From the sequence record PQ374922.1: DNA of 64,000 nucleotides. One strand, written 5' to 3'. This document shows positions 1 through 64,000 of this stretch, in pieces. The stretch comes from a phage. The position numbers and the translations under genes were made by a program. The notes beneath the pieces are model-generated. The model was not told the origin of the DNA. It saw nothing but the letters and a program-made list of their open reading frames with translations, and made no database searches. Every line of letters begins with the position of its first letter. Positions within the stretch are counted from its first letter, which is position 1.

Positions 1-10
1 AAAAAGAACA

Positions 11-1126
11 ATGGCGATTGCTAAAATTGGCGATCTGCATATCGGGAGCCGTAATGGTTCTCGATACGTTCGCGACTTCATCAAGAACTATCTCATCAAT
101 TATTTCATTCCTGAACTTGCCGACTCTGATATCAAAGAGGTCTGGCAGTTCGGTGATACGTTTGATGTCCGCAAATTCATGTACGGTCGTGACAAAGACT
201 GGCTGAAGGATGAACTCACCCCTGCGTTGAAAGCGGCTGGTATCAAGTGGAATGGCATCGTGGGCAACCATGATATCACCCTGGAAGAGTCCAACCGCAT
301 CAACTGGCCATCCTACCTGAACGAACTCGACCCGGATGTGTACTGCTATTACAGCGAACCGACCGAAGTGATGATCGAGGGTGTCAAGACTCTGCTGCTG
401 CCTTGGATCAACAAGGAGAACTATGATGCGTCTATTAAAGCGATACAAGATACAGACGCCGAGTACTGTTTTGCGCATCTGGAGCTGGCGGGGTTCAAAA
501 TGTATCAGTCTTCTACTTGTGATCACGGTCAGATCGACGTTGCTCTGCTTTCCAAGTTTACCAGAGTCGACACGGGTCATTTCCATACCCGTTCGATGGA
601 AGGTAACATTCAATATATTGGGACTCCATATCACCTGAACTGGGAAGACTACAAAGACGGTACCAACCGTGGCTTCTATGTGGACGACATGCGTGGTGGT
701 GAGATCTTTATCCCGAACGCCGAGCACCAGACGCTGTTCCGCTATGTGGAATATGATTACACCAAGTTGTCCTCTGATGAAGAAGGTAATTGGATCGACC
801 CGGAATGGTTGAACACAGGCTTGGGTATTGAAGGGCAAATTGTTAAGGTTATTGTACAGAACCGTGACAATGCTAAGCATTATGAAAAGTTCTATGATGC
901 CATGAAGCGCTGTAAGTGCATTGACTACAACTTCATCGACCGGACGATTACTGTTGCTGCCGAGAAGGTTGAGGTCACCGAAGAGATGGTGGCGACCGAT
1001 GCGGTGGAAGTCCTGAAGAAGGATATCCGCGCCGGGAACAACATTCAGCGCCCCGACAATGTCTGTAAACTGGCAGAGCACTTCTATAATGCTGCCCAAC
1101 AACGCCTGAACAAACTGGATGCATAA
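11..1126 (+). CDS. 47: Mre11/SbcD-like recombination nuclease subunit (T4 gp47 family)
   Basis: 371-aa ORF; calcineurin-like phosphoesterase motifs GDLHIG and GNHD; directly followed by Rad50-like ORF as in the T4 46/47 pair. Confidence 0.85.
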   Translation: MAIAKIGDLHIGSRNGSRYVRDFIKNYLINYFIPELADSDIKEVWQFGDTFDVRKFMYGRDKDWLKDELTPALKAAGIKWNGIVGNHDITLEESNRINWPSYLNELDPDVYCYYSEPTEVMIEGVKTLLLPWINKENYDASIKAIQDTDAEYCFAHLELAGFKMYQSSTCDHGQIDVALLSKFTRVDTGHFHTRSMEGNIQYIGTPYHLNWEDYKDGTNRGFYVDDMRGGEIFIPNAEHQTLFRYVEYDYTKLSSDEEGNWIDPEWLNTGLGIEGQIVKVIVQNRDNAKHYEKFYDAMKRCKCIDYNFIDRTITVAAEKVEVTEEMVATDAVEVLKKDIRAGNNIQRPDNVCKLAEHFYNAAQQRLNKLDA

Positions 1127-3464
1127 CATGACTCAGAGCACAGATATCTTGACCAAATTTGGTAATCTTTTGAAGGAAGCCGACGCCCCGGTCGAGGTTG
1201 AAGTCCCATTTGAAGTGCGTAACGTTGTTACACACAAACTGACCTTCCGCAAAGGCCGCGCCAAGAACTTCCGCTCCATCGGCAATCAGTTCATGGAGAT
1301 TGATTATCAGCGCAACCCGGCCACCCTTGTTACGTCTGATGACAACGGCGCGGGTAAATCCACGATGCTGGTATGGCTGCTGTTTTTCGTACTGTACAAC
1401 GACACATACAGCAAGAAGGAGAAGAAGGCAGGTCTGGTTAACTCACAGAGCCGCAAGGAATGTGTGGGTGAGGTGGAGTTTGCCTGCCGTGGTAGCGAAT
1501 GGAAGGTTCGCCGTGGCATTAAACCTGACTTTGTTGAAGTCTACCAGATGGTGGACGGCAAGTGGTTGCAGATCGATAACGAAGCAGCCAAAGCCGACAT
1601 GAACAAGTACATCGTGAACCTCATCGGCGTGGACCAGAAGATGTTTGAGAACTCTCTGGTGCTGGGCAAAGAGAAGTTCATTCCGTTCACGGAGATGTAC
1701 ACAGCCGACCGCCGCGCCATGGTGGAGACTATCTGGGACTTGGGCTTCTTCAGCCTGATGAACGAAGATGTCAAGGCTGCCATCAAGAAAGCGAACGAAA
1801 AGCTGGACACGATAGCGAATGAATGTGCGTTGAAGGTTGTTGACCGCACCAACAAGAAGACGCAGCTACAGCAGATAGAGCGGTCCAATGCCCTTATCCA
1901 ACAGCAGTCGGCCGATATCCTTGTACAGCAACAGGAAGCCCTGACTTCCCTAGACGCTGACATCGCCGCCCAGAATGAAGAGCGCACCCGCCTCACGGCT
2001 GTGGAGTTTGAAGCCACCCAGGAAATGAAGACGGTAGAAAGCCGCCTGCATGATGAATCCATGGTGGAGATCGAGGCTGTCAAGAAAGACTTTGATGCCA
2101 AGATCCAGGCGGTGAAGGACGCCGCGCAGGACAAGGCTGACGATTATGAGCGCATCGAAGTGTCTACTGCGGAGCATGATCTTCAGGTCTTGCGTGACCG
2201 CGCCTTTACAGTGGCCGAACGCAAGAACACCCTGCTCACCGAGCGCAACACAAACCTGGACACCCTGAACGCTGCTATTCAGCGCCGCCAGCAGGGTGAG
2301 AACTTCCGTATCAAGTTCCAGACTGAAATGGAGGGGCATCAGTCGGCCATCAAGCGCTTCCACGATATGGGGACTTGCCCAACATGTACCCAACTGGTGT
2401 CTGATGACACCAAGGCGCGGATTGAGAGTGAGTACAATCCTCGGATCCAGGAACTACAGTCGAAGTTAGATCAACTGGACAAAGTTACCGCCGATATCAA
2501 TGTCCTGATCGATGATCACAAGGCTCAGGACGACAAGCTGGTTGCTGACATTGCTGTGTTGGATGCTGAACTGGATGCCATGCGCAAGCAGGCCGACGAA
2601 ATCGTTGACAACATCAAGCAGCTGCGCCGTGATATTCAAGGTTTTCATGATGCCGCCACGATTGAGTGTAATTCGCTGAACCGTGAATGCCAACAGAAGA
2701 TCCTTGACATCCGTAAGGCACTGAACGTTCGTTTTGAAGATATCACTGCTTCGCTGCAACAGACGCGAGAGAATGCCGTCAGCGGGATTAAAGCCGTCGA
2801 TGATAAGATCGCCGAGCTGAAAGTCCGTCGTGCTCCTCTCGTGGCGTCTATTGCCGATCTGGAGCGTAAACTGGCTGTACAGCCAACACCTACCACCGAC
2901 CTGGAGAACTCTATCGCTGCGTTGGAAGGTGAACTGGAGGCTCTGTATGAACTCCGTGAAGATGCAGATGAGGAACTCCAGGACTTACAGCACCTGCTGT
3001 TCTTCTTGAAGGATGACCAGACCAAGGCGCGTATCATCTCCCTGTACTTGCCATTCCTCAATAGCAAGATCAACGAGTATCTTGAAGCCCTCAACATGTT
3101 CTTGGACATCGTTGTTGACGATACCTTTGAGATCACCATGAGCGCAGCAGGTCGCAAAGGACAGAGTATCTTCTCCCTGTCTACTGGCCAGCGCAGTCGT
3201 CTGAACCTGGCTGTAACATTAGCTCTGCGCGATGTGGCTAACCTCAAGGCATCGGTGCAATGTAACCTGTTTGTCCTGGACGAAATCCTTGAGAACATGA
3301 GCGAGCGCGGGGTGCAGGAATCGGTTGAGATGTTGAAGCATAAGTTCGGCGGGAACAACCTGTTTGTTATTAGCCAGCGCGAACAGGAGTTCCAGGAATA
3401 CTTCCAACACAACATTCGCTACGGCCTGCGAAACGGCCTGACTGAAGTCATCAAGAAGGATTGA
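1119..3464 (+). CDS. 46: Rad50/SbcC-like recombination ATPase (T4 gp46 family)
   Basis: 781-aa ORF; Walker A GAGKST near N-terminus, long coiled-coil centre, C-terminal LSTGQRSRL and LFVLDEILE (signature/Walker B); start overlaps gp47 stop (ATG 1119 or 1128). Confidence 0.85.
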   Translation: MHNMTQSTDILTKFGNLLKEADAPVEVEVPFEVRNVVTHKLTFRKGRAKNFRSIGNQFMEIDYQRNPATLVTSDDNGAGKSTMLVWLLFFVLYNDTYSKKEKKAGLVNSQSRKECVGEVEFACRGSEWKVRRGIKPDFVEVYQMVDGKWLQIDNEAAKADMNKYIVNLIGVDQKMFENSLVLGKEKFIPFTEMYTADRRAMVETIWDLGFFSLMNEDVKAAIKKANEKLDTIANECALKVVDRTNKKTQLQQIERSNALIQQQSADILVQQQEALTSLDADIAAQNEERTRLTAVEFEATQEMKTVESRLHDESMVEIEAVKKDFDAKIQAVKDAAQDKADDYERIEVSTAEHDLQVLRDRAFTVAERKNTLLTERNTNLDTLNAAIQRRQQGENFRIKFQTEMEGHQSAIKRFHDMGTCPTCTQLVSDDTKARIESEYNPRIQELQSKLDQLDKVTADINVLIDDHKAQDDKLVADIAVLDAELDAMRKQADEIVDNIKQLRRDIQGFHDAATIECNSLNRECQQKILDIRKALNVRFEDITASLQQTRENAVSGIKAVDDKIAELKVRRAPLVASIADLERKLAVQPTPTTDLENSIAALEGELEALYELREDADEELQDLQHLLFFLKDDQTKARIISLYLPFLNSKINEYLEALNMFLDIVVDDTFEITMSAAGRKGQSIFSLSTGQRSRLNLAVTLALRDVANLKASVQCNLFVLDEILENMSERGVQESVEMLKHKFGGNNLFVISQREQEFQEYFQHNIRYGLRNGLTEVIKKD

Positions 3465-3466
3465 TC

Positions 3467-3631
3467 ATGAACTACGAACAAATTAAACTCGCAATCCTGG
3501 TCTTTGCATGCATCATTGACATCGTTGCGTTTTCTCGTGAAGTCGAAAGGAAAAACTACCTGAAATCACTGGGGTATCTCGGGTTCTCTGTCTGTTTCTG
3601 TTATCTACTTGCAGGTCAAATCCTGAAATGA
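3467..3631 (+). CDS. small hydrophobic protein (54 aa)
   Basis: ATG 2 nt after gp46 stop; predicted hydrophobic helices (LAILVFACIIDIVAF, YLGFSVCFCYLLAG); stop overlaps next start (ATGA); below ORF-track size cutoff. Confidence 0.35.
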   Translation: MNYEQIKLAILVFACIIDIVAFSREVERKNYLKSLGYLGFSVCFCYLLAGQILK

Positions 3632-3957
3632 AAGTCGTCCACTTCAAGAAGGAGCCATACGACGTCTACATCGGTCGTCCCGGTAAATGGGGGAACCCAT
3701 TTGAGGTCAAAGACCATGGACGAGGCGTCTGTATCGAACTGTTTGAGGACGACCTGTATGTGCGCCTGATTGAAGGGGATATCACTGAGGATGAACTCCT
3801 TGATCTTGACGGGAAGGTATTGGGGTGCTGGTGTAAGCCGCGCCCCTGCCACGGAGATGTTTACGTCAAAGTCGTCGGGCGTATTAAACTATTCCGCAAG
3901 CTGGGTAAATCCTTTACTGAACATCTGAGACAAACGTATGTCAGAAAACAAAGATGA
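3628..3957 (+). CDS. DUF4326-like protein
   Basis: 109-aa ORF with conserved-looking core VYIGRPGKWGNPF ... GCWCKPRPCHGD recalled as typical of the DUF4326 family; function unknown. Confidence 0.45.
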   Translation: MKVVHFKKEPYDVYIGRPGKWGNPFEVKDHGRGVCIELFEDDLYVRLIEGDITEDELLDLDGKVLGCWCKPRPCHGDVYVKVVGRIKLFRKLGKSFTEHLRQTYVRKQR

Positions 3958-4222
3958 AATTCAGGAATCCTGTGACATTGCTGTGGAGATATGGAATCGC
4001 AGGAATCCTCATTACCAAGTGACCGTCACTCCGAATCGTTATCTTGAGCAGGGTGGTCTGATTGTGGTTGATGCTGTACTCGCTTTCAACAAGTACCAAG
4101 ATATGCAGATCCTGGACGGCAACTTTACCGTCGCGACCAAGACGGCATGGGATGACCCTCTACAGTTCGTCTACGGCTGGCTGGAGTGCATCGAGGAATC
4201 CTACCACCTCATCTACGAATGA
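3938..4222 (+). CDS. hypothetical protein
   Basis: 94-aa ORF overlapping upstream gene end; no recognisable motif. Confidence 0.45.
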   Translation: MSENKDEIQESCDIAVEIWNRRNPHYQVTVTPNRYLEQGGLIVVDAVLAFNKYQDMQILDGNFTVATKTAWDDPLQFVYGWLECIEESYHLIYE

Positions 4223-4318
4223 GGCTGAAGGGCACTAAATACCACGTGCCCTTTATCTTTTAACCCCTGTCAGGAGGCTCAATCGAGCTGCAAGTCGACA
4301 AACATAAGGAACGCCATC

Positions 4319-4933
4319 ATGACGATGACAACGTTGAAGGTCATGGCCTTGTCCGTGACCTTTACCATTGCCAGCGGGAATGTGCACGCTTCCCAAAGTA
4401 CCACCCAATGTGTTTATAATTTCTCCGAGCAACAACTTAATACGATGGCAACCGCCTATCACGTGGGCAAGACACAAGATCTTGGCTACACTCTGGCCGC
4501 CATATCTTGGCGTGAGAGCCGCGCTGGCGAAGATGTAGTGTCAATGCGATACGGCCTCAAGGCGGCCAACATGGGAGCCTTTCAGAACAAGGTGAAGACA
4601 GTTGGTGATCGCGAAGGTTGTAAGAATCGCAAGTGCTATGCCAATGTCGCTATAAAGTTGCTGACCGACCAAGAATATGCCGCGCAAGCCGCCCTCGATG
4701 AGATGCAGTTCTGGCTGACCTATCACAATCAGAATATCCGCAAATCCCTCTCCTCTTACAATGCTGGCTTCGCCCGTAATCCTGCATCGAACGCTTATGC
4801 TGCCGACGTCGTGAAGAAAGCTAAATATCTTCAGAAATGTGTGTCCTTCGAAGGCCGGACCATCTCCGAGGTAGATCCTCAGGTGATCGCCATGAACAAG
4901 CACACAATAGAGAAACTGAAGAGGACAAGATAA
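4319..4933 (+). CDS. secreted lytic transglycosylase-like protein (SLT-domain motifs)
   Basis: N-terminal signal-peptide-like segment (LKVMALSVTFTIASGNVHA); SLT family-1 motifs in order: ES (ISWRESRAG), GxxQ (MGAFQN), AYNAG (SYNAGF). Confidence 0.55.
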   Translation: MTMTTLKVMALSVTFTIASGNVHASQSTTQCVYNFSEQQLNTMATAYHVGKTQDLGYTLAAISWRESRAGEDVVSMRYGLKAANMGAFQNKVKTVGDREGCKNRKCYANVAIKLLTDQEYAAQAALDEMQFWLTYHNQNIRKSLSSYNAGFARNPASNAYAADVVKKAKYLQKCVSFEGRTISEVDPQVIAMNKHTIEKLKRTR

Positions 4934-5571
4934 TGAACATCACTCCATCTCAGGCCGGATATGAACATATCTTGGTCTTCATTGCTCTACAGGGTGCGAA
5001 GGAAGGCATCATCGTATCCGAGTACTCAGGTACGGTTCGCCTTGCTGATTATGTCGCACCGGAGGCATTTATCAAGAAGTGTATTGACGCATGGTGCCTC
5101 TATGCCCTCAGCACATACCCTGCTCCTCCTGAGGGTGAGCTGTTGTTTACTGTGCCGACTCCGGCTGTTGGCGATACAGACGCGATCTTTGCCGATATGC
5201 TGGCCAAGGGGTATTTGGTGTATGACCTCACCCACGATGTCTACTCCTTTACTTCGCTGAACACCGTGTTTGGATTCACCATCACATCTGAAGCCAACAT
5301 CCCTGACTGGGGTATTTTGGCGTGGGGCGTTGACGGTCTGGGTGCAACCTACGCATCGTCTGACGTCGGTGCGGTTCTGATTGATGAGGGTGTCACCATG
5401 GAGCAGTACCTTGCCCAGTTCCCTCAGCACAATATCACAGGCAGCGACATCATTTTGGTCCAGCCTGGCGCTATCGCTCTCCCCCGTTTGGTGGATGGAT
5501 TGAAGCCTCAGCTGAAGGACATCATCGCAGGTATTCGATCCCACATTCCGGTTGTGAATCTGACGCCGTAA
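4933..5571 (+). CDS. hypothetical protein
   Basis: ATG at 4933 overlaps upstream stop (TAATG); 212 aa; followed by hairpin terminator. Confidence 0.55.
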   Translation: MNITPSQAGYEHILVFIALQGAKEGIIVSEYSGTVRLADYVAPEAFIKKCIDAWCLYALSTYPAPPEGELLFTVPTPAVGDTDAIFADMLAKGYLVYDLTHDVYSFTSLNTVFGFTITSEANIPDWGILAWGVDGLGATYASSDVGAVLIDEGVTMEQYLAQFPQHNITGSDIILVQPGAIALPRLVDGLKPQLKDIIAGIRSHIPVVNLTP

Positions 5572-5585
5572 AAATAATTCAATAA

Positions 5586-5604
5586 AAGGGGCTTTCGCCC
5601 CTTT
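5586..5604 (+). terminator. intrinsic terminator
   Basis: GGGGC-TTTC-GCCCC hairpin followed by TTT; after gene ending 5571. Confidence 0.55.
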
Positions 5605-5630
5605 ACTTCTTCAATATCCTTCCCTATACT
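5602..5630 (+). promoter_or_regulatory. sigma70-like early promoter, copy A (TTTACT-N17-TATACT)
   Basis: -35 5602..5607, -10 5625..5630; directly after terminator hairpin; shares extended similarity with copy at 18820. Confidence 0.5.
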
Positions 5631-5678
5631 TCATTCCATAAGCAGTACGACACCAACTTGAATAGCAGGAACTATATC

Positions 5679-6014
5679 ATGACACAACTCAAGAACTTCA
5701 CCGCCGATGACATGTTTGCCTTCCAGGGTGCTGAGCACTTTGCTGACGGCTCTGTACCTCGCATCTACTACTTCTCCGACGAAGAGATGGAAGCGTTCTT
5801 CGACCTGATGGAAAAGGACTACGAATCGAGCGACTTCGTTTATATCATCCATCACGCTGAAGGACTGACCTTGGGTTGGACGGCCAACAACGAACCAGAA
5901 GAAGTAAACTTCCCTGAAGGTATCATGTCAGAGCGCGTCGAATATCTACTGGAAGCCCTGGACCCCCACACCCTCCCGCTCTGGGCGATGTCTGTAGCCC
6001 AAGTTCAAAAATAA
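5679..6014 (+). CDS. hypothetical protein
   Basis: ATG 5679 preceded by conserved leader GGAACTATATC; acidic 111-aa product; downstream hairpin terminator. Confidence 0.55.
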   Translation: MTQLKNFTADDMFAFQGAEHFADGSVPRIYYFSDEEMEAFFDLMEKDYESSDFVYIIHHAEGLTLGWTANNEPEEVNFPEGIMSERVEYLLEALDPHTLPLWAMSVAQVQK

Positions 6015-6018
6015 GATA

Positions 6019-6040
6019 AGGGGGCTGACGCTCCCTTTTG
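6019..6040 (+). terminator. intrinsic terminator
   Basis: AGGGGGC-TGAC-GCTCCCT hairpin (one G-U pair) followed by TTTT. Confidence 0.5.
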
Positions 6041-6089
6041 GTTTCGCTAATTAGAAGAAACCGCCGTTAATTCAGTCAGGAGATATAAA

Positions 6090-9008
6090 ATGTCAAAGCT
6101 AAGTTTCCTCCAGTTCATGCAGGAAAGAGATCAGTTGGACGAAGCGTTCAACTCCGCTCCGTATGAGCTGACCATGGGCAAGAAGAACGCAGGCGATGTG
6201 TTCTTCACCTTCATCGACGAAGATGAAAAGGAATACCGTATTCAGTTCTATACCCCTCAGGGGCTGGGTAAGAGTGTTCGTCAGGTTTTCATCGGCCAGA
6301 AGCGCGGCTCCGTCTATCCTGACGCCATCGCTCGCTTCAAGAACCCAATGCGCGTTATCGCTTCCATGATCGAAGCGACCAAACAATTCATGGCGACTCC
6401 TCTGGGCAAGACCATCGATGGCTTTGCTGTCAACTTCTCTAAGAAAGCCCTGGATCGCGGTATGACCCTGATTCCTAAGATCATCCGCCAGTCCGGCCTG
6501 AAGCAGAAACTGAACGTCATGGACCTGACCTACGCGCCTGTTCCTGACCGTGGTTATGTGTGGCTAGTTCGTAAGGGTAAAGATCCGGCTCAGGTATTCG
6601 ACGGTCCGAAGATGCAGGGTATCACCTGGGATGATCCAGACAAAGTCGGTGACGTTCCGGTTCAGAACAATACTCCGGATGTGGGAGTTGGGGCTGGTTC
6701 TTCTGAAATCGAAGTCAACCGCGAGTGGTACAACAGCTCGGACACTGGTCTGGAGTTGAAGAGCGGGCGAGACCCGATTCGTGGAAATTACGTCCGTCTG
6801 ATAAGCGGTTCGAAAGAAGTAGCCACATTCTATGGTTATGATTTTGACAAATATCCAGACGGGACTGAGGTATCTTGGAATATGAAGCGCGGCTTCACCA
6901 ACCAAGACTTGGTCGGTGCGTCCATGACCAAACAGAAGAAAGGTATGTACGATCAGTACACTTTCAAGAAAGGTACTCAGATAATTCTGGTGGTGGACGT
7001 TGACACCAGCAATGACACCAGCAATGACACCAGCAATGGCAACGGATGGAAATTAACTTCAAACGGGGATCAGCCCATGTTGTTATGGGCTGGTAAGGAG
7101 AGAGGCCGCACGAACACGGCAAATATCGCTCCCCACTACAATGAGCCGGGCGTGTATGTTGGCGCATACATGAATGAGAAACCTGTGCGTGGGCAAAGTG
7201 CTGATTTCATTGCTCGTCAGTTGAAATTACCGCAAGTCCCTATCAATATCCTGAATGATTTCACCATGGCGTCTACAAAATTTTGGAAAGGTTCTCAAAA
7301 CAGTTCAGACAGAAATAACCCAGCCAACATTATCGGTTCTGGAACTGCTGTTATTGATGCCAAACGACTTGGTGCTCGAGAAGTAAACGTTGAACGATTC
7401 AAAAACGGTGTTCGCATGCGTTCTCAAAACGGTGACGTCGACATCAGTATTTCTGACCCAGACTTTTCAAATGCAGCAAGTGCGACTGATGCTGCTACTG
7501 CCTCTGTTGTGGTCAAGAACGGGCGTTACGAAGGTGCCATCAATTCAAAGCGCAAGATTGCCCGCACCTCGTACGAGCAGGGTACTGAATGGGATATCAT
7601 CGGTGTCAACGGGGAAACCCTTGTCTCTATCAAGTTGAACAAAGTGTCTAAATCCGCATCGGATTCGACCGAGGGTGCAACCAGTGTTGATCAATTACGT
7701 GACAGTGGTTTCATCGCTCGTGTTCTGGGTATCATTGATACCAACGTTGGGCTGGACACTTCTATTCTTCCTGGTGAAAACATCCGTCGCGTGGGCGCTG
7801 GTCGTTACACGACGGCAGGCGGGTTGGTTATCGTTGTCAACTTCACAAACGTCCTCGCTGGTTTCGTTCAATACTCAGTTTTCAGCGAAATTGCTGAAGA
7901 GGAGAACGTGGCCAAAGGTAGCGCCCGTGACGTCGCCAATGCGGTAATTGCGTCCATCTTTGAGGTTGCCAAGACCCAGTACACTGGGAAATGGGAAATT
8001 AGCGCAGTGCCAACAAGCGCTCCATATCCTATCAAAGCCATTCGCCGTTCTCGGGGCTGGGGTTATGTGGAAACCGCAAACTGGACTCTGACAGTGTCCG
8101 ACGCTGTCCTGAATCGTGTGAAGCCAGGGAAAACTGCCCTACTGGAACTCATCAAAGAACCTCCGCGTGGCAAGCACCCGCTGGAAATCATCCCAGAGAA
8201 GGGCGACAAGACCCTGATGCTGAAAGATCGTATTACCGGGGCCATCTATGGTTCTATCGACCTGAATGCCCAAGGCGCTGATCTGGTCAACTCTGGAACC
8301 CTGAAGATGCCACGCAACGCCATGGTGTTTGGTGAGACTGTCAACGGTATGTCCATTCGGTGGGATGTCAATTTCCCCGAAACGGGAAAATACGCCGGTG
8401 CTTCTATGATAACCAACGTGACCTATTACTACGACAAAGGTAAAGTTGCATTCACCCCAATTGTCTCTCAGAAAGGGCGTACCCTGAACAATCCGAAGAC
8501 ATATGAACTTCCTTTAAACAAAGATATGGTCCAGAGTGTGATTGATGAGATTTCATCAAAAATGGAATATCTTTCCAGAAACCTCCAACAGTTGAAAAGT
8601 CAGTCATACAACCCAAACCAGGTGTTCTTGAACGATATAACCATCACGGATAAAGGTGAAGTGATTTGGAATGATTACAACTTGTCTGACGGCAAAGTTA
8701 CACAAATTATGCTGTCCATGATAAGCGCAGAAAATAAACGTCTAGAGAAAGTGGCAAACAAGCCGGATATCAATATCACATTGCCAAAGAAACAAGCTGA
8801 AGTGATAGAATTTATAAACCGGATGATCGACATTGATCTCACCCCTTATGTGAGAACCCCCAAAAAACGTGATGTGGTATTATTTGACTCTTCTGAATTG
8901 TCGATGAACCAACTCAACAACATAGAACGCCTGGGAAGAGAAACAGGAAAATGGTCTCTTCAGTCAAACGGCGGTATGGGTCATGCACTATTTCTGAATG
9001 TTTGGTGA
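6090..9008 (+). CDS. large hypothetical protein (972 aa) with internal (DTSN)x3 repeat
   Basis: Uninterrupted 2.9-kb ORF with good SD (AGGAG) upstream; flanked by hairpins; no catalytic motif recognised; 3-prime third is AT-richer than the rest. Confidence 0.65.
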   Translation: MSKLSFLQFMQERDQLDEAFNSAPYELTMGKKNAGDVFFTFIDEDEKEYRIQFYTPQGLGKSVRQVFIGQKRGSVYPDAIARFKNPMRVIASMIEATKQFMATPLGKTIDGFAVNFSKKALDRGMTLIPKIIRQSGLKQKLNVMDLTYAPVPDRGYVWLVRKGKDPAQVFDGPKMQGITWDDPDKVGDVPVQNNTPDVGVGAGSSEIEVNREWYNSSDTGLELKSGRDPIRGNYVRLISGSKEVATFYGYDFDKYPDGTEVSWNMKRGFTNQDLVGASMTKQKKGMYDQYTFKKGTQIILVVDVDTSNDTSNDTSNGNGWKLTSNGDQPMLLWAGKERGRTNTANIAPHYNEPGVYVGAYMNEKPVRGQSADFIARQLKLPQVPINILNDFTMASTKFWKGSQNSSDRNNPANIIGSGTAVIDAKRLGAREVNVERFKNGVRMRSQNGDVDISISDPDFSNAASATDAATASVVVKNGRYEGAINSKRKIARTSYEQGTEWDIIGVNGETLVSIKLNKVSKSASDSTEGATSVDQLRDSGFIARVLGIIDTNVGLDTSILPGENIRRVGAGRYTTAGGLVIVVNFTNVLAGFVQYSVFSEIAEEENVAKGSARDVANAVIASIFEVAKTQYTGKWEISAVPTSAPYPIKAIRRSRGWGYVETANWTLTVSDAVLNRVKPGKTALLELIKEPPRGKHPLEIIPEKGDKTLMLKDRITGAIYGSIDLNAQGADLVNSGTLKMPRNAMVFGETVNGMSIRWDVNFPETGKYAGASMITNVTYYYDKGKVAFTPIVSQKGRTLNNPKTYELPLNKDMVQSVIDEISSKMEYLSRNLQQLKSQSYNPNQVFLNDITITDKGEVIWNDYNLSDGKVTQIMLSMISAENKRLEKVANKPDINITLPKKQAEVIEFINRMIDIDLTPYVRTPKKRDVVLFDSSELSMNQLNNIERLGRETGKWSLQSNGGMGHALFLNVW
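7002..7037 (+). repeat. in-frame tandem repeat (GACACCAGCAAT)x3 encoding (DTSN)x3
   Basis: Three perfect 12-nt units inside the 972-aa ORF. Confidence 0.9.
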
Positions 9009-9082
9009 AACCAGCTGGACTTGAGAACAGAATAAAGCCCCTCCGGGGGCTAATTACATCTAAATCCCCGAGGAGAGATCCA

Positions 9083-9388
9083 ATGAAACCGTTTATCGAA
9101 TATTTTAAAGAACAAGCCGCTAAACCTCAGACCCATGCTGGTGTCCAGGGTAAGACCGTATCCATCACCAAGCAAGCTGACGGCACTCAGTGGTGTTCCG
9201 GCGCTACCGTGACCCAGATCACTCCTGACAATCAGGCGGATATCTACAACCTGGAGTTAACCAACGGCAACACCATCAAGGTGAAGCTGACCCCAGACCA
9301 GACTCACGGTATCTCCCAAGGTCAGGAAGTCGTTGCTGTCCATGACGGTTTCGAATTCTTCTTTGGCAAGTCTGTCGACAAAGACTAA
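9083..9388 (+). CDS. hypothetical protein
   Basis: ATG 9083 with strong SD GAGGAG; 101 aa; followed by strong intrinsic terminator. Confidence 0.6.
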   Translation: MKPFIEYFKEQAAKPQTHAGVQGKTVSITKQADGTQWCSGATVTQITPDNQADIYNLELTNGNTIKVKLTPDQTHGISQGQEVVAVHDGFEFFFGKSVDKD

Positions 9389-9428
9389 GTGAAACCATCA
9401 AGATGACCCTGGTCAAGCCGTGATTACA

Positions 9429-9460
9429 ATCCCCCTAAATACAGGGGGATTTCTTTTTCT
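9429..9460 (+). terminator. intrinsic terminator
   Basis: ATCCCCC-loop-GGGGGAT hairpin followed by TTCTTTTTCT. Confidence 0.65.
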
Positions 9461-9472
9461 GAGGACAACATC

Positions 9473-9826
9473 ATGGTCAATGCGAGTATTTTCATCAACC
9501 GTGGACTGCTTGCTATAGCCCACTCTCATGCCTTACACTTCGTTACAACGTCCTATGCCAAGCACAAGGCACTCGGGGAGTTCTACGGGGATCTAGAGGA
9601 CTTGCTGGACACGTTTACCGAAGCATACATCGGTGCGGGTGGTCAGTATGTTCCATCATTCGAGAATATCAAATTGTACAACCCAGACCCTATCTCCTAT
9701 ATTAACAGTGTGGTGATAGACGTCGATGGCATCTACAAGCAGTGTGACTCCCACCTTCAGAGCACTCTTGACGATATCAAGACACTGTGCTATCAGACGA
9801 TCTACAAACTGAAGCAGCTGTCGTAA
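9473..9826 (+). CDS. hypothetical protein
   Basis: 117-aa ORF, SD GAGGA upstream; no motif assigned. Confidence 0.5.
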   Translation: MVNASIFINRGLLAIAHSHALHFVTTSYAKHKALGEFYGDLEDLLDTFTEAYIGAGGQYVPSFENIKLYNPDPISYINSVVIDVDGIYKQCDSHLQSTLDDIKTLCYQTIYKLKQLS

Positions 9827-9883
9827 GTCAATACGAAATAAAGGCATATAATTTTGCTCATTATTCACCGAAAGGAAAGGACA

Positions 9884-10495
9884 ATGAGCAAAATCTTTAT
9901 CCCGTCACACCGCGAAGGATGTGAAATCGCGGCCAACTACCTGCGCGGTCGCATGAACTGCGGCGCTGTCTTCATCGAGCCAAATTCGTTTGACAACAAA
10001 GAATCACCTGATGCCATCGGGTTCCGTTCCGGCGGTTGCTCTATCCTGATGGAAGTGAAGGTGTCTCGCTCTGATTTCCTTACCGACAAGAAGAAGCCCC
10101 ATCGGATGGACCCCACAACAGGTATGGGCGCATACCGCTTTTATGTCTGCCCTCAGGAAGTAATCAGGGTTGAAGACCTACCACCAAAGTGGGGGTTGTT
10201 CTACTTCACACCCCGCAAGTCCCTGATGCCAGTTCATGTGCCAGACATGCAGTACTCTTCATTGTCATCACCGGAGCATTATCAGAAGTACCTTGATGAA
10301 CAGATCAAGAGAGGAAGAACCGTTACCCGGCATATGCGCAGCTACATGGAACTCCTCGACGGCTTCGCCCACTTTGAGCGCAACATGGCTGGGGAACAGA
10401 ATATCCTGTATGGGGCTTGGCGTCAACTGTGTATAGCTCAAAGTCGTGGTGTAGACTATACTGTGACCGAAGTGTTCCAGAGGCCGAAGATCTAA
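9884..10495 (+). CDS. PD-(D/E)xK nuclease-fold protein (VRR-NUC-like motif)
   Basis: Motif SPDAIGF ... ILMEVKVSRSD matches PD...(D/E)xK core; SD AAGGA 7 nt upstream of ATG 9884. Confidence 0.5.
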   Translation: MSKIFIPSHREGCEIAANYLRGRMNCGAVFIEPNSFDNKESPDAIGFRSGGCSILMEVKVSRSDFLTDKKKPHRMDPTTGMGAYRFYVCPQEVIRVEDLPPKWGLFYFTPRKSLMPVHVPDMQYSSLSSPEHYQKYLDEQIKRGRTVTRHMRSYMELLDGFAHFERNMAGEQNILYGAWRQLCIAQSRGVDYTVTEVFQRPKI

Positions 10496-11151
10496 TGAAC
10501 TATCAAAAAATTCATGACGCTATAATAACCAGAGCCAGAGATAGAATTTTAACTGGTTACAAGGAAAAACACCACGTCATCCCTCTATCTCTTGGTGGTG
10601 AAGACAGGAACTACAATAAAGTTTCTCTCACAGCATCTGAACATTATATTATTCATCTTCTGTTGGCCAAAATTCACGGCGGGGTAATGGTCAGCGCATT
10701 TAAAAAGATGCGCCACTTGACCTCTAATCCTCCAAACAATAAAGAGTTTGCCGTCAGGAGGGAATTGTTGTGTACAACAGCCGGGGAGAAAGCGAAAGAT
10801 CCACAAAAACGGAAAAGGCATTCTCTGAAAATGAAGGGTAGAAACCATACAGAATCTGCCAAATTATCAATATCCAATTCCATGACTGGGGAGAATAACC
10901 CAATGAAGGGGATACCTGCATGGAGGAACCCGACCAACATCAGCCGAGGAACTCATAAAAATTGGTTGGCGGCTGGAGAAATTTATGACTTGTACGTCAC
11001 AGGGAAATTTTTAAGAGTTATCGACCTCTTCAATGCTTGCAAATTGCCGACATCATACGGAACGGTTTCCACCATAAAAACAAAATTGGAATTGGGTTGG
11101 GAGCCAAGGAAAGACGCGGATTGGTTGCAATTCTATGAGGAACACAAATGA
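10495..11151 (+). CDS. HNH homing endonuclease
   Basis: HNH motif HHVIPLSLGG...N...LTASEH; AT-rich relative to neighbours; inserted between nuclease ORF and primase with TAATG/ATGA overlaps. Confidence 0.7.
   Translation: MNYQKIHDAIITRARDRILTGYKEKHHVIPLSLGGEDRNYNKVSLTASEHYIIHLLLAKIHGGVMVSAFKKMRHLTSNPPNNKEFAVRRELLCTTAGEKAKDPQKRKRHSLKMKGRNHTESAKLSISNSMTGENNPMKGIPAWRNPTNISRGTHKNWLAAGEIYDLYVTGKFLRVIDLFNACKLPTSYGTVSTIKTKLELGWEPRKDADWLQFYEEHK
10495..11151 (+). mobile_element. free-standing homing endonuclease gene (HEG)
   Basis: Intergenic HNH ORF with lower GC than flanking replication genes. Confidence 0.5.
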
Positions 11152-12206
11152 AATTTCTCGACGAACAATTCATAAATTACGTTGCTCCCAGACTCGATAA
11201 ATTCAAGTGGGAACGCGTTGGGTCTGTCGCAAATTTTAGATGCCCGCTTTGTGGAGATTCTCTCAAAAGTGCTAATAAACGACGCGGTTATTTTTTCTTC
11301 GATCGAGATAATGACTGCTTTCGGTTTAAATGTCATAATTGCCATAACATGAATGGCTGGTCATTTGAGTTCTGGCTGAAGAAGTTCGACGAACGCCTCT
11401 CAACAGAGTACAACATGGAGAAGTTCCGTCTGCTGGGTGATACGTCGGGCAGACCACTTCCTTCCCTGAAGCCGCTGCCAAAGCTGACACAGACCGCCCG
11501 TATTGGCTCAGTGGCGGCGAAACGCGACGAGAGCCTCCTCGGCAATATGCTACGGCTTGATCTGCTACCGCCTGACCATAAGGCTCGACAGTACGTACAG
11601 TGGCGTGGACTGCCGGAGAGCACTTTGTCCCTCCTGTATTACACACAACACTTCCGCCAGGATCTACTCCAGTTCGAAACGAACCCTGAGAAGCAACTGA
11701 AAATTCCCGATGACGAGCGCCTGGTAATCCCATTCTGGACGCAAGATGGGCGGATGAAGATCGTTCAGGGGCGTGCATTCGACAAGAATGCGACACTGCG
11801 CTACGCAACAGTCAAGCCCAAGGATGAAGACACTAAGGTGTATGGTGAAGACCGGGTAAACATTCACAAGACCAAGCTGGTTGTGGAAGGTCCGATTGAC
11901 AGCCTGTTCCTACCCAACTGTCTTGCATCGGCCGACGCTGATCTACTGAGCGTGAAGGGTGACATTTATATCCCTGATAATCAGTACCGGAACCCGCAGG
12001 TGTGTGACGGTATTCAGAAGATGATAGATAAAGGTGTCAAGGTTGTACTGTTCCCACCAGACGTTCCTTGGAAGGATATCAACGACATGGTCATGCCATC
12101 AAAGGGCAACATGTCCATACAAGACCTCCTGAAGCTGATCGCCAAGAACGTTTACCAAGGTATGGCCGCATCATTACAATTCGCTGAACTGAGGAAAGTG
12201 CGATGA
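11148..12206 (+). CDS. 61: DNA primase (T4 gp61 family)
   Basis: N-terminal zinc finger CPLCGDS...CHNCH and TOPRIM-like LVVEGPIDSLF, matching remembered T4 gp61 (CPVCGDS, VLEGPIDSLF). Confidence 0.9.
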   Translation: MKFLDEQFINYVAPRLDKFKWERVGSVANFRCPLCGDSLKSANKRRGYFFFDRDNDCFRFKCHNCHNMNGWSFEFWLKKFDERLSTEYNMEKFRLLGDTSGRPLPSLKPLPKLTQTARIGSVAAKRDESLLGNMLRLDLLPPDHKARQYVQWRGLPESTLSLLYYTQHFRQDLLQFETNPEKQLKIPDDERLVIPFWTQDGRMKIVQGRAFDKNATLRYATVKPKDEDTKVYGEDRVNIHKTKLVVEGPIDSLFLPNCLASADADLLSVKGDIYIPDNQYRNPQVCDGIQKMIDKGVKVVLFPPDVPWKDINDMVMPSKGNMSIQDLLKLIAKNVYQGMAASLQFAELRKVR

Positions 12207-12409
12207 CGTTAGAAGAACTGAACAAACTGGACGACGGAGAGATCGTGCGGGGGTACTTGAAATCTCGTGAGGGGTATGTCTTATCTGGGGAAGAATCTCT
12301 GAGTTTCATCCACGGCTGGAAGAATGGTCAGGCGGACTTCCATGGGGTTCCCATCAGTGATGAGCAGGCCGAATTGGCTCGCGAGTTTGTAAGATTTCGC
12401 CCGAACTAA
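12203..12409 (+). CDS. hypothetical protein
   Basis: 68-aa ORF translationally coupled to primase (ATGA overlap); followed by terminator. Confidence 0.45.
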   Translation: MTLEELNKLDDGEIVRGYLKSREGYVLSGEESLSFIHGWKNGQADFHGVPISDEQAELAREFVRFRPN

Positions 12410-12437
12410 AACTTTTTACTTCACATCACTTCCCTCT

Positions 12438-12462
12438 AGGCCTCATTCGACGAGGCCTTTTA
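12438..12462 (+). terminator. intrinsic terminator
   Basis: AGGCCTC-loop-GAGGCCT hairpin followed by TTTT. Confidence 0.6.
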
Positions 12463-12474
12463 AAATACTTCAAA

Positions 12475-12495
12475 AATAATTTTTTAAAAATTATT
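12475..12495 (+). repeat. AT-rich perfect palindrome upstream of promoter C
   Basis: AATAATTTTT t AAAAATTATT (10-bp arms, 1-nt centre); candidate UP element or regulator site. Confidence 0.4.
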
Positions 12496-12504
12496 GAAAA
12501 AGAC

Positions 12505-12533
12505 TTTACTCTTCAATAATGATGCACTATTAT
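12505..12533 (+). promoter_or_regulatory. sigma70-like early promoter, copy C (TTTACT-N17-TATTAT)
   Basis: -35 12505..12510, -10 12528..12533; AT-rich palindrome 12475..12495 just upstream. Confidence 0.5.
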
Positions 12534-12606
12534 AGTTCACATAGGGCGGCAACACACCGCCGAATGAAAAGTGAAATGAACCAACTACATTATGAGGAAT
12601 TACATC

Positions 12607-13095
12607 ATGGCTACCACCAAAACTCTGATCACCAACGGCACCATCTCTTTCGAACTGAACACCGAAGTTGCTAAAGTTGAAATGTTCCGCATCGCTCAGG
12701 CAGCTGGCTTCACTGGTGGTAAAACTTCCTTCATGAACCTGCTGAACGGTAAAGTGAAATCGACAAACGGCTTCACCCTGGTAGAGCAGGTTGTGGTTGA
12801 CAAAGCTGTGGTTGATAAGACTGCCGACAAAGTTGGTATGCTGAAAAACCTGGGTCACGACATCCACATTGTCGAAGCAAACACCGAAACTTACGGCACC
12901 ATCGTAGTCGGTAAAGGTCGCATCCAGCTGAACCCGCTGAACAACGGTTCCTTCTCTGTGATGGTCTTCCCTAAGAAGGGATATGACAACACCGACATCG
13001 TGAAAGCTGTTGGCGGCGAAGCAAAAGCTCAGTACGTCAAAATGGGTAAACTGAGCGCCGACGCAGTTGAAGCTCTGGTGAGCAAACTGGCCTAA
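12607..13095 (+). CDS. hypothetical protein, probably abundant
   Basis: Own sigma70-like promoter and terminator; SD GAGGAA; apparently highly biased codon usage (judged by eye); 162 aa. Confidence 0.65.
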   Translation: MATTKTLITNGTISFELNTEVAKVEMFRIAQAAGFTGGKTSFMNLLNGKVKSTNGFTLVEQVVVDKAVVDKTADKVGMLKNLGHDIHIVEANTETYGTIVVGKGRIQLNPLNNGSFSVMVFPKKGYDNTDIVKAVGGEAKAQYVKMGKLSADAVEALVSKLA

Positions 13096-13241
13096 TCCAG
13101 ACGTATAACATAGGGGAGGCAACTCCCCCTATCAGGTCTTGGGAGGAGATCACAGTCATTCAATCCTCTTTAGGCGCTCTCTGGGTTGCTGACACATTCA
13201 GAACAAAGTCTCCCCCAGCTCCTCGAGTAGTTCACTTTCAC

Positions 13242-13249
13242 TTTAAATA
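13242..13249 (+). promoter_or_regulatory. late-promoter-like motif TTTAAATA upstream of endolysin
   Basis: One mismatch to T4 late consensus TATAAATA; lies in 5-prime arm of RBS hairpin, 31 nt before ATG. Confidence 0.4.
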
Positions 13250-13275
13250 CCTCTGCATTCATTGTGGAGGTATTT
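13245..13275 (+). promoter_or_regulatory. RBS-sequestering hairpin at endolysin start
   Basis: 9-bp perfect inverted repeat AAATACCTC / GAGGTATTT (13245..13253, 13267..13275) with 13-nt loop; 3-prime arm contains the GGAGG Shine-Dalgarno. Confidence 0.55.
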
Positions 13276-13279
13276 TCTT

Positions 13280-14074
13280 ATGGCCATTCTAAAACTTGGC
13301 AACCGTGGCACTGAAGTGAAGGCACTTCAGGATAGCCTCAACAAAATCGGCTTCACCCTCGTCGCTGATGGTATCTTTGGCAAGGCAACAGAGAACGCCG
13401 TCAAGACTGTTCAGGCGGGTGCGGGGCTTGTCATTGATGGTATCGTGGGTCCAAAGACCTCCTATGCTATTCGCAACGCCGGAGACGCCCATCAGGATCA
13501 TCTAACTGAGTCAGACCTGATTGATGCTGCTAACGATCTGGGTGTTGACCTTGCCTCTGTCAAGGCGGTGAATCAGGTTGAGTCGCGCGGCACGGGCTTC
13601 ACCAAGTCAGGTAAGATCAAGACATTATTTGAGCGCCACATCATGTATAAGAAGCTGATGGCGAAGTTCGGACAGGCTCGGGCGAATGCCATGGGGCATA
13701 TGTACCCGACGTTGGTCAGTCCTTCCGCAGGCGGGTACACGGGAGGCGACGCGGAGTTGGATCGACTTCATGCGGCCATCAACATCGATGAGGATTGTGC
13801 GTACGAGAGCGCCTCTTACGGTCTCTTCCAGATCATGGGATTCAACTGCCAGGTCTGTGGATATGCCAACGCCAAGGAGATGTTCAACGACTTCCTGACA
13901 GGAGAACGTGCTCATTTGATGGCATTCGTGAAGTTCATCAAGGCTGACGCCAAGCTCTGGCAGGCTCTGAAGGACAAGAACTGGGCTGAGTTTGCGCGGC
14001 GCTATAATGGTCCGGCGTATGCCAAGAACCAGTACGACACGAAGCTCGTAGCAGCATACAAGAGTTTCAGTTAA
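13280..14074 (+). CDS. endolysin (peptidoglycan-binding domain plus muramidase-like catalytic domain)
   Basis: N-terminal PG_binding_1-like repeat (LQDSLNKIGF...DGIFGKATENAVKTVQ...DGIVGPKT); C-terminal domain resembling phage N-acetylmuramidase endolysins; ATG 13280 with GGAGG SD. Confidence 0.7.
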   Translation: MAILKLGNRGTEVKALQDSLNKIGFTLVADGIFGKATENAVKTVQAGAGLVIDGIVGPKTSYAIRNAGDAHQDHLTESDLIDAANDLGVDLASVKAVNQVESRGTGFTKSGKIKTLFERHIMYKKLMAKFGQARANAMGHMYPTLVSPSAGGYTGGDAELDRLHAAINIDEDCAYESASYGLFQIMGFNCQVCGYANAKEMFNDFLTGERAHLMAFVKFIKADAKLWQALKDKNWAEFARRYNGPAYAKNQYDTKLVAAYKSFS

Positions 14075-14079
14075 CTCAA

Positions 14080-14104
14080 AGGCCGGAAACGGCCTTTTCT
14101 TTAT
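14080..14104 (+). terminator. intrinsic terminator after endolysin
   Basis: AGGCCG-GAAA-CGGCCT followed by TTTTCTTT. Confidence 0.65.
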
Positions 14105-14176
14105 CCAATCCTCAGGTATGCTGGGGTTGTCACCTTAATTAGAGGTGATGACACCCTGAGATATAGGAAGGTTCCC

Positions 14177-15019
14177 ATGCAATCTGCCACCAAAGTTGTA
14201 AGTAAGAAGCCAGCGGGCAAGACCAAGTCAGCACGTAAGAAAGAGACAATTCAGAAAGAAGATGACTGGATGAAGTTCTCTAAAGGTGACTTCAGAATCG
14301 CTCCGTTCAATGGCCTCTCAGAAAATCAGAACCTCGCGTATCAATCTGCTCTTGAAGAAAACCTCACCATCGCAATCGGTCCGGCAGGCACAGGTAAATC
14401 GTACTGTGGTGCCTCAGCCGCCGCCAAGCTCCTGATCGATAAAGTGGTCAGCAAGATCGTCATCACGCGTTCTCCGTTGCCAACAGGCCAGACTGCAGGC
14501 TTCCGCCCTGGCGACACATACGAAAAGTTGATGCCATATCTGATGCCCCTGATTCAGACGCTGAAGAAGGTGCTGAAGACTGACACAGGCAGCGACGGTT
14601 TCTTCAACTATCTGTGGGAGAAGCGGATCATTGAGATCCAGGATCTGGAGACCATCAAGGGAATGACCTTCGACGACACCTTCCTGATCATTGAAGAAGC
14701 GCAGGAATGTGATATGGAGCAGCTGAAGAACCTACTGACCCGCGCATCCGACTCGACTTACATCTTCGTCAACGGTGACATCAAACAGTCCAACAAGCGC
14801 CTGCGCGACAGCGCCCTTGAAAAGTACGTCAGTTCCTTCCGCGACTTCAACGCCAAGCTGGAGGCCGGAACCCTGAAGATCGATGGTGTTGGCGTCAGTG
14901 ATGAGTACCCTGAATGGGTTCAGCCGTTCAGTATCATCGAGTTCGACAAGTCTGACCGCAACGGGCGCGGCGACTTCACCCGCCTGATGCTGGAAGTCAA
15001 CGATCTGTACGACATTTAA
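14177..15019 (+). CDS. phoH: PhoH-like ATPase
   Basis: Walker A GPAGTGKS and overall PhoH-like layout; common phage auxiliary gene. Confidence 0.8.
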   Translation: MQSATKVVSKKPAGKTKSARKKETIQKEDDWMKFSKGDFRIAPFNGLSENQNLAYQSALEENLTIAIGPAGTGKSYCGASAAAKLLIDKVVSKIVITRSPLPTGQTAGFRPGDTYEKLMPYLMPLIQTLKKVLKTDTGSDGFFNYLWEKRIIEIQDLETIKGMTFDDTFLIIEEAQECDMEQLKNLLTRASDSTYIFVNGDIKQSNKRLRDSALEKYVSSFRDFNAKLEAGTLKIDGVGVSDEYPEWVQPFSIIEFDKSDRNGRGDFTRLMLEVNDLYDI

Positions 15020-15102
15020 GTAACTCGCCAACCCTCCCCGCCGCCTTCAATCTACGAGGGCGGCGTATAATAAAACCTGCGTAAACAAACCCGAGGAACA
15101 CC

Positions 15103-17385
15103 ATGATTAACGTTATAAAACGTGACGGATCTTCTGTCCCATTTGATATTGAGAAACTACACGCAGTCGTAGACCGCGCATGTGATGGCCTGTCTGGTGT
15201 GTCAATGTCAGAGGTGATCGCTGCATCGAAGATTCAGTTCACCGACAACATGAGAACAGATCGCATTCAGGATATCCTCATCCAGGCTGCGGCTTCACTG
15301 ATCTCTGTAGACAAACCCAATTACCAGTATGTGGCTGCTCGTCTGAAGTCGTATGATCTGCGCAAGGCTGTCTACGGTCAGTATAAGCCGCCTCACCTGC
15401 TGGATATCTTCGTCAAGAACATCAAACAGCGCGTGTATGATCGTGAGTTCCTTGATCTCTACACGACAGAAGAGTTCAACGAGCTGAACGATGTCATTAA
15501 CCACAAACGCGATAAGAACTTCACGTGGGCGGCCATGGGCCAGCTGACAGAGAAGTATCTGCTGCGCGACCGTTCCAAGAAAGACAGCAAGATCTTCTAC
15601 GAAACCCCACAGGTCATGTACATGGGAATCGCCATGGCGTTGTTCTCTAACTGGGACAAAGACAGCCGCCTGGAGATGGTGAAGAAGTTCTATGAATATG
15701 CCAGCACAGGCAAGTTCAGTCTTCCCACCCCGATTATGGCAGGTGTTCGTACTCCTACCCGTCAGTTCAGTTCCTGTGTGTTAATCAAGACTGATGACAC
15801 CCTGAACTCTATCAACGCAACAGCCAAGACCATCGTTGACTATGTGTCCAAACGTGCGGGTATCGGCTTCGATGTCGGGGCAATCCGTGGGATTGGTAGT
15901 CCTATTCGCGGCGGAGAGATGGTTCACACAGGCCTGATCCCGTTCATCAAGTATCTCACTGGGGCACTCAAATCGTGCTCTCAGGGCGGCATTCGTGGTG
16001 GTGCAGCAACAGCGTACATCCCTCTGTGGCATTACCAGTTCGATGACGTTGTTGTTCTGAAGAACAACCGTGGTACTGAAGAAAACCGCGAACGCCGTAT
16101 CGACTATGGCATTCAGATCAACCGCGTGATGTTTGAGCGCCTTGTTGCCAAGCAGCCTCTGTATCTGTTCGACCCGAAAGACAACCGCGAAATGTATGAA
16201 GCATACTTCGCTGACGTTGACAAGTTCCGTACTCTGTATGAGAACATGATCAAGGCCGCTGATGCTGGTTTGGTTCGTGCTAAAAAGTTGCAGGCAGAAG
16301 AGGTGTTCCAGATGCTGTTAGACCAGCGTTCAGACACAGGCCGCATCTACATCGCGTTTGTCGATCACATGAATGAATACAGTCCATTCAACCTAGACAC
16401 GATTTATTCTTCAAATCTTTGTTTAGAAATCGCCCTGCCGACCCGTGAGTTTGAGCAGTACAACGATGAAAACGGGCGCGTGGCTCTGTGCACCCTAGCT
16501 TCCTTCAACCTGACGGCGTTCGAAGATCCTACGGAAATGGAAGACGTGGCGTTCGTGTTGGTATCTGCGCTGGACATGCTGTTGGAATATCAGGACTATC
16601 CAGCGATTCAGGCTCGTAAAGCTGTTGAAGACTATCGTCCTCTGGGTGTTGGTATCGTGAACGTGGCTCACTTCTTGGCCAAGAACTTCACGGGCTATGG
16701 CTCACCAGCTGGTCTTGAAATGCTGGATGCGTGGATGGCACACCTGCACTTCTATCTGGTCAAGGCGTCCAACCGTCTGGCTATGAAGTTCGGGGCGTGT
16801 AAACGCAGAACCATCCACAATAATGGGCAGGTCACCGCCGACCTTCAGCCGCTTCCACTTGATATCCTACCAAATGGCAAGAAGCCAGAAGGGATGGCAT
16901 ATGGGCTGGATTGGGATGAGTTGAAGGATAATCTGAAGACCTATGGTATCCGCAACGCCACTCTGCTGGCAGTAGCCCCTACCGAAAGCTCCTCACAGGT
17001 CCTCAACGCAACGAACGGCATTGAGCCACCGAAGGGCTTGGTGAGCATTAAGGGTAGCAAGGACGGCACTTATAAGCAGGTCGTCCCGGACGTTGAGACC
17101 CTTGGACCGATGTATGACCTCAAGTGGGACCTGGACTGTATTGAGTACCTGAAGACCGCTGCTGTCATCCAGCGCTGGGTTGACCAGTCCATCAGTACCA
17201 ACACGTGGTATGATCCAGAGAAGTACCCTGACAGCAAGATCCCTCGTGCCAAGATGATGCAGGATATCCTGTCGTTCTATATGTGGGGTGGCAAGACTCT
17301 GTATTACAACACAAACAAGGACGCCAAGGAAGACGAAGAGCTGAAGCAGGCTGAGGAAACTCAGTGTGATAGTTGTGTTGTATAA
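15103..17385 (+). CDS. nrdA: ribonucleotide reductase class I large subunit
   Basis: 760 aa; ATP-cone N-terminus (VIKRDGSSVPFDIEKL), catalytic-core motifs and C-terminal cysteine pair. Confidence 0.93.
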   Translation: MINVIKRDGSSVPFDIEKLHAVVDRACDGLSGVSMSEVIAASKIQFTDNMRTDRIQDILIQAAASLISVDKPNYQYVAARLKSYDLRKAVYGQYKPPHLLDIFVKNIKQRVYDREFLDLYTTEEFNELNDVINHKRDKNFTWAAMGQLTEKYLLRDRSKKDSKIFYETPQVMYMGIAMALFSNWDKDSRLEMVKKFYEYASTGKFSLPTPIMAGVRTPTRQFSSCVLIKTDDTLNSINATAKTIVDYVSKRAGIGFDVGAIRGIGSPIRGGEMVHTGLIPFIKYLTGALKSCSQGGIRGGAATAYIPLWHYQFDDVVVLKNNRGTEENRERRIDYGIQINRVMFERLVAKQPLYLFDPKDNREMYEAYFADVDKFRTLYENMIKAADAGLVRAKKLQAEEVFQMLLDQRSDTGRIYIAFVDHMNEYSPFNLDTIYSSNLCLEIALPTREFEQYNDENGRVALCTLASFNLTAFEDPTEMEDVAFVLVSALDMLLEYQDYPAIQARKAVEDYRPLGVGIVNVAHFLAKNFTGYGSPAGLEMLDAWMAHLHFYLVKASNRLAMKFGACKRRTIHNNGQVTADLQPLPLDILPNGKKPEGMAYGLDWDELKDNLKTYGIRNATLLAVAPTESSSQVLNATNGIEPPKGLVSIKGSKDGTYKQVVPDVETLGPMYDLKWDLDCIEYLKTAAVIQRWVDQSISTNTWYDPEKYPDSKIPRAKMMQDILSFYMWGGKTLYYNTNKDAKEDEELKQAEETQCDSCVV

Positions 17386-17416
17386 ATTGGTCTAAACATA
17401 CTACCGTTATATCATC

Positions 17417-17441
17417 AGGGGTGAGAGATCACCCCTTATTA
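17417..17441 (+). terminator. intrinsic terminator after nrdA
   Basis: AGGGGTGA-GAGA-TCACCCCT followed by TATTAAT. Confidence 0.5.
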
Positions 17442-17455
17442 ATCAGGAAAGAAAC

Positions 17456-25908: not shown

Positions 25909-26931
25909 ATGGGTAATTTATTCGATCGTCTGAAAGCATCCCGTGGCCAGCAAACTGAAGCTATGCAGGCGCGTCTTGCACAGCAAGGCCAGAAGTCCGG
26001 TTTCCAGAAGGATCCTCGCATCTGGAAATGGACTTGGAACAAAGATGGTATCTCTGAGAACATCATCCGCTTCCTGCCAGTCCCGCTGGTAGACCTCAAG
26101 GCACAGGAAGAAGGAACGATCGATAAAGATCAGATCCTTACCCCTTGTGCCATGATCATGAAGCATCAGTTCCAGGGACCTGGTGGCTGGTACATTGAGA
26201 ACTCACCTCAGACGTTCGGCAACGACGATCCGGTGCGCGACCATGACCGTCCGCTGTGGGCGCAGCAGAAAGAAACGAACGACGAAAAGCTGAAGGACAT
26301 CCTGAAGAAACGTCTACCCGACACCAAATACTACGCTAACATTCTGGTGATCAAAGATGTCAACGTACCGGAAAACAACGGCAAGGTCTTCCTGCTGGAA
26401 TTTGGTAACGCCATCAAGAAAATCCTGGATCAGGCGCAGAATCCTAAGTTCCCAACCGACCCTAAATTCGATCCGTTCGATCTGTGGGAAGGTGCCAACC
26501 TGAACCTGAAGCTCTTTGGCGAGCAGAAGAAGTTTGGGAACTGGGAAGGTCTGGTGGCAAACTTCAGTAAGGTGGTGTGGGAGAACCCTGCCCCGCTGAG
26601 TGATGACGAAGCGTATATGGAAGACGTCTGGTCTCGCGAGCACAGCCTGTTTGAATTCTTCAATCCGGCTAACTTCAAAGACTACGACTCCCTGGAAAAG
26701 CGCCTGCGCAAAGTTCTGGCAATCCCTGATGACCAGCCTCTGGTTGAAGGTGGTGCAGCCACGATGGCTCATGCTCCTAGCACCCAGACCACACATCAGC
26801 CAACTGCTCAAGACAGCCTGAAACAGCAACAGGCCGCGCCGTCGCAGGCTCAGACTCAGACTCAGTCTCAACCGAATGCCAGAAACACGGCTTCCATTGA
26901 CGAATTCGAGCAGTATCTCAAGTCTAACTGA
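25909..26931 (+). CDS. 32: single-stranded DNA-binding protein (T4 gp32 family)
   Basis: Core matches remembered T4 gp32: IIRFLP, YYANILVIKDVNVPENNGKVF (T4 [21 protein letters not shown]), WEGANL; acidic C-terminal tail. Confidence 0.92.
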   Translation: MGNLFDRLKASRGQQTEAMQARLAQQGQKSGFQKDPRIWKWTWNKDGISENIIRFLPVPLVDLKAQEEGTIDKDQILTPCAMIMKHQFQGPGGWYIENSPQTFGNDDPVRDHDRPLWAQQKETNDEKLKDILKKRLPDTKYYANILVIKDVNVPENNGKVFLLEFGNAIKKILDQAQNPKFPTDPKFDPFDLWEGANLNLKLFGEQKKFGNWEGLVANFSKVVWENPAPLSDDEAYMEDVWSREHSLFEFFNPANFKDYDSLEKRLRKVLAIPDDQPLVEGGAATMAHAPSTQTTHQPTAQDSLKQQQAAPSQAQTQTQSQPNARNTASIDEFEQYLKSN

Positions 26932-26937
26932 TCAACA

Positions 26938-26964
26938 AGCCATCTTCGGATGGCTTTTTATTTT
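26938..26964 (+). terminator. intrinsic terminator after gp32 gene
   Basis: AGCCATC-TTCG-GATGGCT followed by TTTTTATTTT. Confidence 0.7.
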
Positions 26965-27902
26965 CCCATCACGTCTTGCAATATTCCCAACAGGCTTGTC
27001 TTCTCCGCCGCCGTCAGGTTATCGTTACCCATGATGTCACGAGAGATACCTACCGAGATGCGCTCGAAGTCCTGTATGCTTATCCCAGCCAGGTTGTTTA
27101 CAAGTTGGTCAAGCTGTTTGTAAGCCAGGAGAGCCTCTCCTGTGAAGTTCCCTTCTTTCAACTTGCGATAAAGCTGTCCAGCTTTTGAGGCCGCAGTTTC
27201 CCAGTCACCACTGGTAAGAGCGTCAGCAATGCCGAGAGGAAGAAAATCGCTGGAAAGGCTGCGTGTTTCATATTCTGTCTCCGAAAGCACTTTGTTGTAA
27301 GAGAAAGAAATGTTGTACTGGTTGAACTGGTCTGTGGCACCTTTATCTAGCTCAATAGAACTGAAATTTATTGGGTGAGCCTCGACGATGTAGACGCGGT
27401 GGACCACTTGATCTTCGGTGTCAAGCTGTTCAATGCATATGTCAGTCACGAAGTCTTCGTAATATCCCATTTTGGTGGTGTGTGGATCAAAGATCAGACT
27501 CTTCCACTTGTCCATCACAGACTTCTCATAATAGTCATTGGCTAATAAGAATGACAAGTCGAGGTCGACGTTGGACTTGTTGTTCGGCATCTTGATGTGA
27601 TTACCGTTGTTTGTCATTGGAGTGGTGTCGATACCAACCCCTGGCAATGAGGCAACCATACACATCATCTGAAGGGAACGGGACGTCTGGTTTGTCCCTC
27701 CAAAGAAAGCGTTTACAATACGGGCTGACTGCTTAAACAAGTCACCAAAAGATGAATTGGTTCTGTACGCCTTTCCGTCATTAGCCAGAGTGGCATTGGA
27801 GTCAAAGATCCCTGGTGGTAGAGGGATGGTCACTCTGAAGCGGTTCTTGCGCGACAAGCCCCGCTGTAATATCTGTGTGATAAAATTGCGATAGTCTTCC
27901 AC
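26958..27902 (-). CDS. virion structural protein (putative baseplate/tail-tube-associated)
   Basis: 314 aa; GTG start with GGAG SD; exact TATAAATA late-promoter motif 35 nt upstream; no catalytic motifs. Confidence 0.4.
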   Translation of the reverse strand: MEDYRNFITQILQRGLSRKNRFRVTIPLPPGIFDSNATLANDGKAYRTNSSFGDLFKQSARIVNAFFGGTNQTSRSLQMMCMVASLPGVGIDTTPMTNNGNHIKMPNNKSNVDLDLSFLLANDYYEKSVMDKWKSLIFDPHTTKMGYYEDFVTDICIEQLDTEDQVVHRVYIVEAHPINFSSIELDKGATDQFNQYNISFSYNKVLSETEYETRSLSSDFLPLGIADALTSGDWETAASKAGQLYRKLKEGNFTGEALLAYKQLDQLVNNLAGISIQDFERISVGISRDIMGNDNLTAAEKTSLLGILQDVMGK

Positions 27903-27936
27903 GGTGAGGACTCCACTTAAATAAAATAACTGTTAT

Positions 27937-27944
27937 TATTTATA
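27937..27944 (-). promoter_or_regulatory. T4-type late promoter TATAAATA
   Basis: Exact TATAAATA on minus strand, proximal end 35 nt from GTG start 27902. Confidence 0.55.
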
Positions 27945-27955
27945 GGAGTTGACAA

Positions 27956-28660
27956 ATGGCAAAGAATGCAGCTGGCGAAGAAGATCCGTTGCTGTTTCCG
28001 GCCGAGATGGACGCCCCCGAGCTGGTCAAGCGTTACATCCGCAAGTACCGTCAACACTTCGGTCCAGAGGCGAAGCGTAACATCCGCCGTTCGCATGTGT
28101 GGTTCATGGAGCGTGTGTCTAAGGACGCCAACCTGAGTCCCAACCATATGAAACAGGCGTTTGCTGATCACAAACGTCCGGTACAAGGTGTGCGGTATAT
28201 AGTCGGGCGTATGTTCTATTTCAAATATGATGCTCTGACGAAGAATGAACTACCCTACTGGGATATGTACCCTCTGGTGTTCTTCTTCAACTTTGTCAAG
28301 GGTGATGGCATCACCTTTGGAGAGAAGGGTGTGACATACCTCTGGGGGCTCAACATGCACTACCTGCCACCGAAGCTCAGGCTGTTGGTGTTTGAGGATC
28401 TGATCAAGTTGCGTAACGAACGGGCATACCGCTCAAAGACGCGTCTGAAGCTCACCTGGGAAGCCCTGAAGCGCTTCGCCAACCATCCGCTGTACAATCA
28501 CTGTGTGAAGCTGTACCGTGCCGATCAGTTCCGTTCACAGCTTTACGAGATTGAGCCACAGTACTGGGAGATCGTTCTCTTCATGCGCACTGCCCGCTTC
28601 CAGAAACAGAGCCAGATGTCTGTGTGGAAAGATGCACGTCGTATGCATAAGAAGAAATAG
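27956..28660 (+). CDS. hypothetical protein
   Basis: 234 aa basic protein; SD AGGAG upstream of ATG 27956. Confidence 0.5.
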   Translation: MAKNAAGEEDPLLFPAEMDAPELVKRYIRKYRQHFGPEAKRNIRRSHVWFMERVSKDANLSPNHMKQAFADHKRPVQGVRYIVGRMFYFKYDALTKNELPYWDMYPLVFFFNFVKGDGITFGEKGVTYLWGLNMHYLPPKLRLLVFEDLIKLRNERAYRSKTRLKLTWEALKRFANHPLYNHCVKLYRADQFRSQLYEIEPQYWEIVLFMRTARFQKQSQMSVWKDARRMHKKK

Positions 28661-28722
28661 TTCTATAACCCGTTCCGAGGGATAATTCGTGAACAGGTAA
28701 TCCTAAATGATGAGGCTATAAC

Positions 28723-29472
28723 ATGTCACAAATTTATCGTATGTTCGGGTTAGAGTTTACCCCAGCTCGCCTTGATATGAAACTCCCAAATTTTGAAAAG
28801 AGTGGATTCGAAGTCGGTTGTGTTCTGGGTTTCGATCGAAACGGCAGATTCGTTCGCGAACAAAATATTTTCGATGTTCTGGGTGTGAAACCGGACAGTG
28901 AAACAGCAATCCGCTTCGAAGAGGACATCCGTTTTGGTCATTCCGACCTGTACGATTATGTCCGTGATGTGATCGCTGGTTATGAACAAGCTAAAGCACA
29001 CATGAAGATGGCCACCGATGCATGCCTGAAACTGGCGCATTGTCTATACTTCTTTGGTCGCAAGCGTCAGAATCTCGATATGGTATTCCCATCGGAACTG
29101 CTTGAACGCTTCTCTGAAACCGAATTCCTGCTGAAGCAAGCCGACGGAGTTGCTGTCAAATCTAGTGAAGTATTCAAATACCCGATAAATCTGGTGTCTG
29201 GGCATCTGCTGGTAGGGCGTGATCAGGTCGACCTGGCGATTCATCCGGATATGGAGTATGATCAGAACTCCTGTCGTGCCATCCACAACTACGTAGGTGT
29301 CATTCTAGAAAACTTGTACTCAGCCATGGAAGAAGTGATGGCAGCAGAACAACAGGAAGAAGTGATTCGTCGTATCCGCGAAGATATCGAAGGGAAGGTG
29401 AAACAGGATGTTCTAGGGGAATATCCACCAGAGTATTTCCCTGAAGTTCCAAACTTCTACTTGTCCAAATAA
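28723..29472 (+). CDS. hypothetical protein
   Basis: 249 aa; no motif assigned. Confidence 0.5.
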   Translation: MSQIYRMFGLEFTPARLDMKLPNFEKSGFEVGCVLGFDRNGRFVREQNIFDVLGVKPDSETAIRFEEDIRFGHSDLYDYVRDVIAGYEQAKAHMKMATDACLKLAHCLYFFGRKRQNLDMVFPSELLERFSETEFLLKQADGVAVKSSEVFKYPINLVSGHLLVGRDQVDLAIHPDMEYDQNSCRAIHNYVGVILENLYSAMEEVMAAEQQEEVIRRIREDIEGKVKQDVLGEYPPEYFPEVPNFYLSK

Positions 29473-29492
29473 CTCCACTGTGAGAGGTGTGT

Positions 29493-29768
29493 ATGAAACG
29501 TTATCTGAAGCTGACGACTGTCCTTGAGTCGATCATAGAGTATTTCATCATGCAACACCTCCGCGCTGACAACATGCATTTAGACGGTTGCCTGACGTAT
29601 GACCACAAGATCATTGTCCATTCTGTTGAAGTGGTGGATGATGATCTGATGATTGCAAATGTAGAACACTGTCTGTTTGATGAGTCGGTTGATGCGTACT
29701 GCCAACCACGGTTCGCAAAAGTCGAGCTAACAAATTGTTGGCCGCCGGAAATGGTTTTTCTATATTGA
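29493..29768 (+). CDS. hypothetical protein
   Basis: ATG 29493 after GAGAGG SD; 91 aa. Confidence 0.45.
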   Translation: MKRYLKLTTVLESIIEYFIMQHLRADNMHLDGCLTYDHKIIVHSVEVVDDDLMIANVEHCLFDESVDAYCQPRFAKVELTNCWPPEMVFLY

Positions 29769-29860
29769 CGTAGAAAGTTAATATTCACGCAAGTTCGCGC
29801 TCCGCTTGGTCGCGCACCTTATAACACTAAGGTGTTAACTTTCTTTTCAATAAAAAGTAG

Positions 29861-29889
29861 TTTACATCTATGAAAATGCAGTATATTAT
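29861..29889 (+). promoter_or_regulatory. sigma70-like early promoter, copy E (TTTACA-N17-TATTAT)
   Basis: -35 29861..29866, -10 29884..29889; A/T-rich upstream region. Confidence 0.5.
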
Positions 29890-29957
29890 GTTCTCACTAC
29901 ACAGTCAGAACAACAATATGCCGCGGATACGGTCTTAATAACGAAAGGGTTTTTATT

Positions 29958-30794
29958 ATGTCATATATTCTTCATGTGGATTCTGGAACCAAAATTGAAA
30001 TTGAAGGCAAAGACGTTGCGGCTATCCAGGCTGAAATCAAAGAAGCAGGTCTGATCATCGGAAACGTTACCCTGCGCCGTATGGTTGAAGGTGTTCTTCA
30101 GGCTGCCAACGGCTTCGAACTGATTGAAGGTCTGAGCGCTGAAGAGAAGGAAGAAACTCAGCAGGCTCTGGCGCAAGCCCAAGAGCAAGCCCAAGCTGAA
30201 GTATCGCTGAAAGTCGCTGAAACTATTGATGCTGAAGCACCGATCTCTGCCGATGCATGTGAAGCCCCAGTGTCCGACGCCCCGGTAGACGCGGTTGAAG
30301 ATGCAGTCAACGCGGCGCTGGAAGAAGGTAATCAGCCGTCCGACGCGAAAATCGGTTCCTTGGCGTCTTCTATGCTGAAAGAAGCATCGAAGGGTAAGAC
30401 CCTGACCCCGCAGGCAGCGCTGGTAGAGCGTAAACGCCGTCACACCAAACGTGAGGAAATGGTTGACTTGGCTCGCGCTTCTAATCACGGTCCGGTCTTG
30501 GCGGCGATTGAAGCTGGTGTTGTCCCCGGCGTGTTCCTGAGCTACGTGAACCCAGACATGCGTTGGTTCCAGTTCCCGGTCACCGAACTGGCTAACCCTG
30601 AAAACCTTCACGCTCGCACCAATACGTATGTCGACGTTGCGCCTATCGTTTCCGGTGGCTGGGGCTTCAGTCTGTACGTGAACGGCAAGTCCTTCACCAA
30701 ACGTCAGAAGATCAAAGAGTCTGATGCTGAGTCTCTGGTTAAGGCGATCAATGAATGGCTTCCACAGGCTCTGGCTGAAGCGAAAGCTGTGTAA
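29958..30794 (+). CDS. acidic hypothetical protein, probably abundant early protein
   Basis: Own near-consensus promoter (TTTACA-17-TATTAT) and terminator; Glu/Asp/Ala-rich central region; apparently strongly biased codon usage (judged by eye). Confidence 0.6.
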   Translation: MSYILHVDSGTKIEIEGKDVAAIQAEIKEAGLIIGNVTLRRMVEGVLQAANGFELIEGLSAEEKEETQQALAQAQEQAQAEVSLKVAETIDAEAPISADACEAPVSDAPVDAVEDAVNAALEEGNQPSDAKIGSLASSMLKEASKGKTLTPQAALVERKRRHTKREEMVDLARASNHGPVLAAIEAGVVPGVFLSYVNPDMRWFQFPVTELANPENLHARTNTYVDVAPIVSGGWGFSLYVNGKSFTKRQKIKESDAESLVKAINEWLPQALAEAKAV

Positions 30795-30823
30795 ATTTAA
30801 GTTCAGAAACTGTTCAAAAGATG

Positions 30824-30858
30824 AAGGGGCTGCTATAATAGCAGCTCCTTTTGTTTAT
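30824..30858 (+). terminator. intrinsic terminator
   Basis: 12-bp stem AAGGGGCTGCTA/TAGCAGCTCCTT followed by TTGTTTATT. Confidence 0.6.
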
Positions 30859-30869
30859 TGGAGCAGTTT

Positions 30870-31529
30870 ATGTCCTACTCCCTGAAGGGGTTGATGAAGC
30901 GCCCCGTCCACACATTCTTTAAACCACCAGTCGTAAAGGGGATCTATCCAGCACGAGGGCAAATCTACTACGTCAAAGGCTCCAATGGTAGCGGTAAATC
31001 CACTGTACCGTCTCAGCTGGCGGAGAGGGATCCTCAGGCGTATGTCGTGACCCATAACGGCAAGGTAATGCTGACTGTCTGTCCTTCGTTCAACGTGGTC
31101 TGTATCGGTAAATATGACAAGTCGAAGTCCAAGGGGGTTGATTCCCTGAAGGACACTGAGCAGATGTTGTTCGCGTTGTCTATTGCTGACCAACCAGAAT
31201 ACTTGAAATATGATGTGATTTTCGAAGGTATCATTCCATCCACATTATTGAGTTCTTGGATCCCCCGCCTGACGCGCCCACCACGTGAATTGGTTGTGCT
31301 CTTTATGGACACTCCCCTTGAAACGTGTATCTCCCGCGTTAAATCACGTAACGGTGGTGTGGAATTCAATGAAAGTCTGGTGGTCGAGAAGTGGGAGAGA
31401 GTTCATGACCATCGTCAACGACATAAAGACTTGTTCCCTACGGTAGCTGCGGGTATGATGAAGTCTCACGGCCTAACGGTAGACCAGGCTGTGATGGCAT
31501 TCCTCTGTCGTGATTTTGGGAGTATCTGA
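30870..31529 (+). CDS. P-loop kinase (candidate nucleotide or DNA-base kinase)
   Basis: Walker A YYVKGSNGSGKST, Walker-B-like DVIFEG, lid-like RVKSR; first gene of tightly coupled nucleotide-modification operon. Confidence 0.6.
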   Translation: MSYSLKGLMKRPVHTFFKPPVVKGIYPARGQIYYVKGSNGSGKSTVPSQLAERDPQAYVVTHNGKVMLTVCPSFNVVCIGKYDKSKSKGVDSLKDTEQMLFALSIADQPEYLKYDVIFEGIIPSTLLSSWIPRLTRPPRELVVLFMDTPLETCISRVKSRNGGVEFNESLVVEKWERVHDHRQRHKDLFPTVAAGMMKSHGLTVDQAVMAFLCRDFGSI

Positions 31530-32575
31530 TGGAAATCAAAGCAATTAACAACAATGACATGTTGAAGCAGGCTGTCTTGGCTATCCGTGAATTCGGGATC
31601 GAATCTGATCCTGGTAATGCTGAAATCAATACTGATAGCACCCGCTTCCTTGATGGTGTGACTATCACTGTTTCCGATATTCGTGACCGCTGGCTCTCCG
31701 TTGAAGGTCGCAACTCATCGGCTATCGCTGCCATCGGCGAGACCTTCTGGGTGTTGTCAGGTCGCAACGACATAAAGTTCCTGTCACGCGTATTGCCTCG
31801 CGCTGCTAACTTTTCGGATGATGGGGTAACATGGCGAGCTGCTTATGGTCCGCGTCTGTACGCCCATGGCCAGCTGGATAGCGTTATCAACCGCCTGCGC
31901 AAGAACCCAAACACTCGCCAGGCGTACCTCACTATTTATGATCCGGCTTTGGATTCGGATGCTGGTCTGGCGAAGTTCAGCGAGAGCGGCGAAGCGAAGA
32001 CCAAGGACATGGTGTGTAACCTGGCTCTGTTGTTCGCCATCGTTGAAGGTCGTCTGAACCTGACGGTCATCAATCGCTCACAGGATGTTCTGTGGGGGAT
32101 GAGTTCAATAAACTTCATTGAGTTCTCTATTCTTCAGGAAGTGATTGCTCGGGTGCTGGACGTTGACGTCGGTCAGTACAAGCTATTCTCTAATAATCTT
32201 CATTACTACAACAATGAAGTCAGCCAGAAGCAGCTGGGAAAGATCACGAAGGACACCAAAGTAGAAGCTGGGTTCATCAACTCCATGATTCACTTCACGA
32301 ACGTGACCAACCAGAACCATATCCGCAATCTGTTCACTGGTGTGCTTCATCACTGTGATATCGGCAGCCCGTGGGAAACTGTGGTCGCCCACCTGAAGGA
32401 ATATGATGCTGATCGTGGCCTGATTGTACAGATGGCGTACTGTCTGCACTGCAAACTGAACGAAAAGCTCATTAACCTGGACCTGATTCAGGATCATGGC
32501 TTGAACACCGCGCTCACGCATTCCCCGGTTGACCGCAAGATCATTGATCCTAAGTTCCTGGAAGGTGTAGTATGA
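31529..32575 (+). CDS. thymidylate-synthase-fold pyrimidine hydroxymethylase (dCMP/dUMP hydroxymethylase-like)
   Basis: Active-site block DMVCNLALLF...NRSQDVLWG resembles T4 gp42 dCMP hydroxymethylase (FMCTN...MRSNDVVFG, from memory) more than ThyA (PCH...QRSxD); overlaps neighbours. Confidence 0.65.
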   Translation: MEIKAINNNDMLKQAVLAIREFGIESDPGNAEINTDSTRFLDGVTITVSDIRDRWLSVEGRNSSAIAAIGETFWVLSGRNDIKFLSRVLPRAANFSDDGVTWRAAYGPRLYAHGQLDSVINRLRKNPNTRQAYLTIYDPALDSDAGLAKFSESGEAKTKDMVCNLALLFAIVEGRLNLTVINRSQDVLWGMSSINFIEFSILQEVIARVLDVDVGQYKLFSNNLHYYNNEVSQKQLGKITKDTKVEAGFINSMIHFTNVTNQNHIRNLFTGVLHHCDIGSPWETVVAHLKEYDADRGLIVQMAYCLHCKLNEKLINLDLIQDHGLNTALTHSPVDRKIIDPKFLEGVV

Positions 32576-33141
32576 TGTATCCAAATCTTGAATTCTTTAC
32601 GGGGCGCAAGCGCTCCGGTAAGGACTTCTGTTTGGAGTCCCTGATCAGTTATCACCACTTACAGGGTGATATGGACATCCAGCGCCTTTCGTTCTCGGAT
32701 GAACTGCGCCGTGTGGCCAACTACATCTACCCATGGCTCCCAGCGGAGGTAGAGGATGCCGTGAAGGACGTTCCTTACGTGCACCCTGATAACCCCAAGG
32801 GTTTAACTCCACGGCAGATCTGGCTTCATCTAGGCAGCGATACGGGCTTGCGTTACGTACAACCCGATCTGTTCCTGGCATTCTTCAAGCGCTTCCAGCT
32901 TCCTCTGGTAGAGCAGAACCCCCACGTTCATTATATCGTGAGCGATCTGCGTACCCCTCAGGAATATGAATGGGCGCTGAGTACGAAATGTCCTATCACC
33001 CGTATTTCAAAGGCCGACCGTGCTGGTATCATAGAGGACGATATAGAGGCTTTCATTGACCAAATGAAAGTGGACTACGAATTCCTCAATCCATTTGATG
33101 GTTGGGAACCGTTCGTTAAATTCTACGGAGAACGTAAATGA
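32572..33141 (+). CDS. deoxynucleoside monophosphate kinase (T4 gp1 family)
   Basis: P-loop GRKRSGKD matches T4 gp1 GVKRSGKD (from memory); 189 aa. Confidence 0.65.
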   Translation: MMYPNLEFFTGRKRSGKDFCLESLISYHHLQGDMDIQRLSFSDELRRVANYIYPWLPAEVEDAVKDVPYVHPDNPKGLTPRQIWLHLGSDTGLRYVQPDLFLAFFKRFQLPLVEQNPHVHYIVSDLRTPQEYEWALSTKCPITRISKADRAGIIEDDIEAFIDQMKVDYEFLNPFDGWEPFVKFYGERK

Positions 33142-33692
33142 TCACAGCAGGGCATATCAAAAGCCTGCTCGAACTCCAAAAGGCCACTAACGTGGCCTAC
33201 TTTGGGGAAGAGTGGAAGAATGTATGGAGTCAGAACGCAGTCATCAACTCTATCTATCGTGAGTGGGCAGAGTTCCTTGATGAAACCACCCGTGACTGGA
33301 AGGTTTATGGCAACGACATCGGGTTTGATCATACGAACGCAGTTTATGAACTGGTGGACGTGGTACACTTCATGTTGTGCTTCATCCTTGTGGACCGCAC
33401 CAAAGGTGAGATCGAAGAAGAATTTGAAGTCCTTAGTAATCGCGAATTCACCCCATCTGCTTTGGGTGTTGTAGGGCATCGCAATGTTACGTACCGCCTT
33501 GGGCAATTCATGAACGATCCTTGCGTTGAGACTCTCATGTTCTTCCTGTCGTCTGCGTGTTCTTATATGGAGATCGACATTGAGACTTACATACTGGCAC
33601 ACAAACGCAAGAACGATCGCAATCGCCTGCGTGCTGCTGGTGGCGCGGATTACGATAAGTCCGCAGAAACCCCTCTGACCCTGGAGTTCTAA
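33138..33692 (+). CDS. all-alpha dNTP pyrophosphatase (T4 gp56 dCTPase/dUTPase family)
   Basis: YELVDVVHFMLCF resembles remembered T4 gp56 ELVDIFHFVLNMF; EWAEFLDE acidic helix typical of dimeric dUTPase/MazG-like fold. Confidence 0.55.
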   Translation: MITAGHIKSLLELQKATNVAYFGEEWKNVWSQNAVINSIYREWAEFLDETTRDWKVYGNDIGFDHTNAVYELVDVVHFMLCFILVDRTKGEIEEEFEVLSNREFTPSALGVVGHRNVTYRLGQFMNDPCVETLMFFLSSACSYMEIDIETYILAHKRKNDRNRLRAAGGADYDKSAETPLTLEF

Positions 33693-34234
33693 TGTTTACA
33701 GTCGTCGTTTCATACCATGCGGAGAACGCTGCTCAGGCATCCTCCAAATTCGCCGAGCACATCATCGGCGGCGGACATAATGTATTCCTTACTGAATACA
33801 ACAGGCCTGTTAAACCGGGCGACGGTCTTTCGGCGACTGTTACGCATAAGATCGCCAGCGAGCAACCAGAGTCTCTGTTCAGGATGATCGAAGAGTATGC
33901 CGGTGGTGGCACCAAGATACCAGATGAACTGGTAGACGTCTATTTTGAAGGCTCGATCTATTACATCCACGCTATGCCAAAGGATGTAACCATTGAACAG
34001 ATGATGTATATCCTGAATATAGCACTGAACACTGCGTGCATCAACCGCACGAACTACAACAATCTGCGCAATATGTACCTAACCGACCGGCATAATGACG
34101 CATCGTCGCTTGTTGAGACAATGTCCCTGAAGAGCATCCAAGAGGCGGTTAACATTTTGTCCCAGAAGGTTATGGGTGTAGAATTATTAACGACGATCAA
34201 CAATAAAGAGGAAGTGAAATGGCCAGTTCATTAA
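33692..34234 (+). CDS. hypothetical protein
   Basis: 180 aa; last gene of the nucleotide operon before uvsX; no motif assigned. Confidence 0.5.
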   Translation: MFTVVVSYHAENAAQASSKFAEHIIGGGHNVFLTEYNRPVKPGDGLSATVTHKIASEQPESLFRMIEEYAGGGTKIPDELVDVYFEGSIYYIHAMPKDVTIEQMMYILNIALNTACINRTNYNNLRNMYLTDRHNDASSLVETMSLKSIQEAVNILSQKVMGVELLTTINNKEEVKWPVH

Positions 34235-35304
34235 TGGACCGCATGCTGAAGGTTGCTAAGAAACACGATGACCAGGCTTCAGTGCTGTCCAAATCCGACG
34301 CTCTGGAACCGTCTATCATCTGTTCTACTGGTATTCCCCTGATCGATATCGCATGGTCTGGGCGTATTGACGGCGGTCTGATCTCCGGTATCAAGATGAT
34401 GGTGGGTGATTCCCGTACCTTCAAAACGATGTTCGGTCTGGTAGACGTCAAGGCGTACATGGACAAGTTCCCTGATGCTATCTGCGTCTTTGCGGACTCA
34501 GAAAAGGGTGCCAACGCCGATTACTGGACCTCTATGGGCATTGACATGGACCGCGTCCTGTACGTACCGATCGACAACGTTGAACAGACCAAGATCCGCT
34601 TGCTGCAGATCCTACAGGAAGTCAAGAAAGGCGACCATGTTATAATCTTCATCGACTCTATCAGCCAACTTCCCTCCACCAAGGAAGTTGAAGATGCGAT
34701 CAAAGGGAACGACACTCAAGACATGACCCGCGCCCGTGCCCTTAACAGCTTCTGGCGTGTCATGACTCCCGAAATCAACAGCAAAAATCTCGTGTGTGTT
34801 TGGATCAACTCCTATTACGATGAGATCGGCAACCAGTATGCCGAGCCCAACATCAAAGGCGGCAAGCAGGGCTTCTTATCCTCCAACTTGATCTGGTTTA
34901 TCACCCGTTCTCAGGTGAAGGAAGACAAAGATCTGCTGGGCTGGAACTTCAACATAAGCATCATGAAAGGTCGCCATGTCAAAGAGAAAGCCAAGCTCCC
35001 TGTGACGGTACTGTACAACGGTGGTATTGATCGCTGGAGCGGCCTGCTTGAGATCGCTCGTGCTCTGGGTTATGTTGATATGCCGTCTTCCGGTTGGTAT
35101 GTGCGTACAGCCAAGGGTGGTTTCGATCCTGAGAAGGAAAAGAAATATCAAAAGCGTCAGATGGATGATGATTTCTGGTATCCGCTGCTGGAGAATGTCA
35201 ACTTCGCCGATGACGTGAAGAAAATGTTCGGTGTTTCTAACGGTACTGTTATGCCTGCTAACATGCTGGAGCAAATGGACCATGTTATCAACACAAGCGA
35301 ATAA
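34219..35304 (+). CDS. uvsX: RecA-like recombinase UvsX
   Basis: IPLIDIAWSGRIDGGLISGIKMMVGDSRTFKTMFGL aligns with remembered T4 UvsX IPMMNIALSGEITGGMQSGLLILAGPSKSFKSNFGL. Confidence 0.92.
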   Translation: MASSLMDRMLKVAKKHDDQASVLSKSDALEPSIICSTGIPLIDIAWSGRIDGGLISGIKMMVGDSRTFKTMFGLVDVKAYMDKFPDAICVFADSEKGANADYWTSMGIDMDRVLYVPIDNVEQTKIRLLQILQEVKKGDHVIIFIDSISQLPSTKEVEDAIKGNDTQDMTRARALNSFWRVMTPEINSKNLVCVWINSYYDEIGNQYAEPNIKGGKQGFLSSNLIWFITRSQVKEDKDLLGWNFNISIMKGRHVKEKAKLPVTVLYNGGIDRWSGLLEIARALGYVDMPSSGWYVRTAKGGFDPEKEKKYQKRQMDDDFWYPLLENVNFADDVKKMFGVSNGTVMPANMLEQMDHVINTSE

Positions 35305-35611
35305 CAGTGGAGGGGGAGGAGACTCCCCCAATAACTACACAATCATCGACCCTGGTGCTGATCAGCTGGCGATCATCAAGATCACTTCTGGCAAATTCCG
35401 TGGTGTTCAATTCCGGTTCGGCAAGGTGGCCATCAACGAAGTGGACGGCGAACCCCGCCTGTCTTTCGTGACTGATATATTGAAGAAACCATTGCGTCTG
35501 ATGTTTGTGAATTTGAAAGAAAATGACTTGTTCACTGAGGTGTCAGGGGATATCCTTGTAGAACTCATGCAGCGTAATGCTCAGGAATATAATAAATTTT
35601 TGGTGGGATGA
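35282..35611 (+). CDS. hypothetical protein
   Basis: ATG 35282 overlaps uvsX end by 23 nt; 109 aa; coding status uncertain. Confidence 0.35.
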   Translation: MLSTQANNSGGGGDSPNNYTIIDPGADQLAIIKITSGKFRGVQFRFGKVAINEVDGEPRLSFVTDILKKPLRLMFVNLKENDLFTEVSGDILVELMQRNAQEYNKFLVG

Positions 35612-35623
35612 CCGAGGGGTCCT

Positions 35624-36106
35624 ATGTTAACACAACAGTCTCTTAAAGAAATTCTGCATTACGACGAAGACACTGGGTGGTTTACATGGCTGACGGATCG
35701 TGGTGGTACTGCCAAAGCCGGAACAAGAGCTGGGTCTTTAAAACCTGACGGATACAGGGTTATAAGAATCGGCGAGAAGAAGCATTTAGAACACAGGTTG
35801 GCATTTCTCTATAAAACTGGTTCATGGCCAAAGAAATTGGTCGACCACAAAAATCGTATAAGAGACGACAACCGCTGGTTGAACCTTAGAGAATCTAATG
35901 AAAGCCAGAATGCCGTCAACACAGATTTGTATAGCCACAACACCACAGGCGCGAGGGGTGTATTTCGATACAAGAATAGATGGTGTGTGCAAATCAGAGT
36001 TAATGGGAAATATAGATCGTTTGGGTATTACGATGAATTCGAAGAAGCAAAGGAAATGGCGAACAAAGCCTACAAAGAATTGTTCGGAGAATTTTATCAA
36101 GGTTAG
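35624..36106 (+). CDS. HNH homing endonuclease with AP2-type DNA-binding domain
   Basis: HNH core DHKNRIRDDNRWLNLRE and C-terminal AP2-like GVFRYKNRWCVQIRVNGKYRSFGYYDEFEEA; AT-rich; inserted between uvsX region and gp41. Confidence 0.75.
   Translation: MLTQQSLKEILHYDEDTGWFTWLTDRGGTAKAGTRAGSLKPDGYRVIRIGEKKHLEHRLAFLYKTGSWPKKLVDHKNRIRDDNRWLNLRESNESQNAVNTDLYSHNTTGARGVFRYKNRWCVQIRVNGKYRSFGYYDEFEEAKEMANKAYKELFGEFYQG
35624..36106 (+). mobile_element. free-standing homing endonuclease gene (HEG)
   Basis: Intergenic HNH-AP2 ORF of lower GC between conserved replication genes. Confidence 0.5.
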
Positions 36107-36146
36107 TGTTTGGTCTCTGTCAAACCAGATAATTTAGGAACGCAAT

Positions 36147-37571
36147 ATGTTACTCGAATCTGTCGTGCTTTCACAGTTGATTTACAATGAAGATTACCAA
36201 AGAAAGATCCTGCCGTACCTGAAAGCCGATTATTTTGACAACGAAGGCGAAAAGGTCATCTTTGGTCTGATTGACAGTTATACCTCAGAGTACAATGCCC
36301 GCCCGTCTGTCGAAGCACTATCTATAATTCTTGAACGGACAAAGCTGAACGAATATGTGTTTGACCAGGCGGTATCTGCCCTGGAGAACATCAACGACAA
36401 CACCTTCAATGAAGAGTGGCTGGCGAAGGAAACCGAGGCTTGGGCGCGGCAAAAGGCCGTACACAACGCAATCAAGACCGCCGTTAACATCTACGGTGAC
36501 GAGAAGCGCAAGGACGAGATGAACAACATCCCGACCATGTTGCAGGAAGCCCTGGCGATCCGGTTTGATTCATACCTCGGTCACATCTATTGGGAGATGG
36601 CGGCAGAGCAGTATGACCACATGAACTCCAACGAGGCCAAGATCCCGTTCGCAGTTGAGATATTCAATAAGGCGACACGTGGTGGCGTTGGTAAGAAGAC
36701 ACTGAACATCGTAACAGGTGCGATCAACGCAGGTAAGACCACAACGCTGATTGACCTGACCGCAGGGTACTCTGAGCAGGGGCTGAACGTCTTTGTCTTC
36801 ACCCTTGAAGTGGCTGAGAACGTCTGGCGACACCGTCTTGATGCCCGTATCATGCGTCGCGACTTTGAGTCTTTAGAGAAACTCACAAGGCACGAGTATA
36901 TTGCAACGATAGAGAAGCTCCGCAGTCGCCAAGATGGTGCGCCCAAGGGTGATATCGTCATCAAGGAATATCCTTCCGGTACTGGACACACAGGTTTATT
37001 CCGCCGCGATATCCTTGAGTACATCCAGGCAACTGGTCGTGCTCCTGATGTTATCGTTATTGACTATCTTGGCGAAGCTGCTTCCTCGCGCCTGCCTGCC
37101 CACCTGATGCAGAACACGAACGTCTATTACACGTCTGTGGCTCGTGAGTTTCGTGCGCTGGGATTTGAGTTTGATGTCCCTGTATGGACTGGTATGCAGT
37201 TCAATCGTGAGAATCAGAATAGCACTGATGGTGGAATCAGTGATTTGGCAGATGCTATCGGTATTCCGAAGGTGGCCGACTTCATCATGGCATTCTATGC
37301 TCCTGACGAACTGGCGGCGGTCAAGAAAGCCCGAGCCTCAATACTCAAGAACCGTTATGCCAACAAGCAGAAGCTGAAATCATTCCTGTTTGGTATGGAC
37401 CAAGACAAACAGATCCTGTTTGACCTGGACTGGAATGAAGTTAAGAAGGACCTGACTGAGGCTGAGGCCAAATATGTCGAAAACGTACACATCAAACATG
37501 ACCTCAACAAGTCCGGGGCTGCTGTCAGCGATGAGCAGAAAGCCCAAACGGTCAATAATTGGAAATTCTAG
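36147..37571 (+). CDS. 41: replicative DNA helicase, DnaB-like (T4 gp41 family)
   Basis: Walker A GAINAGKTT; blocks IRFDSYLGHIYWE and ADFIMAFYAPDE match remembered T4 gp41 (ISFDSYVGHDWMD, ADFMLAVIETEE). Confidence 0.92.
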   Translation: MLLESVVLSQLIYNEDYQRKILPYLKADYFDNEGEKVIFGLIDSYTSEYNARPSVEALSIILERTKLNEYVFDQAVSALENINDNTFNEEWLAKETEAWARQKAVHNAIKTAVNIYGDEKRKDEMNNIPTMLQEALAIRFDSYLGHIYWEMAAEQYDHMNSNEAKIPFAVEIFNKATRGGVGKKTLNIVTGAINAGKTTTLIDLTAGYSEQGLNVFVFTLEVAENVWRHRLDARIMRRDFESLEKLTRHEYIATIEKLRSRQDGAPKGDIVIKEYPSGTGHTGLFRRDILEYIQATGRAPDVIVIDYLGEAASSRLPAHLMQNTNVYYTSVAREFRALGFEFDVPVWTGMQFNRENQNSTDGGISDLADAIGIPKVADFIMAFYAPDELAAVKKARASILKNRYANKQKLKSFLFGMDQDKQILFDLDWNEVKKDLTEAEAKYVENVHIKHDLNKSGAAVSDEQKAQTVNNWKF

Positions 37572-37635
37572 GCAATTCAATAAGGCGGGTCATAGGGTAT
37601 AATTCTATGATCTGAATGTAAACCAGGAGCACATC

Positions 37636-37971
37636 ATGTCACACAATGATTTTATGGCTGGCCTGGTGCAGGCCGCCAAACAGGTGTGCCACACCAAACA
37701 AGCGATTGAGCTGAGTCCGGAGCAGACTCTGGAGTTCTTCAACAATCGTAAAATCTGGGAGGAATATGGAATTGGTATGATATGCCAAGAGGGTGAACTC
37801 GTACAGCTGGATCTACCGTCATTTCCCCTTCCAGTGCGCACCAACACAGTGGAATGGTATACGACGGAAGATGGTGTAGAGATCATCCCGAAGTTCCAGT
37901 ATCACTCAATCGTAAACTTCTTTTTACGCCGTTGCGGGACTAATCTGATCCCACGAGGTATGAGATCTTAA
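37636..37971 (+). CDS. hypothetical protein
   Basis: 111 aa; SD AGGAG upstream. Confidence 0.5.
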   Translation: MSHNDFMAGLVQAAKQVCHTKQAIELSPEQTLEFFNNRKIWEEYGIGMICQEGELVQLDLPSFPLPVRTNTVEWYTTEDGVEIIPKFQYHSIVNFFLRRCGTNLIPRGMRS

Positions 37972-37986
37972 CAAGAGGAACACCAA

Positions 37987-38301
37987 ATGTCTGTAGAACA
38001 AATCGGCTTTTATGTACTACCATCTGATCCTGAATCCCGTCGCAAGCTGATAGGTGCGATTGAAAACTGTCGTGCCGCCCAGGTCCGCATCAAGTCGGAA
38101 CAGACTTTCATTACTGAGACTCTGGCCGAGCTGGCGAAAGACACGGGTATCAAGGCCAGCGATTTGCGCAAGGTTGTATCCGACCGCGCCAATGGAACTT
38201 ACCATAAGACGATCGAAACGAGCGAGAAATATCAAGACTTATACGAGTCTCTATTCCCGAACGCCAAGCCCGATCGAGATCCGAATGCCAGTGGCGAATA
38301 A
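37987..38301 (+). CDS. hypothetical protein
   Basis: 104 aa; SD GAGGAA upstream; followed by strong terminator. Confidence 0.5.
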   Translation: MSVEQIGFYVLPSDPESRRKLIGAIENCRAAQVRIKSEQTFITETLAELAKDTGIKASDLRKVVSDRANGTYHKTIETSEKYQDLYESLFPNAKPDRDPNASGE

Positions 38302-38319
38302 GTCAATCGAACACCAAGA

Positions 38320-38346
38320 AGCCCAGTCAAGTACTGGGCTTTTTAA
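38320..38346 (+). terminator. intrinsic terminator
   Basis: AGCCCAGT-loop-ACTGGGCT followed by TTTTT. Confidence 0.65.
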
Positions 38347-38356
38347 CTTCAATAAC

Positions 38357-38385
38357 TTTACTTTCAAGAAATAATCGCCTAATAT
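38357..38385 (+). promoter_or_regulatory. sigma70-like early promoter, copy D (TTTACT-N17-TAATAT)
   Basis: -35 38357..38362, -10 38380..38385; directly after terminator. Confidence 0.45.
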
Positions 38386-38416
38386 TTAATCTGTATTGAA
38401 GAGTTACAACTACATC

Positions 38417-39622
38417 ATGAGGCTGGAAATGAACGTCAAAACATTCAATATTCCGATCGACAATGAAGGGTTGGTAGTTGAGCGACTGAAGAAGCTCGAG
38501 CGCACTGCCGAAAGGTTGGGTGTTCCGTTTCCGACTGTGACTTATGGTGAACCCTTCAAAACCCACACCCGCGACTTCACTGGTGAGATCCTTACTCACT
38601 GGTGGAAACCTGTTACTCTCGAAGGCGAAGGCATTGACCGCCCCATCTCTTATGGTGGCTGGAAGATCATCGGTCAGTTCAATCACGAATATCCAAAGGT
38701 TATTCTTAACCGCCTGTCCGACAACATCAATCCCGACTTCATCCGTCGCTTCGAGGCAGAGAACGTCTCTTGGTGTCAGCATTGCAATCTAGCCATCCGT
38801 CGCAAGAACACATATGTGATTGAAAATGAGGAAACGCACACCCAGATGCTGATTGGTAGCACCTGTATGCATCATTATGTGCCTCATCAGAAGTCCCTTG
38901 ACGCGATTATGTCTTACTATCTGGAAATCCAAGAGTTCTTCATGCCAGACGAGGACGACCCAGAGGGTATATATCGCGTCCAAAATGAGCGCTTCACCGA
39001 CACCCACAGTTACCTGCGCGCATGCTTCCAGGTAATGCTGGCAGGCGTGGATATCAAGTCTGAACTGTTTGACAAAGTACTGGGCTATGTCCGGTCTCAC
39101 CAGAAACCAAAAGCAGGTTCCGATGAAGAGTATTTCGTAAACAAGGCACACGAATACCGTGAAGATGCCGAGTCGGAAATGTACCATATGAAGCTCTTCA
39201 TCAGTGCGCTGTCCGAATCCAATGAGTTCAATGTCCGCCTGAAACGCATGTGTGAACCCGGCTATCACCTCATCAAGGATAACAACACAGTCCGCTGGGG
39301 TGCCAAGAAGTATTACGATTACATCCATCGTCCTCGTACTGACCGCAAGGCGGAGAACAAATGGGTGGGCGAAGTCGGTGAAATGCTGGAAGTGCAAGTC
39401 AGGTTCGACAAGCGCACCTTCCTCTTCTCCAATGAATATGGTGATAGTTACCTGTTTACTTTCAAAACAGCAGAAGGCAATACAATTACATGGAAGACCT
39501 CTTATATGGATACAGAGTTCTTGCAGGGCGATATGATCATCCGTGGTCGTGTCAAAGAACTGACTGAGTACAACGGCGTTAAACAAACTCAGGTCACCAG
39601 AGCCAAATTGAGGAAATTATGA
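38417..39622 (+). CDS. hypothetical protein with CxxC...C/H cluster
   Basis: 401 aa from ATG 38417 (conserved leader AACTACATC); WCQHCN...STCMHH possible zinc site; function unknown. Confidence 0.5.
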   Translation: MRLEMNVKTFNIPIDNEGLVVERLKKLERTAERLGVPFPTVTYGEPFKTHTRDFTGEILTHWWKPVTLEGEGIDRPISYGGWKIIGQFNHEYPKVILNRLSDNINPDFIRRFEAENVSWCQHCNLAIRRKNTYVIENEETHTQMLIGSTCMHHYVPHQKSLDAIMSYYLEIQEFFMPDEDDPEGIYRVQNERFTDTHSYLRACFQVMLAGVDIKSELFDKVLGYVRSHQKPKAGSDEEYFVNKAHEYREDAESEMYHMKLFISALSESNEFNVRLKRMCEPGYHLIKDNNTVRWGAKKYYDYIHRPRTDRKAENKWVGEVGEMLEVQVRFDKRTFLFSNEYGDSYLFTFKTAEGNTITWKTSYMDTEFLQGDMIIRGRVKELTEYNGVKQTQVTRAKLRKL

Positions 39623-39735
39623 ATTTAATTGAGTTTGTCCTGAAGTCGTTCGCCTTTGGTCTGATAGCATGCGGGATGATTACAGCTGTGCTTCTCATCA
39701 TAGCCCTGGTCATCCCCTTTAAGAGGAAACGTTGA
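39619..39735 (+). CDS. small hydrophobic peptide (38 aa)
   Basis: ATGA overlap with upstream stop; single predicted TM helix (FAFGLIACGMITAVLLIIALVI) and basic tail; below ORF-track cutoff. Confidence 0.3.
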   Translation: MNLIEFVLKSFAFGLIACGMITAVLLIIALVIPFKRKR

Positions 39736-39947
39736 TGGAATGTTCATGCGGAGGGCAGGGCACAAGTGCTTACCTGCCATTCACCACTGTGAAGGAAGCC
39801 GAAGCCGCTGGATTTGCCGTGGACAAGGCTCCCTGTGTAATCGCCACGAAGGATTGCCCGTGCTGTAAGAGGCACTCTCAGGACGTCTTCTACGCCCCTG
39901 ATGCGCGTCCGGCTACGGTCAACCTGCTCTCACTGATGAGGAAGTGA
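39735..39947 (+). CDS. small Cys-rich protein
   Basis: 70 aa with CSCGG ... CPCC cysteine clusters. Confidence 0.4.
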   Translation: MECSCGGQGTSAYLPFTTVKEAEAAGFAVDKAPCVIATKDCPCCKRHSQDVFYAPDARPATVNLLSLMRK

Positions 39948-40175
39948 CATGCGCGAGTATTTCAACTGGCTGTTGGGTAAGCCCCTGATGCGCTGAGATC
40001 CGTTGTCTAATCGATGCCATTGACGCCCGACAACACAAGCGCCGGATTAATCACACAGAGGCTCAGGCCGAAATTAAAATCGTGAAGAAGTCCACAAGGC
40101 TCTGGGTTTCATAACAAATAATTCAATAAACTATTCACCCATATAATACATGGGAACTTACAGAAGGAACAGACC

Positions 40176-40517
40176 ATGACTACACTCGTAGAAACATTAT
40201 TCCCAGGCTGCGTGCTTGGGCGCGGTGGATCCGAAGCCAACGGGCTACCGATTGACGTCGAACCTCAGAACTGTGTTATTGTTGACAAGTTTCACGACAA
40301 CCATTATGCCCTGAACAATCGTCGTGACCACTATCTTGTTTCCGTAGGAGATTCTTTGGTCAGTCTGCGCATCTGCAAGGCTATGCCAGGATCCGGCTAT
40401 GGAGCATTCGCCTATATTCACAGCGTGTCAAATGACGAGCTGGGTAAAGAAGCTCTGGTTGAAAAATTCAAGAGTTGGAAGGATTCTTTCACCTCAATTG
40501 AACCTCCGAAGAAATAA
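40176..40517 (+). CDS. hypothetical protein
   Basis: 113 aa; SD AAGGAA upstream. Confidence 0.5.
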   Translation: MTTLVETLFPGCVLGRGGSEANGLPIDVEPQNCVIVDKFHDNHYALNNRRDHYLVSVGDSLVSLRICKAMPGSGYGAFAYIHSVSNDELGKEALVEKFKSWKDSFTSIEPPKK

Positions 40518-40588
40518 CTGAGGACTACACACTGACCTCATTATCGGTCAGGCAAAATCTCACACCCGCCAATAATCTATTGAAGTCC

Positions 40589-40621
40589 CCAGGGTTATAA
40601 TAGCAGCACATATAACCCTGG
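40589..40621 (+). promoter_or_regulatory. hairpin immediately upstream of DNA ligase RBS
   Basis: 11-bp inverted repeat CCAGGGTTATA / TATAACCCTGG with 11-nt loop; GGAG SD overlaps 3-prime arm end. Confidence 0.4.
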
Positions 40622-40630
40622 AGACACCAC

Positions 40631-42061
40631 ATGATCCCTATCCTTGAAACAGTCCACCGACTTCGCGAAACCAAAGGCAGCAATGCGAAGAAAGCCGTGC
40701 TGACCGAAGCATTCAAGAACAACCCAGACTTGGCAGACTTCCTGCAATATGTCTATGACCCAATGACGTCGTTCTATCGGACTGAGTTGAAGCTCAGCGC
40801 GTACCCTCGCATGCTCGTCCGTGAGAAGACTGATGACATCAGCGAAGTCTATGACGTCCTCGACCAGATGGCACAGCGCCTTGTCGGTGGCCAAAAGGCT
40901 GATGCCCTGTTGGCCTCTGTCGCCCTGAAGATGGATCCCCAATACCACGAACTCATTCAGATGATCCTAGACCGTGATATCAAGGCGGGTATCGCTGAGA
41001 AGGGCATCAACGCTGCATTCAACGCCGCCGGAGGCACTGGACGCCTGATCAACATTCTTCCATATCATCGTTATGACAACATGACGATTGACCTGCTGAA
41101 GAAGATGGACTTCAAGCGCGGCGTCTACAGCCAGCTGAAGTCAGACGGTATGTTCGCCAACATCATCTGTCGTTACAACAAAGAGCCTGAGATTCGCTCT
41201 CGCTCCGGTTCCCTTATTGCAGGCGGTTCGGTTGATAACCTTTCACTGGTGTTCAAAGACCTGATCTACGATGCGGGGATTGGTGAGAGTGTGTTCCATG
41301 GTGAACTTCTCGTTGTTGACCTCAAGTCGAATACCATCCTGCCTCGTGCTGTCGGTAACGGTAAACTCAACAGCGTGATTCAGACAGGAGAACCCCTAGA
41401 AGATCGTTATCGGGTGATCTACCGGGTGTGGGATGTTGTCCCGTACGACAACTGGTTCAACTCCCAGCGCGTGGACACCCCGTATGAGCGCCGCTTCGAT
41501 ATCATCCAGCAACTGTTTGATGAAGACGACGGTCTGGTTCAGGTTCAAGAAACCCGCGTTGTTCACTCATTTGCCGAAGCCGTTGACCACTTCAAAGACG
41601 CGCTGGCTCGCAAAGAAGAAGGCACGATATGTAAGGCCGCCGACATGCCTTGGGAAGATGGTACTTCTTCTGAAGGTCTGAAGCTGAAGATGGAGGTTGA
41701 GTGTGACCTTGAAATCGTGGGCTTCAACGAGGCTGACAAGAAGGGTAAACACGCCAAGACTTTTGGCTCACTGATTTGTAAAACTTCCGACAGCCTGCTT
41801 GTTGTTGGCGTATCAGGGATCTCAGATGAGCTGAGACGCCATATGTGGGAGAACCAGGGCGACTACATTGGCAAGATCGCCGCAGTGCTCTCCAATGGCG
41901 TACAGGATAAGACAGATGATGCGATGAAGTCTTTGTTCCTGCCTCGCCTTGTAGAAGTCCGCATTGACAAGAAAGTGGCCAACACACTGGATGAAGTCTA
42001 TGCGATACAGAAAGCGTACATCGAAAACATCGCATTCCTGTTGGAGAAGAGTAATGGGTGA
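40631..42061 (+). CDS. ATP-dependent DNA ligase
   Basis: 476 aa; adenylation motif I KSDG (YSQLKSDGMFANI) and downstream nucleotidyltransferase/OB layout; size like T4 ligase. Confidence 0.85.
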   Translation: MIPILETVHRLRETKGSNAKKAVLTEAFKNNPDLADFLQYVYDPMTSFYRTELKLSAYPRMLVREKTDDISEVYDVLDQMAQRLVGGQKADALLASVALKMDPQYHELIQMILDRDIKAGIAEKGINAAFNAAGGTGRLINILPYHRYDNMTIDLLKKMDFKRGVYSQLKSDGMFANIICRYNKEPEIRSRSGSLIAGGSVDNLSLVFKDLIYDAGIGESVFHGELLVVDLKSNTILPRAVGNGKLNSVIQTGEPLEDRYRVIYRVWDVVPYDNWFNSQRVDTPYERRFDIIQQLFDEDDGLVQVQETRVVHSFAEAVDHFKDALARKEEGTICKAADMPWEDGTSSEGLKLKMEVECDLEIVGFNEADKKGKHAKTFGSLICKTSDSLLVVGVSGISDELRRHMWENQGDYIGKIAAVLSNGVQDKTDDAMKSLFLPRLVEVRIDKKVANTLDEVYAIQKAYIENIAFLLEKSNG

Positions 42062-42065
42062 GTAT

Positions 42066-42287
42066 ATGAGTTTCTGGTGGGCGAAGTTCTTGGTTGAACT
42101 TCAGATATCCGGCATCGTCTTCTTGATCGCCGTGATCCTAGTTGCCCGTTCGGCGTTCAAGCAATGGCGCTGCAAACACAGCACCTATCGTGAGAACCAT
42201 GCTTGCCATGCTATCTGCACCCATTGCGGGAAGGATCTTGGGTTTGTGGGTACTGTCCGCAAGATGAAGAATCACAAAGAGGTGTGA
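42066..42287 (+). CDS. small membrane protein with Cys/His cluster
   Basis: 73 aa; TM helix ISGIVFLIAVILVA then CKHS...CHAICTHCG. Confidence 0.4.
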   Translation: MSFWWAKFLVELQISGIVFLIAVILVARSAFKQWRCKHSTYRENHACHAICTHCGKDLGFVGTVRKMKNHKEV

Positions 42288-42291
42288 TCTG

Positions 42292-42549
42292 ATGGACGAG
42301 CTATTCGCATTGGTGATTGCATTAACGTTCTTACTGTCCTTGATTATCAGCTCGCTTGTGTTGTTGCTGGTGTGGATAGCTATTCCCGAGATCAATAACC
42401 ACAAGGCGCTCGTTGTCGTGATTATCCTAGGTCTGAGTGCTTCCCTCACTCTTCACTATTCCAAACAGGAGTATAATCCTAACAAATATTATAAGACATT
42501 AGCGGACAAGTATCATGAGTTTAAGAATGAAAGAGCTTCCGGTAAATGA
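42292..42549 (+). CDS. small membrane protein (two predicted TM helices)
   Basis: 85 aa; hydrophobic LVIALTFLLSLIISSLVLLLVWIAI and ALVVVIILGLSASLTL. Confidence 0.45.
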   Translation: MDELFALVIALTFLLSLIISSLVLLLVWIAIPEINNHKALVVVIILGLSASLTLHYSKQEYNPNKYYKTLADKYHEFKNERASGK

Positions 42550-42769
42550 CAAGAAGTACATGTACAAGGTTCTGCTGAGCCTCGGGGTGTCACAATCTGG
42601 GCTGGCTCGTTTATTGGATTGTTCTAATGTTGTGAACTACTGGGCGAAGGGTTATCGTGTTGTCCCCCGCTCCTTCCGTCGCTTCATCCTGGTGTTACAG
42701 TTCATCAAGAAGAAAGGGCTGATGGAAGAGTTATTGCAATTTATTAAAGAAGAGGAACGCAAATGCTAA
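42515..42769 (+). CDS. small protein with helix-turn-helix-like segment
   Basis: Segment VSQSGLARLLDCSNVVNYWAKG resembles an HTH; start codon uncertain (42515, 42527 or 42560). Confidence 0.35.
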   Translation: MSLRMKELPVNDKKYMYKVLLSLGVSQSGLARLLDCSNVVNYWAKGYRVVPRSFRRFILVLQFIKKKGLMEELLQFIKEEERKC

Positions 42770-43422
42770 CAGAGTGGCAGAAGATGGAGTTCGAGCGGGC
42801 GTTCAACGTTTACTGTGTCTTCATGGCGATCAAGCTGCACTTCACCACTAAGGACTTCGATTACAGCTTGTATGGACCGATGAATTACAAGTTCGAGACG
42901 TTCTTGGCGAAGGAGGCCGTGTGCAAACAGTTTGCTCGCCTTGCCCGTCGGTTCGAGTCATCACAGGGTGAAGTGGTAGAGAACTACATCATTGCCAACT
43001 TCATCAAATCACCCAAGACCTGGGTGACGACATTGCTTACACGCCAGGCTCAGGCCAATTATGATGAATACCGTAAGCTGTACGAGAACTTCACATATAA
43101 CTTCCTTGAGGAGTTCGAGCGGGAGATGATCCCTGCCATAAGGGAGCGCAACTGCACCTTCATTGAGTACATCAAGGGGACGGGTACAGGTCATCCACCG
43201 TTGCTGACAGACATCATCATCAAGAAGTTCCCGATTTGGTTCCTTGTCGGTCTGAACAAGATCGTTGGTTTCATTCATCTATACGATACGATTCTGCGTG
43301 ATGACATCTACTGGAACTCAGAGGCGTTCTTGCTCAGGAAGACGAATGCTGTGGTTCCGGATGAGGATACCACATATTCAAAACAGAGACTCCGTGAGCT
43401 AATACAAGCCCACGGAATCTGA
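42763..43422 (+). CDS. helicase loader, gp59-like (putative)
   Basis: 219 aa; blocks VENYIIANFIKSPKTW and NYDEYRKLYENFTYNFLEEFERE resemble remembered T4 gp59 (ELALIFISNLVANQDAW, FYREYIGRLKQIKFKFEEDIRN). Confidence 0.5.
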   Translation: MLTEWQKMEFERAFNVYCVFMAIKLHFTTKDFDYSLYGPMNYKFETFLAKEAVCKQFARLARRFESSQGEVVENYIIANFIKSPKTWVTTLLTRQAQANYDEYRKLYENFTYNFLEEFEREMIPAIRERNCTFIEYIKGTGTGHPPLLTDIIIKKFPIWFLVGLNKIVGFIHLYDTILRDDIYWNSEAFLLRKTNAVVPDEDTTYSKQRLRELIQAHGI

Positions 43423-45369
43423 TTACCATTCCCACAGGATGCGGGAATTATCTGTTTTGTTCTCAGGCTCAAGATATGAGCTGTTGAAGTTATTGGTCGT
43501 GTTGATCCTCTTAGAAGCATCCACATTCTGCTGTACTGGCATCACGACGCTGGCCGGAGGCGGTGAATAGCCGCCTTGTACTTGCTCAATATTAGACAGC
43601 GCCCTCCCTTGTGATGGCATGGCCCCGCCCAGAGTACCACCCCCGATAGAACCATACGCAGCTTTCAGCTGAGAGGTGCGGTCATTAGTCATATTCTTGT
43701 AATCTGAAGACACACCAGAAGGTATTGGAGTCAGCGTTTGTGGATCGATGTTCGGTTGTGCTGGCGTCTGTGGCTGCTGGGTCTCTGTCACATCAGGAGA
43801 CGGATTCTCATTAGTGTCAATCAGCATAGACTGGCGAGCCTCATCCATCTTCTGCTTCGCAGCCTGTCCACCCAGAGCGTCAGGGATGATGCTGACGAAC
43901 TTGTCAACGATATCGAACATCGCATTGGTGATTGTGTTCAGCATGTTGAAGAAAGGTTTCTTCACATTTTCGGCAAATCCCTTCTTGATATCGTCAATGA
44001 CCTTGTTGGCCACACCCATGCCCTCGTCGATCACACTACTGATACCCCCTGTGATCCAGTCTACCAGCTTTATCAACTCGGACTGTAGGTTGTCTGCTAA
44101 CTTGCCAGGGATATCCGTAAGAGACGTGTCTCTCCCGATCCCTGCAAACAAGTCGTTGCTAATCCAGTCGATAATACCATTCAGCCAACGAGCGGGAGCC
44201 TCAGTGATCATGAGGGTGTATTTGCGCAGGGTTTCTCCCGCCTTGGTATCAAAGCCAAAGATCTTGGACACCCAGTCAAATAGATCACCAAATCCACCAA
44301 CCAGTTCTGATATCCCCGCCCGTACTCGGTCAACTATCGTGACAGCACCTTTACCCAGGATCTCCTTCGCATCAATGAAGCCTTTACCGAAGTCCCAGAT
44401 CATAGACAGGAGAGCCAGTGGGCCGACTTTCAGGAACTTGAACACCTTCCCAAATGGACCCAGAAGTTTGGTGATACCTTCTCCCAGCTTGGAGAACATG
44501 CCGAGGAAAGTCCCGACAACACCACCGATGATCTTGAACGGCTTGAGCAAGAAGCCCTTCAGTGCATTCAGGCCAAGCATGGCCGCCACAGCAGCCCCGA
44601 TACCGGAGGAATCGTCTTTCTGGTCATCGTCTTTGGGTATAACAGAACCCGCCTGAGGATGGCCACCCGTTTCTTTGTCGGTTTCCCCACGGCGCATCTC
44701 GTCCTTCTCACGCCACTTCTGGTCTTCATCAAAGATGCGTGTCAACACTCCAACGATATGACCGCCCGTGCGCCCAATCTTGTTTTCAATGCTAGACAAG
44801 CGAGTAAGGGTGTCATCGGAGTTCTTTTTCAGTTCAGCAACATCGTCACGAACCTCGATCATCACTCCGTCGATCATGTTCAAGAATGATCCCACGCGGA
44901 CCAGAGACACACTCTGCTCGTCCATGCGCTTGAGGGTGTCATCATTGGCAGACTTCAGCTGGTCTGAGATCAGGTTAAGATACTCTAGGGACGTGTCATC
45001 TGTTGGCATGCGGGTGATCTCACCGAGGCGGTCAATCTTGCCTGCGATATTCTCCAGTTCCCGATTGCCTTCGTTACCCACATCGACAGTATCCTTCATC
45101 CATACGCTGAAGTCGCGGGTGAAGATAGGAGACATGCGAGCGAATCCCATGACGATCTCATTGACTGTCGGGATACGGATTTCAAATGGCTTGGACTCGG
45201 CCTTGGTGCCCTGTTTGGTGGCAGATTCCAGCTTGGCCAGATTCTTGTTCATCCGGTCAAGCTGTTTGTTGGTTTCATTCTGAGCGCGGAGTTGTTTGCG
45301 CTGCATCATCTCCGCCTTGATCTTGTCTAGAACTTTGACAACATCATTGTTCGTTGCTTCCTGTGCCAT
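43423..45369 (-). CDS. tail tape-measure / tail-length determinator protein (gp29-like)
   Basis: 648 aa; N-terminal coiled-coil, central Gly-rich hydrophobic segment (GIGAAVAAMLGLNALKGF...), low-complexity C-terminus; last gene of baseplate-hub operon. Confidence 0.55.
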   Translation of the reverse strand: MAQEATNNDVVKVLDKIKAEMMQRKQLRAQNETNKQLDRMNKNLAKLESATKQGTKAESKPFEIRIPTVNEIVMGFARMSPIFTRDFSVWMKDTVDVGNEGNRELENIAGKIDRLGEITRMPTDDTSLEYLNLISDQLKSANDDTLKRMDEQSVSLVRVGSFLNMIDGVMIEVRDDVAELKKNSDDTLTRLSSIENKIGRTGGHIVGVLTRIFDEDQKWREKDEMRRGETDKETGGHPQAGSVIPKDDDQKDDSSGIGAAVAAMLGLNALKGFLLKPFKIIGGVVGTFLGMFSKLGEGITKLLGPFGKVFKFLKVGPLALLSMIWDFGKGFIDAKEILGKGAVTIVDRVRAGISELVGGFGDLFDWVSKIFGFDTKAGETLRKYTLMITEAPARWLNGIIDWISNDLFAGIGRDTSLTDIPGKLADNLQSELIKLVDWITGGISSVIDEGMGVANKVIDDIKKGFAENVKKPFFNMLNTITNAMFDIVDKFVSIIPDALGGQAAKQKMDEARQSMLIDTNENPSPDVTETQQPQTPAQPNIDPQTLTPIPSGVSSDYKNMTNDRTSQLKAAYGSIGGGTLGGAMPSQGRALSNIEQVQGGYSPPPASVVMPVQQNVDASKRINTTNNFNSSYLEPENKTDNSRILWEW

Positions 45370-45380
45370 GGGTCACCTCG

Positions 45381-46769
45381 TTAAACCTTCTGTGCTTGGC
45401 CTTTCTCAATCGCCTGAGGAGTAGTGGTGGAAGCAGTTGTCTGATTGGTCTGAGGTGGAAGCACCTGCTCCAGCAAACTGTCCTTGGCAATCTCAGCGAT
45501 GCACTGATAATCTTTGGTCAGGCGGGAAATCTTGTGACGCACTTTGGTCACGATATAGTGGCCTGTCGATAGCTTACTTAACTCTGCCAGGTTTTCGTTC
45601 TTCTTAGGACGGTTGGACTGGTCTTCGACGTAGAACACCTGACCGACGTTCAGGCGGTTATCACCAACGAGCAACACGCGCATCACAGTGCTGGCAAGAC
45701 TGAAGTTGATAACACGACGAGCATAATCAATCTGCTCCGCTCCATCCGGCTGGGCTTCAATGTAACGGACGTTCTGACGATTGAATTCATCTGAGAACAT
45801 CGGGAACGGATCAAGATGAGCCGTCTCTGCAAACCACTCAGTATAGATGCGCTGTGTTGGGGTGACTGTCTTGGTCTCAAAGTCGTAGACGCGCTCGTTC
45901 ACCGCCAGGACATCGCGGTAGTTTGCCATGAACTGGTCACGCGCCAGCTTCTTCTCTGCCTTGATGATCGTGCGCATAAAGCGCTCAGAGTTGAAGTTGT
46001 TATCCTGCATGAGCGGCGCGTCCTGAGGATCACGGAACAACTTGTTCTGCTGAGCTAGTTCCTGCTTCTCTTCTGCTGTCAATGACTGGCTGCCCTGGTT
46101 GAACAACGTCGTCAGGCTCTTGAAGTGATAGCCATTGAAGTCTTCATAGAACACGAATGGCATGAACAATTCGTCATAAGAACGGCTCGCCATATAATCA
46201 ATAGATCGCAGCACAGGCCAGAGCGGGGTGGCGAACCGCTCTTGAATTCCATATGACGGGTCGATGTCTTCGAACTTGGTGCGCGACTCCAACTGATTGA
46301 AGATTGTCTTTGCCATGTCAGAGTACGAACCGTCAAGACCGAGGGAGCATCGGATCATGCTGTCCTTATAGGCATCGGTGGTCACCATGTGCAACCAGAA
46401 TGCTTTCTTGGACGAGCTGTTGGACTCATCAGCTACGCGCCCAACACGCGCTACGCGCAGGGAGAGAGTGGTGTATTCCGAGGCCGCCGGACTCTTGAAT
46501 GACACCACAACTTCTTCACCACCCAAGATAGGCATTGTGTCAAGAATGTCCCACCCTTCTTTTATCAAGACATTGGCTGTAAGCGATGGAGATGACTTCC
46601 CTTCAAGACCCAGATCCTGGAAGACGTTGAACTCCTCAAACAACGCCGTCAGGTCATATGGCGTTGGTGATCCACCCTGGGGTGTATGAGGGAGTATCGC
46701 CATATACTTCAGGTCAAATGTTGTTGACGGTGTTACAATACCGTCTTGGGTCTCTCTGTTTTCGATCAT
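45381..46769 (-). CDS. baseplate hub/tail structural protein (putative)
   Basis: 462 aa; translationally coupled within structural operon upstream of tape-measure gene; no enzymatic motifs. Confidence 0.4.
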   Translation of the reverse strand: MIENRETQDGIVTPSTTFDLKYMAILPHTPQGGSPTPYDLTALFEEFNVFQDLGLEGKSSPSLTANVLIKEGWDILDTMPILGGEEVVVSFKSPAASEYTTLSLRVARVGRVADESNSSSKKAFWLHMVTTDAYKDSMIRCSLGLDGSYSDMAKTIFNQLESRTKFEDIDPSYGIQERFATPLWPVLRSIDYMASRSYDELFMPFVFYEDFNGYHFKSLTTLFNQGSQSLTAEEKQELAQQNKLFRDPQDAPLMQDNNFNSERFMRTIIKAEKKLARDQFMANYRDVLAVNERVYDFETKTVTPTQRIYTEWFAETAHLDPFPMFSDEFNRQNVRYIEAQPDGAEQIDYARRVINFSLASTVMRVLLVGDNRLNVGQVFYVEDQSNRPKKNENLAELSKLSTGHYIVTKVRHKISRLTKDYQCIAEIAKDSLLEQVLPPQTNQTTASTTTPQAIEKGQAQKV

Positions 46770-47320
46770 TTCGCCAACTCCTGCTCCAGCTGATTGACAA
46801 ACGAAGACACATAATCTGGGTCGAGTACTTGGATGTTCCGTTTGGCTTCATTCTTACTGATTGCATCATCATGGTATGAAACTGCCGTCAGACCATAGTT
46901 AGCAATTATGGACGGCTCATCCAGGTCTAGGTTATATGCGAATTTGATAGCACGGGCGTCGGTCACATTGTTGAACTGGTCGACATAATAGGCTGTATCC
47001 CACATACCATCGATGCCGTAATCTGCAGTCAGTTCTTCAACAATACGGCGTTCCGGTTTCGGCCAGTCCTTATTGATGTCCATGATGCCGTTTATCAGAC
47101 AAGGTATCCAAAACAACTCGAAGGATCCGTAAACGCGTTCTGCGAAAGACCTTGGGGTTTCCCCATCTTGGATCGTATACGGCAGGAGAAGCCCTTCGAT
47201 GTCCTTAATTTTCTGTAAGATCATCACCCGGCGCGTTAAATTCTGTAACAGCACCTGATCATTCTCTTGGACATCTTGCAATTGATGCCAAACAAGTGGA
47301 AACTTCTCAAAATATTTCAT
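46766..47320 (-). CDS. baseplate protein with LysM-like motif (putative)
   Basis: 184 aa; YTIQDGETPRSFAERVYG fits LysM pattern (Y.V..GDT...IA..Y); LysM-containing baseplate proteins are known in T4/P2-like tails. Confidence 0.4.
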   Translation of the reverse strand: MKYFEKFPLVWHQLQDVQENDQVLLQNLTRRVMILQKIKDIEGLLLPYTIQDGETPRSFAERVYGSFELFWIPCLINGIMDINKDWPKPERRIVEELTADYGIDGMWDTAYYVDQFNNVTDARAIKFAYNLDLDEPSIIANYGLTAVSYHDDAISKNEAKRNIQVLDPDYVSSFVNQLEQELAK

Positions 47321-47331
47321 GGCATCCTCTC

Positions 47332-48300
47332 TTAGAAGCTATCGCCTTCGGTTTCAAAGCGCCCTTTGTGTAGAGGCTCCAGTTCGATGAAGGTCATGTC
47401 AACCTGCGTGGACACGATACCATCATCTTTGTGAACCGCGTATGAACTGTCCGGCGTCTCGTTGACGAACATGTTGGAAAGTACACAAGTGGAGATGCGG
47501 TGCAGCCACTGGTTACGCTCCCCATTGACCATGAACGTAATGTCGAATGTTGAAGGATGCAAGTAAAACGCGCTGGAATTCTTGTTGTACTTGTACTCTG
47601 GGTACATGTGCATCTTGAACATGCGGATGATCTCACGGACCATCTTGGCTTCCTTCTGAGATCGCGGCGTGAATTTGAATGTAAATGGAATCTCACGGTT
47701 GCGAACACCCTGGAAGATCATCTCCACATATGGGTTGGTCATGGTGCCTGTGAACAACTCAAGGGTGTCATGGGCGTTAATGCTCGGCAGGAATGGAATA
47801 GCCTCCGACGCAGATTGGATAGCCTTGGTGGCAGCGAATCGCCCCATCTCCTTCCCGACGTTGAGCGCATCACCCAGTTTAAACTGAGTCATGTCTTGGG
47901 CGGCGCGGGAAAGGAACTGTGCCCCCATACCAGCCAGCCCCAGCTCACTACCATTCCAGCCAACGCCATAGTTGGTTGTAATGGACTCGGGCATACAAAG
48001 TACGATAGACTCGTTTGAACGAACGTGACGCGCCCATGCATATTTGGTGATGGAACCAGACTTGGACCCATAGACCACAGGAGTATTCCCCAGAGGGTTC
48101 TGTATTGGGTTCTCGATAGTCTGAGTAGCCGTGTTGCCATAAGATGAACCGGAGATGCGGTTGATGTTGAATAGGACATAGTGTCCTAAGGTCTTACCCC
48201 CAGTGACGTCCAGGGGATAAGACAATTGCTTCTGAGCCTGGGACAATCCCTTCGTGTTCAGAACCTTGATCTTATCGATTGTCTTCTTGAAGTCGGCCAT
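47332..48300 (-). CDS. baseplate/tail-tube-associated structural protein (putative)
   Basis: 322 aa; first gene of minus-strand structural operon; late-promoter-like CCTAAATA 35 nt upstream. Confidence 0.4.
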   Translation of the reverse strand: MADFKKTIDKIKVLNTKGLSQAQKQLSYPLDVTGGKTLGHYVLFNINRISGSSYGNTATQTIENPIQNPLGNTPVVYGSKSGSITKYAWARHVRSNESIVLCMPESITTNYGVGWNGSELGLAGMGAQFLSRAAQDMTQFKLGDALNVGKEMGRFAATKAIQSASEAIPFLPSINAHDTLELFTGTMTNPYVEMIFQGVRNREIPFTFKFTPRSQKEAKMVREIIRMFKMHMYPEYKYNKNSSAFYLHPSTFDITFMVNGERNQWLHRISTCVLSNMFVNETPDSSYAVHKDDGIVSTQVDMTFIELEPLHKGRFETEGDSF

Positions 48301-48310
48301 GGTCTCAGCC

Positions 48311-48318
48311 CTTAAATA
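48311..48318 (+). promoter_or_regulatory. late-promoter-like motif CTTAAATA upstream of gp4-like gene
   Basis: Plus-strand TAAATA core 33 nt before ATG 48351; divergent with minus-strand motif. Confidence 0.35.
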
Positions 48319-48334
48319 GATAGAGTGTTATGGC

Positions 48335-48342
48335 TATTTAGG
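48335..48342 (-). promoter_or_regulatory. late-promoter-like motif CCTAAATA upstream of baseplate operon
   Basis: Proximal end 35 nt from ATG 48300, same spacing as the other two minus-strand late genes. Confidence 0.4.
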
Positions 48343-48350
48343 ACTAGATT

Positions 48351-48965
48351 ATGAGCAACTATCTTCAGGGGAAGTACACCCCAGTTAATCCCAAGAAATA
48401 TCAGGGGAATGTGAACAACATCATCTTCCGCTCTTCGCTGGAGTTGGTGGCTTTCAAGTTCTGTGATATGAACTCCGCGATAGTGAAGTGGTCTAGTGAG
48501 GAGACCGTAATCCCTTACATTTCCCCAGTAGACGGGCGCACCCATCGTTACTTCATGGACCTCAAGGTCTGGACGCGCCGTGAAGGGCAAGAGGAACTAC
48601 AGGTCACCCTCATTGAGATCAAGCCCAAAGACCAGATCAAGCAGCCGAAGAAGACTCCGAACATGAAGGAGTCGACATTCAACAATGCGATGCGAACCTG
48701 GTTGGTCAATTCTGCCAAGTGGCAGGCCACCCGCGAACTGTGTGCCAAGAAGAACTGGAAGTTCATTATATGGACCGAAGAGCATCTTGTTCCGGGTGAA
48801 GATCCGGATGTTCGTAAACAGTTTGAGCTGAAGTCGAAAAAGAAACGGGATATGGAGATGCAAGACCGTCGCCATGCTGAGCGTGTCAGATTCTTGAAAG
48901 AACAGATGATGAAGGAAGTAAGACCCGCCCCAACGGAGCGGGATGATGGACTGCTCTTACCTTAA
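48351..48965 (+). CDS. head completion protein, gp4-like (putative)
   Basis: Conserved-looking block IVKWSSEETVIPYISPVDGRTHRYFMDLKV recalled from T4-like head-completion proteins; late-promoter-like motif upstream. Confidence 0.45.
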   Translation: MSNYLQGKYTPVNPKKYQGNVNNIIFRSSLELVAFKFCDMNSAIVKWSSEETVIPYISPVDGRTHRYFMDLKVWTRREGQEELQVTLIEIKPKDQIKQPKKTPNMKESTFNNAMRTWLVNSAKWQATRELCAKKNWKFIIWTEEHLVPGEDPDVRKQFELKSKKKRDMEMQDRRHAERVRFLKEQMMKEVRPAPTERDDGLLLP

Positions 48966-49174
48966 CTTCTCTTGTGGCCAGGGGCGTAACAGGTATGTCT
49001 GTCGCGCCCAATTTGCCAGCCGTCTGCTCGCGCCTGTTTGACACACTCACCCCAAGTCTCACCAGTGTATTGTTTGAACCCGCACTTGGGGTGATGCTCT
49101 TCCCAAGCCCAACTGCATGCCTTGCAATCTGAGCATTCACAATAAAGATCGATGGTGTAACCTGAAATGATCAT
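48962..49174 (-). CDS. small Cys-rich zinc-binding protein
   Basis: 70 aa; YCECSDCKAC ... HHPKCG ... CYAPGH. Confidence 0.45.
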   Translation of the reverse strand: MIISGYTIDLYCECSDCKACSWAWEEHHPKCGFKQYTGETWGECVKQARADGWQIGRDRHTCYAPGHKRS

Positions 49175-49176
49175 GA

Positions 49177-49584
49177 TCAGTCTTCTAGGTGATCGTAGAT
49201 CTTCTGACGGAACGCATTACCACCAGCACAACCCTTGGCCAGCAGGTGGGTGCCGCCCGTACCGATCACGCTGATTGTTGAGAAGCCCAAGATGCGGCCT
49301 GTGATGGACTGATCAACCTTCACTGTCTCCACCTTACCAATGCGCAACTCATCAGCATCACGACGGATGAACCCGCGCTTGACGATGACGCGCTTGTTAG
49401 TCACAGCGAATTCAGTTGTCAATACATTTAAAATTGTTGGTATCAGAAATAACAAGCTGAATCCAAATGTTGGGATAAACGTTAAAATAACCAGAACGTA
49501 AATCCAAAAACCGCTCCACCAAGTCGGGCGGGTGAAGGCAATAACGTGCTCGTCTTTGCCGAGCATACGATCTACATAACGCAT
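49177..49584 (-). CDS. membrane protein with bacterial PH-like domain
   Basis: Two N-terminal TM helices (WWSGFWIYVLVILTF, FGFSLLFLIPTIL) then beta-rich segment VTNKRVIVKRGF...RILGFSTISV typical of bPH_2/YdbT-like domains. Confidence 0.5.
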   Translation of the reverse strand: MRYVDRMLGKDEHVIAFTRPTWWSGFWIYVLVILTFIPTFGFSLLFLIPTILNVLTTEFAVTNKRVIVKRGFIRRDADELRIGKVETVKVDQSITGRILGFSTISVIGTGGTHLLAKGCAGGNAFRQKIYDHLED

Positions 49585-49594
49585 GATAAATTCC

Positions 49595-50101
49595 TTATTT
49601 GTCAGGGTTCACTAAAACAGGGGTGGATACCAGTTCGCCGTTCTTCACAGAATGCTGGACTACAACAAACTGATCGACCATGCGATATACTTCAATTCCA
49701 GCAGCCAGCATGTCAATAATACCGTCTATGATACGATATGGTCGGTCATAGAACACTTTAGCGATCTTGCCACTGCCGATAATACGACGGGTGCACTCTG
49801 GGCATGGACTATGAGTGACAAACATCACTAGGCCACAACAGTCTTCAGTGTGCTGGGGGAGTTTGCTCAGAGCATTCTCCTCGGCGTGGATAACACCCAC
49901 CGATACCAGTTGACCGTCTACTTCCTTCTCACAGACATTAGGAGCGCCAGGAGCAGTCCCGTTCCAACCGATAGACAGGGGCTGGTCAACACGCGGGTCA
50001 ACGATAACACAGCCGACCTTCAGGCGCTGGGCATAGCTGGACAGAGCGTATGCATGAGCCGAGCGCATATGCGCAAATAACATACGGGGTTTGATAGCCA
50101 T
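49595..50101 (-). CDS. cd: dCMP deaminase
   Basis: Zinc-binding deaminase motifs HAEENAL and SPCPECTRRI; ATG at 50101 overlapping upstream stop. Confidence 0.8.
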   Translation of the reverse strand: MAIKPRMLFAHMRSAHAYALSSYAQRLKVGCVIVDPRVDQPLSIGWNGTAPGAPNVCEKEVDGQLVSVGVIHAEENALSKLPQHTEDCCGLVMFVTHSPCPECTRRIIGSGKIAKVFYDRPYRIIDGIIDMLAAGIEVYRMVDQFVVVQHSVKNGELVSTPVLVNPDK

Positions 50102-50415
50102 CACATCACCAGTTTCTTTTCAAGGAGGAAGATCATGTCGTCTTGGTCTGCACGACCAAAGATCTGACCCATGGCGACCATCTGGTGGACTTCCCTTACA
50201 ATGATTTCTTTGCCAGGAGTAACTTCATCCAGGTCCATGATAGTGCTGACGCGGTCTACCATGCGCGGCGGGTGATTAATGTAGCGCTGCAGGTACTTCT
50301 CGCGAGTGGCGATCAAAGTGTTCAGCTCGGACAGCTCTGTCTCTTCTTCTGAGAAGCGCTTTTCCTTCGCCTGTAGTTCAGCCAGACGCTCATACATTTC
50401 TTTTAATGGGGTCAT
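50101..50415 (-). CDS. hypothetical coiled-coil protein
   Basis: 104 aa, heptad-like N-terminus (MYERLAELQAKEKRFSEEETELSELN). Confidence 0.45.
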   Translation of the reverse strand: MTPLKEMYERLAELQAKEKRFSEEETELSELNTLIATREKYLQRYINHPPRMVDRVSTIMDLDEVTPGKEIIVREVHQMVAMGQIFGRADQDDMIFLLEKKLVM

Positions 50416-50484
50416 TTCCGGTTCCTCTTAATAAACGAAGGGAAGTATATACTCCCCCTTCTTCAATAACCGCTGAATCTTTAT

Positions 50485-50823
50485 TCAGAGATAAGATTTA
50501 CCGAGTTCGGTCAGGCGATAGAACGTCATCTCAGTGTTCGGCCAGTTCACGTAAGAACCGTCATGAACCATTGAGCCAGCTGGTTCGATCAACCCCTTGG
50601 CGAGAAGGGAAGCCCCTGTGCGGGTGTCCCATGGGTCGCCTTTGACGGAGGTGAAACCACCAGCGTTCAGGCATACCTGGAACGTCCAGACGGTGTTGCC
50701 CTTGTCATTGGTCCAGGATTTGGGATGCAAGTACCATTCACCATAACGGTAATGACCTTTCTCAAAGTTCTCTATCCCGTAGAGAACCGAGAGTTGGTGT
50801 CCTGTAATACGCGGCTTTTTCAT
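50485..50823 (-). CDS. hypothetical protein
   Basis: ATG at 50823 (ATGA overlap with upstream gene); 112 aa. Confidence 0.45.
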   Translation of the reverse strand: MKKPRITGHQLSVLYGIENFEKGHYRYGEWYLHPKSWTNDKGNTVWTFQVCLNAGGFTSVKGDPWDTRTGASLLAKGLIEPAGSMVHDGSYVNWPNTEMTFYRLTELGKSYL

Positions 50824-51137
50824 GACAATACTCCTTTCAGAGCTAAAACGGAAAGCACACCAATAATCAACCATGTCGGGATAATCGGCTTGCAGTTCAT
50901 GTGGGTTTCTCCACCTTCGATGTTCGGGCTTCCTTGTATAAGAACGTGTTCACAGGAAGCTCTGAACGTCATTACACAGCCCATCAACACAATCGGCCTG
51001 ATATAATAACCCGTTTTAGTTTGCTTCACGATACATGGAGAGGAGAAGCGCAGATATGGATCCCCTTTCCGGTAGCCTGTGATTGTGACCTTCTGCACTT
51101 CATAAGGCACTTTTTGGCCAGAAAAATAAATTTTCAT
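50820..51137 (-). CDS. hypothetical protein with C-terminal hydrophobic segment
   Basis: 105 aa; C-terminal [17 protein letters not shown]. Confidence 0.45.
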
Positions 51138-51694
51138 ATTTCAATCCCCAGATTGGTGTAGAGCAGCTCGGCCAATGTCACAGGGCGCTTGAATTGTTCC
51201 CAGCTGCAGTTCAGGTATTCACGTTCTTCACGCATTTTACTGTGAAGATGACCATGGATATTATACGCCCAGCGGTCCAATTGATAAGGAACGTGAGTGG
51301 TCAGCACACGACCAACCGGAGTATCACGCTCATACATCGCACCAAAGGAGCTAATCCATCCCTCTTGATACAGCTTCATCAACATCTTGAATCTGTCATG
51401 GTTGCCTTGCGCCACCCTGATGATAAAGTTCGGTCGCCAGTCATCGGGAACCGGGCGGCGCTTGAACTCATCAATATTCCGCTTGGCACCCTCGCGCATC
51501 AGGCGAATGAACCCCTCAGCCCCGATGAAGCAGATGTCGCCTGCAAGTTCAAGGACGTCTCGAGACTTCAGCCCCTGAAAGATACTGTCGATAACTGCAG
51601 CATCATGCGCCTCTTGGGTATCGAACCCACGGGGCTTGAAGATCTTCTTGTGTCCAAGGTGGGTGTCTCCCAGATACTTTACAATTCCTGCCAT
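51134..51694 (-). CDS. metallophosphoesterase (calcineurin-like phosphoesterase)
   Basis: Motifs GDTHLG, GNHD, HGHLH; ATG at 51694 preceded by strong SD GAGGAG and overlapping upstream stop (TAATG). Confidence 0.7.
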
Positions 51695-52035
51695 TATGGT
51701 CTCCTCAACCATTCTAAAATCGGTACGTTCACAAACCCTTTATGCCAGCGATGTGGTTTGTGACCTCTGTTGTGTTCGAGCAAACACGTGTCCGGTGGGA
51801 CACTGAAGTGGATGCCGTCGATGTCGTAGTAATGCCCATCAATCAGAGTATACACATGACCTTCGGTCTGACTGTAATGGATCTCTGCTTGGGGATACAC
51901 GTGCTTCAACAACAGAGCGACCTGGTAACACTTCCCGTTCTTCCCCACGTACTCGACATCCACCTGTTGTGGAAACACATCTTTGACAAGGTTTATCAAT
52001 CTCGTGATGTCATTTACAACAACCGAACGTTTCAT
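51694..52035 (-). CDS. hypothetical protein
   Basis: ATG at 52035 with SD GGGAGAGG; the longer ORF-track start would lie inside an intrinsic terminator hairpin. Confidence 0.45.
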
Positions 52036-52085
52036 ATCGCCTCTCCCGAGGATTCGTTGGTGAACCAATGATACTCTATCCCGGA

Positions 52086-52109
52086 TATAGAAAAGCCCCT
52101 CACGGGGCT
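52086..52109 (-). terminator. intrinsic terminator (minus strand)
   Basis: AGCCCC-GTGA-GGGGCT on minus strand followed by TTTTCT. Confidence 0.55.
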
Positions 52110-52402
52110 TGATCATCTTCATCAGGGAATATACGCCATCGACCTATTCCATACCACTCACCGATAGAGTTCCATGTCCTTTCCCCAGGCCAGCCACCGA
52201 CCGTGTAGTAATGCGCCACCAGCCGCCAGTAAGGAAGAGAGGCCGTGTTCACGCCGCCGTCGGCCTTTAGGCAGGCCAAGTACCAATTCGTGAGACTGAA
52301 CGCCTGAAATAACGGATGAAGGAACATGAAGTACAGGTAGCCCAATATGGCTGCGAACACCCCAGCTGTTACGATCACACCGATGACAGTGAATACAATC
52401 AT
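52100..52402 (-). CDS. small membrane protein
   Basis: 100 aa; N-terminal TM helix MIVFTVIGVIVTAGVFAAILGYLYF. Confidence 0.45.
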   Translation of the reverse strand: MIVFTVIGVIVTAGVFAAILGYLYFMFLHPLFQAFSLTNWYLACLKADGGVNTASLPYWRLVAHYYTVGGWPGERTWNSIGEWYGIGRWRIFPDEDDQAP

Positions 52403-53031
52403 CCCACAACCTCCAGCCCCATCAGATCTTCCATGGTCTTCTGAATACGCAGCCAGTCAAGCGCAGCGTCATAACGAGGGTCGTGATAGACCATACCTTC
52501 CAGTTCCCACGCCTTGATGCCAGCATACCGATCCTGCTGTCCAACACCCTTCAGCCAACTCACGATGTCGAAGGTGTGGTGGTAGTCCCAAGGCTCGTTG
52601 GAGTCCTGCTTACACGTCACCTCAATGATGTGCTGAGCCTTGCGCAGATCGAACAAGTTACGGTCACACCAGTCAACCGAGCGCGGGTCTACCCCAAGAA
52701 GATGACAACCCTTGCGGATTTCATCGGCCAGCTGGAAGATAGAGATGTCATCTTCCTTGGGATACAGACTGACGGCGCGAGCCGCATCACACGGGTTACG
52801 TTTACCCGTGCCCAGCCACCATTCTACCGTCCCCTGGTCCTTCACGCGACCGAGTTCGATCTGTTCTTTGACATTCAGCTTAATGAACGTCGTGCGCTCC
52901 TCAACCAGCTGCTGAAGAGTATAACGCTTGGTCAGGTCGGCGATGGTGTGTGCCCAAGACAGCATGACTGCATCATCCCAGCGCCCCAGGGTTTCGCTGT
53001 CGGCAACTGCAAGGAAATTAGACTTGTACAT
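52399..53031 (-). CDS. dexA: 3-prime to 5-prime exonuclease, DexA-like (DEDDh family)
   Basis: LAVADSETLG (T4 DexA IIDFETMG), EWW block and C-terminal YHDPRYDA (T4 HDSIHDCA), all from memory of T4 DexA. Confidence 0.75.
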   Translation of the reverse strand: MYKSNFLAVADSETLGRWDDAVMLSWAHTIADLTKRYTLQQLVEERTTFIKLNVKEQIELGRVKDQGTVEWWLGTGKRNPCDAARAVSLYPKEDDISIFQLADEIRKGCHLLGVDPRSVDWCDRNLFDLRKAQHIIEVTCKQDSNEPWDYHHTFDIVSWLKGVGQQDRYAGIKAWELEGMVYHDPRYDAALDWLRIQKTMEDLMGLEVVG

Positions 53032-53646
53032 TTATGCCTCCTCGTCGATGATTTCTTGCTCATCTTCGACAATCATGATACTTTCTGTGTCCAGATGAGA
53101 AAGTTCCATCAGATCATCATCGAACCCGTCTCCTTCCCTGATATAGAAGACTGGGACGACACGACGGCGGGTCTCTTCATACACGCTTTCAGAGATTCGA
53201 TTGATATGGCGCACTACACTGTAGAGGTTCAGACCACCAATGCCACAGCCGATAGCAGGCAGGCCGACATAGACGGTTTCATCTTTAGTTGCTTCCACAA
53301 TTTCGTGAACCTGCTCAAACAACATCTGAACAGAACTGATGACAGACGGCATGCGAGCGTTCGGACCTGGATAAAACTGAGTGTAGAGGTTCGCGCCCCA
53401 GACACCAGTGCTGTGGTCAAATGCATAGGACATGCCACCCAGGCGTTGCTCTGGACCACGAGGGTCGTTCGCATCGACTTCACGCAGGGCTGGGAAGTTG
53501 TTACCGATGTGCAGAGCAATGCCCGCACCCATGGTAGACCAACAGTTGGCACCGTGGGCAAAGATGTCGATCAGATTGAAGCTACAGGCGGCTTTCAGTA
53601 GATCACCACCATTGATTACATAAGTTGTCATGCGTACTGTCTCCAT
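53032..53646 (-). CDS. Macro-domain protein (ADP-ribose binding/hydrolase fold)
   Basis: VINGGDLL...IDIFAHGANCWSTMGAGIAL and LPAIGCGIGG match macro-domain glycine-rich ADP-ribose-binding loops; acidic C-terminal tail; start 53646 or 53631. Confidence 0.65.
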   Translation of the reverse strand: METVRMTTYVINGGDLLKAACSFNLIDIFAHGANCWSTMGAGIALHIGNNFPALREVDANDPRGPEQRLGGMSYAFDHSTGVWGANLYTQFYPGPNARMPSVISSVQMLFEQVHEIVEATKDETVYVGLPAIGCGIGGLNLYSVVRHINRISESVYEETRRRVVPVFYIREGDGFDDDLMELSHLDTESIMIVEDEQEIIDEEA

Positions 53647-53870
53647 TCAATAATGCTGTTGTCAACACATGACACCTGGATGATGCCTGTGCGGTGGTGA
53701 TAATCAGTCATCTGCATGATAAAGTTGTTCCCATTGTTGATAATGGTGTTGACAACGATACCCTTGGCAGCAAGGCGTATTACAATGGCAGTGCAAAGGC
53801 GGTCCATGTAACCGGACACAGAACCTGGTTCGAAGCATCGCTCGAACAGATTTTCAAATTCTGGGCTCAT
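53628..53870 (-). CDS. hypothetical protein (coding strand ambiguous)
   Basis: 80-aa minus ORF overlapping macro gene start; fully overlapped by a plus-strand ORF (53694..53903) that ends in a canonical plus-strand terminator. Confidence 0.3.
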   Translation of the reverse strand: MSPEFENLFERCFEPGSVSGYMDRLCTAIVIRLAAKGIVVNTIINNGNNFIMQMTDYHHRTGIIQVSCVDNSIIEWRQYA

Positions 53871-53895
53871 TTGATGTTACCAAACAAGGGGTCGA

Positions 53896-53920
53896 GGCGG
53901 TAATAATACCGCCTTTTTCT
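53896..53920 (+). terminator. intrinsic terminator on plus strand inside minus-strand gene block
   Basis: GGCGGTA-ATAA-TACCGCC followed by TTTTTCTT; U-tract only in plus-strand orientation. Confidence 0.55.
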
Positions 53921-54331
53921 TCAATAGAGGTCTTCGGAAAAGAGTTCGCGGAAAGGGGTTGTCTTCAGGCGCACCTGATTGATCTGTCCAGCTTCACGGG
54001 CTACGATGCATGCCTCTTCACGAGTGAGGAAGTTGCCCTGGTTGTCGATGAATCCCTGTTCGCGGGTATGGATGGATTTAATGACGCCTGCTTCTTTCAG
54101 GATCTTGAGCTGGCTGTTCATGAATTTGCTATGGTGACGGTCGGCAACGACGATCACGTCACCATATTTGTTGGCGGCAGCGACCACACGGCGCTCCCAG
54201 GCACCTTCGACAGGAAGTTCACGAGTGTACAATGGAATCATCGTATCGCCGATGTCATCCCCTTTCACCTGTGAGAACAACTTGCCTTCAGTGCCCGTTG
54301 GGAGTTCACGAAAATATCCCAGTAATTTCAT
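53921..54331 (-). CDS. hypothetical protein
   Basis: 136 aa; no confident motif. Confidence 0.45.
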   Translation of the reverse strand: MKLLGYFRELPTGTEGKLFSQVKGDDIGDTMIPLYTRELPVEGAWERRVVAAANKYGDVIVVADRHHSKFMNSQLKILKEAGVIKSIHTREQGFIDNQGNFLTREEACIVAREAGQINQVRLKTTPFRELFSEDLY

Positions 54332-54648
54332 AATCTATTCAATCCAAATTTCAGGTTCAGATATGTCGACCATATCCACTGTCTGGTTCTTCAGATCATG
54401 GAAACGGTCGCCGAGGAATTGTATTTTGCCGTCGGTCAGGAACAGATGGCAAATGATGCTGGATCAGTTGTATTCACCAGCAGGCTCGGTGTGAACGCAA
54501 GAGCAACGACATTGTTGTTCCACATCCACATCAAGACCTTGGATTTCGCCCTTAATGCGATACAGATGAAGTATATCACACCCAGGACAATGAAAATACA
54601 AGGAATCATCCATAGACAGAAGTTTAGGACTCAGAAGCTATGTTATGA

Positions 54649-54936
54649 TCAACCCTCTACAGTAGCATCGGGATCGTAGGGGCGCAGTTCACCAACCAGT
54701 TTCGGAAAGAGTGCAATCCCGAACAGGTTGAAAGAACGCATAGTGCCTACCATTGCAACATCTTCCCCTTCCTCGATATCTTTCAGGGCGCACATTGGGT
54801 AATATTCATCGACCTCTGGGTCTTCCGTCTCACCATAGAGACCAAACGCCACCTCTTCTTTGATAAAGCGAGGAACCAGGAAATCAAATAGGAAAATGAT
54901 GAATACCACAGGTGCCGCAGAACGGAGATAGAACAT
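54649..54936 (-). CDS. hypothetical protein with N-terminal hydrophobic segment
   Basis: 95 aa; AAPVVFIIFLFDFLV then acidic tail. Confidence 0.4.
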   Translation of the reverse strand: MFYLRSAAPVVFIIFLFDFLVPRFIKEEVAFGLYGETEDPEVDEYYPMCALKDIEEGEDVAMVGTMRSFNLFGIALFPKLVGELRPYDPDATVEG

Positions 54937-54975
54937 AGCACAACCCTCCAGGTGAGGAGGGCGAACCCTCCTATG

Positions 54976-56307
54976 TTAAAGGCCAAGAGCCTTTTCAAGG
55001 TCATCAAGGTCTTCAGTGTAAAGATCGATGTCCTCTTTCTTACTTAATTCCTTGTGCTGTGCTTCAAGGTTCTCAATCTGCTTCAGTAGGCGCTCACGGG
55101 CGTCCAGAGTAATAGACGACAGAGGCATCTTGAACAACTCGTCAAGATCACCACCAAAGTCCGGGTGGTCCTGCATGAACAGAGACTTCAGCACGTCAAT
55201 CTTTTGGCGGAGATCAACACGCGTCGCCCATTCAATGAACACCGCCCGGTCACCCAGCTTGCGGATCCTGTCTGCCATGTCCTTCAACAGATACTGGCGA
55301 CGGTCTTCATACCGTGACAGGCGATAATTGAAGAACGGCAGCAACATGTCCCGCCAACCAGAATAACGATGAATAACACCGTCTTCATCCCACGCTGTCC
55401 AAACAGGCTTGGTGGCTGAATACAGCTTGAACATCTGCTCAACCTGCTCGTCACTCAGCTTAGAGAGTTCGCCGCGCTTAAACACAACCGTGATATCCCA
55501 GCCATCTTCCGTCGTGTCGTTGGCGTACTCGGTGAGGATACCAGCCTTGTACAGAGGCAGCAACACCTTGGTCTCATAGGTCTTGGCAAACCAACCCACT
55601 GGGACTTCGGTGATATGCAGGGTCGTGGCATTGACCCGACGGAAGATACCACGACTATATGCTCTTCCTTCCTCAGTATAGCCTGTCTCTCCTTTGAAGC
55701 CGTTCCAGTACGGTTTTAAGTCTTTCGGGTCTTCGCCACGGAGAAGCGCTCTCAGGGCATTCAGCACGGACTTAACGCAATGACACGGGGTGTCGGTGGA
55801 ATATCCGGTGCCGATACCATTGATCCCATTCACCAGGAACATGGGTAGGATGGGCAGAAAGAACTTCGGCTCCAGCCTTTCTTCACCAAGGTAGTTGTAT
55901 TCCAAGATACCCTCATCCTCCTTGCGGAAGATCTTGCGGATAACGTCAGATACAGCGACGGATATGTATCGGGCAGATGAAGCATCACGCCCCATGATAG
56001 AACCAAACTGGCCATCGCGGTCAAAGTACGGGATGTTGTTCGTGCCTGGGAACCCCTGAGCCATGTTCACGATAGTGCCGCTCATGTTCTCACCACCAGA
56101 CTTGTAGTTGGTGCGAGCGGCGGCGAACATACCAAGGCGGTCAACGATCTCCTCCTTGTTGTACTCAAGAGCAGCAAAGAGGATCTTGCGCTGGCTTGGC
56201 TTGAGGCTGTCAATCAGCTGAGGGATTTGACGGATGCTGTTGACCACAGAAAACTGCTTATGGTCAGTGTTGACAAAGTCCGTTACAGTAATGCTCTTAG
56301 CAACCAT
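54976..56307 (-). CDS. 52: DNA topoisomerase II medium subunit (T4 gp52 family, GyrA-like)
   Basis: GyrA-type motif LKPSQRKILFA and breakage-reunion domain layout; start ATG 56307 (SD GAGGA) 1 nt after large-subunit stop. Confidence 0.85.
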   Translation of the reverse strand: MVAKSITVTDFVNTDHKQFSVVNSIRQIPQLIDSLKPSQRKILFAALEYNKEEIVDRLGMFAAARTNYKSGGENMSGTIVNMAQGFPGTNNIPYFDRDGQFGSIMGRDASSARYISVAVSDVIRKIFRKEDEGILEYNYLGEERLEPKFFLPILPMFLVNGINGIGTGYSTDTPCHCVKSVLNALRALLRGEDPKDLKPYWNGFKGETGYTEEGRAYSRGIFRRVNATTLHITEVPVGWFAKTYETKVLLPLYKAGILTEYANDTTEDGWDITVVFKRGELSKLSDEQVEQMFKLYSATKPVWTAWDEDGVIHRYSGWRDMLLPFFNYRLSRYEDRRQYLLKDMADRIRKLGDRAVFIEWATRVDLRQKIDVLKSLFMQDHPDFGGDLDELFKMPLSSITLDARERLLKQIENLEAQHKELSKKEDIDLYTEDLDDLEKALGL

Positions 56308-56308
56308 C

Positions 56309-58219
56309 TTATTCATCCTCAGTTTCAAACAGGCAAACATCGCTAAACCAGGTTTTGCGGTAATCGGCGGCCTCATCACCGAAGCCATTCTTCAGTGACT
56401 GTTGGTAGCCATCGTCCAGCGTGACCGTCGTAGTATACGCATCCAGGTTGTTTAGAATACGTTTGAAGTCTTCAGTGCTGTTACCACCAAGACCTTTCAG
56501 ATATTTCTTCTTCGTGATCTTCTTGGCATCAGGCGTCTTCAGGAACTCCTCATACTCGGCGTTGTTCATGAACTCATGCATCACCTTACCACACCACACA
56601 CGCATGTAAGGGGTGCGCAGGAGCTTCAGCCTGCCCTGACGGACATACTCCGGCCAGTAGGTGCAATACAGGGTGATCAACAACCCACGGATGTGGATGC
56701 CGTCATCGTCCGCATCGGTAGCCACAACAGTCTGTGGGTAACGGGTGATATCAAGGGGCTGGCCTGGCACTGCGCCGCCATGGATCGTACACAGGTTCTT
56801 GAACTCTTCATTGTTCATCACCTTTGAGCGCGGAGCGTTCAGGCAGTTGATGAACTTACCACGAAGCGGGAACAACCCGATCTTCTTGGTGTCGCGGGCG
56901 TTCAGGATAGGATTGGAGGCACTATCACCCTCTGTCAGCAACAGGGAGCATCCGCTGCGGTCACCACGGGCGGTCGCCGGGTAATACTTCTCAATCTCAC
57001 GATAATCTCGCTTGCTGATGTCCTTCTTGGCCTTTTCAAACTCAGCATCATCCTGCTCATTGCGCAGGGAAGCCAGTTCTTTGCTCAGACCAGCCGTAAC
57101 GAACTCAAGCGCCTTGCGGATCAGTTTATCACTGGGCTTGTACGACGTACCGAACTGGCTGACAGGAGTGGTCATGCGCTCCTTGGTCTGGCTGTCAAAG
57201 CGCGGGTTGTTGATGTCGGCGGCGATGAACAAGGACATGTGGTTCTTGATCATTGCTGGCTTCAGTTCGGTCTTGAACTTCTTCACCAGCTGGGGACGAA
57301 TCGCTGCCACGATCTGGTCAGCAACATAATCAACGTGAGGACCACCGATGTGGGTGGCAATAGAGTTCACGTATGATGCGTGCATGAACGTACCGGATGA
57401 AGGGGCTACAGCAACAGACCAATCCCCGGTTTCGTCAACAGCCGAACCAGCATGGAAGTAATCAACGAAGTGGCCAAAGCGGTCAATCCGGATTTGCTTC
57501 CCGTTGAGAACAATCTTCAGGCGCGGGTTACACGCAGCCACTTCAAACGCGCGGCGATAGATCATCAGAAGGTTGTTCTGGTCAAGCCCTTTGACGCCCA
57601 GACGAGCATAGTCAGGGATCCAGGCGATGGATGTGCCAGGACTGTTCACGTTGCTGATGACTGGGTTAGATTTCTTGCTCATGTTGTCTTCAAACGTCTG
57701 AGTATAAGACTTCTTGCCGTCATTAGTCGTGACGCGAAACCATTTGGAGAACACGTTGACGAGGGACGCCCCTTCGCCATTCTGACCACCGGACTTCTGG
57801 TTGTTGTACTCTTCGTCTTCGTCGTTGAAGTTCGATCCCGCATATAGAGAGCCGAACAACATTTCAGGAAGCCACTCGTTGGTGACGCCATGCTTGACCA
57901 CAGGGATACCCCCGTTGTCAGCAACGATGATTTGACCGTTCATCGGGGAAACTGTGACGGTGATTTCCGTCAGGGATTTGCCCTCAGGGGTCTTGCTGTG
58001 GTCAACACAGTTGGTGATGATTTCATCAAACTGTTTGATCAGCGCGGGGGAATACTCAAAGTTGTCACGGAAGATGACTTTGTCCTTAGTTGGGTCATAC
58101 ACCCACACCGTCCCCACAGACGAACGAATACTGCCCAGATGACGCTCTGGGCGGAGTAGGATATGCTCAACGTGAGTGAGCTTCTTGTACTTGCGTTCAA
58201 TATCAATTTTGTTGGACAT
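56309..58219 (-). CDS. 39: DNA topoisomerase II large subunit (GyrB-like ATPase plus TOPRIM; gp39+gp60 equivalent, contiguous)
   Basis: 636 aa; N-terminal GHKL ATPase region (YKKLTHVEHILLRPE...), TOPRIM-like LLLTEGDSA; single uninterrupted ORF. Confidence 0.88.
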   Translation of the reverse strand: MSNKIDIERKYKKLTHVEHILLRPERHLGSIRSSVGTVWVYDPTKDKVIFRDNFEYSPALIKQFDEIITNCVDHSKTPEGKSLTEITVTVSPMNGQIIVADNGGIPVVKHGVTNEWLPEMLFGSLYAGSNFNDEDEEYNNQKSGGQNGEGASLVNVFSKWFRVTTNDGKKSYTQTFEDNMSKKSNPVISNVNSPGTSIAWIPDYARLGVKGLDQNNLLMIYRRAFEVAACNPRLKIVLNGKQIRIDRFGHFVDYFHAGSAVDETGDWSVAVAPSSGTFMHASYVNSIATHIGGPHVDYVADQIVAAIRPQLVKKFKTELKPAMIKNHMSLFIAADINNPRFDSQTKERMTTPVSQFGTSYKPSDKLIRKALEFVTAGLSKELASLRNEQDDAEFEKAKKDISKRDYREIEKYYPATARGDRSGCSLLLTEGDSASNPILNARDTKKIGLFPLRGKFINCLNAPRSKVMNNEEFKNLCTIHGGAVPGQPLDITRYPQTVVATDADDDGIHIRGLLITLYCTYWPEYVRQGRLKLLRTPYMRVWCGKVMHEFMNNAEYEEFLKTPDAKKITKKKYLKGLGGNSTEDFKRILNNLDAYTTTVTLDDGYQQSLKNGFGDEAADYRKTWFSDVCLFETEDE

Positions 58220-58268
58220 CGGCCTATCCCGTCAATGGTAAACACACAAGATTATGTATGGGGTCGGC

Positions 58269-58850
58269 TTATAGACCAAATTTGCTACGCCACTTTTCAA
58301 CCTTGTGTTCAATAGCGTGCTCCACTTTAATGCGAGTGGCCATCAAAGAGGATCCACGGATCGCCCCTTCCCCACACCCCATGCGCGCAACATGCTTGAT
58401 TAGGTCATTGACGAGTTGATCCAATCTGTCTTGACTGCGATAAGGCTGGTTGCACAATCGGATAATCCGGCCATGATAATGATGGATAAGATTCAGATGC
58501 TTTTGAGGATCACGATCAATCAGACGGAACCAGTCTTCTTCCAACAGATTAGAAGAAATATCGTTCACTGTCGCCATGTGGTTGATGACAGAGTCGATCA
58601 TTTCGACCTTGTTCAGAGAGCCGCGCATTTGGACGTCGTCATAATCCATGACGTACAGAAGGTCAATAGCAGAGATAATGACATCAGCAACTTCGCCATT
58701 CAACGGCTCGGAAGATACTATGCCATGAAACACATCAGACAGTTCACAGATCTCTTCACCTAGTTTGTTCAGAACAAACACAGGCGAACGGTCTGGGGTA
58801 TGAGCAGTGCAGTCATAAGAAGTGTCGACGATAGTGTGTAGAAATTTCAT
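58269..58850 (-). CDS. MazG-like nucleotide pyrophosphohydrolase domain protein (putative)
   Basis: LGEEICELSDVF ... GEVADVIISAIDL fits EExxE...E..D pattern of MazG/all-alpha NTP-PPases; 193 aa. Confidence 0.45.
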   Translation of the reverse strand: MKFLHTIVDTSYDCTAHTPDRSPVFVLNKLGEEICELSDVFHGIVSSEPLNGEVADVIISAIDLLYVMDYDDVQMRGSLNKVEMIDSVINHMATVNDISSNLLEEDWFRLIDRDPQKHLNLIHHYHGRIIRLCNQPYRSQDRLDQLVNDLIKHVARMGCGEGAIRGSSLMATRIKVEHAIEHKVEKWRSKFGL

Positions 58851-59335
58851 TTCAAAGTTCCTTGTATGCGGAGACGATTAATGTGGGCAATGATATAGTC
58901 CATAGAGTTTTGAAAACTGTATTTCCCGTTCTGAACATATGCATGGATCAGGGGTAGGCGACTGTACGCCAATCTGATCTTCAGACGTTCAGGCATTGTC
59001 TGGAGTTTCATACTAGTTGCAAATAGGATATCGCGCTTGAATTCTTCGGTAGACGGGTCCAGGACAATGACGCGGGAAGCCGCCAATCCCTGTCCATATT
59101 GCTTGGCCTCATAACCGTCGAGCAGGCGCAGGTTGTCATCCCTATACTTCAGCCAATACCAGTACCCCTCCATGGAGTTAAACACACCATGTTCATGGGT
59201 AGTCATTGGATGATGGGTAAAATGCGAGAGGAAGCGCCCGAGTTCCGTCTGGCTCCGGCTGTAGATGTTGAAGTGATTCTTACCCTCTGTTGCAGGGGTC
59301 ATCTTGTTCTGTGGAACGCTCATTAACAGCATCAT
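58847..59335 (-). CDS. NADAR (YbiA-like) domain protein (putative)
   Basis: HFNIYS ... LGRFLSHF ... P ... SMEGYWYWLKY parallels remembered E. coli YbiA INFYS ... GDFSNF ... P ... TSEHYFQAQKF; start at ATG 59335 with conserved leader. Confidence 0.4.
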   Translation of the reverse strand: MMLLMSVPQNKMTPATEGKNHFNIYSRSQTELGRFLSHFTHHPMTTHEHGVFNSMEGYWYWLKYRDDNLRLLDGYEAKQYGQGLAASRVIVLDPSTEEFKRDILFATSMKLQTMPERLKIRLAYSRLPLIHAYVQNGKYSFQNSMDYIIAHINRLRIQGTLK

Positions 59336-59351
59336 GATGTAGTTTCTCAAA

Positions 59352-59573
59352 TCAAAGTATTGCTGTGTGCAGCCAGTTTATTTCTTCACACCCCAAATAG
59401 GAGCAGAGTAAACCGACAACAGAAAATATAATGGCAAGAAGGTAACGAGTCACCTGCATTTGTGGTGTTGTAAGCAGGCCGATAACGCTTTCGAGCGCCA
59501 GGAACAAACACACCCCAGCGATTACACCGAATTTGAACGAATTACGTTCTCTGTTAATTCTGAACTTGTACAT
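59352..59573 (-). CDS. small membrane protein (two predicted TM helices)
   Basis: 73 aa; FGVIAGVCLFLALESVIGLL and YLLAIIFSVVGLLCSYL. Confidence 0.45.
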   Translation of the reverse strand: MYKFRINRERNSFKFGVIAGVCLFLALESVIGLLTTPQMQVTRYLLAIIFSVVGLLCSYLGCEEINWLHTAIL

Positions 59574-59622
59574 TGCGCACCTCCTGTTAGGGAAATAGGG
59601 GAGTTTCCTCCCCTGTAACTAT

Positions 59623-60168
59623 CTAGCCCAGAAACACTACTAAAGTCAAATTAGTGAGGGCGCTGCGGCCTTCCCGCAGCATTTCATGCGCAGATGCAAG
59701 GCGCTTGGGGTCATGCAATGTATCAGAGAACACGATGATGTTTGCTTTATCGATGCCCGTGCCCATGTAATGGGAGATGGTTGTCGTGTGCTGTTTCTTG
59801 TCTACATCGGGCAATGATACATCCGCGCCTGCTCGGGAGCGGAAGAAAGAATCGCGTTCACTAACGCTATGGAAGACTCCCATGATGTTGAGGTTGTTCT
59901 CTGTCTGGAAATCATAGGACAGAATCTTCTTCAGCGCGGCGGTGTGCCCAGTCTGGCGCAGCATGCGATAGTACAGTATGTTTCCAGGACAGGTGGGGTC
60001 CGTCACACCTCCCCTCGATTGGCGATCTTTCTGGATTTCATACGCATCCAGGATAAGTTGTTGGACCATTTCAATATGGGCAGTCAGGGAGATTTCGACT
60101 TTACGTTTGACCATGGATTTCATTTGGTGTATCCTCAGATAGGTTCCGCTCATGGGGAACGGTTCCAT
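59623..60168 (-). CDS. hypothetical protein
   Basis: 181 aa (start could be a downstream Met); follows bidirectional terminator. Confidence 0.45.
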   Translation of the reverse strand: MEPFPMSGTYLRIHQMKSMVKRKVEISLTAHIEMVQQLILDAYEIQKDRQSRGGVTDPTCPGNILYYRMLRQTGHTAALKKILSYDFQTENNLNIMGVFHSVSERDSFFRSRAGADVSLPDVDKKQHTTTISHYMGTGIDKANIIVFSDTLHDPKRLASAHEMLREGRSALTNLTLVVFLG

Positions 60169-60190
60169 TATACACCAAATGCTGGAAATG

Positions 60191-60216
60191 AAAAAGAGGC
60201 CGGAGCCTCTTTTGTT
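60191..60216 (-). terminator. intrinsic terminator (bidirectional hairpin)
   Basis: AGAGGC-CGGA-GCCTCT flanked by A5 and T-rich tracts; shares GAGGCCGGAGCCTC with terminator at 62406. Confidence 0.55.
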
Positions 60217-60241
60217 AACCCATGATCATCGCGTTCATGGC

Positions 60242-60475
60242 TCATTCCTCTTCATATTTGCCTGTCCTGAAGTTCCACTTTCGCGCATTCTTCAGGTCGA
60301 GGTCTTTGAAGATGTTTCCAAAGATCTTTTGGAAGGAGGTCTGCTCTTGTTCTTCCTCAAGATCCTTGGGCTTCTTGACAGGCTCTTTCACCATACCGCC
60401 TTCGGGTTTCCCCACATCGGCGGTCGTGGTTCCAGGGGCTGCTGAGTCTTCAAGGAAGTCCTGGAAGCCTTTCAT
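60242..60475 (-). CDS. hypothetical protein
   Basis: ATG at 60475 directly after upstream stop; 77 aa acidic/Lys-rich. Confidence 0.4.
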   Translation of the reverse strand: MKGFQDFLEDSAAPGTTTADVGKPEGGMVKEPVKKPKDLEEEQEQTSFQKIFGNIFKDLDLKNARKWNFRTGKYEEE

Positions 60476-60477
60476 GA

Positions 60478-61287
60478 TTAGACCGCAGCCATTTCGCAAC
60501 GAGTAGAGGTCACAGAGTGGCCGTCAGCGTCTTCAACAACACACCAGTACTCACCCTCGTTTTCGGCAGCAACTGCAGTGATAACCAGGCTCGCAGTTGC
60601 AGCAGTGGGGTTAGTGCCAGCATCGATCACCTCACCTTCACCACCAGGGACATCAGAGAAGTACCAAGTATGTGTGTATGGGGTAGTGCCGCCTGTAGCA
60701 GCGATGGTGAAGGTTGCGGATTCACCTGTTGTTACATCCTGAGAAGCGGCCAGATCGGTAGACAGAGACAGAGCGCCAGCCACTGTGATGACGGTAGAGT
60801 CAGTGTGGTCACCTTCGATGGTTACACCGTAAACAGTCACTGAACCCGGCGCCAGTAGCTTGAATTTACCACCACCGATGTGCACAGCTTTGGTCAGATC
60901 GCCAGAGTACCAGTTGACACCCTGGTAGGTCGCGTTCTCCGGAGCGACGACCGCCTTCAGTTCAACAACCTGACCGACTTCACCATTAGCAGTTTCAGGG
61001 GTGATGGTCAGGCCAGTGGTCAGTACAGCGCTTGGGTCGTGGATTTCATAAGACAGCTGGAAGCCAACGGGCTTGGTTGGATCCACTTTGGTGACGCCAT
61101 CGGCCTGCAAATTGCTCTTGGTCAGCAGTGCATCCAGACCTTTACACTCAGTCAGGATCTCGTCTGGGTCTTGGTTAAGACTGGTCTTTTCCCAACCCCG
61201 AGCAGTACCTGTTACAGTGTGAAGACGCTCAGTTTCCGGTTTGTTGCGAACAACTTCCGGTGCTACTAATACAGTGATCGTTGGCAT
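60478..61287 (-). CDS. Ig-like domain virion decoration protein (Hoc-like)
   Basis: ATG 61287 with GGAGGAA SD; Big_2-like segment (ATYQGVNWYSGD) and C-terminal I-set Ig-like domain (GEYWCVVEDADGHSVTSTRCE). Confidence 0.55.
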   Translation of the reverse strand: MPTITVLVAPEVVRNKPETERLHTVTGTARGWEKTSLNQDPDEILTECKGLDALLTKSNLQADGVTKVDPTKPVGFQLSYEIHDPSAVLTTGLTITPETANGEVGQVVELKAVVAPENATYQGVNWYSGDLTKAVHIGGGKFKLLAPGSVTVYGVTIEGDHTDSTVITVAGALSLSTDLAASQDVTTGESATFTIAATGGTTPYTHTWYFSDVPGGEGEVIDAGTNPTAATASLVITAVAAENEGEYWCVVEDADGHSVTSTRCEMAAV

Positions 61288-61658
61288 GGTTTCCTCCACT
61301 CATCCAAATCGTTGTTCAGAGCCATCATCAGCTCATTATCTGGTTCGTATGAACCGGAACATAAATCATCGCGCCATACGCCTAATGTCAACAAAGCAGC
61401 CTTGAGGCGTGGCAACTGGGTCTTATCCACCTTCAAAACGAGCATGCGGCAAGCAGCCTCTGTTTCGAACGTATTGAAGACAGTAATCAATTGATTGAGA
61501 ATCAACCGAGGACTCTTACCAGGGACAAATCTCTTCAATGATTGATTAATTAGCGAAATCCGCTGAATGTCTACCAGCAGTTCATCCCACGAGACAGAAT
61601 CTACAATATAATGCCTCAGTGCATAATCCATCAAGTTGCTTTCGTCAACGATAGGCAT
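61266..61658 (-). CDS. hypothetical protein
   Basis: 130 aa; overlaps Ig-like gene start by 22 nt. Confidence 0.45.
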   Translation of the reverse strand: MPIVDESNLMDYALRHYIVDSVSWDELLVDIQRISLINQSLKRFVPGKSPRLILNQLITVFNTFETEAACRMLVLKVDKTQLPRLKAALLTLGVWRDDLCSGSYEPDNELMMALNNDLDEWRKPCQRSLY

Positions 61659-61688
61659 ATTGAATAAGTTCAGCTGTTGTACGTCGGC

Positions 61689-62114
61689 TTATTTAATCTG
61701 CAATTTTTCGATCAGCTTCGCAATCAGCTGAATGCGATCTTCTTCTGTGATACCCAGCGGCGCAGCCAACAACTTGAGATCGTCAACCCCCAACAGGTTC
61801 AGAGTCTCGACTATGATGTTGGTTTCAATCACAGCCCCGGTTTCAAACGGCTTGCCGAACTTGTCGCGACCATAACGCTTGAGGGTCGCAGCCAGCCCTG
61901 GAAGCTCCTGGAGGAGTTCCTTCGTGCCGTCTTGGTATTCGCACACCCAACCGTACCCGCCAGCGTAGACGACGCCTCCGTCTCCCCCTGGAGGGATGTT
62001 ATCGATGGCGCGTTGTAGGTAGGTAGGCAACACACCTTCCTCCTTCGCCTGGATGTCATCGACTGGGGCTTCGGTTTTGATTTCAACTTTCTTGACTTCT
62101 GGTTTCTTGGCCAT
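61689..62114 (-). CDS. hypothetical protein
   Basis: 141 aa, Lys/Glu-rich N-terminus. Confidence 0.45.
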   Translation of the reverse strand: MAKKPEVKKVEIKTEAPVDDIQAKEEGVLPTYLQRAIDNIPPGGDGGVVYAGGYGWVCEYQDGTKELLQELPGLAATLKRYGRDKFGKPFETGAVIETNIIVETLNLLGVDDLKLLAAPLGITEEDRIQLIAKLIEKLQIK

Positions 62115-62388
62115 GTTCGGTTCTCCTATAGACTGTTACGTATTTACCACAGCAATTACAGCAGTACACGTGCATTGCGTAACCATCATCTGTGAAATCA
62201 CATCCACCACAGCGACAGAACAATTTCACGAACTGGTCACCATGCACTTCACGGGGTGGGAATTGTTTGTGTGAGTATTCCCTCATCTCCCCTTCAAACT
62301 GGAAGGAGTCTATCAAGAATTTGTCTGTCACACGATGCGAGCCATACGTCTGTCTTGCATATTTGAAGTAGACATCAGTGGTTAACAT
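62083..62388 (-). CDS. Cys-rich hypothetical protein
   Basis: 101 aa with CRCGGC ... CCNCCG clusters; overlaps downstream gene start by about 30 nt so true extent uncertain. Confidence 0.35.
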   Translation of the reverse strand: MLTTDVYFKYARQTYGSHRVTDKFLIDSFQFEGEMREYSHKQFPPREVHGDQFVKLFCRCGGCDFTDDGYAMHVYCCNCCGKYVTVYRRTEHGQETRSQES

Positions 62389-62395
62389 ATCGACC

Positions 62396-62421
62396 TCAAA
62401 GAAAAGGAGGCCGGAGCCTCC
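62396..62421 (-). terminator. intrinsic terminator (minus strand)
   Basis: GGAGGC-CGGA-GCCTCC; minus-strand U-tract; after gene ending 62440. Confidence 0.55.
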
Positions 62422-62439
62422 TTGGTGGATGGGGTTTGG

Positions 62440-63969
62440 TTACTTGTACAGACCTGTCACGTCAATAGACTTGTGCTGGCGATTGTACTCAGCAGTGTAG
62501 TCATCCAACACCAGGTATTCACAGCAGCGGATTTTGCTTGAACCAAAATCATCGGTGACCGACACGATGTCACGCGGGTTCAGCTTACAGCGAACGACAC
62601 GCTGGCCAACAGAACCGAAGCACTGTTTCAGATAGGCCAGGGAGCAAACGTGCAAACCGTATGAACACAGTTCAGAGTTGTTGTCGTTCACGAATGAGCG
62701 AGCCATCCGCACGATAGTGCCTGGGGCGTTGCTGATCGTGTTGCTGTGCTTGTCCATGTAGTTGCCGCGCACCGATTTGTAGAGGATGATGTCACCATCG
62801 TCGTCAATTTCGATGTCAGAGTACGCCATGAACTCATAGATGCGCCCAGACTGAACCAGAGAAGCTGACGGGTTCTGGAACATTTTGTCCATAAACTTCG
62901 CCATGCGGTCCAGGTTGTGGAAGTCACCCTTCAGCATCAGCGCCAGTACACGCTTGGCGATGGATGTGCCTGTGATGTCATGACCGGACCAGCGGACACG
63001 GTTGTCAGACACGTCTACTAGACCAGCAGCGTACTTCGCGATGGCTTCACGGGGGCGCATCAGCGAGTATGCCAGCTTCACGTCTTTGTCTTTGATCGCC
63101 TGTACGATGCGGTCATAGGCCGGGTGTGAAGTGGTGATCGTTTCCGGCTTGCCGTCAATCGCGATAACAACGCTGTCAGGAAGAATCAGGATCTGGTGTT
63201 CGTTCAGGAACACGTCCAGGTCTTTCGCGCCGAAGTCCTGCTTGGTCTTCTTATCATCAGCCACTTCTTCAACGTCTTTGACAGCGACGGCGAATTCTAC
63301 AGAAGACAGAGCCAGACGCAGGGTGCGACCGAGGATGCCATCAAAGTAACCAACACGGCGACGGGCATCCAAGGATCCACGGATAGGATAGGTTTCCCCG
63401 TCAATCACAACGCTGATTTCAACGTTGCTCGGAACTTTGTCCGCACCTTCTGACAGAGCCACAGAAATTTCTGCCATCTTGCCGATATCTTCAACATCGA
63501 AAGCACGACTATCACCTTCCACAGGAGTCAATTCAGACTTTTCAAAGAAAGCCCCTTTGAAATTGCCGTCGTTAGTGAGACACAGATACTTGTTGTGGTT
63601 CGGCAGATATGCCCCAACATACCATTCTGTGCCATCTTTGTCTTTGGCCGTGCCGCCCGGTTGGACCTCGAACACTTCTTGTTCTTCCGGCTTGATAGGA
63701 GAGATCACAGTTACCTTGTTTTCCTCCTCGGTAATGCGGACCAACAGGGCACGGGCGATCGTCTTGGCGCTTACAGCAAAGAACTCAGCCAGGGCACGGT
63801 TGCTTTCACCAGCCTTGCTCTTCATCTGAATCTGCTGAATCTCTTCAGTGGTAAGAGATTTCAGCGATAACGGGTTGACACCGAGTTCCGTGTCTGCAAC
63901 ACGTTGTACAGTCGAGCGGGGTATGCCCAACAGAGTAGCAATTGCGCTCTGGCTTTTGCCTTCCTTCAA
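62440..63969 (-). CDS. DNA-binding protein with two N-terminal helix-turn-helix motifs
   Basis: SQSAIATLLGIPRSTVQRV and NRALAEFFAVSAKTIARAL HTH-like segments; about 400-aa C-terminal domain of unknown function; 5-prime end may lie outside window. Confidence 0.45.
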   Translation of the reverse strand: MKEGKSQSAIATLLGIPRSTVQRVADTELGVNPLSLKSLTTEEIQQIQMKSKAGESNRALAEFFAVSAKTIARALLVRITEEENKVTVISPIKPEEQEVFEVQPGGTAKDKDGTEWYVGAYLPNHNKYLCLTNDGNFKGAFFEKSELTPVEGDSRAFDVEDIGKMAEISVALSEGADKVPSNVEISVVIDGETYPIRGSLDARRRVGYFDGILGRTLRLALSSVEFAVAVKDVEEVADDKKTKQDFGAKDLDVFLNEHQILILPDSVVIAIDGKPETITTSHPAYDRIVQAIKDKDVKLAYSLMRPREAIAKYAAGLVDVSDNRVRWSGHDITGTSIAKRVLALMLKGDFHNLDRMAKFMDKMFQNPSASLVQSGRIYEFMAYSDIEIDDDGDIILYKSVRGNYMDKHSNTISNAPGTIVRMARSFVNDNNSELCSYGLHVCSLAYLKQCFGSVGQRVVRCKLNPRDIVSVTDDFGSSKIRCCEYLVLDDYTAEYNRQHKSIDVTGLYK

Positions 63970-64000
63970 ATACTTCAGGATCTTTTCGTCAATCTTGTTC

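Follow-up and report, generated by a model that had tools for sequence, protein, structure and literature searches.

The four overlapping genes at positions 30870-33692 (+ strand), encoding a 5-hydroxymethyl-dU (5-hmdU) DNA kinase, a TS-fold enzyme, a dNMP kinase and an NTP pyrophosphatase, represent the already published ViI-like (Ackermannviridae) hydroxymethyl-uracil DNA-modification pathway and are not a new system. We consider it very probable that they provide the nucleotide-pool half of ViI-type thymidine hypermodification together with its first step on DNA. The window, that is, the whole stretch of 64,000 nt analysed here, derives from an Aglimvirinae (Ackermannviridae) phage and shares 99.7% identity with Escherichia phage YX22 and ~91% with Shigella phage Ag3. 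The system has been published in Kutter 2011 (PMC3184105), Lee 2018 and Lee 2021, with Ag3 listed by name. An earlier note on this DNA had read the block as an operon for a non-canonical pyrimidine; its functional assignments stand at the family level, while the prior publication for this phage family had gone unrecognised. The relevant features are as follows:

30823..30851, + strand: hairpin from the terminator scan, with a 13-bp GC-rich stem and a T-run after it; the kinase starts 19 nt farther on
30870..31529, + strand: 5-hydroxymethyl-dU DNA kinase (5-HMUDK; PF18748), ortholog of ViI gp67
31529..32575, + strand: predicted dUMP hydroxymethylase of TS fold (348 aa; PF00303, phrog_3676), with Cys163, Asn195 and a ~110-aa C-terminal extension
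32572..33141, + strand: dNMP kinase of the T4 gp1 family (189 aa; phrog_139)
33138..33692, + strand: all-alpha NTP pyrophosphohydrolase of the dimeric dUTPase / T4 gp56 family (184 aa; PF08761, phrog_173)
33692..34234, + strand: ACT-like phage protein (PF24021, E=1.6e-78), joined to the NTPase stop codon by a TAATG overlap
49595..50101, - strand: dCMP deaminase (PF00383, E=9.4e-16; phrog_174, E=5e-53)

Along the block, the junctions are formed by overlaps (TGATG, ATGA, ATGA and TAATG), and a GGAG-type ribosome-binding site within the preceding ORF lies before each start. The four ORFs with overlapping start and stop codons described in the earlier note were recovered on the + strand, together with all of its motifs (GSNGSGKST at residue 37, MVCN at 161, RSQDV at 183, GRKRSGKD at 11 and ELVDVVHF at 71). 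The unit does not end at four genes, however, since the start of the ORF at 33692-34234 falls on the stop codon of the NTPase gene, and this ORF in turn overlaps with uvsX (34219-35304). A terminator scan 3' of the block, extending to 37800, detected no terminator-like site. ViI has these genes in an identical order (kinase, TS homolog, dnk, dUTPase, gp62 homolog, uvsX), and pairwise, gene-by-gene comparison gave protein identities to ViI of 88, 77, 91 and 61% across the four genes, in that order; YX22 was compared in the same manner. The upstream hairpin (RNA fold energy -19.7 kcal/mol) and the ribosome-binding site behind it are matched in ViI without a single base change, even though the flanking genes have diverged, and we regard the hairpin as a conserved terminator-like or processing element.

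The kinase ORF comprises 219 aa counted from the ATG. A TTG at 30858 lengthens the mechanically called ORF, and the ATG agrees with the ViI N-terminus MSYSLKGL. The protein matched PF18748 (HMUDK_HMUD1) with 362.5 bits (cutoff 27; E=5.9e-109) over profile positions 1-195 of 196. It is 88% identical to ViI YP_004327432 (gp67) over the full 219 aa, both genes lie directly 5' of the TS homolog, and the Walker A P-loop (GSNGSGKST, residues 37-45) is conserved in gp67, for which kinase activity on 5-hmdU DNA has been demonstrated (PMC8989533). Housekeeping kinases matched at E ~0.005 only. The profile search proposed in the earlier note therefore bears out its suggestion that the upstream P-loop kinase acts post-replicatively on 5-hmdU. 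By analogy with gp67, the product is predicted to phosphorylate 5-hmdU already present in DNA to 5-PmdU. In many database records, this DNA kinase is misnamed 'terminase small subunit' or 'thymidylate kinase'.

The TS-fold protein scored 58 bits against PF00303 (cutoff 24.3; E=1e-15). Among PHROGs, it matched phrog_3676 (E=4e-183), followed by the SPO1-type phrog_5131 (E=8e-59) and phrog_160 (E=1.5e-25). Invariant with ThyA, whose sequence in the alignment was checked against PDB 1aob, are E71, Y106, R130, C163, R183, S184, D186, G190, H225 and Y227, so that the catalytic Cys is retained along with residues that bind phosphate and folate. The base-specificity residue, which the earlier note had singled out for reading, is Asn195; in the sequence alignment it falls, across a one-residue loop insertion, on ThyA Asn177 and T4 gp42 Asp179. 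Asn occupies this position in all five hmU-clade sequences aligned, and the signature Cys163-Asn164 plus Asn195 is common to SP82G, an M6-like phage, phiMAM1 and ViI. Cys-Thr plus Asp, on the other hand, is found in T4 gp42 and in the phage enzymes BF486P2 and PW916, while ThyA and td combine Cys-His with Asn. The protein shares 77% identity with the ViI enzyme, 27-28% with those of SP82G, PaSz-4 and phiMAM1, 18-22% with ThyA and td, and 17% with gp42. Its sequence places it with the SPO1/M6/ViI dUMP-hydroxymethylase clade, and the TS of CBA120, ViI and AG3 has previously been found to cluster with hmU enzymes (Kutter 2011, PMC3184105). Because the protein has Cys-Asn plus Asn and groups with dUMP hydroxymethylases, the choice between hmC and hmU is, as judged from the alignment, settled for an hmU-derived base. 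The likeness to T4 dCMP hydroxymethylase suggested in the earlier note does not extend to the diagnostic residues, given the Cys-Thr plus Asp of gp42. Many database records misname the hydroxymethylase 'thymidylate synthase'.

The dNMP kinase belongs to phrog_139 (E=1.2e-47), which also contains T4 gp1 (E=1.8e-65), and its P-loop GRKRSGKD (residue 11) aligns with GVKRSGKD of gp1. It is 91% identical to ViI dnk and had no sequence matches in Pfam, NCBIfam or PDB. The NTPase, the most diverged of the four with 61% identity to its ViI counterpart, matched PF08761 (dUTPase_2; 36.7 bits, cutoff 22.9, E=6.4e-9), the Campylobacter dimeric dUTPase 1w2y (E=0.0013) and phrog_173 (E=3e-40), the PHROG of T4 gp56 (E=6e-39). 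Direct BLASTP comparison with gp1 (E=0.003) and gp56 (E=0.005) yielded motif-level matches only; the labels gp1-like and gp56-like of the earlier note are hence appropriate at the profile level, while direct similarity is confined to short motifs. The dNMP kinase would convert 5-hmdUMP to 5-hmdUDP, by analogy with the precedent for phosphorylation of modified dNMPs in hmU phages (summarised in PMC8989533). The NTPase is probably a dUTPase and possibly also a dTTPase, a role proposed by Kutter 2011 from the absence of 3H-thymidine uptake in CBA120 (PMC3184105). In the literature we came across no study in which the hydroxymethylase, dNMP kinase or NTPase of this family had been assayed directly. 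The dCMP deaminase at 49595-50101, likewise named in the earlier note, has intact zinc motifs (HAE and PCPEC) and a ViI counterpart, Vi01_030.

The ACT-like ORF5 (33692..34234) may or may not belong to the modification pathway. Our distribution search found it only in Ackermannviridae, and with such a restricted occurrence, co-occurrence cannot show pathway membership. NCBIfam returned nothing useful for this protein or for the two kinases, and its single-sequence AlphaFold model (pLDDT 47) was too poor for use. That ORF5 is an accessory or regulatory part of modified-nucleotide supply, e.g., a partner protein that senses small molecules for the NTPase or hydroxymethylase, or takes part in a route from remaining 5-hmdU to thymidine, appears unlikely; the support for such a role is its adjacency to the block.

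We posit the following route for the phage. dUMP would come from the dCMP deaminase (49595-50101) and from the NTP pyrophosphatase (33138-33692), and its C6 would be attacked by Cys163 of the TS-fold enzyme; with a one-carbon unit from methylene-tetrahydrofolate, 5-hydroxymethyl-dUMP rather than dTMP would be released. The gp1-family kinase (32572-33141) would then form the diphosphate and the host NDP kinase 5-hmdUTP, allowing the phage polymerase to insert 5-hmdU where T would otherwise stand. Once the DNA has been replicated, its hydroxymethyl groups would be phosphorylated by the 5-hmdU DNA kinase (30870-31529), yielding 5-PmdU, serine would be attached by aGPT-Pplase2 (= ADDT), encoded elsewhere in the genome, and a PLP enzyme would decarboxylate the adduct to 5-(2-aminoethoxy)methyl-dU (5-NeOmdU) at part of the thymidine positions. 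DNA modified in this way would be shielded from many restriction enzymes. Observed directly were the orthology, the order of the genes and an active-site signature of uracil type; what the dNMP kinase and the NTPase act on, and which end product this phage makes, we infer. By analogy, the predicted product is 5-NeOmdU as measured in ViI and CBA120 (chemistry in PMC5889632, where Ag3 is named in Table 1); the kinase, transferase and decarboxylase activities have been demonstrated on orthologs (PMC8989533).

Two readings would leave the block without an hmU-derived base. In a T4-like hmC pathway, the TS-fold protein would serve as dCMP hydroxymethylase and the NTPase as dCTPase, in line with the family-level kinship to T4 gp1 and gp56 and with the best solved relative of the TS-fold protein being the CMP hydroxymethylase MilA. 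This reading is already contradicted by the residue test, with Asn instead of Asp at the base-reading position and Cys-Asn instead of Cys-Thr, and the identity to gp42 is just 17%. Moreover, a phage-encoded dCMP deaminase would drain the precursor, and CBA120 is without hmC substitution according to Kutter 2011 (PMC3184105); we therefore regard an hmC pathway as extremely improbable. Ordinary nucleotide salvage by a canonical thymidylate synthase and housekeeping kinases, leaving the DNA unmodified, would agree with the many GenBank records that say 'thymidylate synthase', 'thymidylate kinase' or 'dUTPase', but is hardly credible either. The best score of the TS-fold protein against the ThyA equivalog models of NCBIfam was 57.8 bits versus a cutoff of 327 (cutoffs range from 108 to 427). 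As the earlier note had pointed out, its motif is Val-Cys-Asn and not the Pro-Cys-His of ThyA, and in the alignment ThyA Trp80, Trp83, His147 and the closing C-terminus are missing. These absences also speak, indirectly, for the predicted 5-hm-dUMP product, which would arise when the exocyclic methylene is hydrated instead of receiving a hydride. The kinase, in turn, falls into the DNA-kinase family with 362 bits as against E ~0.005 for housekeeping kinases, so that the combination of canonical ThyA and housekeeping kinase named in the earlier note as refuting its proposal was not found. In addition, the orthologs have been experimentally tied to modified DNA (PMC8989533, PMC5889632).

Closer to the ViI-type pathway is the possibility that the same hmU route ends in another product than 5-NeOmdU, i.e., plain 5-hmdU as in SPO1, an O-serinyl intermediate or another adduct. 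Neither the serine:DNA transferase (aGPT-Pplase2/ADDT) nor the PLP decarboxylase gene lies within the window, and our literature search brought up no Aglimvirinae phage whose nucleosides had been analysed; the chemistry has been measured on ViI and on ViI-like CBA120, CBA6 and 1.255.O. Kinase 2 (PF18747) of the close relative YX22 is also diverged, with 47% identity to ViI gp243 in the kinase domain and an extra homing-endonuclease-like N-terminal region of ~235 aa. The later-step genes of YX22, including aGPT-Pplase1, nevertheless share 83-92% identity with ViI: 90% for the transferase (PF18724) with gp247, 92% for the decarboxylase with gp226 and 83% for the gp160 homolog. Given that the transferase and the decarboxylase are this close to characterised ViI enzymes, a change of substrate is unlikely. 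The pathway gene set is furthermore stated in published reviews to be conserved across the family (PMC11721090), and we judge a different end product to be decidedly unlikely.

According to the ViI-type pathway, the modified base would be thymine and not cytosine, and the virion DNA is predicted to contain 5-NeOmdU or, failing that, another hmU derivative. Such a modification would confer resistance to many restriction enzymes and might cause sequencing or cloning artefacts. The window yields no new biology.

Among the known systems, Salmonella phage ViI (Kuttervirus; 5-NeOmdU) is like the phage studied here in gene order, orientation and overlapping-gene layout, with 61-91% identity and the identical upstream hairpin. 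Its pathway genes are gp67 (5-HMUDK), orf66 (TS homolog), orf65 (dnk), orf63 (dUTPase), gp160, gp226, gp243 and gp247, and those beyond the block are seen in YX22. The differences are that ViI belongs to the Cvivirinae and our phage, with its higher G+C content, to the Aglimvirinae, that the NTPase is the least conserved of the four genes, and that kinase 2 of YX22 is enlarged and diverged. The Bacillus hmU phages SPO1, SP82G and SP8 follow the same pre-replicative logic with dUMP hydroxymethylase, dCMP deaminase, dTTPase/dUTPase and dNMP kinase. Their hydroxymethylase belongs to the same clade (Cys-Asn plus Asn, 27-28% identity, phrog_5131 as second-best match) and has the C-terminal extension in common, but by published descriptions these phages end at 5-hmdU with full T replacement (PMC5889632, PMC8989533).

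The hmC pathway of T4 (gp42, gp1 and the dCTPase/dUTPase gp56) has the same three-enzyme architecture, and ORF3 and ORF4 belong to the gp1 and gp56 PHROG families, although with pairwise similarity only in short motifs. It differs in its target, which is cytosine (gp42 Asp179, Cys-Thr) rather than the uracil indicated here (Asn195, Cys-Asn), and in proceeding to glucosylation, where phosphorylation and amino-acid transfer are predicted for our phage. In the Pseudomonas phage M6/YuA group (5-NedU) and Delftia phage PhiW-14 (alpha-putrescinylthymine), 5-HMUDK likewise adjoins the dUMP hydroxymethylase, and activation is post-replicative and proceeds via 5-PmdU (PMC8989533, PMC5889632). An M6-like TS homolog shares the signature residues with the TS-fold protein described here, whereas adducts and tailoring enzymes differ, M6 using glycine and a radical-SAM isomerase and PhiW-14 putrescine.

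Four + strand genes with overlapping starts and stops, as the earlier note had described, occupy 30870-33692 and carry every motif quoted there:

30870-31529, +, ORF1: 219 aa counted from ATG; 5-hydroxymethyl-dU (5-hmdU) DNA kinase (5-HMUDK)
31529-32575, +, ORF2: 348 aa; thymidylate-synthase fold (PF00303, E=1e-15)
32572-33141, +, ORF3: 189 aa; dNMP kinase (phrog_139, E=1.2e-47)
33138-33692, +, ORF4: 184 aa; all-alpha NTP pyrophosphatase (Pfam dUTPase_2 over threshold; phrog_173, E=3e-40)

The block junctions are the overlaps TGATG, ATGA, ATGA and TAATG, and a GGAG-type ribosome-binding site within the upstream ORF precedes each start. A TTG at 30858 lengthens the mechanical ORF1, but the ATG agrees with the N-terminus of the ortholog in Salmonella phage ViI (Kuttervirus, Ackermannviridae). 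The block had been delimited at these four ORFs; they do overlap, but the overlaps run on through ORF5 (ACT-like, 33692-34234; PF24021, E=1.6e-78), which begins on the ORF4 stop codon and overlaps uvsX (34219-35304). A terminator scan of the + strand as far as 37800 revealed no terminator-like site downstream of the block. Matches to ORF5 were found in Ackermannviridae only (270 phage records); its single-sequence AlphaFold model is poor (pLDDT 47), the sole unit being an N-terminal beta-alpha-beta-beta-alpha-beta.

Upstream, a GC-rich 13-bp hairpin with a T-run (30823-30851, +; -19.7 kcal/mol) stops 19 nt short of the 5-HMUDK start. Together with the following ribosome-binding site it is identical base for base to ViI, whereas the flanking genes reach just 77-88% at the protein level. 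Lying between the upstream gene and the modification block, it is likely to be a conserved terminator or an element for RNA processing or stability. Two conserved proteins are encoded directly upstream (29958-30794, +, phrog_3905, with a low-complexity centre rich in Ala/Glu; 28723-29472, +, phrog_4253), neither with a Pfam match.

Profile search of 30870-31529 matched PF18748 (HMUDK_HMUD1) end to end (E=5.9e-109), and the product is 88% identical to ViI gp67 (Vi01_061c, YP_004327432), a protein that Lee et al. (2021; PMC8989533) list as a 5-hmdU DNA kinase and assayed in that role. Both results support the proposal that the upstream P-loop kinase is a candidate 5-hmdU base kinase. In RefSeq, 5-HMUDK is labelled 'terminase small subunit' in NC_015296 (Vi01_061c), NC_013693, NC_049509 and NC_020083, and elsewhere 'thymidylate kinase', 'putative kinase' or 'hypothetical'. 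The terminase label is a propagated misannotation, apparently because phrog_800 bears it; the true ViI small terminase adjoins the large terminase (Vi01_162c).

The terms 'gp1-like' for ORF3 and 'gp56-like' for ORF4 hold at the family level, since an identical scan places T4 gp1 and gp56 in phrog_139 and phrog_173; pairwise BLASTP recovered the P-loop and the ELVD..HF motif alone. A further nucleotide pyrophosphatase-like gene lies at 58269-58850 (-; phrog_1247, MazG-like, E=4e-35; ViI counterpart Vi01_011). Its product, without a Pfam match, is a candidate for dTTP/dUTP clearance besides ORF4.

ORF2 was aligned with its homologs from ViI, phiMAM1 (Ackermannviridae), SP82G (an SPO1-type hydroxymethyluracil (hmU) phage) and an M6-like Pseudomonas phage, and with T4 gp42, two more phage homologs, T-even td and E. 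coli ThyA (identical to PDB 1aob). Among the residues invariant with ThyA (numbers in brackets) are Glu71 (Glu58), Tyr106 (Tyr94), Arg130, Cys163 (Cys146), Arg183, Ser184 and Asp186 (Arg166, Ser167, Asp169), His225 and Tyr227. ThyA Trp80, Trp83 and C-terminus are missing, with a C-terminal extension of ~110 aa instead. The catalytic Cys is followed by His in ThyA and td, by Thr in gp42 and the two other phage enzymes, and by Asn in all five hmU-clade proteins (Asn164 in ORF2). The ThyA Asn177 column holds Asn, Asp (gp42 Asp179) and Asn, respectively; in ORF2 this is Asn195, as placed by sequence alignment across a one-residue loop insertion.

The T4-type hmC pathway, for which the earlier note had seen a resemblance of ORF2 to T4 dCMP hydroxymethylase, fails on these residues: Cys-Asn plus Asn is set against Thr plus Asp in gp42. 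The closest PHROGs are the Ackermannviridae-specific phrog_3676, then SPO1-type phrog_5131 (E=8e-59), then phrog_160 (E=1.5e-25), the best PHROG of gp42. A canonical ThyA accompanied by housekeeping kinases likewise fails, contradicted by the motifs and by the ThyA equivalog models, which score at most 58 bits on ORF2 against cutoffs of 108-427; among solved structures the CMP hydroxymethylase MilA matches best (E=1.4e-17), above every ThyA. Signature residues and orthology thus identify ORF2 as a predicted uracil-specific hydroxymethylase, neither gp42-type nor ThyA. The choice between hmC and hmU, previously left undecided, falls on an hmU-derived base; the original observation is confirmed and its interpretation, including the kinase, supported. 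The only rival of real weight, a final adduct in Aglimvirinae other than 5-(2-aminoethoxy)methyl-dU (5-NeOmdU), is unlikely in view of the pathway conservation described below. In Pseudoxanthomonas phage PW916, UIS73818 (L018:2312-3130) is labelled 'deoxyuridylate hydroxymethyltransferase', yet has gp42-like Cys-Thr plus Asp; judged by these residues, the label, and hence the modified base inferred for PW916, may be wrong.

We posit that dUMP would be supplied by the dCMP deaminase (49595-50101, zinc motifs intact) and the ORF4 NTPase; the dUTPase has been proposed to be a dTTPase as well (Kutter et al., 2011; PMC3184105). ORF2 would convert dUMP to hm-dUMP, with biochemical precedent in the SPO1 and PhiW-14 enzymes of its clade (cited in Lee et al., 2021), and ORF3 would yield hm-dUDP, host NDP kinase and phage polymerase carrying out the remaining steps up to DNA. 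After replication, 5-HMUDK would phosphorylate hmU within DNA, as demonstrated for gp67, followed by serine transfer and decarboxylation, demonstrated for ViI gp247 and gp226.

On the ViI map the window spans roughly 5-70 kb, from the gp46/gp47 recombination-endonuclease genes to past the topoisomerase genes, so the later enzymes lie outside it. All have counterparts in the near-identical Escherichia phage YX22:

ViI gp160, aGPT-Pplase1: 83% identity; PF18723
ViI gp226, PLP decarboxylase: 92%; PALP match weak, under threshold
ViI gp247, serine:DNA transferase: 90%; PF18724 ADDT
ViI gp243, second DNA kinase: 47% in the kinase domain, a divergence far above that of the other enzymes; PF18747

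Given the 90-92% identity of both adduct-fixing enzymes, 5-NeOmdU is the product to expect. The second YX22 kinase (OR776998 147435-149033, = L011:1436-3034) has 532 aa versus 304 aa in ViI, the added N-terminal ~235 aa matching homing-endonuclease families (phrog_15209, E=7e-130; phrog_314, E=2e-24); this extension may be a genuine fusion or may have invaded in frame.

Identity of the window region with YX22 is 99.7%; AV101 and further phages of E. coli or Enterobacter reach 96-98%, Shigella phage Ag3 ~91% and Limestone-type phages of Dickeya 88%. All of these belong to Ackermannviridae, subfamily Aglimvirinae. A QueC-like gene annotated in ViI (Vi01_023; NC_015296 15375-16037) may be absent from the YX22/window lineage, as the YX22 gene map has none of comparable size at the matching position (OR776998, ~14.3-15.6 kb).

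For Ackermannviridae, the modification system has already been described in detail. About 40% of thymidine is replaced by 5-NeOmdU in ViI, CBA120, CBA6 and 1.255.O, and 5-HMUDK co-associates with a dUMP hydroxymethyltransferase (Lee et al., 2018; PMC5889632). Table 1 of that paper places PhiSboM-AG3, LIMEstone and SKML-39 in the same group; the Ag3 lineage is named in the original papers. The thymidylate synthase homologs of CBA120, ViI and AG3 have been reported to group with hmU enzymes, the adjacent dNMP kinase has been noted, and CBA120 has been shown to incorporate no 3H-thymidine (Kutter et al., 2011); a 2024 review describes the modification genes as conserved family-wide (PMC11721090). 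ViI has the same gene order, namely Vi01_061c (orf00067), thyA (orf00066), dnk (orf00065), dUTPase (orf00063), orf00062 and uvsX, with protein identities to ORF1-ORF4 of 88, 77, 91 and 61%.

Follow-up and report, generated by a model that had tools for sequence, protein, structure and literature searches.

Phage NADAR proteins that act as orphan antitoxins, erasing the marks placed by DarT1, were demonstrated only in 2024-2025, in T4-like, T5-like and Vequintavirinae phages, which raises the question of whether a small gene in a 64,000-nucleotide stretch of phage sequence record PQ374922.1 (the whole of this stretch is referred to here as the window) adds a further phage group to that list. 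A sequence-only reading had proposed a NADAR domain for its product, based on the blocks FNIYS, GRFLSHF and SMEGYWYWLKY, all of which are found in the protein in that order. It also placed a MazG-like pyrophosphohydrolase beside the gene and suggested that, together with a macrodomain gene nearby, the phage carries two erasers for different ADP-ribosylated bases.

All of the genes treated here belong to a minus-strand block that runs from rIIA/rIIB through genes for a histone-like protein, a small membrane protein and the NADAR candidate to those for the "MazG-like" protein, the large and small subunits of topoisomerase II and, further on, the macro protein and an exonuclease. Between 57800 and 60300 the sequence matches Escherichia phages YX22 and AV101 and Enterobacter phage fGh-Ecl02 at 99% identity and about 200 more Ackermannviridae genomes at 80-95%; the near relative PQ306799 is classified within the Ackermannviridae, subfamily Aglimvirinae, genus Agtrevirus. 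A scan for promoters and terminators around the genes gave 7 against 5.0 and 7 against 4.1 in shuffled sequence, which is no excess. The coordinates of the main features are collected in Table 1.

Table 1. Genes and active-site codons of the ADP-ribose-related locus, in window coordinates.
Feature	Position	Strand	Remarks
NADAR-fold CDS, stand-alone, phage His-type gp30.3/AdfN-like branch	58847..59335	-	162 aa, ATG start
Glu56, codon GAG	59168..59170	-	Corresponds to T4 AdfN E36, YbiA E48 and PnNADAR E43 (distal ribose contact; role from PMC11543638, PMC11825919)
Lys63 (Glu+7), codon AAG	59147..59149	-	Corresponds to T4 AdfN K43, YbiA K55 and PnNADAR K50 (phosphate contact); hhalign register
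His131, codon CAT	58943..58945	-	Aligns with T4 gp30.3 H123; PnNADAR E125 position via T4 H123
All-alpha NTP pyrophosphohydrolase CDS	58269..58850	-	193 aa; start overlaps NADAR stop (ATGA)
Stand-alone macrodomain CDS, DarG/TARG1-like clade	53032..53646	-	204 aa; about 5 kb from NADAR gene

The NADAR candidate is invisible to most curated resources. Compared with Pfam, including PF08719 (NADAR) and PF08010 (Phage_30_3), the window protein gave no match at E-values up to 10; a Pfam scan of 26 homologues taken one by one was equally negative, and single-sequence searches in NCBIfam, in PADLOC and, with phmmer, against the PDB returned nothing. The sole database match of the product was to PHROG 652, annotated as "unknown function". 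Its homologues are labelled "hypothetical protein" in GenBank, with the exception of that in PQ306799, which is called a "virion structural protein". More generally, the labels of homologues of this gene and of its downstream neighbour are inconsistent and probably wrong (PQ306799, MT074479, OQ660437), and the records viewed give no support for them. An in-frame TTG at 59350, upstream of the ATG, offers an alternative start that would add five residues; homologues are 160-162 aa long.

Profile comparisons placed the protein nonetheless. Two alignments were used: one of 88 sequences from the window protein's own family (A2) and one of 45 sequences from the family of T4 gp30.3 (A4). When searched against the whole PDB, the A2 profile retrieved the NADAR chain 8bau (E 5e-4), whereas a narrower profile of 26 sequences retrieved no NADAR from the PDB. 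Comparison of A2 with A4 using hhalign gave a probability of 97.5% (E 6.8e-12) over 143 columns, close to full length, and comparison with YbiA gave 92.5%. HMM cross-searches between the window and gp30.3 families succeeded in both directions, with scores of up to 38 and 33.5 bits. The window protein alone reaches just 16 bits against the gp30.3-family HMM, which explains the miss in Pfam, where the gathering scores are 35.1 bits for PF08719 and 36 bits for PF08010. Below these thresholds, 17 of the 88 family members match PF08010 (best E 1.3e-4) and four match PF08719, while a family domain fused into a metagenomic polyprotein (P0123) scores 27 bits against PF08010. Since the window protein itself has no match to PF08719, its membership of the NADAR superfamily is based on profile-profile and structural evidence. 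In the profile-HMM comparison that had been proposed as a check, the family profile reaches 8bau, YbiA and the gp30.3 family, and no curated Pfam model was matched by the protein itself. The family is large, with at least 1838 representatives of 50% identity clusters recovered in an exhaustive HMM search at E <= 1e-3. It is a sister family to Phage_30_3, lying outside PF08010 as that is delimited, and the window protein is a distant relative of the characterised NADARs in which specificity may have shifted.

The residues on which NADAR activity depends have been mapped in several relatives. Two glutamates of PnNADAR (E43, E125) hold the distal ribose, and its residues K50, R79, W89 and R93 contact ADP-ribose (PMC11543638). 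K95 and D171 of the E. coli C7 NADAR are needed for hydrolysis, with E88Q being inactive and E88A having a minor effect (PMC11543638), and E36A and K43A impair the function of T4 AdfN (PMC11825919). The position of E125, in the last strand, distinguishes the subfamilies, with Glu in YbiA-type proteins, Asp in the BC4488 family linked to DarT1, and His in the gp30.3 proteins of phages (PMC11125620, PMC11543638, PMC11825919). In the A2 alignment, Glu56, whose counterpart in E. coli C7 NADAR is E88, is invariant (88/88 members) and is held in register with both YbiA and T4 by hhalign, and position 131 is His in 87 of the 88 members. No YbiA residue is aligned with His131 in the hhalign registers; in a predicted structure model this residue directly precedes strand 132-135, with which the C-terminal beta-hairpin opens. 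Judging by alignment alone, we infer that Glu56, Lys63 and His131 would cluster in space. The possibility that the protein lacks the NADAR catalytic residues, which would have spoken against the original assignment, is not borne out, as all three are present; fold, profile and residue evidence together confirm that assignment. The window protein has the NADAR fold, belongs to the superfamily and to its gp30.3/AdfN-like branch, and carries these mapped residues.

Lys63 behaves differently from the other two positions. The window protein has it, as do the majority of its relatives in the Ackermannviridae, but a Lys or Arg occupies this position, which is that of the essential K95 in E. coli C7 NADAR, in just 10 of the 88 family members. 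Among the 78 members without a basic residue there, 66 carry Arg or Lys at position 82, which corresponds to PnNADAR R79 as counted along the 8bau alignment (the R of A-K-x-x-G-R) and is Gln in the window protein (59090..59092). Basic residues at 63 and 82 are anticorrelated (2, 8, 66 and 12 members being basic at both positions, at 63 only, at 82 only and at neither; Fisher p 6.6e-5 for the 88 members, without phylogenetic correction). Most Ackermannviridae relatives, like the window protein, combine Lys63 with a non-basic residue at 82, and most other members combine Arg82 with a non-basic residue at 63, a pattern that looks like a swap between two phosphate-binding basic residues. Lys63 and Arg82 thereby provide a natural variant series for dissecting how NADARs bind ADP-ribose.

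What might such a protein do? T4 gene 30.3, since renamed adfN, suffices to overcome DarTG1, and its product strips ADP-ribose off DarT1-modified DNA in vitro (PMC11825919). The divergent NADARs of T5-like (Bas32) and Vequintavirinae (Bas60) phages likewise neutralise DarT1 and restore the plating of sensitive phages, and none of the three acts against the thymidine-modifying DarTG2 (PMC11825919). All types of NADAR tested hydrolyse guanosine-ADP-ribose on DNA (PMC11125620), and they do so on RNA as well (PMC11833690); thymidine-ADP-ribose was hydrolysed by no NADAR tested (PMC11125620, PMC11543638, PMC11833690). Homology to these characterised proteins makes an orphan guanine-ADP-ribose glycohydrolase directed against DarT1-type toxins the likeliest function of the window protein. 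We consider it fairly probable that the gene encodes a phage His-type NADAR ADP-ribosyl N-glycohydrolase that erases guanine-ADP-ribose and serves as an orphan antitoxin against DarTG1. By analogy with its relatives, it would be expected to share their substrate and activity, and for the anti-DarT1 function itself we see somewhat better than an even chance. In such an enzyme, ADP-ribose would be held via Glu56 at the distal ribose and Lys63 at the diphosphate, with His131 standing in for the Glu or Asp of other NADARs, and the cut would fall between ribose C1'' and guanine N2 in ADP-ribosylated ssDNA, possibly also in RNA. During infection, marks placed by a host DarT1-type toxin on replicating phage DNA would be erased in this way. 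Full effectiveness of T4 AdfN is limited to T-even phages, so the behaviour of NADAR family members can be context-dependent.

The protein most resembles T4 gp30.3/AdfN (PF08010). Both are stand-alone phage NADAR folds of about 150-160 aa, with Glu, a Lys seven residues further on (Glu+7) and, at the subfamily-defining position, His. The window protein nevertheless belongs to a separate sequence family with a distinctive E-G-Y-W-Y-W-L helix and L-P-L-x-H-Y-Y strand, its Lys is not kept family-wide, and the carriers of the family are Ackermannviridae together with many jumbo phages and phages of Vibrio and Erwinia, not T4-like phages. The antitoxins of the DarG1/BC4488 type (E. coli C7; Geobacter lovleyi, 8bat) differ in having Asp (D171 in E. 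coli C7) in place of the window His, in their extensions outside the core (219 aa against 162 aa) and in being encoded beside darT1, whereas the window gene is carried as an orphan by a lytic phage. No darT1 lies next to it, its neighbours encoding a small membrane protein, a histone-like protein, a dUTPase-like protein and topoisomerase II, and PADLOC matched neither the NADAR gene nor the downstream neighbour. In its orphan status the gene is like adfN. It shares with AdfN-Bas32 and AdfN-Bas60, which show divergent phage NADARs to be capable of neutralising DarT1, the status of a phage-borne orphan outside T4-like phages. Those two proteins reportedly group with archaeal NADARs and with non-YbiA bacterial ones and are detectable by DELTA-BLAST against conserved domains (PMC11825919). 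In a tblastn search with a Vequintavirinae (Henunavirus) homologue of the window protein, the matches listed included no rV5-like E. coli phage.

Comparison with E. coli YbiA (2b3w; PF08719, NADAR/DUF1768) bears on a further reading. Identity to the window protein is 14%, and the C-terminal E-x-D-x-x-W-G region of YbiA corresponds to L-P-L-x-H-Y-Y. YbiA-type NADARs reportedly hydrolyse riboflavin intermediates (work cited in PMC11125620 and PMC9503650), and a similar housekeeping N-glycosidase acting on riboflavin-pathway intermediates could be imagined here, as could an inert ADP-ribose binder or a structural protein, the latter being what the label on the PQ306799 homologue would imply. This is highly improbable, with His replacing the YbiA-type Glu, riboflavin genes absent nearby, PHROG 652 annotated only as "unknown function" and the structural label finding no support in its record; on these grounds the riboflavin-pathway and structural roles were rejected. 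The invariant Glu and His of the family argue for catalysis.

The same His substitution, together with the WYW helix, could instead mean a changed specificity, as has been suggested for the His (PMC11825919). The protein might then be a NADAR hydrolase that removes some other modification of nucleic acids, for instance ADP-ribosyl-cytidine or ADP-ribose on mRNA or tRNA, produced by an ADP-ribosyltransferase toxin other than DarT1. NADARs also reverse guanosine-ADP-ribose on RNA (PMC11833690), and a 2026 paper reports reversal of cytidine ADP-ribosylation by NADARs (PMC12945103). The closest characterised relative, however, works on DarT1-modified DNA, and we regard a different adduct as quite unlikely.

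The distribution of the family raises a third alternative. Members were found in at least 576 phage records, covering Ackermannviridae of Salmonella, Escherichia, Klebsiella, Dickeya, Erwinia and Serratia, jumbo phages (121Q, PBECO4 and Munch among them) and phages of Vibrio and Erwinia; among the matches listed, the annotation is hypothetical in every phage record. YbiA-like NADARs form a separate set of 704 phage records, chiefly from Staphylococcus, Streptomyces, Listeria and Bacillus phages. In metagenomes, the family domain occurs within very large polyproteins of up to 1415 aa (P0123, P0141, P0160, P0072, P0055, P0105), joined there to Macro, DUF4326, SLOG/YpsA, calcineurin-like phosphoesterase and canonical NADAR domains. 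Such fusions are among the ADP-ribose-processing combinations described for phages by Iyer et al. 2022 (PMC9503650), who reported NADAR domains in 27% of myoviruses using sensitive profiles; that survey may already include the window family. No Ackermannviridae NADAR named as such was found in the literature searched. A phage-like metagenome contig (ERZ27256589 k141_476089; L006 1..441 and 8001..8429) carries a canonical PF08719 NADAR and a member of the window family about 7.5 kb apart, and this coexistence suggests that their roles are non-redundant.

Seen from this side, the protein could be a true NADAR-fold hydrolase whose substrate is a soluble derivative of NAD+ or ADP-ribose, such as a cADPR isomer or some other toxin or signal of immunity, so that it would quench host signalling of the Thoeris type or similar. 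Iyer et al. hold that the NADAR, Macro, SLOG and Nudix domains found in phages act mainly on soluble ADP-ribose derivatives rather than on DNA adducts (PMC9503650), and they tie the architecture seen in the fusions to SLOG/YpsA, DUF4326 and Macro to small derivatives of this kind. Loss of the lysine of DNA-acting NADARs from most family members points the same way, and the contig with both types fits divergent specificities. Against this, every biochemically tested NADAR, the His-type T4 enzyme included, hydrolyses guanosine-ADP-ribose in nucleic acids (PMC11125620, PMC11833690, PMC11825919), degradation of an immune signal has been demonstrated for no NADAR, and the window protein itself keeps the lysine and is encoded amid minus-strand genes of DNA metabolism (histone-like protein, topoisomerase II, exonuclease). 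A soluble substrate, though the foremost rival to the DarT1 reading, is unlikely. A broader version treats the whole family (at least 1838 clusters at 50% identity, His-type, with the WYW helix and mostly devoid of the NADAR lysine) as a distinct clade with a substrate other than DarT1-modified guanine, and credits Ackermannviridae with a multi-part ADP-ribose counter-defence set consisting of the NADAR and a lysine-less DarG-like macrodomain. The substrate could then be, for example, a soluble immune signal derived from ADP-ribose or another base adduct. We put this forward tentatively and think it rather unlikely.

On the preferred reading, that of an orphan antitoxin against DarTG1, phages with a NADAR of the window family would be predicted to resist DarTG1. 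The list of candidates now extends to Ackermannviridae, common biocontrol phages of Salmonella and E. coli, and, beyond them, to numerous jumbo phages and phages of Vibrio and Erwinia. The gene escapes the Pfam, NCBIfam and PADLOC models, and the A2 profile could be used to annotate at least 576 phage genomes. The window NADAR is useful for annotation and for work on phage defence; it is no new kind of system and comes as no surprise after the AdfN paper of 2025.

The neighbour proposed to be MazG-like is an all-alpha NTP pyrophosphohydrolase and resembles dimeric dUTPases more than it does minimal MazG. Its product has the four-helix all-alpha core and the E-x-x-E ... E-x-x-D metal-binding cluster that define the MazG superfamily. 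Identity to dimeric dUTPases (C. jejuni 1w2y, staphylococcal phage 5myd) and to MazG/MazZ is 8-15%, and no Pfam model was matched, those for dimeric dUTPase and MazG included. The stop codon of the NADAR gene overlaps the start of this gene by 4 nt, an arrangement that suggests co-expression, and the two are probably translationally coupled. A homologue adjoins the NADAR gene in all Ackermannviridae examined. In four distant phages (Vibrio phage K382, Erwinia phage Kaldavass, phage 121Q and Erwinia phage pEp_SNUABM_01), no annotated pyrophosphatase lies beside the NADAR homologue, going by annotation only, and the pair was rejected as a conserved ADP-ribose module for this reason. ViI-like phages partly replace thymidine by hypermodified bases derived from 5-hmdU (PMC5889632, PMC8989533), and a pyrophosphatase directed at dUTP or dTTP would fit such hypermodification; we infer that the product probably serves the nucleotide pool in a phage family noted for this kind of modification and would not be part of the eraser. 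Several records label the dUTPase-like protein a "viral tegument-like protein". In several relatives (PQ306799, vB_EcoM-RPN242, PH4, ChubbyThor), a gene for an HNH homing endonuclease (L001 8401..9231) lies between those for the dUTPase-like protein and the topoisomerase II large subunit; the insert is absent from the window, where a gap of about 50 bp (58219-58269) is found.

The macro protein proved to be a relative of the other type of DarG. It matches NCBIfam antitoxin_DarG in its macro part only (E 4.5e-8) and PADLOC DarG (4.9e-7), and scores 0.011, under the cut-off, with Pfam Macro. A small macro profile searched against the PDB retrieved 7omu (2.8e-4), the M. tuberculosis DarG macrodomain 5m3i (3e-4), human TARG1 (7.5e-4) and also T. 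aquaticus DarG (range 2.8e-4 to 0.012). In HMMER alignments, the positions of the lysines DarG K80 and TARG1 K84 (FPTKKHW, ITKKRAS) fall on the invariant, lysine-free LYTQFYPGPNAR. The DarG/TARG1 catalytic lysine therefore seems to be missing, making hydrolysis of thymidine-ADP-ribose by this protein doubtful, and it may act by ADP-ribose binding alone or by another mechanism. The suggestion of two erasers consequently holds in so far as the phage encodes relatives of both DarG types, a NADAR and a DarG/TARG1-like macrodomain, and is weakened by the alignment of the catalytic lysine to LYTQFYPGPNAR, which leaves the activity of the second in doubt. A search of viral contigs for macro homologues found four loci, three of them near-identical.

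Labels given to the macro homologues include "Tk.4 protein", "phosphatase" and "ADP-ribose binding protein". On one side, beyond an 80-aa ORF, the macro gene is flanked by the gene for a conserved 136-aa protein of unknown function (53921..54331, minus strand; phrog_839), and on the other by that for a DexA/Rv2179c-like 3'-5' exonuclease (52399..53031, minus strand; phrog_255, 1.7e-52). Vibrio phage K382, Erwinia phage Kaldavass and phage 121Q also have exonuclease genes, at a distance of up to about 4 kb from the NADAR homologue.
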